Below the pieces are notes generated by a model that saw only the letters and a list, made by a program, of their open reading frames with translations, had not been told where the DNA came from and searched no databases. Of a DNA stretch of 64,000 nt, positions 1-64,000 are shown piece after piece. Position 1 is the first letter of the stretch, and the number at the start of each line of letters is the position of its first letter. A program made the position numbers and the translations under genes. This DNA comes from Mustelus asterias (Eukaryota), in the NCBI RefSeq assembly GCF_964213995.1, contig NC_135829.1, positions 16,616,001 through 16,680,000 on the forward strand. The letters are read 5' to 3'.

Positions 1-97
1 TACTCCTCTCCCTCACCACCACCCCCCCCCCCCCCCCCCCCCCCCCCCACCCTTAACCTCTTGTTATCACATGACACATTCAGTTAATCATCAGAGG

Positions 98-945
98 CGG
101 GAGGCGATGGCAAAATGGTATTGTTGCTGAACCCGTAATTCAGGGACACAGGGTAATGAGCTGGGGACCCCAGTTTGAATTCAATAACAAAATATGGAAT
201 TAAAAGTCTAATAGAAACATAGAAGATAGGAGTAGGAGGAGGCCATTCGGCCCTTCGAGACTGCTCCACCATTCATCACGATCATGGCTGATTGTCCAAC
301 TCAATAGCCTAATCCTGCTTTCTCCCCATAACCTTTGATCCCATTCGCCCCAAGTGCTATATCCAGCCGCCTCTTGAATACATTCAATGTTTTGACATCA
401 ACTACTTCCTGTGGTAGTGAATTCCACAGGCTCACCACTCTCTGGGTGAAGAAATGTCTCCTCATCTCCGTCCTAAATGGTCTACCCCGAATCCTCAGAC
501 TGCGACCTCTGGTTCTGGACTCCCCCACCATCGGGAACATCCTCCCTGCATCTACCCTGTCTAGTCCTGTTGGAATTTTATAAAAGTCTCAATGAGATTC
601 CCCCCTCCTTCGTCTGAACTCCAGCGGAAACAATCCTAACCTCGTCAATCTCTCCTCATATATCAGTCCCACCATCCTCGGAATCAGCCTGGTAAACCTA
701 CATGAAACCATTATCAACTGTCGGAAAAACTCACCTGGTTCACTAATGTCCTTTAGGGAAGGAAATCTGCCATCCTTACCCGGTCTGGTCTACATGTGAC
801 TCCAGACCCACAGCAATGTGGTTGATGCCTTCTCAAATAGGCTTAGCCAGCCACTCAGTTCAAGAGCGATTAGCGATGGGCAACAAATGCTGGCCTAGTC
901 AGCAACGCTCACAACCACTGAACGAATAAACAAAAAATAAAACAA
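98..945 (+). mobile_element. tRNA-headed SINE sharing head/body with the 38644-39392 element (interrupted by CR1 210-698)
   Basis: Shared body tggttcactaatgt..ctacatgtgactcca..cacagcaatgtggttga; tail gggcaacaaatgctggcc..gaataaa. Confidence 0.75.
210..698 (-). mobile_element. CR1 LINE 3' fragment inserted in a SINE
   Basis: ESRTRGRSLRIRGRPFRTEMRRHFFTQRVVSLWNSLP; tail tctatgtttctat. Confidence 0.9.
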
Positions 946-965
946 TACCTGAGCATGCCTCTTAC

Positions 966-1157
966 CATGTAATGGCCACTGCAGCTCCTGCTCCTCTAAA
1001 AGTGCCGCAGCTGGTAAAAGGCGGTTTAGGCGATCCAAGGAGGGCAGCAGATCCAGCAGGTGGCTCAGCACTGGTCTCGCCACAGAGACAGGCAGCAACA
1101 GCAGGGAGTTAATGATCTGACAGAGCATGCTCCCTGCTGCTGATCCATACAGAACAC
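966..1157 (-). CDS. HERC1: HERC1 exon 17 (192 nt); gene continues beyond window start
   Basis: (G)VLYGSAAGSMLCQIINSLLLLPVSVARPVLSHLLDLLPSLDRLNRLLPAAALLEEQELQWPLH(G); tgcag| and |gtaaga. Confidence 0.96.
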
Positions 1158-1314
1158 CTGCAAGGAAAATAATGCTGCATAGGTATATGGAAGATTTGCT
1201 TTAAACCAGTGCTTGCCGCTGTACACAAATCAGAAGTAGCTAAACATTTTACCTCAATAGTAACATGTGGGTTACATACAATAACATACTCAGAAAAATG
1301 TGGAGAACGAAACA

Positions 1315-1594
1315 TTCAATTCCAGCTTGGGGTCACTGTCTGTGCGGAGTTTGCACATTCTCCCCGTGTCTGCGTGGGTTTCCTCCGGGTGCTCCGGTTT
1401 CCTCCCACGGTCCAAAGATGTGCGATTTAGGTTTATTGGCCATGCTAAATTGCCCCTTAGTGTCCCAGGATGTGAAGGTTAGAGGGATTAGGGAGGTAAA
1501 TATGTGGGCTTGTGGGATATGGCCTGAGTGGGATTGTTGTTGGTGCAGGCTTGAAGAGCCGAATGGCCTGTTTTTGACTGTCGGGATTCTATGA
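1315..1594 (+). mobile_element. HE1-like SINE, CR1-type tail (type A), 5'-truncated
   Basis: V-SINE body gtgcggagtttgcacattctccccgtgtctgcgtgggtttcc; tail gccgaatggcc..ggattctatga. Confidence 0.88.
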
Positions 1595-1992
1595 CTGGGA
1601 GGCGAGGTCAGACCTGGGGCCATGAACACACGATAGTCACCAATAAATCCAACAGGGAATTCAGGAGAAATTCCCTCCTGGAGAAACATTCTTGGAGAAT
1701 TTGGAGGACATTCTTACCCAGAGAGTGATTAGAATATGGAATCAGCCACCACTGTGAAGGGTTGATGCAAAAGCCATTGATGCATTTAAGAGGAAAACAC
1801 ATGATGGATAAAGGAATGGAAGGCTATGCTAGAAAAGCGGCAGGAGTCCTATGTGACATATAGGCACCAGCACGGACTAAACTCTATTACCTACTCTTAA
1901 AAATTAAACTAATAAAAATTATATAGGAATCTATTACAACAACAAAAAATGGATTGTTTGAAATAGAAATTAAGTAGAAGCAAGGAAGTCAC

Positions 1993-2125
1993 CTTGAAGC
2001 TTGTCCCTGACGCTCCCATTCCAGGAGCTCTCTTTCAGCAGTGTTGCAGAACGGGAGTATATTTCAGTCGCATGGGGCAATAAGAGTTGGAGGTGTTTGT
2101 GCAATAAAGCGACGCTGCTGGAGCT
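1993..2125 (-). CDS. HERC1: HERC1 exon 16 (133 nt)
   Basis: SSSSVALLHKHLQLLLPHATEIYSRSATLLKESSWNGSVRDKLQ; follows a 99-nt intron; tttag| and |gtgact. Confidence 0.95.
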
Positions 2126-2224
2126 CTAAACAAAAATGACCATTTTTTTAAGTTAATCAACAAAGTTCAACAGGAAAAAATATCTCAAATCTACATTTCC
2201 CCCAGGGAAGGTCAAGGCGTATAC

Positions 2225-2377
2225 CTCATTGACGCTGTTGGTGTGGCAATATGCCAAGAGTTGCTTCTGTAGAGAGCACAGCAGTTCATGCAAGTGAGCT
2301 GGCTGGCTGTTCTCAGCTGAAGATGTCCCCAGAAGCTCCTTGTCACTATTTTTTTCCAGTTCTCCAAAAGCCTGATC
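2225..2377 (-). CDS. HERC1: HERC1 exon 15 (153 nt)
   Basis: DQAFGELEKNSDKELLGTSSAENSQPAHLHELLCSLQKQLLAYCHTNSVNE; aacag| and |gtatac. Confidence 0.95.
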
Positions 2378-2630
2378 CTGTTTAGAATGAATACAGTGTA
2401 AGAAGAAGGTTTGACATTGTTAACAAGATTTTAATCAAACTGCAACACATTAACATAGAATAGGAGAACTTTAAACTGCATGAAACATAAACAAACACAC
2501 TGGGATACAGCCTCTTTAGGAGTACATCATAGAATCCCTACAGTGCAGAAGGAGGCCATTCAGCCCATTCAACCTGCACCAACAACAATCCCACCCACAC
2601 CCTATCATCGTAACCCCATGTATTTACCCT

Positions 2631-2900
2631 GCTGCATGGTGGCACTGCTGCTTCACAGCGCCAGGGACCCAGGTTCGATTCCCAGTTTGGGTCACTATCT
2701 GTGCGAGGTCCACATGATTTCCCCGTGTCTGTGTTGATTTCCTCCCACAGTCCGAAAGATGTTGGTTAGGGTGCAATGGCTATGCTAAATTCTCTCAGTG
2801 TACCCGAACTGGCACTGGAGTGTGGCAACTAGGGGATTTTCACAGCAACTTCAATGCAATGTTAATATAAGCCTACCTGTGACACTAATAAATAAACTTC
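2631..2900 (+). mobile_element. HE1-like SINE, alternative tail (type B)
   Basis: Tail gtacccgaac..ggggattttcacag..gtgacactaataaa; preceded by a minus-strand type A tail at 2527-2630. Confidence 0.88.
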
Positions 2901-2935
2901 AAACAGTGCAGAGGGAAGCCATTTGGCCCATTGAA

Positions 2936-3428
2936 CTAGAAAGAGTGCAGAAAAAATTTACCGGGACTTGATGGTTTGAGTTATAAGGAGAGGCTGGATA
3001 GACTGGGACGTTTTTCCTCTGGAGTATAGGAGGCTTAGGGGTGATCTTATAGAGGTCGATAAAATAATAAGGGGCACAGATCAGCTGGATGGTCAATATC
3101 TTTTCCCAAAAGTAGGGGAGTCTAAAACTAGAGGGCATAGGTTTAAGGTGAGAGGGGAGAGATACAAAAGGGTCCAGAGGGGCAATTTTTTCACACAGAG
3201 GGTGGTGAGTGTCTGGAACAAGCTGCCAGAGGTAGTAGTAGAGGCGGGAACAATTTTGTCTTTTAAAAAGCATTTAGACAGTTACATGGGTAAGGTGTAT
3301 ATAGAGCAATACAGGCCAAATGTGGGCATTTAATTGGGATTAATTTAGGGGGTTTAAAAAAAAAAAGGGCGGCATGGACAAGTTCGGCCGAAGGGTCTGT
3401 TTCCATGCTGCAAACCTCTGACTCTATG
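2936..3428 (+). mobile_element. CR1 LINE 3' fragment nested in an HE1 tail
   Basis: GNFFTQRVVSVWNKLP; tail ctctgactctat; flanked by gaac repeats within the SINE tail (2899-3545). Confidence 0.88.
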
Positions 3429-4033
3429 AACCTGCATCAACAACAATCCCACCCAGGCCCCATCTCCATAACTCCATGTATTTACCCTACTGATACTCCT
3501 CTACACTAAGGGGCAATTTTTGCATGGCCAATCCACCTAATCTACAATGTTCGTGTTTTCGTCAGCTTAACAAAATTTTGTAACCCTCAACTATGCTTGG
3601 TTTTGGAGCTACCCATTCTTTGAACCAACTTCGCTCAATTTTTATTGATTAAAATTTAATATGCATACACAGCATGATTTATTTTCTCAATTTCTGAGAA
3701 ATAAGTTAACTCAAAGGGCACAGGGCTTCATTCCCAGGATCTCCATTACCAAGAAGAATCTTAAAGGCGACATCCCATTAAATGGAGAAAGACTGCAGAA
3801 AGCAGCCGCACAGAGGGATTCGGGGGTCCTCGCGCAGAAATCACAAAAAGCTAGCATGCATGTTCAGCAGGTAACTGGGAAAACAAACAGAATGTCGGCC
3901 TTTATTTCAAAGGGAATGGAGCATAAAAGTAGGGAAGTCTTGCTAAAATGATACAAGGAACCACACTTGGAATGCTGAGGACAGTTTTGGTCTCCTTATC
4001 CAAGGGAAGATACACTGGCATTGGAGGCAGCCC

Positions 4034-4346
4034 ATAGAACCCTAGCATCTCGACAGAGCAGAAGGGAGCCATTCAGCCCATCGAATCTGCACCAACTCGC
4101 CGACATCTTAAACAGGCCAACCCGGCGCCCTAACCCCGTAATCCCACACATTTACCCCGTTAATCCTCCTAACCTGCAATTCCTTGGACACGAAGGATCA
4201 ATTTAGCATGGCCAATCCTTACATCTTTGGTAGGAAACCCACGCAGACACTGGGAGAACGTGCAGGTTCCACACAGACAGCGACCCAAGGCCAGAATCAT
4301 ACCCAACTCGGATGCTGTGAGCAGCATTGCTAACCACTGTGCCACT
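4034..4346 (-). mobile_element. HE1-like SINE type A
   Basis: Head, body and tail consensus. Confidence 0.85.
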
Positions 4347-4662
4347 CAAAGAAACTTCACTTGGTTGATCCCGGGTATGGAGGGGTTTTCGTTTGAGGAG
4401 AGATTAAGGTGGTTGGGACTGTACTCACCGGAGTTGAAGAACGAGAGGTGATCTTATTGAGACATACTGAATTCTCGGGGGCTTGACAGGGTAGATGCTG
4501 AGGGGATGCTTCCTCATGTAGGAGAGTCAAGGACCAGGCAGCATAATCTCAAAGCAAAAGGTCTTTCATTTCAGACAGAGCTGAGGAGGAATTTCTTCTC
4601 TGAGGCTGGTGAATCTGTGAATTTCTTTGCTGTTGAGACTGGGTTGTGAGGTATGTTCAAGG

Positions 4663-4960
4663 TTTATTCAATAGTGTCACAAGTCGGCTTACATTAACAC
4701 TAATGAAGTTACTGTGAAAATCCCCTAGTCACCACACTCCGGCGCCTGTTTGGGTTCACTGAGGGAGAATTTAGCACGGCCAATGCACCCAACCAGCACG
4801 TCTTTCACACTGTGGGAGGAAACCGGAGCCCCGGAGGAAACCCATGCGACACGGGGAGAAAGTGCAGACTCCACACAGACAGTGACCCAAGGCCGGAATC
4901 GAACCCGGGTCCCTGGCGCTGTGAGACAGTAGTGCTAACGACTGTGGCACCATACTGCCC
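4663..4960 (-). mobile_element. HE1-like SINE type B
   Basis: Head, body and type B tail. Confidence 0.9.
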
Positions 4961-5345
4961 TGGGCTGAGAGACAGATTTTTAACCAAACAGGCAATCAAG
5001 GGTTGTGGGGATAAGATGTGAAAGTGGAGTTGAAGATTATAAAAGATCGCCCATGATATCGATGAATACCGTGCCCATCCCAGTCCAGGCCAGCATCTCA
5101 GTGAGCAGACACACTGGGCCGAATGGCTTGCTTCTGCTCCTTCATCTTATGCTTAGCGATAACTAGTCTCCCTCTGAATATCCCTTCCATGAAGGGTTAA
5201 AAATAAAATCAATTCTCCTCTAGGTCATCAGTTAACAATCTCTCGGTTATATTTCACAAGCAGCAAGATTTTTTGCTTAGAAAAAAAACTACGACAGAGT
5301 GGAATTGAATTCAGTCAACATATTTTCAAAGAGAAAGCCCCTTAC

Positions 5346-5564
5346 AGTATAGAATCCTAAATTTCTGAGCAGCGTCTTCATCAAGATTTCTGCCAGATGT
5401 GTATCAGGATGACTGGATTGGGAGCTGAATGAGGAGTCAGGGAAGCCACTGTAATTTGATCCAGTAGAGGAGGCTTCAACATCAGGAGGAGAGCTATAAC
5501 CCAGCAAGGAAGCCACATGGGTGTGATCCTGTAGGCTAGTAAGAATAATATCCAACTGCATCCT
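5346..5564 (-). CDS. HERC1: HERC1 exon 14 (219 nt)
   Basis: RMQLDIILTSLQDHTHVASLLGYSS...HPDTHLAEILMKTLLRNLGFYT; tccag| and |gtaagg. Confidence 0.96.
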
Positions 5565-5814
5565 CTGGAAAACAAGGTGAAATTAATATTACACCAATGT
5601 ATAATGTACAGCAATGTATAGCAGATGTCCATTTAAACACTTCAAAATCAACAAAGAAATTTACAAGTTCAGTGCCAGCATTTATATTTCTGTGTTACAG
5701 CCGGTTACTAGGCAGAATAAATTTAATATCACCGCAAATTCCTGGTGTATTAATTGGAAAGTCGCATAATTGAGTAATTTTGGTAATTTGCTTCTTGCAG
5801 GGCTTTGGAAATAA

Positions 5815-6125
5815 AGTTTAAGTTTAAAGTTTGTTTATTAGTGTCACAAGTAGGCTTGCATTAACACTGCAATGAAGTTACTGTGAAAATCCCTTAGTCC
5901 CCACCCTCTGGCGCCTGTTTGGGTACACCGAGGGAGAATTTAGCACGGCCAATGCACCTAACCAGCACATCTTTCGGGCTGTGGGAGGAAACTGGAGCAC
6001 CCGGAGGAAACCCGCGCAGACGTGGGGAGAACGTGCAAACTCCACACAGACAGTGACCCAAGCCAGGAATCGAACCGGGGTCCCTGGCGCTGTGAGGCAG
6101 CAGTGCTAACCCACTGTGCCGCCAA
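5815..6125 (-). mobile_element. HE1-like SINE type B
   Basis: Full length; taaactt repeats at the tail. Confidence 0.9.
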
Positions 6126-6530
6126 ACTTGTATTTTCTTTCAATGTCTTAAAATGCCCCAAGGTGCTTCACAGCATAGAAGAGATAGCAAATAAAATGTG
6201 ACATCGAAAACACACAAGGTGATATTCGGGCTGATGATCAAAAGCTTGTTCAATGATTTATAAGGAATTTGGTGGAAAGCGAGGTGGCGGCGATGTTTAG
6301 GGAGGGAATTCCAGAACTCAGGGCCTCAGCAACAAAAGGCACGACCACCAATGGGAGAGCGATTGAACAAGGTGCCAGAGGTGGATCAGCACAGATATTT
6401 CAGAAGCTTTGTTGGGGCGGAGGAGATTACAGACGGAGGGTGAGCAAAGTCACAGAGGGATTTCAATACAGGGGCTGAGAATTGTGAAGTATTGCTGAAC
6501 TTGGAGCTCCGGGTAATAGGTGCACAGGAC
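6125..6530 (-). mobile_element. Old L2-type LINE 3' end
   Basis: ggccctgagttctggaattccctccctaaac...gctgtgaagcaccttggggcatt on the minus strand; similar pieces at about 24400-24610 and 58560-59280. Confidence 0.5.
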
Positions 6531-6689
6531 TCGGTGTAGCACTGCCTGAAAAAGGAGGAGGAGACAGAAATCCCAATCCCCTTGAAAACAAAATACTCGG
6601 ATGTGCGCTCGGAAGATGCCATTAATCGTAGGGCTACCTTGGAAGGTAAGATTAGGCTGGATGACTCTTTTGATCAGCAAAGACATAAT

Positions 6690-7006
6690 TCATAGAATCA
6701 TAGAATCCCTACAGTGCAGGAGGAGGCCATTCAGCCCATCGAGTCTGTACCAACCACAATCCCACCCAGGCCCTTTTTCTGTAACCCCACATATTTACCC
6801 TGTTAATCCCCCAGACACGACAGTCAACTTAAGCACGGCCAATCAACCTAACCCGCACATCTTTGGACTGTGGGACGAAACCGGAGCACCCGGAGGAAAC
6901 CCACATAGACACAGGGAGAACGTGCAGACTCCACACAGACAGCGACCCAAGGCCGGAATTGAACCCGGGTCCCTGGCGCGAGGCAGCAGTGCTAACCACT
7001 GTGCTG
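6690..7006 (-). mobile_element. HE1-like SINE type A
   Basis: Full length; attctatg repeats at the tail. Confidence 0.9.
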
Positions 7007-7089
7007 CATCAAATTCCTTTGTGTTGTAAATTTTTCAGCGTGTTTGATTGAATTTTGCAGATATCTATATTCAAAAACAATGTACTTAC

Positions 7090-7215
7090 TTGTCCTTTTG
7101 TTAAGCTTTCCCATCTATCAGGGCCCTGCGGAAGCAGTGAATGCAGCAACTCCATTCTTTCGCGCAGTGGTGGAAGTAACATGGTAGCGCCCACAGACAA
7201 TGTCTCTATGACAGC
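7090..7215 (-). CDS. HERC1: HERC1 exon 13 (126 nt)
   Basis: AVIETLSVGATMLLPPLRERMELLHSLLPQGPDRWESLTKGQ; tttag| and |gtaagt. Confidence 0.96.
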
Positions 7216-7334
7216 CTAAAACAGCAAGGAAAAAGCACAGGTCTATTATGTGGTATTATAGGTACATACTTCTGACTGGTGAACCTATGGAATTCTCTGC
7301 CACAGAAGGCTGTGGAGGCCAAGTCACAGAAGAT

Positions 7335-7650
7335 ACAAGAACATAAGAACTAGGAGCAGGAGTAGTAGACCATCTGGCCCCTCCAACCTGCTCCGCCATT
7401 CAATAAGACCATGGCTGATCTTTTCGTGGACTCAGTTCCACTTACCCGCCCGCTCACCATAACCCTGAGCTCCTTTACTGTTCAAAAATCTCTCTATCCT
7501 TGCCTTAAAAACATTCAACGAGGTAGTCTCAACTGCTTCACAGGGCAGTGAATTCCACAGATTCACAACCGTTTGGGTGAAGAAGTTCCTCCTCAACTCA
7601 GTCCTAAATCTGCTCCTGTTTATTTTGAGGCCATGCCCCCTAGTTCTAGT
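7335..7650 (-). mobile_element. CR1 3' end (tail tcttatgttct), inside an older plus-strand CR1 piece (7275-7820)
   Basis: Same subfamily as 32030-32570 and 53885-54450. Confidence 0.82.
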
Positions 7651-8136
7651 AAGAGCCTCGAAGGAGGAATAGATTTTTAGACTCTAAAAAGATGTCAAGG
7701 GTTTGTGGTGACTGTGGGTGTAAGGTATGGAGATAGAGGATCAACCATGATCATATTGAATGGCGAGCAGGCTCAAAAGGGCCGTATGTCCTACTCTAGT
7801 TCCGACTTCCTACATCTTCTGTGCTTGGTTTTCAAAACAGGTTGAATGCTCACTTATTACAAAAGGCATTGGAAGCTGATTCAGTTGTTCTTTCAGTCAG
7901 GAAGCCACAAAGAGCACTGTGCTAGTGGTTAGCAGTTCATCAATCACACTTCCTGATTACATTGAGAGGGAGAATGCTATTTACTGCAAAATACTAAAAT
8001 GCAACTAGCGGCCAAGATGCCAGAGACACTGAACAGCATGAAATTAATAGGGTCAACTCACAGGGATTCCTTTGCAGAGGTACATTCTGACTAGGTGACA
8101 CCACCCTAAAACGTCTACCTCTGAGATCTCACAAAA

Positions 8137-8590
8137 TTAAAGTAGACAGGAATATCCTGTTCCCTTTACTTCTCTTGTAATTGGCATGGGGAGAAGATCA
8201 TGCCCCACTGTAGATCTACCAGCATGGCAGATTGCTCCTCCTGTTGGACTGTCTGCAACGTTGGAGTCTTTCCAGCACCATTCTAGCGAAAGCTTTCCCA
8301 GTGACGCTGAGGAGTGAGGTGTTGCTGCAAAGTTGCAGTCTCCTCGGTCACCTTTGTTTTTGTAGATGATGATTCTTGCATCACGCACGATCTGCTGAAA
8401 TTCCATCCTTCCTGGGTGCCTGTTTACCACGGCAACAATGGCCTTCAAGTGACAAGGCCGGTGTTGAACTCAGCCACGACAGAGGGCTGGGGAGAGTGTC
8501 AAACACAGTCTGGGACAATGACTATCTCACTGGAGCACAGTTCACAGTACTGTTCAACTCAGTCAGACATCTTTTTGCTTCCGAATTAGC
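8137..8590 (-). mobile_element. RTE-clade LINE fragment (RT N-terminal part)
   Basis: RDARIIIYKNKGDRGDCN.. followed by frameshifted SVTGKAFARMVLERL. Confidence 0.75.
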
Positions 8591-9066
8591 AACTTCTACA
8601 GATGCACCATAGAAAGCATCCTTTCCGGATGTACCACAGCTTGGACCAAGACCGCAAGAAACTGCAAATAGTTGTGAATGTAGCCTAGTCCATCACTCAA
8701 ACCAGTCTCCCATCCGTTGACACTGTCTATACTTCCCGCTGCCTCGGCAAAGCAGCCAGCATAATTAAGGACCCCATGCACCCCGGACATACTCTCTTCC
8801 ACCTTCTTCCATCGGGAAAAAGATACAAGAGTCTGAGATCACGTACCAACCGACTCATGAACAGCTTCTTCCCTGCTGCCATCAGACTTGTGAATGAACC
8901 TACCACATATTAAGTTGATCTTTCTCTGCATGCTAGTTATGACTGTAACACTATATTCTGCACCCTTTCCTTTTCCCCTATGTACTCTATGAACTGTATG
9001 CTTTGTATAGCGTGGAAAAAACAATACTTTACACTGTATAGTAATACATGTGAAAATAAATCAAAT
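8591..9066 (+). mobile_element. Rex1/Babar-type LINE 3' fragment
   Basis: FYRCTIESILSGC..RCLGKAASIIKDP.HPGHTLFHLLPSGKRYKSLRSRTNRL.NSFFPAAIRL; tail aataaatcaaat. Confidence 0.82.
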
Positions 9067-9795
9067 ATTCTGCCTTAGGTTTACAGTGATAGACAATATG
9101 ATTCTTGATGCATAACTGGACTCACACTTGGGGAAAGCTGCTAATGCGTTTGGCAGACTCATGAAGTGTTCATGGAAAAACAAGCAGCTCACTCTTAGGA
9201 CCAAGATTGAGGTTCATGAAGCCTGTGCCCTCAGCACCCCATTGTTTGGCTGTGAAGGATGGATGTCTGGCAACCATCAAGAAAGAAAGCTCGATAGTTT
9301 TCCTTTTCAATGCCTGCATTCTTGCCATCTCACGGAAGAACAAAATCGTGAATGTGAAAGTCTCCTCAAAAGGCAAACCTAACTATGTTAGCATTGATCA
9401 AGCAGAGGTAACTCTGCGGGTTTGAGCAGATTCGCAGGAAGTAGACACATTCCAGGATATTCTGTATGAGGAGGTAGCCAGAGCATTTGATGCCCCCATC
9501 TCTGCTTCAAGGATGCTTGCAAGCATGACATGAAGGCTCCAAACAAACATGGATTTTCACATCTTGGTGACACTAGCCAACAGAGAGAATTGGTGACAGT
9601 ATCTGTGGGCCAGCATGCGATGCCACGGTTACAGCAGCTTGTCACCAGGCACTAATATCAAAACAACACCTGACAATGCAGCACTTGTGGCTGAACCTGC
9701 CTCTCTCAGATCAACAAAGGCGCGCCTTGTGAAACGCTCCCACCGCTAGTGGATTTGTTCCATATACATCTCACATGGTTGGAAGGATGCCGATG
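9067..9795 (+). mobile_element. RTE-clade LINE fragment (C-terminal part)
   Basis: GKAANAFGRL...W.NKQLTLRTKIEV.EAC.LS..LFGCEGW...QERKLDSF. Confidence 0.75.
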
Positions 9796-9910
9796 AGATT
9801 AAGTTGCTGCCCCAAGTGCAAACATCTCAACAGTGCTATAATGAAAGGGAATTCAATCTATCAGGCAATAAGCAATTCAAATATGAAAGAATGACTGTGA
9901 AATAACTCAC

Positions 9911-10076
9911 CTCTTGGATTTCATCTGGCACAGAGGAGTCCATTAATCTAAACAAGAGATTTCGCAGTGGCCTGGCCTGTCTCCCAAGGATGCTGGTGGC
10001 CACACCCCCAGCTAGGGCCAGTGCCAGATGGTTGGAGAGCAGCTTGAGACAAAGCTTAAGAAAATTGTGATGTTCC
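9911..10076 (-). CDS. HERC1: HERC1 exon 12 (166 nt)
   Basis: EHHNFLKLCLKLLSNHLALALAGGVATSILGRQARPLRNLLFRLMDSSVPDEIQE; aatag| and |gtgagt. Confidence 0.96.
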
Positions 10077-10184
10077 CTATTAAAAAGAGAAGATTGATAA
10101 TAAAGTTGATCTAAACCTGAAGAGGAGAGATATTTGGTGAACATAAAAACCCACAATGCCAACACAGCTTGAAAATATAGAGGT

Positions 10185-10353
10185 ATAGAATCCTACAGTG
10201 CTGAAGGAGGCCATTTGGCCCATCAAGTCTGCACCTACCCCAATCCCACACAGGTCCTATCCCCACAACCCCATGCATTTACCCTAGCCAGTCCCCCTGA
10301 CACTAAGGGGCAATTTAGCATGGCCAATCGACCTAACCCACACATCTTTGGAC
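10185..10353 (-). mobile_element. HE1-like SINE type A, 3' half
   Basis: Tail and body match. Confidence 0.85.
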
Positions 10354-10703
10354 TAATATTTAAGAGAATACTTAGTATTCAAGCAAATCCAAAATCTAAT
10401 TGTGAAAACCAGACCAATGGATTTGGACAATCTTCCAAACACTAGAGTTGTCAAAATAATTAATATAGTTAAAGGTAAAAGCAAATCCAAATATTAGTTT
10501 CTAAACATATAACCTCTTGTGATTATACAGAGATATTACTCCACATATATTTACTGACTTGGTTTGACTAACACATTCATTACAATAGTGGAAGGTTTAT
10601 ATTAAAACAGTTAAACTCTTCCACTAAAGTAGTGGATTATGGAACTTTATGAAAAGTTGAGCTGTTGCACATTAATACTATACAATATCTTTTCTAGGGC
10701 TAA

Positions 10704-11012
10704 TGGCAGCACGGTGGCAGAGTGGTTAGTAGCACTGCTGCCTTACAGCGCCAGGGACCCGGGTTCATTTCTGGCCTTGGAGGGGTGTCTGTGTGGTGTT
10801 TGCACGTTCTCCCAGTGGGTTCTCTCCCACACTCCAAAGGTGTGCAGGTTGGGTGGATTGGCCATGCTAAATTGCTCCTTAGTGTCAGGGCGATTAGCAG
10901 GGTAAATATGTGGGGTTACGGGGATAGGGCCTGGGTGGGATTGTTGCCTGTGCAGGCTCAATGGACCGAATGGCTTTCTTCTGTACTGTGGGGATTCTAT
11001 AATTCTATGAAT
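10704..11012 (+). mobile_element. HE1-like SINE type A
   Basis: ggcagcacggtggcagagtggttag head (box A), gggttcatttc (box B-like), CR1 tail. Confidence 0.9.
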
Positions 11013-11396
11013 TTCTCCTTTGCTGGCATGAACTAAAAACACTAAATTTGCCACATGAACCATTTTGATTAATTGAAAGAACACTCACAACAATTCTACA
11101 TAAATTCTAAACTGGTGTTGCAGGAGATAAGCACAATCCTATTAAATTGAAGACTACACAATCAGCTGGCTAGATGCACTTCACTATGACAGCATGCAGT
11201 AAAGTGAATAAATAGTTGCAAAGTATGTCAAGCGTGACACTGAAAACATCTAATGTTGATGGTATAGTTACAGATGTAATTCTGCTTAGGCCAGCTTGGT
11301 CGATGCAGAATTTGTAAATTTCAATATTATAAAATCGGAACTTGACCCAAATCTAATCTTACGTCACAATGTCAACAGTCTTCAAACCGCATGAAT

Positions 11397-11696
11397 GGGG
11401 CAGCATGGTGGCACAGTGGTTAGCACCGCTGCCTCACAATGCCAGGGACCCGGGTTTGATTCCCGGCTTGCGTCACTGTCTGTGCGGAGTCTGCACGTTC
11501 TCTTAGTGTCCGCGTTGGTTTCCTCCGGGTGCTCCGGTTTCCTCCCACAGTCAGAAAGACGTGGTGGTTAGGTGCATTTGCTGTGGTAAATTCTCCCTCA
11601 GTGTACCCGAACAGGTGCCGGCTAGAGGATTCTCACAGTAACTTCATCGCAGTGTTAATGTAAGCCAACTTGTGGCGCTAATATATAAACTTAAAC
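11397..11696 (+). mobile_element. HE1-like SINE type B
   Basis: Full length; ends 40 nt from exon 11. Confidence 0.9.
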
Positions 11697-11736
11697 TGAG
11701 TTCTAACTCACCAGACCTTACAACAGACAATCCTAC

Positions 11737-11871
11737 CTGGATGACGGGAAAGGCAGGGGGGGAACTTCACTGTTGATCCCATCACAGTACCATTCGAGAA
11801 ACGATCTTAGGTGGGAAAAGGTGCTTTCTTCCAAATCCACACAGTAAGGTCTGTGCCAAGCCACAACTTGT
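11737..11871 (-). CDS. HERC1: HERC1 exon 11 (135 nt)
   Basis: QVVAWHRPYCVDLEESTFSHLRSFLEWYCDGINSEVPPLPFPSS(R); follows a 91-nt intron; gacag| and |gtagga. Confidence 0.96.
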
Positions 11872-11962
11872 CTGTCGTAACAAAACAGGTGTCGAGATGA
11901 AGCATCTGTCAAAACAGCAACTTGTCTAAAACACCAAGGCAATTTTTGTTGCATTTTCTCAC

Positions 11963-12134
11963 CTGTCTCTGGGCAAAGCTGTCCAAGCCAGGCTGTGGGA
12001 AGTTCCAGCAGAAATCTGCTGACATGCCACTCCATCCAAAGCGATCACTTTCTTGGGCTTGGTGATTGGACCCGTTGAGTTTCCCTGACCACATTGTCCC
12101 ATAGAATTATTGCCCCAAGCATACACCTCATTAT
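11963..12134 (-). CDS. HERC1: HERC1 exon 10 (172 nt)
   Basis: (D)NEVYAWGNNSMGQCGQGNSTGPITKPKKVIALDGVACQQISAGTSHSLAWTALPRD(R); tgtag| and |gtgaga. Confidence 0.96.
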
Positions 12135-12326
12135 CTACAATTAAAAGAGGAAAGCACAGTATTGGGATAAATAGGTTATATCTAAATCAACACCTTTAAA
12201 CGGCAATGCTCAACAAGTTAGATGTTTCAACACAACAATGCAAGAAAGAACGTTACATTTATATAACACTAATCTCAGGACACCACTCTCTCGCAGGGCA
12301 GTAAATGACAGGTTAAAAGGATTTCC

Positions 12327-12740
12327 ATCTATATAGTATTTCTTACGGTCATCAGGCATCTCAAAAGCACCATTTGTCCAATGAAATACTTTTGAAGTGT
12401 AGTTACTATTGTATTATAGCAGGCAATAGCCACACAGCAAACTCCCACAAACAGCAATGCGATAAAAACAAATTTTTTTTTTTGTGTGTGGCATTGATTG
12501 AGGGATAAATACTGGTCAGGACACCAGTGATGACTTTGGAAAAAGCCATCGGATCTTTCACATTCACCCAAGAAGGCAGATGTGATCGTGGTTTGGTCTC
12601 ATCCAGAAGACGGCACCTCTGACAATGCCACACACCTCCAGTACCACCCGTGTCAGCTTTGAGTTTTGTGCTGAAGCCTGGAGTGGAACTTGAACCACGT
12701 GACTCAAGTGGCAACAGTGCTATCAACTGAACCACGACTG
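12327..12740 (-). mobile_element. DeuSINE (SacSINE1-like) with L2-type tail
   Basis: tRNA head, gaggtgccgtctt..gatgag, ggtgtcctgaccagtatttatccctcaa, attgctgtttgtgggagtttgctgtg, actacacttcaaaagtatttcattgg. Confidence 0.75.
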
Positions 12741-12964
12741 ACCTATCGGATACAGAAATGTAGATACCAAGTTTTCACAAGATGTAGAACTGTTTTGGAT
12801 AATTGATTTAGGGGCAAATCCTTGCCAGGGAACCAGGGCAACAACTTCCTTGTTTCTCCCAAGTGGTTGCGAGTTTGGGAGGTGTTTTCAAAGGGGCTGT
12901 GGCAGGTTGCTGTAGAACATCTTCTAAAGATATGATTCTATGAGTTGTATGGTTGTACAAAACT

Positions 12965-13520
12965 AGAATATTGCTGATAAAAGAGACACGTTGTCAGAGC
13001 TTTTGATCTTGCACTCATCAGGACAAATACATGAAGGCAAATTTTCAAATGGTTACATCAACCAGACTAATGTTCTCACAAGAAGGATCTGTGCAGATGC
13101 CACAGACATTAATTGACATCAACAAATGGGGAAAAGAAAGATGGAAAAAAGGATGCGGATTGGTTGGCAAGTTGAATCCGATTGGCCAAGGTGTTGCCAT
13201 GGAACGCAGCAGGAAACTACAGGCTTCCCAAGTTTCCAGGTAACTCAAGAAAGACAAGGCTTGAACACGTCCTTGTGTTTGCAGAGAGTGGGTCCCTGCG
13301 TATGAAAACAAGTTGTTTGTAGCGAGCGCAAGTAAACCACATTATCAACTTGACGGATTATCTCAAATTGGTTGTTGGTGCAACTATGAACACACTCAGG
13401 GTTGTTCAGCAGGTGCTGCCCAATCTCACTAACACACTGAAATGACAGAAATGTCAAGTTCTTGAATTTATGACATTCTGACTTGAGATAAGAGTGCTTA
13501 CCAGTGGCCGTGGCTGACAC
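12965..13520 (-). mobile_element. Decayed Penelope-like 3' end (third family; GIY-YIG C-terminal region)
   Basis: IGQHLLNNPEC..NNQFEII..QGPTLCKHK; downstream degenerate hammerhead-like tgtc-CTGATGA...AAAAGCTC-tgaca near 12992-13025. Confidence 0.6.
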
Positions 13521-14351
13521 AAATTAAAATATTTGTGACTTTAGCTTTTTCAACTAAAACAGTGTCAGAATTTCTTTCTTTTCCACAATGCTAAGAGGAG
13601 AATCCATGTGGGCATGACCAGTTCTTTTGGTTAGACGGGGTGAAAATTGAGTCAGAAAAAGCAATTTGGACTCATACCTACTTGATAAAGTGAAAGTACT
13701 TCAGCAGCAACCACAGACTAGAAATACACACCCTCATCAAGCAGTGCATAGCTAAGGACACACATTTAACTACAACCCACAGCACAAGATCATCAATTTT
13801 CTGGTGAATTATCACAACTACGGGGAAACTGTCAACTATGACTGACCAATCAGTTCTAATCACATACATCCAGTAAGCTAGAATCACACAAGGCTAGCCT
13901 CTCCCTTTAGAAAGTCCTGGGAAGCGACACCCTTTCTGTTCAGAAACGGCTAGATGGGCCAAATGGTCTCCTTCTGCACTGCAGGGATTCTATGATAGTG
14001 CCATGGACATCATCGCCTTGTCACCTTATGAACTCTTCACTGATTCTGTATCAGCTTGTGACCGGTAGGTGGACAAATCTCAATTGTTTAAAAGTACAAA
14101 GTAAAATAGTTACTGGTTTCCAACATCCCATGGGTACCACCAAGGAGTGCTGATGCTAAATGACCAAAGTTACTGGAATGAGACACAACGGATAAATGAT
14201 TTTGATCTTCACTAGAATCGGCTTCTTAAAACATCCAACTAGAGATAAAGTTTTCAGCAACAAGAATGGTGTCATCGGCGTATCATATCAAAGTTGTGTT
14301 CTGGCACAGCAGATGGCAAGTGTCAGGCTGCCCAACTCCCAAAGGGAAACT

Positions 14352-14606
14352 CGTGGCACAGTGGTTAACACTGCGCCAGCGACCCGGGTTCAATTCCCAG
14401 CTTGGGACACTGTCTGTGCGGAGTCTGCACGTTCTCCCCGTGTCTGCATGGGTTTCCTCCCACAGTCTGAAAGACGTGCTGGTTAGGTGCATTGGCCATG
14501 CTCAGTGTACCTGAACAGGCGCTGGAGTGTGGCAACTGGGGGAATTTTCACAGTAACTTCATTGCAGTGTTAATGTAAGCCAATTTGTGACACTAATAAA
14601 TAAATT
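14352..14606 (+). mobile_element. HE1-like SINE type B
   Basis: Consensus match. Confidence 0.88.
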
Positions 14607-16404
14607 TTGAACAAGTTGCCACAGGCTCTGCAATTTGTATATTATGAGAAAGTCAAAAGTAGTAAATTTCAGACCAGTTCGGACTATTTTAAATAATGAA
14701 GAAGCACTTGAAAGACACAAGAACACCATCGCACAATTAACAGTACATCTACGAACATTTCCTAAAATATTTTTGCTTAAATAAACTAGAGCTAACCCCC
14801 TTTGATGACAACAGCCCTCAGTTTGCTAATCGCAAAAATGGTTTCAGTAATATTGCCACACAATGCATTGCTGCTCTGGGTCAAGTCTTGCACAGGCTTT
14901 CCTCCTCTCTCACTCAATGCCGAGACCACAGCTTGTTTCAACAGCCTTGCAGACAAGCACACATTTCTCAGAGGGTGGCAGCTGGTGTTTGCGGATCTGT
15001 CTCAAGCACACACCGTCTTTGTCACGATCTCATGGCCGCACTGCAAGTCTTCAGTTCCTCTTGAAATATTTTTCACTTTGATCTTTCCACTCTTGTTTCT
15101 ACAGCCCTTTCAAAGTTCCCTTCCCCAGAATTAATCACCTTATCAAAGTTACTTTATGGCTGCTATGTTTATAAAAGCAAATTTACTTTGTCTCACTCAT
15201 TTACGATCACCCAATTGTACAAGTCCCTTTTCAAATACACGAGTTAATTTTAAATCACTTATCTGCCGAATGCAAGTTCTTATTCAAGCTGCCCCCGGGA
15301 CTCTGTTCATTGCCACTTCAATCACCAGACTTCACATTTACCTCTGTTGATGTTTTGACACTGACTTTAGTTTCGTTAACCCAGTCACACCCATACACAC
15401 ACAAGCCAGTTTCACAGTACATGACCATGATATTGAAAACAGAGAGTTCTCAGTCGCAACTTTCAAATAATAATCGAGGAAGATGTTTCAATTCCTTTAA
15501 GGATATTTTCATTGTACATTGAATACATCTGGGACGAAAACCCTTTCTGACCCCTTTTAATATTCACCAAAAGGCTTAGATCATTCTCAACTTTTAAGCT
15601 GCAGATTGTTGCCAAAGACTTCTCATCACCTCAAGATCCTTGCCATCAAGTTCAAGAGACTTTAACATCCTCATCAACTCTTTGCCTTGTCAGATGCCTT
15701 ACCATGATCAATAAAACACACAAATACATCTTTTTTTCACCTAGGGCTCTTTCTGGTACCATACATGCTGAAAGGATATCATTCCTTGTTCCTCTATCTT
15801 CTACAAAACATTGAAGAGCTGAAACTTCAGACTTTACCTTACTCCTGACCCTATTCATCAGCACTTGAAGAGCTTAGTAATGTGACTAATCAGACCGACG
15901 ATGCGATGGAATTCATATTCAATTGCTCCATGTTTTTTAAGGGAGCACAAAAAATAAATAGGATTTAATTAAGGCTTCTGGGATTTGTCCTGTGTCATGG
16001 ACTTCATTAAGGATGAGAGTCAGTTTGTCTATGGCACAGATTCTTATAGTTGACTGGGTCATTAAGTATGTCCAAAGCTGAGGTAGTTATTTTTTAATCA
16101 GTAAGGGGATTGAGTGTTATGGGGATAAGGTGTGAAAGTGGAGTTGAGGATCATCATATCAGATCAGTCATGACCTCATCAAATGATGGAGCAGACTCAA
16201 TCAGCCACATGGCCTATTTCTGCTCCTACGTCTACAAGATCGGTTATCAAGTGGCTCCAACTGGAAAGCCTCATGCTGTTTTTATACAATGCAAGCACCA
16301 AGCTCGCTCCCGTTACATGGGTCTTGAAAGCTGCCTTAAGCACGCATAGAAATGCAGTAACTTCAGCAATTATATTGCTTTGGAAATTCAAATTCGCTGC
16401 TTAC

Positions 16405-16549
16405 CATGTGAAAGAGCCAAACAGTGGCTGTCACCTATTGAAAGGTCAACTATTCTTGTAGTAGCCAGCTCTTCGATAAGTTTGGGCCTCAGAGCTGTAG
16501 CTTCCGAAGAGCCGCAGCCAAGACAGGCACCGCAGCCCCAAGCGTACAC
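16405..16549 (-). CDS. HERC1: HERC1 exon 9 (145 nt)
   Basis: VYAWGCGACLGCGSSEATALRPKLIEELATTRIVDLSIGDSHCLALSH; cacag| and |gtaagc. Confidence 0.96.
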
Positions 16550-17176
16550 CTGTGGTTAAAATGCAACAAACGTATGATGATAAAAGTCATTCAGAAAGTA
16601 AATTTGAGATATGAAATCCCCATGTTACCTGTATTTTTAAAAGATTTGTGTCTAATAACTAGAGGATATGCAGTCCTTTCATATTTATGGCAATTCTTGA
16701 GGACCAACAGTCAGTGCTACAAGAACTTATATTAATATAGAGCCTTTAATGTAACAAAATGTTCCAAGGCACTTCACAGGGCCATGATAAAACAAAATAC
16801 CAGATGGAGACAGTGAGCTAGTGGTAATATCACCAGACTAGTAATTAGCGTCTGACTGGCAATTCTCAGTAGGTGAGACTTCCGACCCAGGCTCCTTGGT
16901 CCCGGGGAATGCTTGCTATCACTGGCAGCACTTCATGCAACAGGCCTTCCCAAGATGAGGCAACATTAAATTCGTCTTGCGCACACACTCGATAGTTAGA
17001 GAGGAACATGAGGAAAAACAATAAATTAATGCAATAACATGGGAGTTACATGAAGAGAGGTAATACTCTTACTGAATAATGACCAACATAAAAACTGTAA
17101 AGAAAACATAATAAAATTGCAGAATATTTATTTTAAACCATTCACTTAAGGTAAGACACAACTACTAAATAGACTA

Positions 17177-17359
17177 CCAAAAGAGAAAATGCTGGAAAAT
17201 CTCAGCACATCTGGCAGCATCTGCAAGGAGAGAAAAGAGATGACTCTTTGTCAAAGGGTCTCTTTTCTCTCCTTACAGATGCTGCCAGACCTGCTGAGAT
17301 TTTCCAGCATTTTCTCTTTTGGTTTCAGATTCCAGCATCCGCAGTAATTGGCTTTTGTT
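17177..17359. mobile_element. Fold-back (hairpin) insertion, probably a second Penelope pLTR family
   Basis: Near-perfect inverted repeat 17177-17250 / 17252-17322 plus a 37-nt one-sided tail; perfect 14-bp TSD tactaaatagacta at 17163-17176 / 17360-17373. Confidence 0.8.
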
Positions 17360-17597
17360 TACTAAATAGACTAACCATATCATTCTTGTGCAGCTGGAGT
17401 TACATGTTAATATCCCTATTCCCACGGCGGTTCTTTATTCATCCCTATTATACCCTGTTATTTTATGTGATCATAAAGCTAGGGGGAGGATGGAAGAATT
17501 ACTACTTCCTTGTCAATGTTGTTCACATTTCAAGAATACAGTTTAAAGAAAATATTTGAGATCAAGGTCATTCGAATGACTCCTCCAGCATGTGGGC

Positions 17598-17895
17598 AGC
17601 AAGGCAGCACAGTGGTTAGCACTGCTGCCTCACAGCGCCAGGGACCGAAGTTCGACTCCGGCTTGGGTGACTGTGTGGAGTTTGCACGTTCTTCTCGTGT
17701 CTGCGTGGGTTTCCTCCGGGTGCTCCAGTTTCCTCCTACAGTCAGGTTGATTGGCCACACTAAATTGCCCCATAGTGTCAAGGGATTAGCAGGGTAAATA
17801 CATGGGTTTACAGGGATAGGGCCTGGGTGGGATTGTGGTCAGTGCAGACTCGATGGGCCGAATGGCCTCCTTCTGTACTGTAGGATTCAATGATC
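17598..17895 (+). mobile_element. HE1-like SINE type A
   Basis: Consensus match. Confidence 0.9.
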
Positions 17896-17958
17896 ATTTA
17901 CTTATTCTTTCAGCAAAAGAACATAACTGCCATGAAGAAGTTATTCAGATTAACTGAC

Positions 17959-18086
17959 CTGTCCTGTTGAAGTCAAAGCGAGTGAAGATTGGCTCCCAGC
18001 ACATACTTTACGAATAAACATTCCTTGCAAGGCTTCAATAACTTTGGGTTTGTAAACGCGATTTGTGTCACCATGACCAAGTTTGC
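17959..18086 (-). CDS. HERC1: HERC1 exon 8 (128 nt)
   Basis: (G)KLGHGDTNRVYKPKVIEALQGMFIRKVCAGSQSSLALTSTGQ; actag| and |gtcagt. Confidence 0.96.
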
Positions 18087-18161
18087 CTAGTAGAGTGAAT
18101 GAGACATTTGCTATTATTCAAACAATTTGCAACTTAAACTCATCATATTATGCATCATAGA

Positions 18162-18460
18162 GCAACACGATGGCACAGTGGTTAACACTGCTGCCTCTCA
18201 GCACCAGGGACCCGGGTTTAGATTCTGGCCTTGGGTCACTGTCTGTGCGGAGTCTGCACATTCTTGCCATGTATGTGGGTTTCTTCCAGGGGCTCCAGTT
18301 TCCTCCCAAAGTTCAATGATTTGCTAGTGAGGTGGCCTGGCCAAGTTAAATGGTCTCATAGTGCCCACGGATGTGTAGGTTAGGTGAATTAGTGGGGTAA
18401 ATGCGTGCGGTTACAGGAATAGGGTGTTGGGTGGGCCTGGGTAAAATGAAGAGTCAGTGG
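18162..18460 (+). mobile_element. HE1-like SINE (older type A variant)
   Basis: Head and body match; tail degraded. Confidence 0.8.
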
Positions 18461-18529
18461 AAAGTGGAAGACAAGGTGGCTGCAACACAGGTCAGACATG
18501 GGGATCAGAGTATTATTTCAACAAATTGG

Positions 18530-19525
18530 AGAGGTTATTGTAAATACAGAGGAGGATTGTGAAAAAGTTGCAGGAAGACATTTACAGACTCAAGGAACAG
18601 GCATGGAATTGGAAAATTAATTTCAATATAGATAAGGGAGGGGTAATACACTCTGGTAGAAAGAACAAGGTGGCCACTCGTTGTAAAGGGGTAGAACAAC
18701 ACAGGGATCTGGGGGTACAGGTACAAAAATCAATTAAAAAAGTAGCAATGCTGACTCAAAAAAAGAGTAATGATGTGGAGATGCCCACGTTGGACTGGGG
18801 TAAACGCAGCACGAGTTTTAACAACACCAGGGTAAAGTCCAACAGGTTTATTTGGTAGCAAATATTTGGTGGCAAAAAATGGTATTTGCTACCAAATAAA
18901 CCTGTTGGACTTTAACCTGGTGTTGTTAAAACTCTTACTGTGTCAAAAAAGAGAAAAGCACTGAAGCCCATTTCTAGAGATATAGAATTAAAAATCAGGT
19001 AGGTTATTTTAAACTTGTATAAAACTTTGGTTAGGCTATACTTGGAGCAAAGTTCTGGGCACAATGTTAGAAATAAAAGAATAAAGAATAAAAAAATAAA
19101 AGGAGAAAGTGCAAAGGAAATGACTAGGGTGATGCCAGGATTAAGAGGTTACACAGTCAGGAAAGACTGAGAAGGGGCTCTTTTCTCTTGAAAAGAGAAC
19201 ACGGCAGGATGACTTAACAGAGGTTTTCAAGATTATGAAAGGGCGGATGCGAGAAGATATTTTCACTTGTGGGTAAAGACCAGAATCAGGAGTCACAAGG
19301 CAGACAGGAATAAAGCCAATCAGAAATTTAGGAAAAACATCTTTACCTAGAGGAGAGTGGAACGCACTAGCACATGGGGCAGGAGAGTCAGGAGAAGCTG
19401 GATGAGCACAGCAGGGGGAAAAGAATAGGAGGATATGTTGATGAGATTAGACAAAGGAGGTTTGCATGGAGCATAAATACTTTTTGGGCTGAGTGGCCTG
19501 TTTCTGCGCTGTAAATACTTTGTGA
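18530..19525 (+). mobile_element. Old CR1 fragment, host of the 18768 hairpin
   Basis: KKLQEDIYRL..WKINFNIDK..RDLGVQV motifs. Confidence 0.7.
18768..18942. mobile_element. Short fold-back Penelope pLTR derivative
   Basis: Palindromic arms (aacaacaccag..tccaacaggtttatttggtagcaaat and its complement) plus a one-sided extension; flanked by tcaaaaaa(a)gag direct repeats. Confidence 0.85.
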
Positions 19526-19615
19526 AGTGCATACAAAAGGATTTCAATCTCAGCATCAGTACCGGCAAACCATCAAGAGTGGACTGGGAATTTGGGAGAA
19601 GTCCTCATACATCAC

Positions 19616-19742
19616 GGCCCTGATTTTACCAGCACAGCCACCCGGGCCTCGTAAGATTGCACCCGAGGTCAACGGGGAATGCCGTCCTGTGAGCCTCACC
19701 TGCCCCAATTTTGGGGCGGCCTTGCCGGTAAAAATCAGGGCC
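19616..19742. mobile_element. MITE, PIF/Harbinger-like
   Basis: About 28-bp imperfect TIRs ggccctgattttaccagcacagccaccc / gggcggccttgccggtaaaaatcagggcc; 3-bp TSD CAC on both sides. Confidence 0.78.
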
Positions 19743-20136
19743 CACATCTCTCAACCTTCCAGGCAAATATCACAGTAAATTTCAAAATATATTTTTTAAA
19801 AATACACAGCATAATTATTCCACCAAATTTGTTATTTATATAGCAGAATATTGAACTGTAACAACATCATCATTGAGCTATCAGTTACAATTATACAATG
19901 CATCAACCACTTTATGAAGTGAAGCGATTAGTTGGTAGGCAGAAACATAGAAAATAGGTGCAGGAGTCGGCCATTCGGCCCTTCAAACCTGTACCGTCAT
20001 TCAATACGATCATGGTTGATCGCTCACTTTCAGTCTCCCACTCCCGCTTTTACAGTTACAATTACAATTGATACGCATTTGCAGAATTGCACACCAAGGG
20101 TGTCATGCAACTTTACTGTAGCGAGTGATTACTTAC

Positions 20137-20280
20137 CATTGTCACCCCCTCCAAAAGACCATGCTGTTCTTCCATCCTTAGATAATGCAATTGTATGCGA
20201 ACTTCCACAAGAAACCTCTCCTACATTGCTAATATCCTTTACCAAAGTTGGGATGTTACGGCTATTGCTATCACCATGAC
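20137..20280 (-). CDS. HERC1: HERC1 exon 7 (144 nt)
   Basis: (G)HGDSNSRNIPTLVKDISNVGEVSCGSSHTIALSKDGRTAWSFGGGDN(G); aatag| and |gtaagt. Confidence 0.96.
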
Positions 20281-21155
20281 CTATTGAACACAAAATGGAA
20301 CAATTAATAAGGCTGCGTGTGTTAATTCATTCCATCAGATTCGTTATTCTAAATGAAATGGGAGCAAAATGTACCATTTCCAAATTCTAGTATAAAGCTG
20401 AAGTTAAAACAAGTGCACATTCCAAATGGGACATTGCTGACATGTTCATGTGTTCTACAAGATTTAAAATCATTTGGGATAGTGCTCAGTAAAATGAAAC
20501 TAATTACACGCACAACTCTTAGTTGGTGGGAAACAGCTTCTTTCCCATCTACCTCAGTGACCGAGTTTATTCAATCCCCAAAACATACTGGCAGATATGA
20601 CCCATACATACTCCATTTTGAAAGGACATTTATGCTCCAACTGGAACGGGAGAAATGTAAAATTCTCTAGAACTCAGACTCACTCAACACAAGCCTTCCA
20701 ACCTACCGCCCCAAACACTTACACATAAGCAAAAAGCTGGCAAACACAAGACTGTGAAAATAAGCTAACACAAGCTGCACACTTGGCTACAAGCAAGGAA
20801 CACAGTTTTCTTGGACAGGAACTATATTGTCCCCACCCCAACCCACTTTCCTCAGAACAGAGGGGATAGATTTCAAGTACAAAAGTAGAAGAGAATGCTC
20901 GCAATCACAGGAGACTTTGGCTGCCTCAAAGGGGCATAGGATAGCAGCAAAACAAGGAAGACCAAAGGCTCTACAGGTTTGAGAGCATGCAAATGCTGCA
21001 ACAAGTTACTGAAGCAAATTGCAGTTTCATAAGCCACATCAAGCAAAGTGTCAAAAACAGTGTACTAAATGTTGAGTCAATGTCTTCCCTCAGTGTCACT
21101 CATTCTCACAAGATAACCATAGAAGTTTGCAAGTTACAAAGTCTCATTTTCATCT

Positions 21156-21466
21156 GGGGGCGGCACGGTGGCAGAGTGGTTAGCACTGCTGCCTCACAGC
21201 GCCAGGGACCCAAGTTCAATTCCGGCCTTGGGTGCCTGTCTGTGTGGAGATTGCATGTTCTCCTGTGTTTTTGTGGGCTTCCTCCGGGTGCTCTGGCCCA
21301 CAGTCCAAAGATGTGCAGGTTAGGATGATTGGCCATGCTTAATTGCCCCTTGGTGTCAGGACGACTAGCAGAGCAAATACGTGGGGTTATGGGGATAGGG
21401 CCTGAGTGTTGTCATGCAGGCTCGATGGGCCAAATGGCCTCCTTCTGTAATGTATGATTCTATGAA
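21156..21466 (+). mobile_element. HE1-like SINE type A
   Basis: Consensus match. Confidence 0.9.
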
Positions 21467-22980
21467 TTTCTTGATGAATGTTACCAAGACAGAGAGGAAG
21501 AATAAAACTGGATAACACCACAGAGAGCGCTAGCACAGACCTAATGGGCCAAATGACTCTCTTCTGTACCATCAAAACAACTATGACTCTACCAGAAAAC
21601 GAGATTGGTTCCTTCTTAATTCATCTAGACAAAGATAGTGAAACAGAAAGTTGTTTCTTCTGGGAAAACGGTGTTCACAGATTCTCCATTCGGGGCCACG
21701 CTGTTCATGATAATTAAGTTTTGTGCGAAAGGGTCTCGGAGGAATATACATATATAAATCATTATTCAAATTTACTGATGACACCATGCTATGTGGGCTG
21801 ACAACTAGGAAAAGATTGATTATCCACAGAGAACCTTGGATCAATTATATTGATAGACTGAGTTGTTACAGACAGATTTTACTATGGATTCAGGCAACAG
21901 CAATCTTAAAATGCAAGATGAAAGAGACTCCATAGGCAGGAACTGCAAACTAAAAAAGGTATTTGGAAGGATCATAAATCACAACAGGAAAATTATACCA
22001 ACGCTGTGATTTTAGGGTGGACAGGGCATTTGTAATAGATTCCCAAGGAAGGTCATGGATTCAAATCCACTGACATATTTAAAAGTAAGCTGGATCAATA
22101 TCTCTTGAAGATAATAGTGATATCACTGGAAGTAAGTCAAGGGAGAGCACTGTCTCAATTCTGATGAAAGGTTAACACAGTGTTGTGGTCCCCACAGAGA
22201 CCAGTAACTTAAAAATATGAATTCCTGACCAACTGAAAAGGATCACAGGACAAGATTTCAAGTAATAAACAAGCTAAAAGCAAAATTGACCAACAATTTT
22301 GTAGGCAATTTACACAGAAAGGTTTCCCCATTTAATTGTTAAGGTTGACAATCTCCCTCAGCTATGCTTTGCTGTCCCTCAAGTGGACATTTCATTCTCC
22401 AACAATCCGTCCAAAGCTATTCTCAGCTTTCGAGAGTCTGCTTCCTTTTTCCGTCTCCAGCCACGTAAATGCCAGGACTGACTTTGCCACTAAGCATTCA
22501 CTTGGAAATTCCCCCTCTTTAGCAAATGCTAAGCAAATCTTCCAGCCTTACTCAAAATCTCCATGAACTTGGCCTCTTCAACCTGAGCATCAATTCCCAC
22601 CTGCATGCTCAGCGGTGTACAACAGAGACTGGCCGACTCCATCTCTCTGCACTTTCAGATTCTTGCAGACTGCTCCGAGAGGTTCAGGGATATCTCAAGG
22701 AAAATCCCTGTAACCCGACAACAACAATGGCTTGCTATAAACACCTCATATCTCAAGGCTCATCTCCATGGCAGCGTGAATCACACGAGTCCTATATCAT
22801 GGTATAAATGCTCATTAGCTATTCCATCTTGTATTGTACAAGATTACAAAATCTAACGTTTCTAACACTCCTGAAACTTGCAGATTAACAGTCTACCCTG
22901 AGTCACGCCCTTACAACTGTCCACAGGAGTGAACATTTTACACCCTCTTGCCAGTAAATTAATCTGGGCCTAATATAGAA

Positions 22981-23083
22981 ATGATGTGGAGATGCCGGCG
23001 TTGGACTGGGGTAAACACAGTAAGAGTTTTAACAACACCAGGTTAAAGTCCAACAGGTTTATTTGGTAGCAAATGCCATTAGC
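22981..23083 (-). mobile_element. Penelope pLTR end fragment
   Basis: Same sequence as the terminal arms of the 42288, 44467 and 61692 elements; ends within the hammerhead stem III. Confidence 0.85.
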
Positions 23084-23132
23084 GTAATTTTGATGAGTGT
23101 CGATTAACAGAGACCACCTTGCAGTTCACAAA

Positions 23133-23435
23133 CGGGCAGCATGGTGGCACAGTGGCTAGCACTGCTGCCTCACAGCGCCAGGGACCCGGGTTTGATTCTT
23201 GGCTTGGATCACTGTCTGTCTGTGTGGAGTCTGCACATTCTCCTCGTGTCTGCATGCCTCTAGGTGCTCCGGTTTCCTACCACAGTCTTAAGACGTGCAG
23301 CTTAGGTGGATTGGCCATGCCAAATGCCCCCTCAGTGTACCCGAACAGCTGCCGGAGTGGCAAATTGGGGATTTTCACAGTAACTTCATTGCAGTGTTAA
23401 TGTAAGCCTGCTTGTGACTAATAAATAACTTTAAA
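23133..23435 (+). mobile_element. HE1-like SINE type B
   Basis: Consensus match. Confidence 0.9.
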
Positions 23436-23529
23436 TACACCAATTTTTAAAATGGTATCATGGAAATGTGTAATAGGGTGCTAACAAAGAAAATGCATGC
23501 TTCTTGAGGTTATAATTAAACATACAAAA

Positions 23530-24185
23530 GCAAAGATCATCTAGAATTTTGGTTAGACCTTAGCTGGAGCACTGTGGACGACTCTGGTCACCACACTGCA
23601 GGAAAGGTCTAAAGGGATTAGCAACGGTATGGTGGAGGTTCATCAGTAAATTAGGAGCCAAAAGGGACTTCAAGTGTTTGGAAAAGTTAGTCCTGTTTCT
23701 CCGAGGCCAAAGAAGAACATGAGGTAGGAGCAGGAGAAGATCATATGGCCCATTGAACATGCTCCACCCTTCAATATCACGACTGATCTTGGGTTTCAGC
23801 TCCGCTTTCCCACCCACTCCCCTCGATTCCCTGAAACCAAATGGAAGTTTAAGCCAGTGAGAGGTTTTGATGAACGTGAAGAAAACCTGGGTGAGAGGGT
23901 CAATAACGAAGGGTCACAGATTCAAAATTATTGGCAAAAGATCTAGGAGAGAGAAAGAGAAATGCTTTCATTCACAGTTGTCAGGATCTGGATCACTCTA
24001 CCTGATAACGGTGGTGGAAGCCGATTTTATAAATAATTTCTAAAGGAAATGGAATAGATATTGAGGACGAGGAACTTGTAGGGTTACAGACAAAAAAAAG
24101 CGCAGATATAGGACTGAGTCTGACTGCTCTTCCAAAGTGCTGGCACGGATACAATGGACAAAATGGCTGCAAGTTTCTCTGATTC
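23530..24185 (+). mobile_element. Old CR1 fragment(s)
   Basis: Degenerate LVRP.LEHC..WSPH and 3' UTR motifs; short minus-strand CR1 tail at about 23712-23830. Confidence 0.6.
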
Positions 24186-24611
24186 CATATTAGGGCCTTC
24201 CATTATTACTGCTCAATTACTCTACATTTGCTGAAATCAGCCGATATATTTGCTCAGCCATCTATTTTAAGGTCCATATTGAACACTCAGCAGTCTTTAG
24301 TTTCTGTTCCTCAACTCGAACCAACTGGATTTGGTTTTGGAATCCTTGAGTGCATAGTCTCTCTGCAGAATTGTATTACCCATATTACAGTCCTCCAAAT
24401 CTAACCTATTGTGAATCCTCAGTCCTTTCACCTCACTTGCTTTTAATTGTCAAAGTCCCAAAGCTCTGGATTTCCTTCCCTTCATCTTGCCAGCTCTTCT
24501 CTACTTTCGTCTTTGAAGACATTACAACTCTTCGACCAAACTTTTAGTCACCATTTCCTTTTGTTCATCGTCAATGTCAGCCCGATTATGCTTCCATATA
24601 GTGCCTTAAAG

Positions 24612-24851
24612 ATCATAGAAATCATAGAAACCCTACAGTGCAGAAGGAGGCCATTCGGCCCATCGAGTCTGCACTGACCACAATCCCACCCAGGCCCTAC
24701 CCCCCACATATTTTACCCGCTAATCCCTCTAACCTACGCATCCCAGGACTCTAAGGGGCAATTTTTTTAACCTGGCCAATCAACCTAACCCGCACATCTT
24801 TGGACTGTGGGAGGAAACCGGAGCACCCGGAGGAAACCCACGCAGACACGA
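24612..24851 (-). mobile_element. HE1-like SINE type A, 5'-truncated
   Basis: Consensus match. Confidence 0.9.
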
Positions 24852-25379
24852 TGCAAGCTATTGTTGCCATGTAGCCTCACATGTTCTGCTGATGACTCCT
24901 CACTTGCAGATTCCAAAATTAGCGCAACTGCAGGGTGCAGTCTTCAGGCCAACATTAAATTCTTCTACAGTTTCCCCTAACTAATCAATACCGGCACACC
25001 ACTTATTTTTTCTTGCCCCTTCTGAATACATTGTGGCCAGAAATATTTAGCTCTTATTCCTGCCCATCTTTTAAGCCAGGTCTCAATCATTGCTGGCATA
25101 TCATAGACATATAGGTTGCCACATGGAGGTATTTGTTACACTTCACATAAAAACACATGCATTCCAACAACATGCTAACCTGCTTTGTTTCTTCTCTCCA
25201 TCTAGCTCCTGCACTCTTTAATCTTTTGCTCTTTGCCCCTTGAAGTTTTCAATACATCTTTAATTCCCTCTCCTCTACTGCTAAGACCCAATACCCCTCC
25301 CGCTACTAAATTAGTTGAAACTTTCTCTTGTTTATTTGCCGTGTATCAGGTTCAGAAAGTTGCAGGGCACACCAGTTGA

Positions 25380-25962
25380 AACATAGAAACATAGAACATA
25401 GAAAAACTACAGCACAAACAGGCCCTTCAGCCCACAAGTTGTGCCGAACACATCCCTACCTTCTAGACCTACCTATAACCCTCCATCCTATTACGCTCCA
25501 TGTACTCATCCAGGAGTCTCTTAAAAGACCCTATTGAGTTCGCCTCCACCTACACTGACGGCAGCCAATTCCACTCGCCCACCACCCTCTGTGAAAAACT
25601 TACCCCCAACATCTCCCCTGTACCTACCCCCCAGCACCCTAAACCTGTGTCCTCTCGTAGCAGACATTTCCACCCTGGGAAAAAGCCTCAGAGTCCACCC
25701 GATCTATGCCTCTCAACATCTTATACACCTCTATTAGGTTTCGTCTCTCCAAGGAGAAAAGACCGAGCTCCCTCAGCCTATCCTCATAAGGCATGCCACT
25801 CAATCCGGCAACATCCTTGTAAATCTCCTCTGCACCCTTTCAATCTTTTCCACATCCTTCCTACAGTGAGGCGACCAGAACGGAGCACAGTACTCCAAGT
25901 GGGTCTGACGAGGGTCTTGTATAGCTGCATCATTATCCCCGGACTCCTAAACTCAATCCCTT
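25380..25962 (-). mobile_element. CR1 LINE 3' fragment
   Basis: Antisense of MMQLYKTLVRPTWSTV..; tail tctatgttctatgtttctatg. Confidence 0.88.
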
Positions 25963-26556
25963 GAATTTAGGCTTGAGAGGCTTGAAGGGAGCCTCTCAAA
26001 CTTTACTGGTATTAGCATGTGCTTTTAAAAACTCATGTGAAAAGTCCTGATTAAAATGGAAAGTACTCTACCTTCCTCCTTTGGGTAGGGTTTCTAGGAC
26101 ACAGGCACAGGCATGCATTTGCTTTGAGCTTTCTAGATTTGACTATTTCCCAACCATGCTCAAAACTCATTTCCCTTTTGAGTCCCGAAGAACCTTCCTC
26201 ATTGCTTTACAAACATGTAAACCTATAGAACAAATTAACTTTGCGGTCTGAAGACTGCACCATTGTTTTAAATACATCAAGTGCAGTTTTTTGCATTAAA
26301 ATATGCGATCAATGCATGGAAGTGACGAGTCATCAGTAGAGCATGCGAGGCTACATTACAACAATACCTTACATTTTTATTGCCTCGATCAGACAACATT
26401 GATGATGAACCAAAGGAGGAGTGTTGGGCTGGGTTATGAAAAGCAGAGTGAAAGAGATAGATCTTAATTGACATTTTAATGAGTGGTGGGGAGCAGAGTT
26501 GGTAGAGGGATTAAAGAAAGAAAATGAAGAGTTTAAGCCTTGAAAATTTAAGACAA

Positions 26557-26871
26557 GGTCGCTAAAAGTGAAGCGAAAGATTAGGATACATTGGGTTGGG
26601 TTCAATTGGGTTGAACTACAATCCACTTGGAGAGCAGTCTGGCCTTGCATTCTACTCCAGGGTCGAAAAAGTTGGCCTTTAATTTCAGGAGCAAGAGGTA
26701 ATTGTCTTGAGCAGATTGGGAATATTCTGTCTGAGCATGTAAAATAAATCAGAAAAATCCATGATTGGTGAAGGGAACACAGTTGCAAAATTGATCAACT
26801 ACATAGGCACAACTAGGAGGGCCACTAGATTGATTCCAGAGATGAAGAAAGAGAGAGCAGTTTAGGCCTAT
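26557..26871 (+). repeat. Left arm of ~315-bp inverted duplication
   Basis: Reverse complement matches 27712-27977 plus 29782-29826. Confidence 0.93.
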
Positions 26872-27275
26872 ACTCTCTAGAGTTAAGAAAAATGAGGGGA
26901 CATCTAATTGACGTATATATGATAAAAAGATATTGCCAAAATAGATGTAGAGCAGATACTTCCTCTTGTGGGGCAACCTTGAACAAGAGGTCATAGTTTT
27001 AGAATAAGGGGTAGTAGATTTAAAGCAGAGTTGAGAAACTACTTCTCTCAAAGGGTTGTGAATCTGGAATTCATTACACCAGAGTGTGGTGGATGCCAGG
27101 ATATTGAGTAAATTTGAGGAGATAAACAGATTTTTAATTATTAACAGGCTGAAGGATTATGGAGAACGGGCAGAAAAGTGGAGTTGAGGCCGAGATGAGA
27201 TCAGCCATGATCATATTAAATGGCGAAGCAGGCTCAAGGGGCTAAATTGCCCACTCCTGCTCTGTCTTCTTATAG
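26815..27275 (+). mobile_element. CR1 LINE 3' fragment
   Basis: TRLIPE..LGLYSLE..RGHSFRIRGSRFKAELRNYFSQRVVN; CR1 3' UTR. Confidence 0.8.
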
Positions 27276-27711
27276 GCAGTGTCTTAAAGAAAAAACATTA
27301 CACAAAGCATCATTTTAGTGCTGGTTTTCAACGGGAGGTAGGAGAGAAGAACGTAGGAACAAGATTGCTTCTATCAAAGTAACGTTGGATAGACAACAAG
27401 AACAATTTTTATTCATACATTGCGAGCATTATTCACGAGCCTGGGGTTTGTTTATACTCAATGAGTCATCACTCCTTCAGAGAGGCACAACACCCAGTTG
27501 CCTCAAATGGAAGATCACTAATGCTACTGCTTGAACTGCTCCCCCCTAAATATTGCACAAGAATCCATTAGCGTCATATGACCGAGTAACATAAAGCATT
27601 CAAAGCTTCTGAGGAAGGGAATTTATCATCTGACAAGTTCAGTTTCAGTCTACACACAATCTGAGGGCTCAGTGAGAGATCAACAGTAACCTCAAACAAG
27701 CATCGGAATCC

Positions 27712-29826
27712 ATAGGCCTAAACGCGCTCTCTCTCTTCATCTCTGGAATCAATCTAGTGGCCCTCCTAGTTGTGCCTATGTAGTTGATCAATTTTGCAAC
27801 TGTGTTCCCTTCACCAATCATGGATTTTTCTGATTTATTTTACATGCTCAGACAGAATATTCCCAATCTGCTCAAGACAATGACCTCTTGCTGCTGAAAT
27901 TAAGGCCAACTTTTTCGACCCTGGAATAGAATGCAAGGCCAGACTGCTCTCCAAGTGGATTGTAGTTCAACCCAATTAGAACATAGAACAGTACAGCACA
28001 GAACAGGCCCTTCGGCCCACGATGTTGTGCCGAGCTTTATCTGAAACCAAGATCAAGCTATCCCACTCCCTATCATCCTGGTGTGCTCCATGTGCCTATC
28101 CAATAACCGCTTAAATGTTTCTAAAGTGTCTGACTCCACTATCACTGCAGGCAGTCCATTCCACACCCCAACCACTCTCTGCGTAAAGAACCTACCTCTG
28201 ATATCCGTCCTGTATCTCCCACCACGAACCCTATAGTTATGCCCCCTTGTAATAGCTCCATCCACCCGAGGAAATAGTCTTTGAACGTTCACTCTATCTA
28301 TCCCCTTCATCATTTTATACACCTCTATTAAGTCTCCCCTCAGCCTCCTCCGCTCCAGAGAGAACAGCCCTAGCTCCCTCAACCTTTCCTCATATGACCT
28401 ACCCTCCAAACCAGGCAGCATCCTGGTAAATCTCCTCTGCACTCTCTCCAGCGCTTCCACATCCTTCTTATAGTGAGGTGACCAGAACTGCACACAATAT
28501 TCCAAATGTGGTCTCACCAAGGTCCTGTACAGTTGCAGCATAACCCCACGGCTCTTAAACTCCAACCCCCTGTTAATAAAAGCTAACACACTATAGGCCT
28601 TCTTCACAGCTCTATCCACTTGACTGGCAACCTTTAGAGATCTGTGGATATGGACCCCAAGATCTCTCTGTTCCTCCACAGTCTTCAGAACCCTACCTTT
28701 GACCCTGTAATCCACATTTAAATTTGTCCTACCAAAATGAATCACCTCACATTTATCAGGGTTAAACTCCATTTGCCATTTTTCAGCCCAGCTTTGCATC
28801 CTATCTATGTCTCTTTGCAGCCTACAACAGCCCTCCACCTCATCCACTACTCCACCAATCTTGGTGTCATCAGCAAATTTACTGATCCACCCTTCAGCCC
28901 CCTCCTCTAAGTCATTAATAAAAATCACAAAGAGCAGAGGACCAAGCACTGATCCCTGCGGCACACCGCTAGCAACCTGCCTCCAATCCGAAAATTTTCC
29001 ATCGACCACCACCCTCTGTCTTCGGTCAGACAGCCAGTTACCTATCCAATCGGCCAACTTTCCCTCTATCCCACACCTCCTCACTTTCATCATAAGCCGA
29101 CCATGGGGGACCTTATCAAACGCCTCACTAAAATCCATGTATATGACATCAACTGCCCTACCTTCATCAACACACTTAGTTACCTCCTCAAAAAATTCTA
29201 TCAAATTTGTGAGGCACGACTTGCCCTTCACGAATCCGTGCTGACTATCTCGGATTAATCCGCATCTTTCTAAATGGTCGTAAATCCCATCCCTAAGGAC
29301 CCTTTCCATCAATTTACCAACCACCGAAGTGAGACTAACCGGTCTATAATTACCAGGGTCATTTCTATTCCCTTTCTTAAACAGAGGAACAACATTCGCC
29401 ATTCTCCAGTCCTCTGGCACCATCCCCGTGGACAGCGAGGACCCAAAGATCAACGCCAAAGGCTCTGCAATCTCATCCCTTGCCTCCCACAGAATCCTAG
29501 GATACATTTCATCAGGCCCAGGGGACTTATCGACCTTCAGTTTATTCAAAACTGCCAAGACATCCTCCCTCCGAACATCTATTTCCTCCAGCCTATTAGC
29601 CTGTAACACCTTCTCTTCCTCAAAAACATGGCCCCTCTCCTTGGTGAACACTGAAGAAAAGTATTCATTCATCACCTCGCCTATCTCTACTGACTCCATA
29701 CACAAGTTCCCACTACTGTCCTTGACCGGCCCTAACCTCACCCTGGTCATTCTTTTATTCCTCACATAAGAGTAAAAAGCCAATCCAATCCAATGTATCC
29801 TAATCTTTCGCTTCACTTTTACGACC
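27712..29826 (-). repeat. Right arm of inverted duplication (split by LINE 27978-29781)
   Basis: High-identity reverse-complement copy of 26557-26871 on both sides of the LINE. Confidence 0.93.
27978..29781 (-). mobile_element. Young 5'-truncated CR1-clade (HER1-like) LINE with uninterrupted RT ORF
   Basis: About 575 open codons (28053-29780): KSPGPD, NYRPVSLTS, QHGF, GVPQGSVLGP, KFADD, RPHLEYCVQFWSP; 3' tail tgttctatgttct. Confidence 0.95.
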
Positions 29827-29840
29827 AATGGATGACATAT

Positions 29841-30129
29841 GAGCGGCATGGTGGCACACTGGTTAACATTGCTCACAGTGCCAGGGACCCGGATTAGATT
29901 CCCAGCTTGGGTCACTGCCTGCGCGGAGTCTGCACGTTCTCCCCATGTCTGCATTGGGTTTCCTCCGGTATCCTCCCATAGTCTGAAAGACGTGCTGGTT
30001 AGGTGCATTGGCCATGCTAAATTCTCCCTCAGTGTACCCGAACAGGTGCCAGCGTGTGTTGATTAGGGGATTTTCACAGTAACTTCATCGCAGTGTTAAT
30101 GTAAGCCTACTTGTGCTTAATAAATAAAT
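29841..30129 (+). mobile_element. HE1-like SINE type B
   Basis: Consensus match. Confidence 0.9.
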
Positions 30130-31246
30130 ATCATGGCCTGTTATGACAGAAGGAAAAAATTCCTTTGTAAAACTACTTAACGAGAAAACTGGAACTAGTA
30201 AATGGATAGAGTACTGGAGGAAATGTGTATTCAGCTGTTACTGGAGATATTTTCCAAGGCGACTGTATAATTTTGATAATTGCCACAGTAAAATAATAGA
30301 CTGAAATACATAAGATTGGACAGGTGAAAAAATCCATGCAGTTACTGTGGAAATGTAAAAGTTCAGCTACTCCTTTGTTGGGATCACAGACTATTCATCA
30401 ATACAACACTGCAAGAATTAGCTAATAAAATAAAATAAATAAAGCCGGAAGAAGCTGCAAGTCCGGAAGGATAAACAGGCTAAAGATGTGCATTTAAAAT
30501 GAAAAACGAACCATACAATAGATTCTTCTCGATAAAGTGCTATTGGTTCAGGCAATAATTCACTGGTTCAAGTAAATCATTGGTAACATCACCCAGTGTG
30601 TTCAACAATACCACACAAGCTACAAGCATGGCATGACATTAGAGGGGGAAAAAACAGAGGCCTTGCAAATAACAATCCATATTCGGATTTCCTCCCTTTC
30701 CACAAAAGGCATTCCCGAAAAAACATCAAATCTGCCTGGTGGAAAATAAATCCTTAAGCTGCTCATTACGATTACTGGATATTTCTGTAACCAGAGGATC
30801 TCCAGGGAGTTGCCTGTTTGCAATGTGTCTCCATTCTTATTAATGATGGTGAAAGGGAGAATATAGGAGTACTGGAGAAGGATATGGAACGAGTGTATTT
30901 AACTGCAGAAAAGGAGTGCTTCTGGAAAAACAGCAGAATTTCAGATCGATGTCACCCAGCCCTTGCATTAATTCGAGGCTGAGAGAAAGTTGAAGCAAAG
31001 ACCCCGACCACAAATTTCAGTCTTCCGCAGTTATGCAAATCGGACGGGGTGGGAGGGGCAGGCTGGTGGCTGCAGAGCAGTTAGTCCAATATCATCTAGG
31101 GGGAAAGCTTTTAAGGAAGTGAGTATTTAAAGATGATTATGTGCACCAATCAGCTCAAAGTGCTTGAATTTGGAATTACTGGAAAAACATCACCACTTCC
31201 AGTTCAAGGGCACATCAGGCCACAAACTTAAGTGACTTTAATCATT

Positions 31247-32570
31247 ACATAGAAACTAGAAGCAGGAGTGGGTCATTCCGCCCTTCGAGTTTGCTCCGCC
31301 ATTCATTTTGATCATCAAATTCAATCTCCTGATCTCCCCTTCCTCCCATATCCCTTGATCCCTTTAGCCCAAAGAGCTATATCTAATTTATTCTTGAAAT
31401 CAGACAATGTTTTGGCCTCAACTACTTTCTGTGGCAGTGAATTCCACACATTCATCACCCTCTGGGTGAAGAAATTTCTCCTCACCTCAGTCCTAAAAGG
31501 TTTACCCCTTGTCACTGATTATTCAGTGTTTCTACTGCTCAGACATCTGCATGCAACAAATTCTTTGCTCCTCAACGAGGGACACAAACCCATTTACGCT
31601 ACAAGGTTTAATCATGCAAACTTGGAACAGGAGTCGGCCATTTGGCCTCTCGAGCCTACTTTGCCATTCAATACGACCATGGCTAATCTGATTGTGGCCT
31701 CAATCCCACATTCCGCACACCCTCAACATCCTTTCACTCCCTCGTTAGTCAAGAATCCAGCTCCCCCTGCCTTAAACATATTTAATGACCCTGCCTCCAC
31801 CCCTTTTCACAAACAGACAACTCAGACAAAAAAAAATACAATCTTCTAATCTGTGTCTCAAATGGAGGACTCATTTTTAAAACGTTCTTTCAGCACCCAC
31901 TCTGTCAAGTCCCCTCAGTATTCGTACCTTTCAATAAGATCACTCCTCATTCTTCTAAACTCCAATAGATATAGGATCAAACCGTCTTACTCTTAACCTT
32001 GTCATTCTAGAAATTGGTTGAACGAACCTCAGAACATAAGAACGTAAGAACTAGGAGCAGGAGTAGGCCATCTGGCCCCTCGAGCCTGCTCCGCCATGCA
32101 ATAAGATCATGGCTGATCTTTTTGTGGACTCAGCTCCACTTACCCGCCCGCTCACCATAACTCTTAATTCCTTTACTGTTCAAAAATGTATCTATCCTTG
32201 CCTTAAAAACATTCAATGAGGTAGCCTCAACTGCTTCACTGGGCAGGGAATTCCACAGATTCACAACCCTTTGTGTGAAGAAGTTCCTCCTCAACTCAGT
32301 CCTAAATCTGCTCCCCCTTATTTCGAGGTGATGCCCCCTAGTTCTAGTTTCATCTGTTGGTGGAAACAGCTTCCCTGCTTCAATCTTATCTATTCCCTTC
32401 ATAATTTTATATGTTTCTATAAAATTTCCCCTCATTCTTCTGAATTCCGATGAGTATAGCCCCAGTGTACTCAGTCTCTCCTGTTTCTAATGCAATTATG
32501 TCCTTTCTTAAATAAGCAAACCAAAACTGTACACCGTACCCAGATGTGGTCTCACCAATGTGTACAACCA
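31247..32570 (-). mobile_element. Cluster of three CR1 3' fragments (31247-31510, 31625-31990, 32030-32570)
   Basis: ORFs 31321-31515 and 32130-32435 contain RRNFFTQRV.N.WNSLP. Confidence 0.85.
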
Positions 32571-32824
32571 TAGCAAAGCGTTTGTACTTTTTAGGTTCCA
32601 CAATTTTCAACAACTTCGACAGATGCACCACAGCACTTTTATTCATAAACAAGCAAATCATTTTATTCATAAACAAATCTAAACTTTGTCTGGATAATTT
32701 CTTCAACCTCATCAGCCAACCTTCTCTTTCACAGCTGGTGTACACACAAAAAATAATTTAATCACTCAAATTGCACAATACTGAAAAAATCTAAATACAC
32801 TGTCCCTGTGGCATTATGATACCC

Positions 32825-33303
32825 AGTGCGTGGAAAGAAAGCATTCTTTCTGGTTGCGTCACAGCTTGTTATGGCTCCTGCTCTGCCCAAGACCGCGAGG
32901 AACTACAAGGGTCGTGAATGAAGCTCAATCCATCACGCAAACCAGCCTCCCATTCATTAACCCTGTCTACGCTTCCCGCTGCCTCGGCAAAGCAGCCAGC
33001 ATAAACAAGGACCCCGCGCACTCCGGACATACTCTCTTCCACCTTCTTCCGTTGGGAAAAAGATATAAAAGTCTGAGGTCACGCAACCAACCGACCCAAG
33101 AACAGCTTCTTCCCTGCTGCCATCAGACTTTTGAATGGACCTACATCACGTTAAGTTGATCTTTCTCTACACCCTAGCTATGACTGTAACACTACATTCT
33201 GCACACTCTCATTTCCTTCCCTGTGTGCGGTACGCTTTGTATAGCATGCAAGAAACAATACTTTTCACTGTATACTAAAACATGTGACAATAATAAATCA
33301 AAT
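32825..33303 (+). mobile_element. Rex1/Babar-type LINE 3' fragment
   Basis: SRCLGKAASINKDPAHSGHTLFHLLPLGKRYKSLRSR; same tail as 8591-9066. Confidence 0.82.
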
Positions 33304-33641
33304 TTCCCTTGCAATAACCAACAACATTCCATTTGCCTTTCTAATCACTTGTACCTACGTACCAACTTTGTGATTCACATACCCAGGACATTATTCCTTT
33401 CAGTGAAACACTGGAGGAAGGTTAAGGTACAAGCAATCTAAAACATTCAGCAACAGTGCCTTCTACGCTCAGGGTTTGGTTTACTTGCTCAGTTGATTAA
33501 TTATTATGCTTGCTCCTTCACTATGCAAATACAAACAGATTTTCTTGGTTCAACTGGAGACTGTTCTGTCTCACACAGTGCTGCCCAACCTTCGCATACA
33601 TTAGTTATGTGATGCCAAGCAAATTCAATAATCTCTCTTAC

Positions 33642-33738
33642 CTAACCTCCCAAAGTCTCCTTCACCCCAGGTGTACAATTCGCCATCTTCTGTCACGGCT
33701 GCACTGTGTCTATAGCCAGCAGAGACGCACACAACAGC
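33642..33738 (-). CDS. HERC1: HERC1 exon 6 (97 nt)
   Basis: [32 protein letters not shown](G); caaag| and |gtaaga. Confidence 0.96.
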
Positions 33739-33840
33739 CTTTGTAAAGAACATGTAGAAACTGGGGTTATCACAAGCAATCACAGAGCACAAGTAGTTCA
33801 TTTTGATTCATAATTATACTGACAATTATCGCCACTACAT

Positions 33841-33864
33841 GGGGGGGGGGGGGGGGGGGGGGGG
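33841..33864. repeat. poly(G) tract (similar C/G runs at 22-52, 61441-61463, 62921-62937)
   Basis: Seen directly. Confidence 0.9.
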
Positions 33865-33969
33865 AATGACCATTCAACCGAGTTTTCACTTCCAAAATAT
33901 AACACAACAAAAGGACGAGAGTTTTCCTATCGAGTAAGCAAGCAGAGAGTTGAATCATTGAACACTTAC

Positions 33970-34281
33970 TTTCCCTTGCAAAGGCCCCTGGATAAGTTTG
34001 GGATATTTCTGTGTTGAACTGTTTCCGTGCCCAAGTTTTCCATAGTCACCATCACCCCAGCTGAAGACTTCTCCCTCAGTGGTGAACGCGAGAGTATGTC
34101 CATCGGAACCTTTTGACGAGGAGATTTTTTTGATAGCGCGATGTGGTTCAAAAGTTAACTTTTTCAGGGTGGATTGGTTATTTGAATCACCGAGGCCGAG
34201 CCGTCCATAGCTTCCCTTGCCACAGGCTCTTACTGACCCATCAGATGAAATGACAAAGGTGCAATACTGTCCGGCTTCAAT
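33970..34281 (-). CDS. HERC1: HERC1 exon 5 (312 nt), RCC1 repeats
   Basis: IEAGQYCTFVIS..GSVRACGKGSYGRLGLGDS...WGDGDYGKLGHG...LIQGPLQGK; tttag| and |gtaagt. Confidence 0.97.
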
Positions 34282-34436
34282 CTAAAGGGGGCGGGAAAGG
34301 AAAGGGCAATCCACAAAACGTGGAGATGATCACAATGTACACGTTGAAGATACAACACTTCGATTATTACACGCAGTGGTTTCTATCAAATAAAATAGCA
34401 CTTCCCAATAGTAAGAAATCAAATCACAAACATGTC

Positions 34437-34705
34437 AGTGGCACAGTGGTTAAGACTGCTGCCTCACAGCGCCAGGGACCTGGGTTTGAATCCCGGCTCG
34501 GGTCACTGTCTGTGCGGAGTCTGCACATTCTCCCCGCGTCTGCGTGGGTTTCCTCCCACGGTCTGAGAGACGTGCTGGTTAGGGTGCACTGACCGTGCTA
34601 AATTCTCCCTGGGTGTACCCGAACAGGCGCCGGAGTGTGGCGACTAGGGGATTTTCACCGTCTGTAGGCAGACTTGTGACAATAATAAAATAAACTTTAA
34701 ACTTT
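34437..34705 (+). mobile_element. HE1-like SINE type B
   Basis: Consensus match. Confidence 0.9.
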
Positions 34706-35447
34706 GTCATTTATCCAGAATGTAAGTTAACCAATCATAAATCATCAGGCACCAAATTACTCTTATGCTAATATTTGTGACATAGACAAACACCTAATTC
34801 TCTGGTAAACGCAAGACAGAAAAGAGTGTTCTTTTCAGGGGTCTGGAAAGGGTGAGGTTCAAATAATGAACTGTTTCTATTCCTCGCTTTAAAGTGGTTT
34901 GGGAACAGCGGAAACCTTCAAAAACGCAAGTCTTTTGTTTCAATCCTGTTCTGAGGTCCTGCGCGTCCGAGGTGTTCTTTTATCCCTTGGCTTGATAGTG
35001 TAATGAGTGTTAACTATATAACAAGTGTTAACCACAAAACCAAAGGTTATGGATTTTAATCATTTGCTGCGAATGTTGCAATAGTCAGCATGATATAAGA
35101 ATGCCTCTCCTCTACTATTAAGTGGATTTGCTGAGGCTCTAAGTAGGATTGCTACAAATCCGCTTAAATAGCAGCTCCCTTGCTGGGCCCCGTGCACCAC
35201 CGAAGACAACACAGATTGGTCTTTGTATTTCATGTATTTGAAGATTACTGATTATCTCAATTTGCTTTGAGCTTTTAGTTCTCCTTTTCCATTGTCCCTC
35301 ATCAGTCAACTTAAATCAATGATCCAGAATGATTTGCGTCACAATTCCTTTCAGCTACTTCCACCTGTCTGAATATCTCTCAATTTGATCACCGAAGAGT
35401 TGGCTATTTTTTATAATCACCATTTACATTCCCTTTGTCAACGCCGG

Positions 35448-35763
35448 TCATAGAATACTACAGTGCAGAAGGAGGCCAATCTAGTCCTCACTTGCCACAA
35501 TCCCACCCAGGCCCGATCCCCACAAACTCGTGCATTATTTACCCTAGATAGTCCCCCTGACAATAAAGGGCAATTTAGCACGGCCAATCCACCTAACCCA
35601 CACATCTTTGGACTGAGGGGGGAAACCGGAGCACCCGGAGGAAACCCACGCAGACACGGGGGAGAACGTGCGAAATCCGCACAGTCACCCGAGGCCGGAA
35701 TTGATCCTTGGTCCCTGGTGCTGTGAAGCAGCAGTGCTAACCATTGTGCCACTGAGCCGCCCA
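35448..35763 (-). mobile_element. HE1-like SINE type A
   Basis: Consensus match. Confidence 0.9.
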
Positions 35764-36083
35764 CAATGAAGAATCTTCCCCTGAAACATTACCAGAGTGT
35801 AATAGCAGTATTGCCACAAAACAATTTGAATTAAATACTTAAACTCAAACTTACAAAGCATCAATGCGTTGAGAAACATTCTTATATATTTGTTCATACT
35901 GCTCCGCTAGACAATATTCTAACCACTAAATCTTCTGAAGTATGGCTGAAGTCCACTAATCCCAGTAGCAGAAACAGGAGCTAGATCTATTGCCAGCTGC
36001 CACAGTTTGACAAAGAACACCTATTATAAAAATATTTGTAAGTTGGGAAAGCAGAGTGGAAAATGTATAAATACCCTACTTAC

Positions 36084-36278
36084 AGTCTGAGCATCAGCAA
36101 AACTTGAAGCTAATTTTGGCTGCAGAATTTTTTCCTGTGTTCCCTCCACCAGCTGATGGCTGCTGTTGCTGCCCCACACGTACACTTCACATGTTTCGGA
36201 CACCACAGGGGCATCGCCACTCTGCAAACTGTCAGGACTCGCACACGTCCTGGAGTAGTCTGAAGCCATTCGACAAAC
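36084..36278 (-). CDS. HERC1: HERC1 exon 4 (195 nt), start of RCC1-like domain 1
   Basis: VCRMASDYSRTCASPDS...VYVWGSNSSHQL...ADAQT; catag| and |gtaagt. Confidence 0.97.
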
Positions 36279-36427
36279 CTATGGACCGAAAAGGGAAGTC
36301 ATCAATTTCAAGATTTACAGCTCCAAAATTACCAGCAGCAAATAAATACATGTCTAACTCCGATATTAAAAACACTTTCCACGCTTACTCTAAACCGTCA
36401 AGAGCAACTCATAAACAGACGAAAGTA

Positions 36428-37385
36428 ATCATAGAATCCCTACAGTGTAGAAAGAGGCCATTCTGCCCAAAGAGCCTGCACTGAGAAGAATCCCACCCAG
36501 GCCCTATCCCCGAAACCTCAAGTATTTACTTTACTAATCCTGCTAACACTAAGGAGCAATTTAGCTTGGCAAATCCACCTAACCCGCACATTTATGAGTG
36601 TGGGAGGAAACCGGAGCACCCAGAGGAAACCCACGCAGACACTGGGAGAACATGGTTGATAGGGTTGTTAAGAAGGCGTACGGTGTGTTAGCTTTTATTG
36701 GTAGAGGGATTGAGTTTCGGAGCCAGGAGGTCATGCTGCAACTGTACAAAATTCTGGTGCGGCCGCATTTGGAGTATTGCGTACAGTTCTGGTCACCGTA
36801 TTATAGGAAAGATGTGGAAGTGTTGGAAAGGGTGCAGAGGAGATTTACCAGGATGTTGCCTGGTATGGTGGGAAAATCGTATGAGGAAAGACTGAGGGGC
36901 TTGAGGTTGTTTTCGTTAGAGAGAAGGTTAAGAGGTGACTTAATAGAGGCATACAAGATGATCAGAGGATTAGATAGGGTGGATAGTGAGAGCCTTTTTC
37001 CTCGGATGGTGATAGCTAGCACGAGGGGACATAGTTTTAAATTGAGGGGTGAGAGATATAGGACAGATGTTAGAGGTAGGTTCTTTACTCAGAGAGTAGC
37101 AAGGGCGTGGAATGCCCTGCCTGCAGCAGTAGTGGACTCGTCAACATTAAGAGCATTCAAATGGTTATTGGATAAACATATGGATGATATTGGAATAGTG
37201 TAGATTAGAGGGGCTTTAGATTGGTTTCACAGGTCGGCGCAACATCGAGGGCCGAAGGGCCTGTACTGCGCTGTAATGTTCTATGTTCTAACGTCAGACT
37301 CCACCCAGTCACCCATGGCCGGAATTGAACCCGGGTCCCCGGCGCTGCGAGGTTTCAGTGCTGACCACAGTGTCACCGTGCTGCT
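36428..37385 (-). mobile_element. HE1-like SINE type A interrupted by CR1 36652-37289
   Basis: gggagaac|LINE|aacgtcagactcc continuity. Confidence 0.88.
36652..37289 (+). mobile_element. CR1 LINE 3' end nested in an HE1 SINE
   Basis: Open frame VDRVVKKAYG...RPHLEYCVQFWSP...FFTQRV; tail tgttctatgttct; the SINE resumes at 37290. Confidence 0.92.
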
Positions 37386-37497
37386 CGTGGGCAACAAATG
37401 CTAACCTTGCCAGTCATGTCCATATCCCATGAAGGGATTTTTGAAAAATACTTCTTGCATCTTAGTTTCAAACCAGAATGCCTGCACAACTTCAAAT

Positions 37498-37762
37498 GGG
37501 CGGCATGATGGCACAGTGGTTAGCACTGCTGCCTCACAGCACCAGGGACCCGGCTTTGGTCACTGTCTGAGCAGAGTCTGCATGTTCTCCCCGTGCCTGC
37601 GTGGGTTTCCTCCCACAGTCTGAAAGACGAGCTGGTTAGGTGCACTGCTAAATTCTCCCTCAGTGTACCCAAAGCAGAGTGTGGCGACTCGGGGATTTTC
37701 ATAGTAATTTCATTGCAGTGTTAATGCAAGCCTACTTGTGACACTAATAAACAAACTTAAAT
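37498..37762 (+). mobile_element. HE1-like SINE type B
   Basis: Consensus match. Confidence 0.88.
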
Positions 37763-37923
37763 GCAATTCAAATGGATGCACATCGAGGATGTGGGCAAGT
37801 GCTTTATATAATGCAAGCTTCTTTCTAATCAATGAGTTCTATACTCAGTAGACATTGTTTAATAAAGTTATTTTCAAAAATACTAAGAAAATTCTAGAAC
37901 AATATATCCTGCATCTTACGCAC

Positions 37924-38019
37924 CTCTTCAAAGAGGCAGAGGGCTGCCTCATATAATGAGCACAGACCATCCGGCGTCCTAGTGGGTTCTCGCCATTGAC
38001 TCCTATCACCCGATGAACC
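37924..38019 (-). CDS. HERC1: HERC1 exon 3 (96 nt)
   Basis: GSSGDRSQWREPTRTPDGLCSLYEAALCLFEE; cacag| and |gtgcgt splice sites; phase 0/0. Confidence 0.96.
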
Positions 38020-38392
38020 CTGTGAGAATCAAAGTTTTCACAGTTAATTAAAAACAGCAAATGAAAGTTATCATTAGTGCCTGAACAACAAATTAGAAGT
38101 GGCCAGAAGAGATCAATGCACTCAGACACAAGTGAAACAGCAACAAAACACATATCCTTAAACACATTCACACTAATTAACAGTGCCATTCATGGAAAGG
38201 GCCACGCAAAGATGTTTTATAGGAAGGAGAGCAGCATAAACAATATGAGGAAGCCAGTATGAGGAATTTCAAATGAGAATCCCACAGTAAGAGTGCAAGC
38301 AAAAGTCAAATAGCCGTAGATAAGGTGATTTTTAACAGTTCAAATGAATAATTCCCTCCCCACCCCCCCCCCCCCTTATTGTTTGTTTAGGG

Positions 38393-38393
38393 G

Positions 38394-38432
<39 letters not shown>
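38393..38432. repeat. (GA)n microsatellite
   Basis: Seen directly. Confidence 0.95.
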
Positions 38433-38436
<4 letters not shown>

Positions 38437-38643
38437 TATTTTACACAGAGGGTGGTGGGGGCCTGGAATGCGCTGCCGGGCAAGGTGGTGGAGGCGGACA
38501 CACTGGAAACGTTTAAGACTTATCTAGATAGCCACATGAATGGAGTGGGAATGGAGGGATACGAAAGAATGGTCTAGTTTGGACCAGGGAGCGGCGCGGG
38601 CTTGGAGGGCCGAAGGGCCTGTTCCTGTGCTGTATTGTTCTTT
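38433..38643 (+). mobile_element. CR1 3' end
   Basis: YFTQRVVGAWNALP; tail gtattgttcttt; abuts a (GA)n repeat. Confidence 0.85.
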
Positions 38644-39392
38644 GTACCCACAGTGCCGTTTGGGAGGGAGTGCCAGGATTTTGACCCAGCAACAATGAAA
38701 GAACAGAGATATATTTCCAAGTCAGGATGGAGAGTGGCTTGGAGGGGAACTTCCAGGTGATTGCATTCCTAGGAATCTGCTGTTCTTGTCCTTCCAGATG
38801 GCAGTGGGCTGGGTTTGGAAGCTGCTGCCTAAGGAACTTTGGTGAATTCCTATAGAGCATCTTGTAGATGGTACACTGTCTGGGACATTATTTGTAAGGA
38901 TGATTCTGTGAGCATGATTACAGCAAGCAGTTGCTTGACTAGGTTATGAGGCAGCTCTCCCAATTTTGACACAAGCAACCAGAAGTTGCTAAGGAGGACT
39001 TTGCAGGTTGTTTTGGTGTTGTCGCTTCCGGTGCCTAGGTCAATGCTGGGTAGCCCACCCGGTTTGATTCCTTTTTACTGACTTTGTAGCGGTTGAATAC
39101 AACTGAGGGGCTTGTGAGGACATCTGAGAGTCAACCACATTGCTGTGGATTTGGAGTCACATGTAGGCTAGGTCAGGCCAGAGTGGCAGGTTTCCTAAAG
39201 AACATTAGTGAACCAGTTAGGTTTTTTTCAAAAACGACAATGGTCACCATTAAACTTTTAATTCCAGATGTTTTTTTTATATAGAGTTTAAATTCCACCA
39301 TCTGCCGTGTTGGGATTCGAACCCCAAGAGCATTACCCTGGGTCTCTGGATTACTAGTCAAGTGACAATATCACTGTGCCACCAGCTCCCCC
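38644..39392 (-). mobile_element. Internally deleted LINE with tRNA-derived (Pol III box A/B) head
   Basis: Head TGGCACAGTGA..GGTTCGAATCC, then APE-like N-terminus CKVLLSNFWLLVSKLGEL..LVKQ..VIMLTES, then a jump to the C-terminal CTIYKM..LRQQLPNP..GSKSWHSLP. Confidence 0.7.
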
Positions 39393-40364
39393 ATGTAAGC
39401 CACAGTAATACAACTGGGCAGTCAACAAGCAAGTTCATCTGTTTGACATTTAAAAAACACGACTTTGGATTGTCCAAATAAATTTCACCTATAACAGATC
39501 ACTATAAAAGTTAGTGCCAGATTAGTGAAGATAGCCAAGAGAACTTTATCAAGGAACCAAACACACAAAATAGTGCTTTAACAGTAGTATCTCACAGAGG
39601 AAAATGCTGTGCTAACAAATATCATGGAGGGAGTGAGATTGGTTAGGAGACATGGGATGGGGAAATTGTACCCAACATGTACCACAGTGGAGGGAGCTAC
39701 CCTAAACATCAGGGAGGGGACTCTCTGATTGTTGCCAACTAAACTGCACTAACAGGTATAATCCACCATCCAAATCTCCATGCTCTCAATCCTTATACCA
39801 CAGGATCTCTCTAGATACGCACGGGAAATATCTCTCGGGTCGGTTTGCATGCCACGAACAACTATCTGCATTTTTAAAAATAGGTTTCTAATTTGCTTCA
39901 AACACCTGCCTCGACTTAACCATAGAGTGGCAGAAACAAAACAGACCGATGCATACTTTCCACAGCCGTACATTCCCCAGAGAATGATGAACTGCACATG
40001 CAAAGGTGCATAAATGATTATACAAGTGACAGTGTGCACTTTGTGAAGATAGCGTGCAATAACCCTCCCCAAGGTTGTGTAGAAGAATGAACATTTCTCA
40101 GGAAGTCCCCAAGATGTTCACTCTTAATCACATTTCTCATTTCTTGGAAGGGTGAAAGGTTGATTGGCGTCTCCTGGCTGACCTACTTATTTGCTGCGGC
40201 CATGGCCAATGACTCCTCTACACAATTCCAGCACCTTAGAAGTGCACAGATAAAAAGGAGGGAGGTGGGCAAAATAGAAGGCTCTAAGCATATATCTGAA
40301 GAGCACAAAGTTCTAGGAATAAATTAACCCATTTCATCTACAGCACCCAGTTTTAGTTACTAAA

Positions 40365-41900
40365 TGCATAGAATTATTACGGCACAGGCCACCAACCCCA
40401 TGCCAGCTCTCTGACAAGCAATCCAGTCAGTCCCTCCCCCACTCCATCACCCACATAGCCCTGGAAGTGCCCATCCAATTTCCTTTTGTAATCACTGATC
40501 ATCTCTGCTTTCATCCTCGGTGGCAGCAAGCTCCTAGTCATTACCACTTGCTGCATAAAACAATTCTGCCTCACATCACCACGGTATCTCTTCCCCAAAA
40601 GCCTTAGGTCTGTTCCCCAGTCCTTGTACCATCAGCTAGAAGGAACAGCTTTTGTTGTCTACCTTACCCAAGCTTATCGTATTCTTCAATACCTCTTTGA
40701 AATCTTCCCTTGATCTTCTTGGGACAGGAGCAATCTAAACCTGTAGCTAAAATTCTTCATCCACAGAACCTACTCTGGTAAACCAACTCTGCACCCTAAC
40801 ATCCTTCCTGAAGTATAGTGACCAGGATTGGATACAGTACTATAAAAGTTCGGCATAAATTCCCTGCTTTTGTACTCAATAACTCACGAATGTCAAGATC
40901 CCGTATCCTTTGCTAACCATTCCCTCAAAATGTCCTTCAAAGATTGATGCACGTACATCCCCAAGTCCCTCTGCCCCTACATTTTCTTTGGAACCATGCC
41001 ATTAAGTACGCATTGGCCAAATACCATCATCCCACACTTTTGTCCTAAATTCCAGCTGCCATTTGCCTGCCCATTCTACTAGCCTTTATTTCCTGCTGCA
41101 GTTAATTGGCACCATCCTCATTTTTGTCATACCTCCAAGTTTGTTATCAACAAATTTTACTCTGAATTCCAAACCCAAGTCATTTGTATGTATCAAAAAA
41201 ACAGTGGTCCTGGCATTGATCCTTGGGGGACACCACTGTCTACCAGTCTCCAGAAACTCTGCTTCTGATCTTGGATTTAAAAAAAACTAATTTAAGCGGA
41301 CCATAAGATGTAGGAGCAGAATTAGGCCATTCAGCCCATCGGGTTTGCTCCGTCATTCAATCATGGCTGATACGATTCTCATCCCCATTCTTCTGCCTTC
41401 TCCCCATAACCCTTGATCCCCTTTTTAATCAAGAACCTGTCTTAAAGATACTCAATGACATGGACTCCACAGGCTTCCATGGCAATGAGTTCCACATATT
41501 CACCACCCTCTGGCTGAAGAAATTCCTCCTCATCTCAGTTTAAAAGGGGTGTCCCTTTACTCTGAGTTCTAGTCTCTCCCACTAGTGGAAACATCCTCTC
41601 CATGTCCATTCTATCTAGGCCCTCCTATTTTCATGAGCCTCAATTTTGTTAACCAGTCTTTTACGTGATACTTTATCAAACACTAATCCTTGTAGACAAC
41701 ATCGACCAGATTGCCCTCATAAATCCTACATAAATAATTGAATTTTTTGATGGAGTAAAGTCAAAACATGATCTGTCTTTTACAAATCCGTGCTGGCTCT
41801 CCTTCATTAACTCAAACTTCCCCAACTCAAACTTCTCCACGTGCAAGTTCCCAATTACTGTTTCAAACACCTTACCCATCACTGATGTTAAACTGTAGTT
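40365..41900 (-). mobile_element. Decayed CR1 fragments (several pieces)
   Basis: GKRYRGDVRQNCF, ESQHGFVK, and a CR1 3' UTR at 41300-41620. Confidence 0.72.
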
Positions 41901-42287
41901 ACTACTAGGAGTGTTCTTTCACGAACAAGAATGTTACATTTTCCAACCTTCTAACAATATGGTGTACAGTTCTGGTCACCTTATTATAGAAAGGACATTA
42001 AACTAGAAAGAATGCAGAAATGATTTACTAGGATGCTACCGGGACTTGATGGTTCGGGTTATAAGGAGAGGCTGGATAGACTGGGACTTTTTCCCTGGAG
42101 CATAGGAGGCTTAGGGGTGATCTTATAGAGGTCTATAAAATAATGAGGGACATAGATAAGGGAGATAGTCAACATCTTTTCCCAAAGGTAGGGGAGTCTA
42201 ATACTAGAGGGCATAGGTTTAAGGTGAAAGGGGAAAGATACAGGGGCAATATTTTCACTCAGGGTTGAATATGTCTGGAAATTAGCT

Positions 42288-44267
42288 CAGTAAGAAGTCT
42301 CACAACACCAGGTTAAAGTCCAACAGGTTTATTTGGTAGCAAATACCATAAGCTTTCGGAGCGCTGCTCCTTCGTCAGATGGAGTGGAAATGTGCTCTCA
42401 AACAGGGCACAGCGACACAACATCAAGTTACAGAATACTGATTAGAATGCGAATCCCTAAAGCCAGCCAGGTCTTAAAGGTACAGACAATGTGGGTGGAG
42501 GGAACATTAAACACAGGTTAAAGAGATGTGTATTGTCTCCAGACAGAACAGCTAGTGAGATTCTGCAAGCCCAGGAGGCAAGCTGCGGGGGTTACTGATA
42601 ATGTGACGTAAATCCAACATCCCGGTTTAGGCCGTCCTCATGTGTGCGGAACTTGGCTATCAGTTTCTGCTCAGCGACTCGGCGCTGTCGTGTGTCGTGA
42701 AGGCCGCCTTGGAGAACACTTACCTGAAGATCCAAGGCTGAATGCCCGTGACTGCTGAAGTGCTCCCCCACAGGAAGAGAACAGTCTTGCCTGGTGATTG
42801 TCGAGCGGTGTTCATTCATCCGTTGTCGTAGCGTCTGCATGGTTTCCCCAATGTACCATGCCTCGGGACATCCTTTCCGGCAGCGTATCAGGTAGTCAAT
42901 GTTGGCCGAGTTGCAAGAGTAGGTACCGTGTACCTGGTAGATGGTGTTCTCACGTGAGATGATGGCATCCGTGTCGATGATCCGGCACGTCTTGCAGAGG
43001 TTGCTGTGGCAGGGTTGTGTGGTGTCGTGGTCACTGTTCTCCTGAAGGCTGGGTAGTTTGCTGCGGACAATGGTCTGTTGAGGTTGCGTGGTTGTTTGAA
43101 GGCAAGAAGTGGGGTGTGGGGATGGCCTTGGCAAGATGTTCGTCTTCATCAATGACATGTTGAAGGCTCTGGAGGAGATGCCGTAGCTTCTCCGCTCCAG
43201 GGAAGTACTGGACGACGAAGGGTACTCTGTCCACTGTGTCCCGTGTTTGTCTTCTGAGGAGGTCGGTGCGGTTTTTCGCTGTGGCGTGTCGGAACTGTTG
43301 ATCGATGAGTCGAGCGCCATATCCTGTTCTTATGAGGGCATCTTTCAGCGTCTGGAGGTGTCTGTTGCGATCCTCCTCATCCGAGCAGATCCTGTGTATT
43401 CGGAGGGCTTGTCTGTAGGGGATGGCTTCTTTAACGTGTTTAGGGTGGAAGCTGGAGAAGTGGAGCATCATGAGGTTATCCGTGGGCTTGTGGTACAGTG
43501 AGGTGCTGAGGTGACCGTCCTTAATGGAGATGCGTGTCCAAGAATGCAACCGATTCCGGAGAGTAGTCCATGGTGAGTCTGATGGTGGGATGGAACTTGT
43601 TGATGTCATCATATAGTTGTTTCAGTGATTGTTCACCATGAGTCCAAAGGAAGAAAATATCATCGATGTATCTACTAGTGTATAGCATCGGTTGAAGGTC
43701 CTGTGAAGAAGTCTTGTTCGAACCTGTGCATGAAGATGTTGGCATATTGAGGAGTGAATTTGGACCCCATGGCTGTTCCGTGTGTCTGGATGAAGAACTG
43801 GTTGTTGAAGGTGAAGACATTGTGGTCCAGGATGAAGCGGATGAGTTGTAAAATTGCATCTGGAAACTGGCAGTTGACGGCATTGAGTATTGAGGCCGTT
43901 GCAGCAATGCCATCATCGTGGGGGATGCTGGTGTAGAGTGCCGAGACATCCATTGTGACGAGGAGTGCTCCTGGTTCAACTGCCCCATGTGTACTGAGTT
44001 TCTGTAGGAAGTCCGTAGTGTCGCGACAAAAGCTGGGGGTTCTTTGTACAATGGGTTTCAGGATTCCCTCGACATAGCCGGAGAGGTTCTCGCACAGGGT
44101 CCCATTGCCCGATACGATGGGACGGCCAGGTGTGTTGGCCTTGTGTATCTTTGGGAGGCAGTAGAGGTCTCCAACGCGTGGAGTACGTGGGATGAGAGCA
44201 CGGAGGGTGTTTTGAAGGTCCGGATCAACGGTTTTGATCAGAGTGTTGAGTTGATGGGTGTGTTCTT
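42288..44267 (-). mobile_element. Penelope-like element (Neptune-type), 5'-truncated and frameshifted: RT + GIY-YIG + pLTR
   Basis: Three consecutive frames give ..PKIHKANTPGRPIVSG..MDVSALYTSIPH..HGTAMGS, then RYIDDIFFLW, then a Cys linker PCHSNLCKTC and YLIRC..WYIGET..RQRMNEH. 12-bp TSD tggaaat(t/g)agct at 42276-42287 / 44268-44279 inside a CR1 fragment. Confidence 0.93.
42346..42382 (-). ncRNA. Minimal type I hammerhead ribozyme (Penelope pLTR)
   Basis: CCAU-CUGACGA-A-GGAGC-agc-GCUCC-GAA-A-gc-U-U-AUGG: full catalytic core, stem I CCAU/AUGG, stem II GGAGC/GCUCC, palindromic minimal stem III. Confidence 0.82.
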
Positions 44268-44466
44268 TGGAAATGAGCTGCCAGAGGTAGTAGCAGAGGC
44301 GGATGCAATTTTGTCTTTTAAAAAGCATTTAGACAGTTACATGGGTAAGATGGCTATAGAGGGATCTGGCCAAATGGGACTACCTTAATGGTAAAAACTG
44401 GGCAGCATGGACAACTGGGCCAAAGGGCCTGTCTCCATGCTGTAAACCTCTGACTCTATAACCTAC

Positions 44467-45067
44467 GGTAGTCATGATGTGGAGATGCCGGCGTTGGACT
44501 GGGGTAAGCGCAGTAAGAAGTCTCACAACACCAGGTTAAAGTCCAACCACTCGACAATCACCAGGCAAGACTGTTCTCTTCCTGTGGGGGAGCACTTCAG
44601 CAGTCACGGGCATTCAGCCTTGGATCTTCAGGTAAGCGTTCTCCAAGGCGGCCTTCACGACACACGACAGCGCAGAGTCACTGAGCAGAAACTGATAGCC
44701 AAGTTCCACACACATGAGGACAGTCTAAACCGGGATGTTGGATTTATGTCACATTATCAGTAACCCCCACAGCTTGCCTCCTGGACTTGCACAATTTCAC
44801 AAGCTGTACTGTCTGGAGACAATACACATCTCTTTAACCTGTGTTGAATGCTCCCTCCACCCACATTGTCTGTACATTTAAGACCTGGCTGGCTGTAGAG
44901 ATTTGCATTCTAATCAGTATTCTGTAATTTGATTTCTGTGTCTGTGCCCTGTTTGAGAACAGAGACCACTCCATCTGACGAAGGAGCATTGCTCCGAAAG
45001 CTTATGGTATTTGCTACCAAATAAACCTGTTGGACTTTAACCTGGTGTTGTGAGACTTCTTACTGTG
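44467..45067 (+). mobile_element. Penelope 3' fragment/pLTR with inverted terminal arm
   Basis: GIY-YIG C-terminus (HSTITRQDCSLPVGEHFSSHGH...SHYQ*) plus pLTR; the left ~80 nt are the inverted pLTR end. Perfect 12-bp TSD tctataacctac at 44455-44466 / 45068-45079. Confidence 0.9.
44971..45007 (+). ncRNA. Minimal type I hammerhead ribozyme
   Basis: ccat-ctgacga-a-ggagc-att-gctcc-gaa-a-gc-t-t-atgg. Confidence 0.82.
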
Positions 45068-45478
45068 TCTATAACCTACACCATGAGCTATTATCATATT
45101 TTTAAAACTTCAACAGTTTATCATAGTCGAAAGAGAAAAAACACAGTTATACGCAGCATAAACGTTTCTCTTTACCAACGCACTGCTATTTTCTCACAGC
45201 AGCCCATTAAATGTCAGGCACATCTCTCATTTTACTAATCCATGCTTCTGAATTAACTCAATTCTATCATGCATCACCTTTCACAACATGTGCATTATTA
45301 ATGTTAGGTTGACTGGTCCGTGGATAACTTGTCTTATTCCCTTTTGAACAGCTGCTAGACTGAGACCTCTGCAGTCTATGGGCACCTCATAAACCAGAGA
45401 TAATTGAATAATTATGCTCAGGGCTTCTGCTATTTCTTCTGCCATCCTGCTGTATTTCAGATGTCTTTCTTTTGTTTT

Positions 45479-45854
45479 GTACCTTTTGGTACTTTATTCC
45501 TAATCAAAAAAGCCAATTAGGTCCATTCATGGCCCCCACCCAAGGGACAAACCAGATCCAAGCTGACAGGACAATGATATTGTACCACATCTTGGGCTCG
45601 ATCAAACAAGATCCAAGCTGACAAGATGAGGCATTGCACACCCTCCCGGACTTGATCTAACACTTCATCTCAGCCAAAAGGCCAAGATGCCTTTGGAAAA
45701 AATTGCATCAGGTAAAGCCTCAGTTTAACATCATTGGTACCCTGATCACACACTCTACCCAAGGATAACCACGATCTAGGCATCAGCATACCCCAAGTGT
45801 AATGGCCAACCATGTCCCCTGCCTGATCATGGTTTCACCCCTGCCAGGTAAGTT
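45479..45854 (-). mobile_element. U1/U2 snRNA-derived chimeric retroposon (SINEU-like)
   Basis: U1-like 5' part 45778-45853, U2-like 5' part 45660-45690, two ~55-nt tandem units, AATAAA, and a degenerate 19-bp flanking direct repeat (45460-45478 / 45855-45873). Confidence 0.75.
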
Positions 45855-45892
45855 GATGCAGTTCTATTGTTTTCATTAATACTACCTTATCC

Positions 45893-46215
45893 AGGCAGCA
45901 CAATGGCACAGTGGGTTAGCACTGCTGCCTCACAGCACCAGGGACCTGGTTTCGATTCCCAGCTTGGGTCACTGCCTGTGCAGAGTCTGCACGTTCTCCC
46001 AGTGTCTGCGTGGGTTTCCTCCGGGTGCTCCAGTTTCTTCACAGTCTGAAAGATGTGCTGGTTAGGTGGATTGGCCATGCTAAATGGCCCCTTAGTATCA
46101 GGGGGACTAGCTAAGCTAAATGCATGCAGTTATGGGGATAGGGCCTGGGTGGGATTGTGGTCGGTGCAGATGCGATGGGCCGAATGGCCTCTTTCTGCAC
46201 TGTAGGGATTCTATC
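45893..46215 (+). mobile_element. HE1-like SINE type A
   Basis: Consensus match. Confidence 0.9.
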
Positions 46216-46344
46216 CATATTTATCCTCACAGATTGCTCTATTTTTTCTTCTTGTACCCCCTCATTCCAACTACCACATTGTGAAAACCAAAACTGGGTA
46301 TTCATATATTTATCAGTGTCATTACTCCAGTATATTTTCTTTTT

Positions 46345-47102
46345 CCATAAGACCATAAGACATAGGAGCAGAATTAGGCCATTCAACCCATCGAGTCTGC
46401 TCCGCCATTCAATCATGGCTGATATTTTTCTCATCCCCATTCTCCTGCCTTTTCCCCATAACCCCTGATCCCCTTATTAATCAAGAGCCTATCTTTTTCT
46501 GTCTTAAAGACACTCAATGACCTGGCCTCCACAGCCTTCTGCGGCAAAGAGTTCCACAGATTCACCACTCTTTGGCTGAAGAAATTCCTCCTCATCTCTG
46601 CTTTAAGGGTCGTCCCTTTAGCCTGAGGTTGTGCCCTCTGGTTCTAGTTTTCCTACTAGAGGAAACATCCTTCCAGATCTACTCTGTCCAGGCCTCGCAG
46701 TATCCTGTAAGTTTCAATAAGATCCCCCCTCATCCTTCTAAACTCCAACAAGTACAGACCCAGAGTCCTCAACTGCTCCTCATATGACAAGCTCTTCATT
46801 CCAAACATCATTTTTGTGAACCTCCTCTGGACCCTTTCCAAGGCCAGCACATCCTTCCTTAGATATGGGGCCCAAAACTGCTCACAATACTCCAAATGGG
46901 GTCTGACCAGAGCCTTATACAGCGTCAGAAGAACATCCCTGCTCTTGTATTCTAGCCCTCTCGACATGAATGCTAACATTGCATTTGCCTTCCTAACTGC
47001 CGACTGAACCTGCACATTAACCTTAAGAGAATTGTCAACAATGACTCCCAAGTCTCTTTGTGCTTCTGATTTCCTAAGCATTTTCCCATTTAGAAAATAG
47101 TC
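46345..47102 (-). mobile_element. CR1 LINE 3' fragment
   Basis: YFLNGK..QRDLGV..RPHLEYCEQFWAPYLRKD; tail tcttatggtcttatgg. Confidence 0.9.
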
Positions 47103-47227
47103 TTTCATAAAAGCCTTCATAAGTCTGCCCAGCCATTCCTTTACTGTTATTTGATGCTTTGATTTTATAAAGCCATTTAATATTTGTTGCCCGTTTACTA
47201 TTTGGTATCCACCCAGTTGTTTTTTTA

Positions 47228-47563
47228 GGGGCAGCACGGTGGCACAGTGGTTAGCTCTACTGCCTCATAGCGCCAGGGACCCAGGTTCAATTCTGGCCTC
47301 TGGTGACTGTCTGTGTGGAGTGTGCACGGACCTCCCCGTGTCTGCGTGGGTTTTCTCTGGGTGTTCCGGTTTCCTCCCACAGTCCAAAGATGTGCGAAGT
47401 AGGCTGATTGACCATGCTAAAATTGCTCTTTAGTGTCCCAAGATGTGTAGGTTAGGGGGATTAACGAGGCAAATGCACGGGGATTGGGGGGGCTGGGTAA
47501 GATGCTCTGTGGAAGAGTCAGTGTAGACTTGATGGGCCGAACGGCCTGTAGGGATTCTATGAT
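47228..47563 (+). mobile_element. HE1-like SINE type A (minus-strand fragment also at 47689-47784)
   Basis: Consensus match. Confidence 0.88.
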
Positions 47564-47796
47564 TCCAAAAAATAAACTTTCAATGCTTTTTGGCCTTTTC
47601 CAGAGTCTGAGCTTAGGGATGGGATCAATGTTATACAAGGCTGCACCACAACCAGATGGGTTGAGCTGCTCGACCAGATCATCTCCACTTAACCCGCACA
47701 TCTTTAGACTGTGGGAGGAAACCCACACAGACACGGGGAGAATGTGCAGACTCCGCACAGAGACCCAAGCCGGGAATCGAACCCTTTTCATAATGT

Positions 47797-49752
47797 GTGT
47801 ATAGCTTTAAAAAAACAACAAAGAACGACTAAGAGCGATTAAGGAAAGGAAAGATAGATTATGAAACTAAACTAGCTCAAAATATAAAAAATGATAGTAA
47901 AAGTTTTTACAAATATATAAAAAGGAATAGAGTGGCTTGAGTGAATGTTGGACCCTTGGAGGATGAGAGCGGGGATTTAATAGTGGAAAACGAGGAAATG
48001 GCTGAGACTTTAAATAAGTTCTTTGTGTCGGTCTTCACGGTGGAAGACACAAATAGTTTACCGAATATTAGAGATCGAGAGTTGGTGGGAGGCGAGTTCC
48101 TTAATACAATTACTATTACTAAAGAGGTAGTGCTTGGTAGACTAATGGGACTGAAGGTAGACAAGTCCCCGGGCCCGGATGGAATGCATCCCAGGGAACT
48201 GAAAGAAATGGCTGAGGTAATAGCAGATGCATTAGTAGTTATTTATCAAAATTCATTGGAATCTGGGGTAGTGCCAGCTGATTGGAAAACAGCTACTGTT
48301 ACGCCGCTGTTTAAAAAAGGAAGTAGACAAAAGGCGGGTAACTACAGGCCGGTTAGCTTAACGTCCGTAGTTGGGAAGATGCTGGAGTCCATCATTAAAG
48401 AGGAAATAGCAGAGCACCTGGATAAGAATGGTTCGATCAAGCAGACGCAGCATGGATTCATGAAGGGAAAGTCGTGTTTCACGAATTTACTGGATTTTTA
48501 TGAAGATATAACGAGTGCAGTTGACAGAGGGGAACTGGTGGATGTGGTGTTTTTAGATTTCCAGAAGGCATTCGATAAGGTGCCCCACAAAAGGTTGCTG
48601 CAGAAGATTGGGGTACATGGAGTTGGGGGTAAAGTGTTAGCATGGATTGGGGATTGGCTATCTAACAGGGAGCAGAGAGTTGGAATAAATGGGTGCTTTT
48701 CTGGTTGGCAGTTGGTGACCAGTGGCGTGCCGCAGGGATCGGTGCTGGGGCCTCAACTGTTTACCATTTACATAGATGATCTGGAGGAGGGGACTGAGTG
48801 TAGGGTATCAAAGGTTGCTGATGACACGAAGATGAGTGGGAAAGCAAATTGCGTGGAGGATGCGGAAAGTCTGCAGAGAGATTTGGATAGGCTGAGCAAG
48901 TGGGCGACGATCTGGCAGATGGAATATAACGTTAGCAAATGTGAGGTTATCCACTTTAGAAGAAATAATAGTAAATTGGAATATTATTTAAATGGAGAAA
49001 AATTACATCATGCTACTGTGCAGAGGGACCTGGGGGTCCTTGTGCACAAATCGCAAAAACTCATCTGCAGGTGCAGCAGGTGATCAAGAAGGCGAATGGA
49101 ATGTTGGCCTTTATCGCGAGGGGGATAGATTATAAAAGCAGGGAGGTCTTGCTGCAACTGTACAAGGCACTGGTGAGGCTGCAACTGGAGTACTGTGTGC
49201 AGTTTTGGTCCCCTTATTTGCGAAAGGATATATTGGCCTTGGAGGGAGTGCAGAGAAGGTTCACCAGGTTGATACCGGAGATGAGGGGTGTAGCTTATGA
49301 GGAGAGATTGAACAGATTGGGTCTGTACTCGTTGGAGTTTAGAAGGCCGAGGGTGATCTTATAGAGACATACAAGATAGTGAAGGGGCTGGATAGGGTAT
49401 AGGTAGAGAGATTCTTGCCACTTAGAAGGGAAACCAGAACTAGAGGGCACAGCCTCAAAATAAGTGGGGGCCGGTTCAGAACAGAGTTGAGGGGGAACTT
49501 CTTCTCTCAGAGGGTAGTGAATCTCTGGAATTCTCTGCCCATTGAAGTGGTGGAGGCTACCTCGTTGAATATGTTTAAATCACGGATAGATAGATTTCTG
49601 ATCGATAAAGGGAATTAAGGGATATGGGGAGCAGGCGGGTAAGTGGAACTGATTCGCTTCAGATCAGCCATGATCTTGTTGAGTGGCGGGGCAGGCTCGA
49701 GGGGCTAGATGGCCTACTCCTGCTCCTATTTCTTATGGTCTTATGTTCTTAT
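47797..49752 (+). mobile_element. CR1-clade LINE, 5'-truncated and frameshifted
   Basis: ORFs 47941-49083, 49071-49364 and 49415-49618 with DFQKAFD, GVPQGSVLGP and KVADD; tail tcttatggtcttatgttcttat. Confidence 0.94.
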
Positions 49753-50249
49753 AACCATGAATCTCCCAATCTGATTCGTCATATTAATAGGCAACGCCTA
49801 TCTGTAACAATGTCTTTGTTAAAGCCGCTTTGTTCATGGAAACTTTCAACCACAGTATTTCCTGTTACATCTCTGTGACTTCCTCCTTTATCTGTGTAGC
49901 TTCATGATAACTGTGCACCAAAAGAAGGATCTTTGTTGCCTCGTAATGATGACTATTAAAACCTCCAGGCATCTTACCTGAAACAGGTTTCCGTCTGGAT
50001 TATCTAATACATTACCATACGATATTATGCAGTCCACAACTGGATTTAAATTTTAATACAAGTGGCTCAGCAGCATCATTGTATATTCATTCTTACTGGC
50101 TCATTAACTGTACGACAAAGTTAATCTTACAGGAACCACAATACTCAAAAGAAAAATATTCCCCCAAGTCAAGCAGAAAAGATTTATACACAATTTCTTC
50201 AAGCAAACTTGTGAAATCCAAATCATTGGGTAATTTACAAATTTTAAGT

Positions 50250-50860
50250 TTGGAGACAGGGATGTGTTGTTGCAATTATACAGGGCCTTGGTGAGGCCAC
50301 ACCTAGAGTATTGTGTGCAGTTTTGATCTCCTTTTCTGAGGAAGAATGTTCTTGCTCTCGAGGGAGTGCAGCGAAGATTTACCAGGCTGATTCCAGGGAT
50401 GGCGGGACTGATGTATAAGGAGATTGACTAGGTTAGGATTGTTATCGCTGGAGTTCAGATGAACATGGGGGCATCTCACAGAGACTTATAAAATTCTAAC
50501 AGGACTAAACAGGGTAGATGCAGGGAAGATGTTCCCAATGGTGGGGGAGTCCAGAACCAGGGGCCACAGTCTGACGATTTAGGGTAGACCATTTAGGATG
50601 GCGGTGAGGAGACATTTCTTCACCCAAAGAGTGGTGAGCCAGTCACATTAATGCAATACCACAGGAAATAGTTGATGCCAAAACATTGAATGTATTCAAG
50701 AGGCGGCTGGATATTGCACTTGGGGCGAATGGGATCAAAGGTTATGGGGAGAAAGCAGGATTAGGTTATTGAGTTGGATGATCAGCCATGATCGTGATGA
50801 ATGGCGGAGCAGGCTCGAAGGACCAAATGGCCTCCTCCTATCTTCTACGTTTCTATGTTA
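50250..50860 (+). mobile_element. CR1 LINE 3' fragment ending about 45 nt from the exon 2 donor
   Basis: LYRALVRPHLEYCVQF..; same subfamily as 210-698. Confidence 0.88.
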
Positions 50861-50905
50861 CAACAAACTTTATCTGATAGAGGGTACTATAAACCAGATA
50901 CATAC

Positions 50906-51835
50906 CAAAGAGCGTCTCATTTGTAGAAGAATGTTCATGAAGCAGTCATGGCTAATCATTCCTTCTCGACTCATAGGCAGTTTCGTTTTTTCCATGGTGC
51001 TAACTACAGCCGATGCAGCCAAAGCCATTTCTATCCATTCCAGAAGGTACCTTAGAGAACCCCGCTGGGCTGCAAGTCCAAGCAGCAACTCTGAAGCTAA
51101 TCTCCGTCCCAAGATATCCGCTCCGGAGTTTGGCATTGTGACTCCCTTCAGGAATGTCGTCACTTGGGACAAGCAGTCCAGTCCCATTGCTGGAATTTTA
51201 CTCTCATTTGCTAAAGATAATGGCGGCAATGAGCTGATCACATCTATTGCTGTGTGGATAACGTCATTACAGAGGTTCAATCCTGGTACTGTGGAAGGCA
51301 CCAGCCAGCTCTGCCGCAACAGTGCAAACAGTAAACTTAATCCAGTCCGAACTCCCATCTCTATCAGAGCGTCTGTACTCGACCTTGGACGCTCACTAAC
51401 AGAATGGATATCTGTCGCTCCAGAACTGCTCTCAGGCGAATGCTGCTGCTGTTTGACTTTACCCTTGTCATGGTATTTGTTGGAAAGAGCATAAAAAACA
51501 CGCTGTAACACCAACAAGCGCTTCCGAAGGGACGCTGCAAATGGAGAATCGGAGCAAACCATCTTCGCCAGAGCCAGCTGGCTACTAAGGAGAGCATCCA
51601 GGTAGTGTTCTTGTTCATCGCTGGAGAGGGACTCGCGTTCAAAGTCTGGTAGCTGGGGTCCCTTGAGGCAGAGGACTTGCTGTGGTAATGGCACCACCTC
51701 TTTACTGCTAACTAGCTTACTGTACAAAATAGAAACACCTTCTCTGGTGGCAATGGACTCACTGTCCTCTGTAATCCAAGAGCTATTGAGGTGCTCCAAC
51801 CACTTTAGCTTCACTGGTGGAATCATTAGAGCCAT
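50906..51835 (-). CDS. HERC1: HERC1 first coding exon (exon 2, coding part; 930 nt)
   Basis: Translates MALMIPPVKLKWLEHLNSSWITEDSESIATREG...QMRRSL, near-identical to the vertebrate HERC1 N-terminus. Acceptor ttttag|G with exon start 51861 (26 nt of 5'UTR); donor TTG|gtatgt at 50905. Confidence 0.98.
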
Positions 51836-51841
51836 GATTGG

Positions 51842-51856
51842 TCACTTTATTGCCAT
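51842..51856 (-). promoter_or_regulatory. 4-codon upstream ORF (MAIK*) in HERC1 5'UTR
   Basis: Exon 2 begins gacta-ATG GCA ATA AAG TGA-ccaatc-ATG. The uORF is in frame with the main ATG and stops 6 nt before it. Confidence 0.7.
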
Positions 51857-51939
51857 TAGTCCTAAAACATAAAAAGGAAAATCATTAAAGTGTGAATTAA
51901 ATGCTTGGCAGATCGCACGCAAACTTCTTTTTAAAAAAT

Positions 51940-52232
51940 TTTATTTATTACTGTCGCAAGTAAACTTACATTAACACTGCAATGAAGTTACTGTGAAAAT
52001 CCCCCAGTCGCCACACTCCGGCGCCTGTTCGGGTACACCGAGGGAGAATTTAGCATGGCCAATGCACCCTAACCAGCACGTGTTTCGGACTGTGGGAGGA
52101 AATCGGTGCAGCCGGAGGAAACCCACGCAGACACGGAGAGAACGTGCAGACAGTGACCCAAGCCGGGAATCAAACCCGGGTCCCTGGTGCTGTGAGGCAG
52201 CAGTGCTAATCATTGTGCCATCATGCTGCCCC
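51940..52232 (-). mobile_element. HE1-like SINE type B
   Basis: Consensus match; about 80 nt upstream of the exon 2 acceptor. Confidence 0.9.
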
Positions 52233-52258
52233 ATTGAAGGCCCTTCTCCCCCCCAAAA

Positions 52259-52492
52259 CATCAAGTTTTGCAAAAGCAACAGTTAAAAATGAGACACTTT
52301 GAGGTGCAGTGAATACAGATCTGTTCTGACCTTGTCCAATAGCAGCAGATCTCACAGCAAGTGGAAGGACACTATAAAAGGTTACGCCACAGTGAAATAT
52401 GATGGAATGCACACTAATATTCTGAAGTGAGGTTGTTCTAAACTTACAACATTTAATTGATGCAAATCCTAAAGCTAGCTGGAGCTCAATAG
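52259..52492 (+). repeat. Diverged direct duplication, copy 1
   Basis: Collinear with 53221-53488 (catca.gttttgcaaa..gcagatctcacag..ggaatgcacact..tgaggttgttctaaactt..catttaattgatgcaaatcctaaag). Confidence 0.85.
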
Positions 52493-52694
52493 CAGAAACC
52501 TAAAAACAGACTATCAACAAGATAGCTTGTGAAACAAATACAAAACAATAACTGAACACAGACATGCGGACAGAGAAGCATGCTCAAATATTTTAAGCTC
52601 AGTGGGAGATCGTAATGGATTTGCTGAAGTAGAACTTCAGCTCATAGTATTGCATAACTTCAGAAATACAAAACAGCTGCTAAAGTTTTTTTTT

Positions 52695-52990
52695 TAAAGC
52701 TTATTTATTATTGTCACAAGTAGGTTTGCATTAACACTGCAATGAAGTTATTGTGAAAATCCCCTAGCCACCACACTCTGGTGCCTGTTCGGGTTACACT
52801 GAGGGAGAATTTAGCACGGCCAATGCACCCTAACCAGCACGTCTTTCGGACTGTGGGAGGAAATCAGAGCACCCGGAGGAAACCCTCGCAGACACGTGTA
52901 CAAACTCCACACGGACAGTGACCCAAGCCGGGAATCGAACCTGGGTCCCTGGCGCTGAGAGGCAGCAGTGCTAACCACTGTGCCACCGTA
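52695..52990 (-). mobile_element. HE1-like SINE type B
   Basis: Consensus match. Confidence 0.9.
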
Positions 52991-53220
52991 GTCATTATAC
53001 AGGTTACATGGCTGCAAGGTTTGTACAAACGTAATCATGATGCGCCCATTATCTGTCAAAAGCATTTTCCACAATCATTCGGAGCAATTTGACTGGGTCT
53101 AAATTTAGCTAACTGCTTCATTATCGATTGCTAGATTTTGAAGGTTTTGTTCCTGATCACAGTGCTACATACCTGTTCAGTTTTGAAGCAATATTTCAGC
53201 CAGTCAAGTGAAAATGTGCA

Positions 53221-53488
53221 CATCAGGTTTTGCAAATGCAACAATTAAAAAAAGGGTGAGACTTTGAGGTGTAGTGAAAGAGACAGGCCTGTTCTGACCT
53301 GGTCCAATACCAGATCTGCTGCAGATCTCACAGTAAGTTGAAAGACACTCTTAAAGGTTTTGCAAAAGTGAAAAACAGTGGAATGCACACTGTAATATTC
53401 TGAAATGAGGTTGTTCTAAACTTGTGAAAGTCCCCTAGTCGCCTACATTTAATTGATGCAAATCCTAAAGTTGGATAGAGCTTAATAG
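53221..53488 (+). repeat. Diverged direct duplication, copy 2
   Basis: See copy 1; carries an extra ~21-nt SINE-tail patch at 53423-53443. Confidence 0.85.
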
Positions 53489-53884
53489 TTTTTACAGCGA
53501 GGTTTAAGGTGATGGTAAACTTCCAGCCTCCACGTAAACATGAAATACTGCCTTTGTATCACAGGATCCCGACAGTACAGAAGGATGTCTGTGTGTTTTT
53601 AAAATATCTCTCAAATTATCTAAAGGGGCTTAACACATGACATACGCAAGGCTTTCATGTATTGTTAGCTACAATTTAAAAATAAGCAAATTTGAAAAAT
53701 GCTTTGAAGTGTCAGTCTCGATCGTACGTGGTAGAAGGAAACAACAAAATGAGAATTACTTTCAGATCTTGGATACGCTCTCCAATTACATATGATTCCA
53801 GTGATAAAAAGCATATACAATATTTGTTCATTGTTTTGGAAGAAATGGCAGGTTGTTTTAAACAAAAACAATTAAATCATATAC

Positions 53885-54450
53885 ATAAGAACATAACATA
53901 AGAATCACGAGCAGGAGTAGGCCATCTGGCCCCTCGAGCCTGCTCCGCCATTCAATGAGATCATGGCTGATCTTTTCGTGGACTCAGCAACACTTACCCG
54001 CCCGCTCACCATAACTCTTAATTCCTTTACTGTTCAAAAATTTATCTATCCTTACCTTAAAAACAGTGAGGTAGCCTCAACTGCTTCACTGGGCAGGGAA
54101 TTCCACAGATTCACAACCCTTTGGGTGAAGAAGTTCCTCCTCAACTCAGTCCTAAATCTGCTCCCCCTTATTTTGAGGCCATGCACCCTAGTTCGAGTTT
54201 CACCCGCCAGTGGGAACAACCTCCCTGCTTCTATCTTATCTATTCCCTTCATCATCTTGTATGTTTCTATAAGATCCCCCCTCATTCTTCTGAATTCCAA
54301 TGAGCATAATCCCAGTCTACTCAGTTTCTCCTCATAAGCCAACCCTCTCAACTCCGGAGTCAACCTAGTGAATCTCCTCTGCACCTTCTCCAGTGCCAAT
54401 ATATCCTTTCTCAAGTAAGGAGACCAAAACTGTACACAGTACTCCAGGTG
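53885..54450 (-). mobile_element. CR1 LINE 3' fragment
   Basis: ORF 54052-54477 HLEYCVQFWSPYLRKD...WNSLP. Confidence 0.9.
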
Positions 54451-54554
54451 AACTTGGACTGTTATTAAAATATACAAAAATATTGCTGAAGGGTTTCAGA
54501 GAATTTCCACATCAAAAAGAGGATGGAATGGCTGAATCTGATACCTACCAAGAT

Positions 54555-55022
54555 GTTAAAAGCTACAGTTTGAAACAGTACAGCTGCAGCTTTGAATAGC
54601 AGTTGATTGAATAATGCTAGAATATTCAGGAACAGGGTTGTTTTTAGGGTGAATATCTAACCATGCTGGTGATAACTGAAATCCAGCCGGATTTACCATT
54701 CAAAACAGCATTGTGTTAATTGTGCTAAACTATTGGATTCAATCTTATACAAATGGGTTCAGATCACCCAGTCTACGGATCGTCAGAGCAACCAAGATGC
54801 GCATCGGGACTCCTGAATGTTAGGAATGGGTTAACAGACCTTCCAATTAAGTCCTAATTTGATGTCAATTATCCAATAGAAGTCACTGATATATAAAAGG
54901 GGCTTCAGGTGGCACTGGGGGTTGATGCAGATTATAGGTGGAGTTGGATCAAAGAAATAAAGATAGTTTAAGAAGCTGGACTCGTGTCTCCTTTACTGAA
55001 CTGCAAACTAGAGGCTCAAACA
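54555..55022 (+). mobile_element. Possible solo LTR
   Basis: CCAAT (~54874), TATATAAAAG (~54890) and AATAAA (~54956) in LTR order, ending ..aaaCA. No TSD found and the 5' end is uncertain. Confidence 0.35.
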
Positions 55023-55349
55023 CCGAAGTCCCAGCATGGTGACCTCTATAGGAACTCCTTTACTCCCTAGAACCCTGCGCACATTTCTCTGATTCTGAGC
55101 TTGATCTAGGAAGCCAAGAAAATTAATTAATTAAAAGTACCTTAGCTGTGGAAACTCTGGCTCTAGTTGCAAAGTATCAAATAGTTTTAAGAAAAATCCC
55201 AAACAGGTTTGCCCTTTGAATGCTAGGTAGATAACCATTGCCTGTGGGATAATGTATATTTGACAAGGGCATGACTGAGAAACGGTTAGTATAAAAGAGA
55301 TCTTTCTTCACTCTAACATTTCTAAAATAGGTTGGTACAAGACAATTGG

Positions 55350-55670
55350 ACGGCACAGTGGTTAGCACTGTTGCCTCACAGCTCCAGGGACCCAGGTTCG
55401 ATTCCCGGCTTGTGTCACTTTGTGTGGAGTTTGCATGTTCTCCCTGGGAGTGTGTGGGTTTCCTCCGGGTGCTCCGGTTTCCTCCCACAGTCCAAAAATG
55501 TGCAGGTCCGGTGCATTAGCTATGCTAAATTGCCCCTTAGTGTCCCGGGATGCATAGGTTAGGGGGATAAGTGGGGTAAATATTTGGGGTTATAGGGCCT
55601 GGGTAGGATTGTTATTGGTGCAGACTCGATGGGCCGAATGGCCTCTTTCTGCACTATAGGGATTTTATGA
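55350..55670 (+). mobile_element. HE1-like SINE type A
   Basis: Consensus match. Confidence 0.9.
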
Positions 55671-56180
55671 CTGCATTCTATGACAATTGTTGGACTGCTT
55701 TAAAAAAAGTGTGTGCTCTAAGAAATTATTGGAAGCTCTGGAAGAAGGACATCCTGTATCATGATGTGTATTATATGAAATACGGAAAATCATTTTCCAT
55801 CCAATTTTAAATTACAACTTGATAACACAATTTCAATAAGAGGAGAATTGGCTAATGATATGTTAACACATTTCTTAACCACCCATAGCAATTACATTTC
55901 TCTTTGTTACATACCACTGAGATCAAAGTGATTCAAAGGCTAATTGCTTGAAGGACATGGGTTCAAATCCCACATAATCTGGTTGAATTAAAATTTACTT
56001 CAAGAGCATGCAAATAAAGTCATCCAACCCAACCGTCTGTCCCTCTACCGCAGCTGTTTGTGGCTGGATGGCCTTGGAAAGGGAGCATGTGGTGCCCACC
56101 AATGCATGCCCAGCAGGCAGAGTGGTGGTTAGGGCGCATCAGCAACACCATTTTAAATTGACTCAAGTTTCCTCTGAAGT

Positions 56181-56532
56181 CATCATAGAAATCATAGAAA
56201 CCCTACAGTACAGAAAGAGGCCATTCGGCCCATCGAGTCTGCACCGACCACAATCCCACCCAGGCCCTACCCCCATATCCCTACATATTTTACCCACTAA
56301 TCCCTCTAACCTACACATCCCAGGACACTAAGGGGCAATTTTAGCACGGCCAATCAACCCAACCTGCACATCTTTGGACTGTGGGAGGAAACCGGAGCAC
56401 CCGGAGGAAACCCACGCAGACACGAGGCGAATGTGCAAACTCCACACAGACAGTGGCCCAAGCCGGGAATCGAACTGAGGTCCCTGGAGCTGTGAAGCAG
56501 CAGTGCTAACCACTGTGCTACCGTGCCGCCCG
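56181..56532 (-). mobile_element. HE1-like SINE type A
   Basis: Full length, looks young. Confidence 0.92.
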
Positions 56533-56697
56533 TCTTGAGTTTGTATTATAGTGCGCCATCAGGAGCTGTCACTCTCACTTATTGATAATTTGTTTATTGA
56601 TTTTTTTTGTTACACCAAAAGAGCATTTAAATATGGACTGGCAGTTTATTAGTACAAGAGGTTAATCTCCCTGCTTGGCATGTGGGAGGCAGGGGTT

Positions 56698-56699
<2 letters not shown>

Positions 56700-56737
<38 letters not shown>
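56700..56737. repeat. (TG)n microsatellite
   Basis: Seen directly. Confidence 0.95.
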
Positions 56738-56739
<2 letters not shown>

Positions 56740-57090
56740 TTCAATTCCCCAAGGGGGGAAAAGTTGCTGACTAAAATTATGTCTGCCCTTGCTCTTTGCT
56801 TCATTGTTATGGCCATGCCGTGATGACCTCGGGACAAGGAGCATGTCCACCAGTACACTAGAGGCCTTCCCACAATTGGTGGGCACAAAAGGGGCCAGAG
56901 TGCAAGTTAACTCTGGTAATGTCATTTTAATTTCATTCAATAAGATTCTTTTAGAGTTTTTGATTTTTGCTAATTAGTTTTTAGTCAATTTGATTTCAGC
57001 TTGCTCAGAAAATGTATAAATGGTGAACGCGGAGGCCCTACAGTGGTGGGTAGGGCTGAATGGTTGGGAGTTAGTAGATTTTAGGAAGGT

Positions 57091-57410
57091 CGTAGAATCC
57101 TACAGTGCAGAAGGAGACCATTCGGCCCATCGAGTCTGTACCGACCACAATACCACCCAGGCCCCATCCCCATAACCCCATGCATTTACCTTAGCTAGTC
57201 CTGACACTAAGGGGCAAATTAGCATGGCCAATCCACCTAACCCGCACATCTTTGGACAGTGGGAGGAAACCCACGCAGATGCAGGGGAGAATGTGCAAAC
57301 TCCATCTAGACAGTGACCCAAGCCGGGAATCGAACCCAGGTCCCTGGCAATGTGAGGCAGCAGTGCTAACCACTGTGCCACCGTGCCACCCCACCACTGT
57401 GCCACCGTGC
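57091..57410 (-). mobile_element. HE1-like SINE type A
   Basis: Consensus match; short duplicated head segment. Confidence 0.9.
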
Positions 57411-58079
57411 TGAATTCTGCAGTGTAAATAAGCCTATTACCAATGAAAATAATTGGTGTCTAGCTTCATCCTTCACTACCTGGCTTGGGAAGCAGTGCGT
57501 GAATCAGCATTATTTGGGCCATCTATTGAGATAAAAATTGAAAACTTTGTTCTTGGGATGGGATCTTTTACAACCACTTTGGCAAGCAGATGTAGACAGT
57601 TTACTGGTGTCAAAAAACAGCAGAACTCCCTAGTAATGCATTAAAACATTAACCCGGATTAGGTTCCCAAGCCTACAATGGAGCTTGAACTTTCTAACTT
57701 AAAAGGTGAGTGTGCTCCCATCTAAGCCAAGATAACAATGTAGAGGCTGTTTTGCAAGGTTGTCAGTGCGATAAATGCCCAGGAGTACTTTGCACAGTGC
57801 CTGAAATGAAGTTCTTTTCGAAAAACAAAAACAAATAGTTCCCTGGACAGCAACAAGAGTAGCAAATGCTCAATGGCCAACGGGCTAAATAATTGATAAA
57901 ACAGAGGGAAAACTGGTTTCATATGGTGCGAGCAAGAAAGGCTTACACAAAGAGTGATATCAAAAGCACTTGAAAGCTAGCTAGCTCCTTCCACTGCTGT
58001 GACATTTTACTCCTTCTGGGGACACTAGAACAAAGAATGCATTCCAAGTTAAATGAAGAAAAATAATCCTGCAGAGGAA

Positions 58080-58400
58080 GCCCAATTCCCACTTACTCCA
58101 TTTTGCTCGGGCTCTTTGATGCCACATTCGGTCAAATGCTGCCCTGATGTCAGGGGCAGTCACTCTCACCTCTGGAATTCAGATTCTTTGTCTATGTTTG
58201 AGCCAAGGCTGCAATGAGGTCAGGAGCTGAATGACCCTGGCAGAATTCGAACGGAGCATCGGGTTATTGCTAAGCAAGTGCCACTTGATGGGGCAGCAAT
58301 TGGCCAGGTTGGATTTGTCCGGCTTTTTATCCGCTGGACACACCTGGGCAATTTTCTACATTGCCAGGTAGATGCCAGTGTTGTAATTGTACTGGAACAC
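58080..58400 (-). mobile_element. Decayed RT fragment of a LINE (probably the family of 38644-39392)
   Basis: FQYNYNTGIYL..KIAQVCP..DKSNLAN.., RVTAPDIRAAFDRMWH. Confidence 0.7.
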
Positions 58401-58835
58401 TCCTGCCCCAGGTTTTGATTGCAAATAAACTAACCTTCTGAGTTAATCATGCTTGCAAGTTATTGGTAAATTGGATCACAAACTGAGGGTTTGGGAAAAA
58501 ACACAACTTTCAAAATTATTCAAAACACGTTCGGCTTGCGGATGTTGGAGGGGAAAGAAGTTCAGTTTGCCTATCCATCCTGTCTGTAACAAAAGCGACG
58601 TAGAGAAGCAGAGAGGATTAGGGAAGGTATTCCAGCGCCTAAAGATGACGCAACTCAAGGCACAATCACCAATGGTGGAGAGATTAATAACGGGAATGCA
58701 CAAGAAACAAAATTAGGGGAGCACAGATATCTGGGATGGTTGTAGGGCTGGAGAGGATTACAATGGCAAGTTCATGGAGGGATTTGAAAACAAGTTTGAG
58801 AACTTTAAAATGAAAACATTGCTTGACTAGGTATT

Positions 58836-59148
58836 GCAGTGGCACAGTGGTTAGCACTGATGCTTCATAGCGCCAGGGGCCTGGGTTCGATTCCAGCCTT
58901 GGGTGACTTGTCTGTGCGGAGTTTGCATGTTCTCCCTATGCCTGTATGGGTTTCCTCCCACTGCCTAAAGATGTGCAAGCTAGGTGGATTGGCCATGGTA
59001 AATCGCCCCTTAGTGCCCCAAGAGGTATAGGTTAGGGAGATTAGCAGGATAAGCGTGTGTGGGGTTACGGGAATAGGTATGATACTGGAGAGTTAGAGCA
59101 GACTTGATGGGCCGAATGGCCTCCTTCTGCACTGTAGGGACTCTATGA
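58836..59148 (+). mobile_element. HE1-like SINE type A
   Basis: Consensus match. Confidence 0.88.
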
Positions 59149-59715
59149 ACTGTAGATCAGCGAGCACAGGGATGATAGGGAAATGTGACCTCGTTTGTGT
59201 TAAGAGTTTTGGATGACCTCAAGTTGGTGGAGGGTAGGATGTGGGCAATCAGCCAAGGATGTGGTCAAGTCTAGAAGTAATTTAGACTAGGTTGAAAATA
59301 AAAAAATGGCCATAGAAACAGAGAAGGCACATGAAATTAGAATGAATCCGCAAGGAGAAAAACAATTCAACTGCTTCGGCGTCGTAATTCCTGTTTAATT
59401 CAATAACTATCTTACACAAGAGCTTTGAAAAGCTGTTTTTCCTCTGCCTTATCTGGGGTATAATTTACAATGTTACATTATCATGAGGAAATAAGGAAGC
59501 AATACTGTATCAACAGCATCCATCGCATTTCCTGCATTTCCAGTCTCACCACTGCGGCAATAGATCCTTCACCTTCCATCCCAGCAGCCTCGAAATTCAG
59601 AACACTGGCAGTGTTCTCTATCTCCTTGGTTCATTTCTCTATTGTCGAGAATCTCAGCAACCCTTCCCGGCTTGCTGTTGCAGGTGGAATACCTGTCCAA
59701 TGTGGTTCTTGTCTC

Positions 59716-60034
59716 CACGGTGGCACAGTGGTTAGCACTGCTGCCTCACAGCTGCCAGGGACCTGGGTTCAATTCCGGCCTCGGGTCAGCGTCTGTACAG
59801 ACTCTGCATGTTCTCCCCGCGTCTACGTGTGTTTCCTCCGGGTGCTCCGGTTTCCTCCCACAGTCCAAAGATGTGCAGGTTAGGTTGATTGGCCGTGGTA
59901 AATTGCCCCTTAGTGTCAGGGAAACCAGCAGCGTAAATACATGGGGTTACGGGGCTAGGGCCTGGGTGGGATTGTGGTCGATGCAGACTTGATGGGCCGA
60001 GTGGCCTCCTTCTGCACTGTAGGGATTCTATGAT
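59716..60034 (+). mobile_element. HE1-like SINE type A
   Basis: Consensus match. Confidence 0.9.
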
Positions 60035-60309
60035 TGATCACTGTCTGAAGTCCCACTCTTTCCCGAAACTGTGCATAATCATTTTCCAATTCAGTCTGCT
60101 ATACCCATTTAAATGTCCTGTCTTCTGGAGTCACCAAGTACATATTAATGGACCATTGCAAATAGCTGTATTCCATGCACAAGAAAAGGCAGCAAGGAAC
60201 ATAGAAGCAAGGCAGTTAAATTAAATCTGATCTAATTAAAAGATGGGACAAGTTCGATGGTCTGAACAATCTTCTTGCGTTCCCATGTTCTTAAACATCA
60301 CCATGACTT

Positions 60310-60617
60310 CGGCGGCATGGCGGCTAGCGCTGCTGCCTCACAGCGCCAGGGACCCAGGTTCAATTCCGACCTCAGGTCACTGTCTGCGTGGAGTTTGCAC
60401 GTTCTCCCCGTGTGTTTCCTCCGGGTGCTCCGGTTTCCTCCCACACTCCAAAGATGTGCGGGTTAGGTTGACTGGCCATTCTAAATTGACCCTCGTGTCA
60501 GGGGGATTAACAGGGTAAATGTGTCGGGGTCACGGGAATAGGGCCTGGCAGGGATTGTGGTCAGTGTAGGCTCGATGGACCGAATGGCCTCCTCCTGCAC
60601 TGTAAGGATTCTATGAC
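60310..60617 (+). mobile_element. HE1-like SINE type A
   Basis: Consensus match. Confidence 0.9.
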
Positions 60618-60889
60618 TTCTCAGGCCAGCAATTCAATTCTCTCTCATTCCCACACCGATCTTTTAGCCTTTGAGCTCCTTCACAATTTAAGCCAGCTTG
60701 GTGTACAAACTTCATAACATCGCAGTGATTTGACCTTCCTGCGCTCCCAGCAGAGCATTACATTCACTCCAAGGGAGACAAGGCTACAAGACTATAAACC
60801 TGGTGTTCGTATCTGCAGATTCCCTGCATGGAGTGCAGAATTACACCGAGGATCTCTTTCTCCTGGGGTATTCGGTAGCCCCCTGGTCT

Positions 60890-61123
60890 TTTTTCCACAC
60901 AGAGACTGGTGGGTGCCTGGGACATGCTGCCAGAGGTGGTGGTGGAAGCAGGCACATTAGCAACACTTAAGAGGCATCTGGATGGGTACATGAATAGGGA
61001 AGGAAGAGAGGAATGCAGACCAAGTAAGAGCAGAAGGTTTTTTTTGTTAGTTTAGTTAGGGCATCATGATCGGCACAGGCTTGGAGGGCCGAAGGGCCTG
61101 TTCCTGTGCTGTACTCTTCTTTG
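60890..61123 (+). mobile_element. CR1 3' end
   Basis: FSTQRLVGAWD.LP; gggccgaagggcctgttcctgtgctgta tail. Confidence 0.8.
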
Positions 61124-61745
61124 CAAACATTAACTCTTAGACAACGTAGACATTTTCTGCCACCACTATTTTCTTGTCTATTTCCTCCTCCTGCTGTTTG
61201 AAGTTATTTTTTAAACATGCTTTTAGCCTTATTACAGGTGAAAGAAATATTGATACATAAAACACTGATCACAAGTTACTGAATCCGGTGACATCTTTGG
61301 GCTGACATTTTGCACGTTTAACCCAAGATCTTTATCCATCATTCCCCTTTGTCATTAGCTTTATAAAAGGGACTCAGCCCTTTCCAAATTCAACAATGAA
61401 AAGGTGGTGGAAGCAGGCACCGAATTATTCTTCTACCCTACCCCCCCCCCCCCCCCCCACCCCAACCAAACTGCTGACAGACCTTCCATATACTGGCTTT
61501 TATTCTACCTTCAACGTGTTTAGTTAAATCAAATAAGTATTCAGCACAGATAGAGCAAGTGCTGGAGATGCCATCTTTCAAATAAAATGTGAACACAATG
61601 TTCCCCATTTGCACGTTCAGGTGGACAGAAAAGATTCCATCGCATGAACTGAAAAGCAAGATATCTCCCAATGTCCTAGCTAGGATTCATTAAGAGTTTT
61701 AACAACTCCAGGTTAAAGTCCAACAGGTTTATTTGATAGCAAATG

Positions 61746-61782
61746 CCATTAGCTTTCGGAGCGCTGCTCCTTCATCAGATGG
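61746..61782 (-). ncRNA. Minimal type I hammerhead ribozyme
   Basis: ccat-ctgatga-a-ggagc-agc-gctcc-gaa-a-gc-t-a-atgg. Confidence 0.8.
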
Positions 61783-61914
61783 AGTGGATATCTGCTCTCA
61801 AACGGGGCATACAGACACACAAAATCAAGTTACAGAATACTGATTGGAATGCGAATCTTTACAGCTACATTTAAAGATACAGGCAATGTGAGTGGAGGGA
61901 GCATTTGTCAGACT

Positions 61915-61951
61915 CCATCTGACGAAGGAGCAGTGCTCCGAAAGCTAATGG
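61915..61951 (+). ncRNA. Minimal type I hammerhead ribozyme
   Basis: ccat-ctgacga-a-ggagc-agt-gctcc-gaa-a-gc-t-a-atgg. Confidence 0.8.
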
Positions 61952-62249
61952 CATTTGCTACCAAATAAACCGGTCGGACTTTAACCTGTTGTTAAAACTC
62001 TTACTGTGTTTACCCCAGTCCAACGCCGGCATCTCCACATTAAGATTCATTCACCAACCAGTTACGCTACAACAGATTATTGGTCAGTTCTCTCAATGTT
62101 ATTTGTGGAATCTTGCTATGCAATATCCAGCTGCCAATTTGCCAACATAGAAACAGTGGCTGCCATTCAAAAAAGGCCTCAAACTGTAAAGTACTCAGAA
62201 TCACATTTCTGTTGCAAGCTATGCTCGGAATTACTAACTTTGATGGGGT

Positions 62250-62550
62250 CGCACAGCGGTTAGCACTGCTGCCTCACAGCGCCAGGGACCCGGGTTCAAT
62301 CCCAGGTTTGGGTCACTGTCTGTGCGGATTTTACATGTTCTCCCTGTGTCTGCGTGGATTTCCTCCGGATGCTCTGGTTTCCTCCCACAGTCCAAAAGAC
62401 GTACTGGTTAGGGTGCATTGGCTGTGCTAAATTCTCCCTCAGTGTATCCGAACAGGTTTCGGAGTGTGGTGACTAGGGGATTTTCACAGTAACTTCATTG
62501 CAGTGTTAATGTAAGCCTATTTGTGACGCTAACAAACAAACTTTAAATTT
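62250..62550 (+). mobile_element. HE1-like SINE type B
   Basis: Consensus match. Confidence 0.88.
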
Positions 62551-63321
62551 TAAAGCATTTGGCTTACTTTAAAAAAGCAAAATACAAAATAGCTCAAGCA
62601 AATCTAACAAGCATCTTTCCCTGGTTTCTCTTGCAGCATCCCTCATACATTGCAAAAGTCTGTTAAGCACCAGACAATTTCTTGGCAGGTGCCACCTTAA
62701 GACCTTCTAACCGCTTCCGGCCACTTTTCACACTCCTTGTTTATTTTTGAAGTCTCCAATATAAACTGCCACCCACAAGGAGTCAAAGCAATTAGTTCAA
62801 AATGTTAGAAGCTAATGTTCATTTCAATCCTTCAAACAATTCCAAAACAAAAGGCAGTCTGAGGATTTGACCTAAACCCTGGGAAAAGATTGCCTGCTTG
62901 TGGGAGTATGAAGCTTTTGTGGGGGGGGGGGGGGGGGAAAGAGAGGGAGAGAGAGAGAAAAGGGAGAGAGAGAGAAGAGCGAGAGGAATTAAACTGCTAC
63001 TATTCCACCAGAAACACAAGGAGTATCAGTATCCTAGCCAACAGTTATTTCTCAATCAAAATCACCAGAAAAGAATATCGGTTCATGGGTCCTTGCTAAG
63101 TTAGCTAATACTTTTCCTACGTTACAACGATACAAGTGTACATAATTGGTTATAAAGAGCTTTGGGAAGCCGAGGCCATGAAAGATAGGAGATCAATTCT
63201 ATTAGATTGAAAAAAAAAGCTGTGCAGCTTAATCACAGACAACGAGAATAAATGATCAATTTCCAGCATGTCTCATGTTCCTAAAGATATATCCTTAGTA
63301 ATCGTTAGTGATGTGATAACA

Positions 63322-63630
63322 ATCATAGAATCCTACAGTGCAGAGGGAGGCCATTCGACCCATCGAGTCTGCACCGACCACAATCCCACCCAGATCCTAT
63401 CCCCCATAACCCCATGCATTTATCCTAGCTAGTCCGCCTGGCATTATAGGGCAATTTAGCATGGCCAATCCACCCAAACAGCACATCTTTGGAAGGATGT
63501 GGGAGGAAACCGGAGCACCTGGAGGAAACCCACGCAGCACGGGCAGAACGTGCAAACTCCACACAGATAGTTACCCAAGCTGTAAATCGTACCAGGTCCC
63601 TGGTGCTGTGAGGCAGCAGTGATAACCACC
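63322..63630 (-). mobile_element. HE1-like SINE type A
   Basis: Consensus match. Confidence 0.88.
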
Positions 63631-64000
63631 GGCAACAAGGGCAACATATTTCACAGCACAGATTTAAAAATGTGAAATCCTGATTCTCTAGCTCCTAGTA
63701 GCAATGTGCACCATTTTAATCAAAATACCAAATTCCAACGCAGAGAGCATTATGTACATTACACATGCTCTGATTATTTACTAACCCTGCTTAGTCAACA
63801 ACTTCACACAGCTAAGCTTCTATCCAACTGGGTCTGGCTACCTATTTCCAACAATTCATCTTAGGTTAATTATCTAAGAAGGGTGATAAAGACACTTCAA
63901 GGTTGCACAGTAGGTTTGCATTACCTTTATCAGATTAACTCAGGGAATTTAAGAAAAATATAGATTTTACATTGTGTGTGTTTACATAAATCCTCAGGGT

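Follow-up and report, generated by a model that had tools for sequence, protein, structure and literature searches.

We interpret a 376 nt insert on the minus strand of the sequence analyzed here (45479..45854) as an old copy of a dispersed, non-coding retroposon family composed of U1, U4 and U2 snRNA pieces, likely mobilised by Keno, a LINE, or by one of its close relatives. Transcription likely came from the external promoter of an snRNA gene in which a master copy had inserted; we assign this reading a probability of about 0.7. The window, to which positions refer, is a 64,000 nt stretch of the Mustelus asterias genome (GCF_964213995.1, contig NC_135829.1, 16,616,001–16,680,000 of the forward strand). 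By reading of the sequence the insert lies within an intron of HERC1, a gene identified through protein comparison (90–91% to bird and mammal proteins). The parts of this locus, with the snRNA pieces compared to reference U1, U2 and U4 genes taken from the same genome, are as follows.

37912..51835, minus strand: HERC1 context; exons at 51835-50906 and 38025-37912, with a ~12.9-kb intron between them that contains the element in the sense orientation.
45855..45873, minus strand: 5′ target-site duplicate of 19 nt, A-rich at its start and 15/19 identical to 45460-45478.
45818..45853, minus strand: U1 nt 3-38, covering the end that pairs with 5′ splice sites and the 5′ strand of stem-loop I; it matches the U1 gene of this genome at 34/36 positions.
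45778..45817, minus strand: U1 nt 50-90 (stem-loop II); nt 39-49 are missing and the junction is common to the family, whose consensus matches host U1 nt 2-95 at 79/83 positions across an 11-nt gap.
45755..45772, minus strand: second, older U1 piece (nt 37-61), shortened here; predicted to re-form the stem-loop I helix.
45717..45740, minus strand: U4 nt 23-47, from the 5′ stem-loop region; against host U4 the consensus matches at 23/25 positions (0/2000 shuffles) and the copy here at 20/25 (1/2000 shuffles).
45660..45690, minus strand: U2 nt 4-34 (stem-loop I); 27/31 to host U2, stopping just short of the complete branch-point-pairing sequence.
45604..45657, minus strand: tandem unit 1, decayed U2 nt about 20-68; a repeat of unit 2, and on its own 24/37 to U2 31-68, below the shuffle median.
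45495..45603, minus strand: tandem unit 2 with the stretch that continues it, matching U2 nt 19-116 (stem-loops IIa/IIb and Sm-site region) in decayed form; identity is 66/97 here and 71/96 for the consensus, higher than in any of 300 shuffles.
45493..45498, minus strand: AATAAA in the sequence, followed by GTA as at the 3′ end of the Keno-type LINE.
45479..45492, minus strand: terminal 5-bp hairpin with a four-base loop; pair probability >0.7 in the consensus, and present also in the fold of this copy.
45460..45478, minus strand: A-rich tail and, merged with it, the 3′ target-site duplicate, from the sequence and the repeat comparison.

A first-pass annotation had described a single insertion of a U1/U2 double-snRNA SINE, and much of its anatomy holds. 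The U1-like start is present, although it begins at 45853, one base from the 45854 given; its continuation into U1 stem-loop II is borne out (66/76 aligned positions match host U1 over both head pieces), as are the U2 match at 45690-45660, the two ~55-nt tandem units, the AATAAA at 45498-45493, and the flanking 19-nt repeat (79%) read as a decayed target-site duplication. The tandem units are additionally decayed U2, and the spacer described as ~90 nt of other sequence contains the second U1 piece and the U4 piece. The insert is indeed one insertion of a dispersed SINE-like family, but a three-snRNA mosaic, not a double head on an unrelated body.

The mosaic structure is plain in the family consensus, which is 377 nt long, with A tails. 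Its head joins U1 nt 2–38 to nt 50–95, its U2 segment downstream of the U4 piece corresponds to nt 5–40 (30/36), and only short linkers and the last ~25 nt (AATAAA, the 5-bp hairpin and the A tail) have no snRNA match. Partial duplication of the decayed 3′ U2 body accounts for the two 55-nt units. The element is a mosaic of three snRNAs (U1, U4 and U2), built almost entirely of their pieces, and identity to the source snRNA differs by layer: 95% in the U1 head, 92% in the U4 core and 74% in the 3′ U2 body. The second U1 piece is 22/24 to a host U1 variant in loci L124 and L128 and 19/22 in L127 (0/1000 shuffles each), and its region forms a predicted 12-bp helix in the consensus fold (pair probability >0.7). 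Searching the single copy with Rfam models, as had been proposed, does recover U2 (20.3 bits, E 0.3) and U1 (13.8 bits, E 1.8), weakly and below the gathering scores. Chance similarity is excluded because the family copies share their structure and the consensus scores against U1 (132) and U2 (75) exceed the shuffle maxima (48 and 53.5). Predicted pairing of U1 nt 3–10 has a mean of 0.70 compared with 0.62 when the downstream part is shuffled and is higher in 17/23 copies, but native U1 likewise gives 0.62, and the folds hint only faintly at a U1 5′ end masked ('locked') by downstream pairing.

A search of the animal's own genome (3.68 Gb) gave 3,584 first-look candidates, of which 40 were scored. 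All 40 align over nearly the whole element at 81–85%, except for one 99% copy; L002/L131 (99%, with identical flanks) was counted as the same locus and not as a second copy. Thirty loci with unrelated flanks align end to end and are 90–94% identical to the consensus (mean 92%), an independent 30-locus sample chosen by one motif gives 83–94% identity, and divergence among copies is star-like at 6–10%. The genome search and consensus building that the first-pass annotation called for thus bear out a multi-copy family with the U1-spacer-U2-repeat architecture. Exact motif counts in the genome are 1,971 for the body, 136 for the U4 piece, 55 for the tail and 14 for the head, with reversed controls all at 0. 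The U4 motif is intact in 9/28, 3/10 and 2/13 copies of three samples, and the U1 head is kept at 23/30 U4-motif loci; from the 136 U4-motif matches and these rates we estimate that the U1-headed subfamily has roughly 300–700 copies, within a larger superfamily.

The breadth of that superfamily is apparent in the first 30 body-motif loci, which include a U2-only monomer as well as elements headed by different U1 or U2 pieces. The monomer (~220 nt) is a decayed, near-complete U2 (103/150 to U2 19–169), and 16 copies average 90% to their own consensus. U2-headed U4-U2 forms exist, and one locus (L095:1540-1990) has about ten head-to-tail units of U1 nt 14–52 preceding a U4-U2 body. In a sister subfamily consisting of a U2 head, a U4-like middle and a U2 body (sequences L114:1832-2172 and L133-L162), the 40 scored copies, spread over many contigs, are 97–100% identical. 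On this identity the sister subfamily is very young, and its sequences suggest that it is likely still active and polymorphic.

The copies carry the marks of retroposition. A tails are present and many copies are 5′-truncated. Among old copies the flanking repeat exceeds the 95th percentile of mismatched flank pairs in 13/29 and the 99th in 6/29, counts that are conservative in that the drop-off rule misses even the 15/19 repeat of the HERC1-intron copy; among 30 young sister copies, 17 have a repeat of at least 7 nt and 13 have no duplication. Where the head is intact (13 independent loci), the first base is exactly U1 +1 in 7, and none has upstream sequence in common with another; 12/30 young sister copies begin at U2 +1, all 30 beginning within nt 1–11. 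In one of these 30 (L140), five letters matching the immediate upstream flank of the U2 gene precede U2 +1, which, judging from the letters, may be a trace of an RNA made at a U2 locus. Among 104 dispersed loci there is no case of an snRNA upstream region; upstream matches at dispersed loci that were considered as snRNA promoter proved to be a common repeat. No copy linked to a U1 promoter was seen in U1-array stretches totalling 200 kb, nor in a U1-promoter search that gave 130 candidates, 40 of which were scored.

The insertion in the HERC1 intron is old, fixed and shared across other organisms. Five other organisms were aligned at the orthologous site, the fifth without coverage of the flank; contigs of the other four cover the 3′ flank, with 12–32 differences per about 290–370 letters, and the insertion is taken to be old and shared because all four contain the 3′ end of the element. 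The empty orthologous site suggested in the first-pass annotation was therefore seen in none of the four. An apparent empty site in two organisms, where the alignment ends at 45477, was rejected, the unaligned letters being a variant terminal hairpin and AATAAA of the element. The perfect CAG|GTAAGT donor reported on the plus strand is present (45845-45853) and is merely the complement of the U1 5′ end; it is antisense to HERC1, and action on that gene, which is on the opposite strand, is ruled out. Just upstream of the element, at 45900-46200 and 46340-46600, lie a very abundant SINE that we take to be shark HE1 and a CR1-like 3′ end.

A candidate partner is found in the U2 genes themselves. 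The U2 arrays contain a LINE with a ZCCHC3-type/zinc-knuckle ORF1, an APE endonuclease, RT and zf-RVT; its A tail directly adjoins U2 nt 38, where 20 nt are duplicated, and its 5′ end corresponds to U2 nt 5–35. According to the available part of PMC4640811, Keno and Utopia have a common U2 target site and Keno has an APE enzyme; because the site at U2 nt 38 and the APE domain agree with this, we classify the LINE from its sequence as Keno-type (Tx1), and call it Keno below. An L1/Tx1-type LINE had been anticipated as the partner, and Keno in the U2 arrays is stacked with sister elements at U2 nt 37/38. At locus L173 the order is U2 upstream region (98.5%), U2 1–38, a sister element, a 5′-truncated Keno, a second sister element and U2 38–191, all three 3′ junctions lying at the same U2 site (one such locus in 200 kb of U2-array stretches). 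The promoter-linked sister copy there is internally deleted, so the 99% identical copies do not derive from it directly. At L114 a Keno 3′ end and two sister copies are stacked at a U2-like chromosomal site, L118 has serial insertions into U2 heads, including a copy with the tail of the U1-headed subfamily, and L100 similarly has serial insertions into earlier copies.

The link to Keno is less direct for the U1-headed subfamily. U1, U2 or family sequence directly follows the 3′ end in 2/37 copies compared with 14/1,998 control windows (the 37 being copies with a recognised 3′ end, from 86 loci given), and insertion sites are mostly A-rich, not U2-like. A 10-letter AATAAA motif is shared with Keno, wider 3′-end similarity to the LINE not being significant (459/2000 shuffles); after U2 nt 34, the monomer and the Keno 5′ end match at 12/16 letters, and free alignments beyond U2 are not significant. 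The idea that the 3′ ~130 nt is shared with a LINE was rejected: the stretch is U2, and 30/30 tail-motif loci (of 55) have no LINE body upstream, the upstream sequence being SINE-type or truncated.

Several other loci bear on the traffic between these LINEs and snRNA genes. At L195:2293-2712 (G000:C8:18832300-18832700) the A tail of a Keno relative (89%) runs into a U1 gene near its nt 36–37, close to where the first U1 piece of the element ends; the available passages of the literature make no mention of a Tx1 LINE targeting U1. A Keno-related 3′ fragment lies in the spacer of each U1 repeat unit at G000:C8:13037000-13068000 (L186-L188). At G000:C24:43020001-43056000 (L169-L172) nine variant U2 array units stand behind normal upstream regions; seven have 16 extra nt, and alignment of three variants shows repeats of U2 nt 19–37 in place of the site that Keno targets. 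Possibly these variants were left by aborted insertions, have spread in the array and now resist Keno. At G000:C24:44815000-44940000 (L051, L179-L181) there are sixteen U2 genes at about 8-kb spacing, and since each unit read pairs an intact U2 with a Keno-disrupted U2, Keno has been amplified as part of the tandem unit; the Keno there has an ORF2 broken by another SINE and by stops.

We propose that the enzymes of Keno or a relative would copy the element into new sites, and that insertion of a copy into an snRNA gene would turn the first ~38 nt of that gene into its new head, the gene promoter driving the fused RNA from +1. Repeated rounds would stack snRNA pieces with the oldest at the 3′ end, and template switches would add to this, probably being needed for the U4 piece. 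The U1 head of the U1-headed subfamily would have been acquired by the same route through a U1 gene, a step proposed by analogy only. Transcription from snRNA-gene promoters is likely, and is favored because copies start at U1 +1 or U2 +1, because the consensus has no match to an A box and has four internal T runs of 4–6, and because of the arrangement at L173. Mobilisation by an ordinary L1/Tx1 element is also possible given the mostly A-rich insertion sites and the scarcity of copies beside U1, U2 or family sequence. The broader proposition, to which we give an even chance, is that sharks harbor an independent, still-active lineage of promoter-less retroposons that breeds in snRNA genes, a Keno-type LINE inserting into U2 (at times U1), the promoter transcribing the insert and the 5′ end of the gene becoming the next head; this would be the first three-snRNA SINE.

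The heads could instead have been added by template switching of a LINE RT onto free U1, U2 and U4 RNA, the masters using unrelated upstream promoters and U2 residence being a by-product of Keno targeting. A +1 start is also expected from a switch onto U1 RNA, the U4 piece is internal, and no LINE is known to target U4. The absence of a U1-resident master from the U1-array stretches and the promoter search also favors this explanation, as do the ten or so tandem U1 units in L095, which repeated template jumps would yield, and it is Kojima's model for crocodilian SINEU in the available part of PMC4494074. Nonetheless we consider it unlikely: read-through from foreign promoters predicts common 5′ extensions, of which there are none among the 13 intact heads, and the exact dispersed structure is seen fused to the 5′ part of a U2 gene, with the upstream region of that gene in front.

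The remaining explanations are far less probable than acquisition of heads and promoters within snRNA genes. Descent from a functional variant snRNA-like gene, a structured U1/U4/U2 chimeric RNA whose copies are processed pseudogenes, would fit with predicted folds more stable than shuffles (z −4.4 for the consensus, −2.7 for the HERC1-intron copy) and with a head that re-forms a long helix, but there is no near-consensus, promoter-bearing source locus, divergence is star-like, the many structural subfamilies have swapped heads, and the consensus lacks both the U1 Sm site and an intact U2 branch-point-pairing sequence; we regard it as very improbable. We give equally little credence to transcription by RNA polymerase III from an internal promoter, as in a conventional SINE. 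A loose B-box pattern does match twice in the consensus (one motif, duplicated), but the lack of an A box and the internal T runs speak against it, and an AATAAA that immediately precedes the tail is a sign of polymerase II. That heads differ among loci might suggest independent chimeric snRNA retropseudogenes and no family at all, a view with a negligible chance of being correct: 28/28 top copies contain the U4 piece, the U2 piece and the 3′ body, 27/28 contain the U1 50–95 piece, and the copies have junctions in common together with common substitutions missing from the snRNA genes.

There are close parallels to the SINEU elements, which the available part of Kojima 2015 (PMC4494074) reports in crocodilians and none outside, with their transcription named as an open question. 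As described there, crocodilian SINEU-1, -2 and -3 are likewise shorter than 500 bp, with U1 or U2 heads added repeatedly at the 5′ end and an A tail; they too have internal T runs and no internal promoter, duplications that are present or absent, tandem insertions around a duplication, and a Tx1-clade partner related to Keno. SINEU-2 has a 5′ U1 and a 3′ U2, and SINEU-3 is an altered U2 resembling the shark monomer. The shark family shares the defining properties of a U1/U2-derived head (79/83), a length under 500 bp with an A tail, a dispersed common structure, and oligo-T without an internal polymerase III promoter; a target shared with a Tx1-clade LINE is clear in the sister subfamilies, but the sign of one is weak in the U1-headed subfamily (2/37 copies). 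By the same partial account it differs from crocodilian SINEU in its lineage, in heads that match the Mustelus genome's own U1, U2 and U4, in its U4 piece and in a body that is nearly all snRNA; moreover, the target in common with the partner is the U2 gene itself and not Mariner-N4_AMi, and copies stand behind the U2 upstream region.

Comparison with other systems places the element similarly. As with Keno and Utopia (PMC4640811, available part), the shark LINE and the sister elements use the same U2 site, and, like Keno, the LINE encodes an APE endonuclease, whereas the shark element is non-coding and non-autonomous, with most copies outside U2 genes. Like snRNA retropseudogenes and snRNA/LINE-1 chimeras as summarised in PMC4494074 (compare bioRxiv 10.1101/2025.02.02.635956) it has snRNA pieces, A tails and duplications, but those arise singly (PMC4494074, same part), and hundreds of shark copies have one mosaic in common. 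Unlike classical polymerase III SINEs with a tRNA, 7SL or 5S head, its head is U1. We found no shark SINEU or U4-containing SINE in the available parts of the open literature, including PMC5381603, PMC5786205, PMC5753468, PMC7245038 and PMC12054243. The family is a real one of SINEU type, most likely of independent origin; on papers alone, and with a Repbase or Dfam entry possible, the U4 piece and the relatives inside U2 genes beside a likely partner LINE are new relative to published SINEU.

Thousands of copies with U1 or U2 5′ ends present a risk of false snRNA annotation, and copies lying antisense in introns supply consensus splice donors. The copies resident in U2 genes offer a concrete mechanism for promoter capture, and the young, 99%-identical sister subfamily would make the open question of SINEU transcription directly testable. 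A second independent origin would show that snRNA-built SINEs recur where a U2-targeting Tx1 LINE is active.
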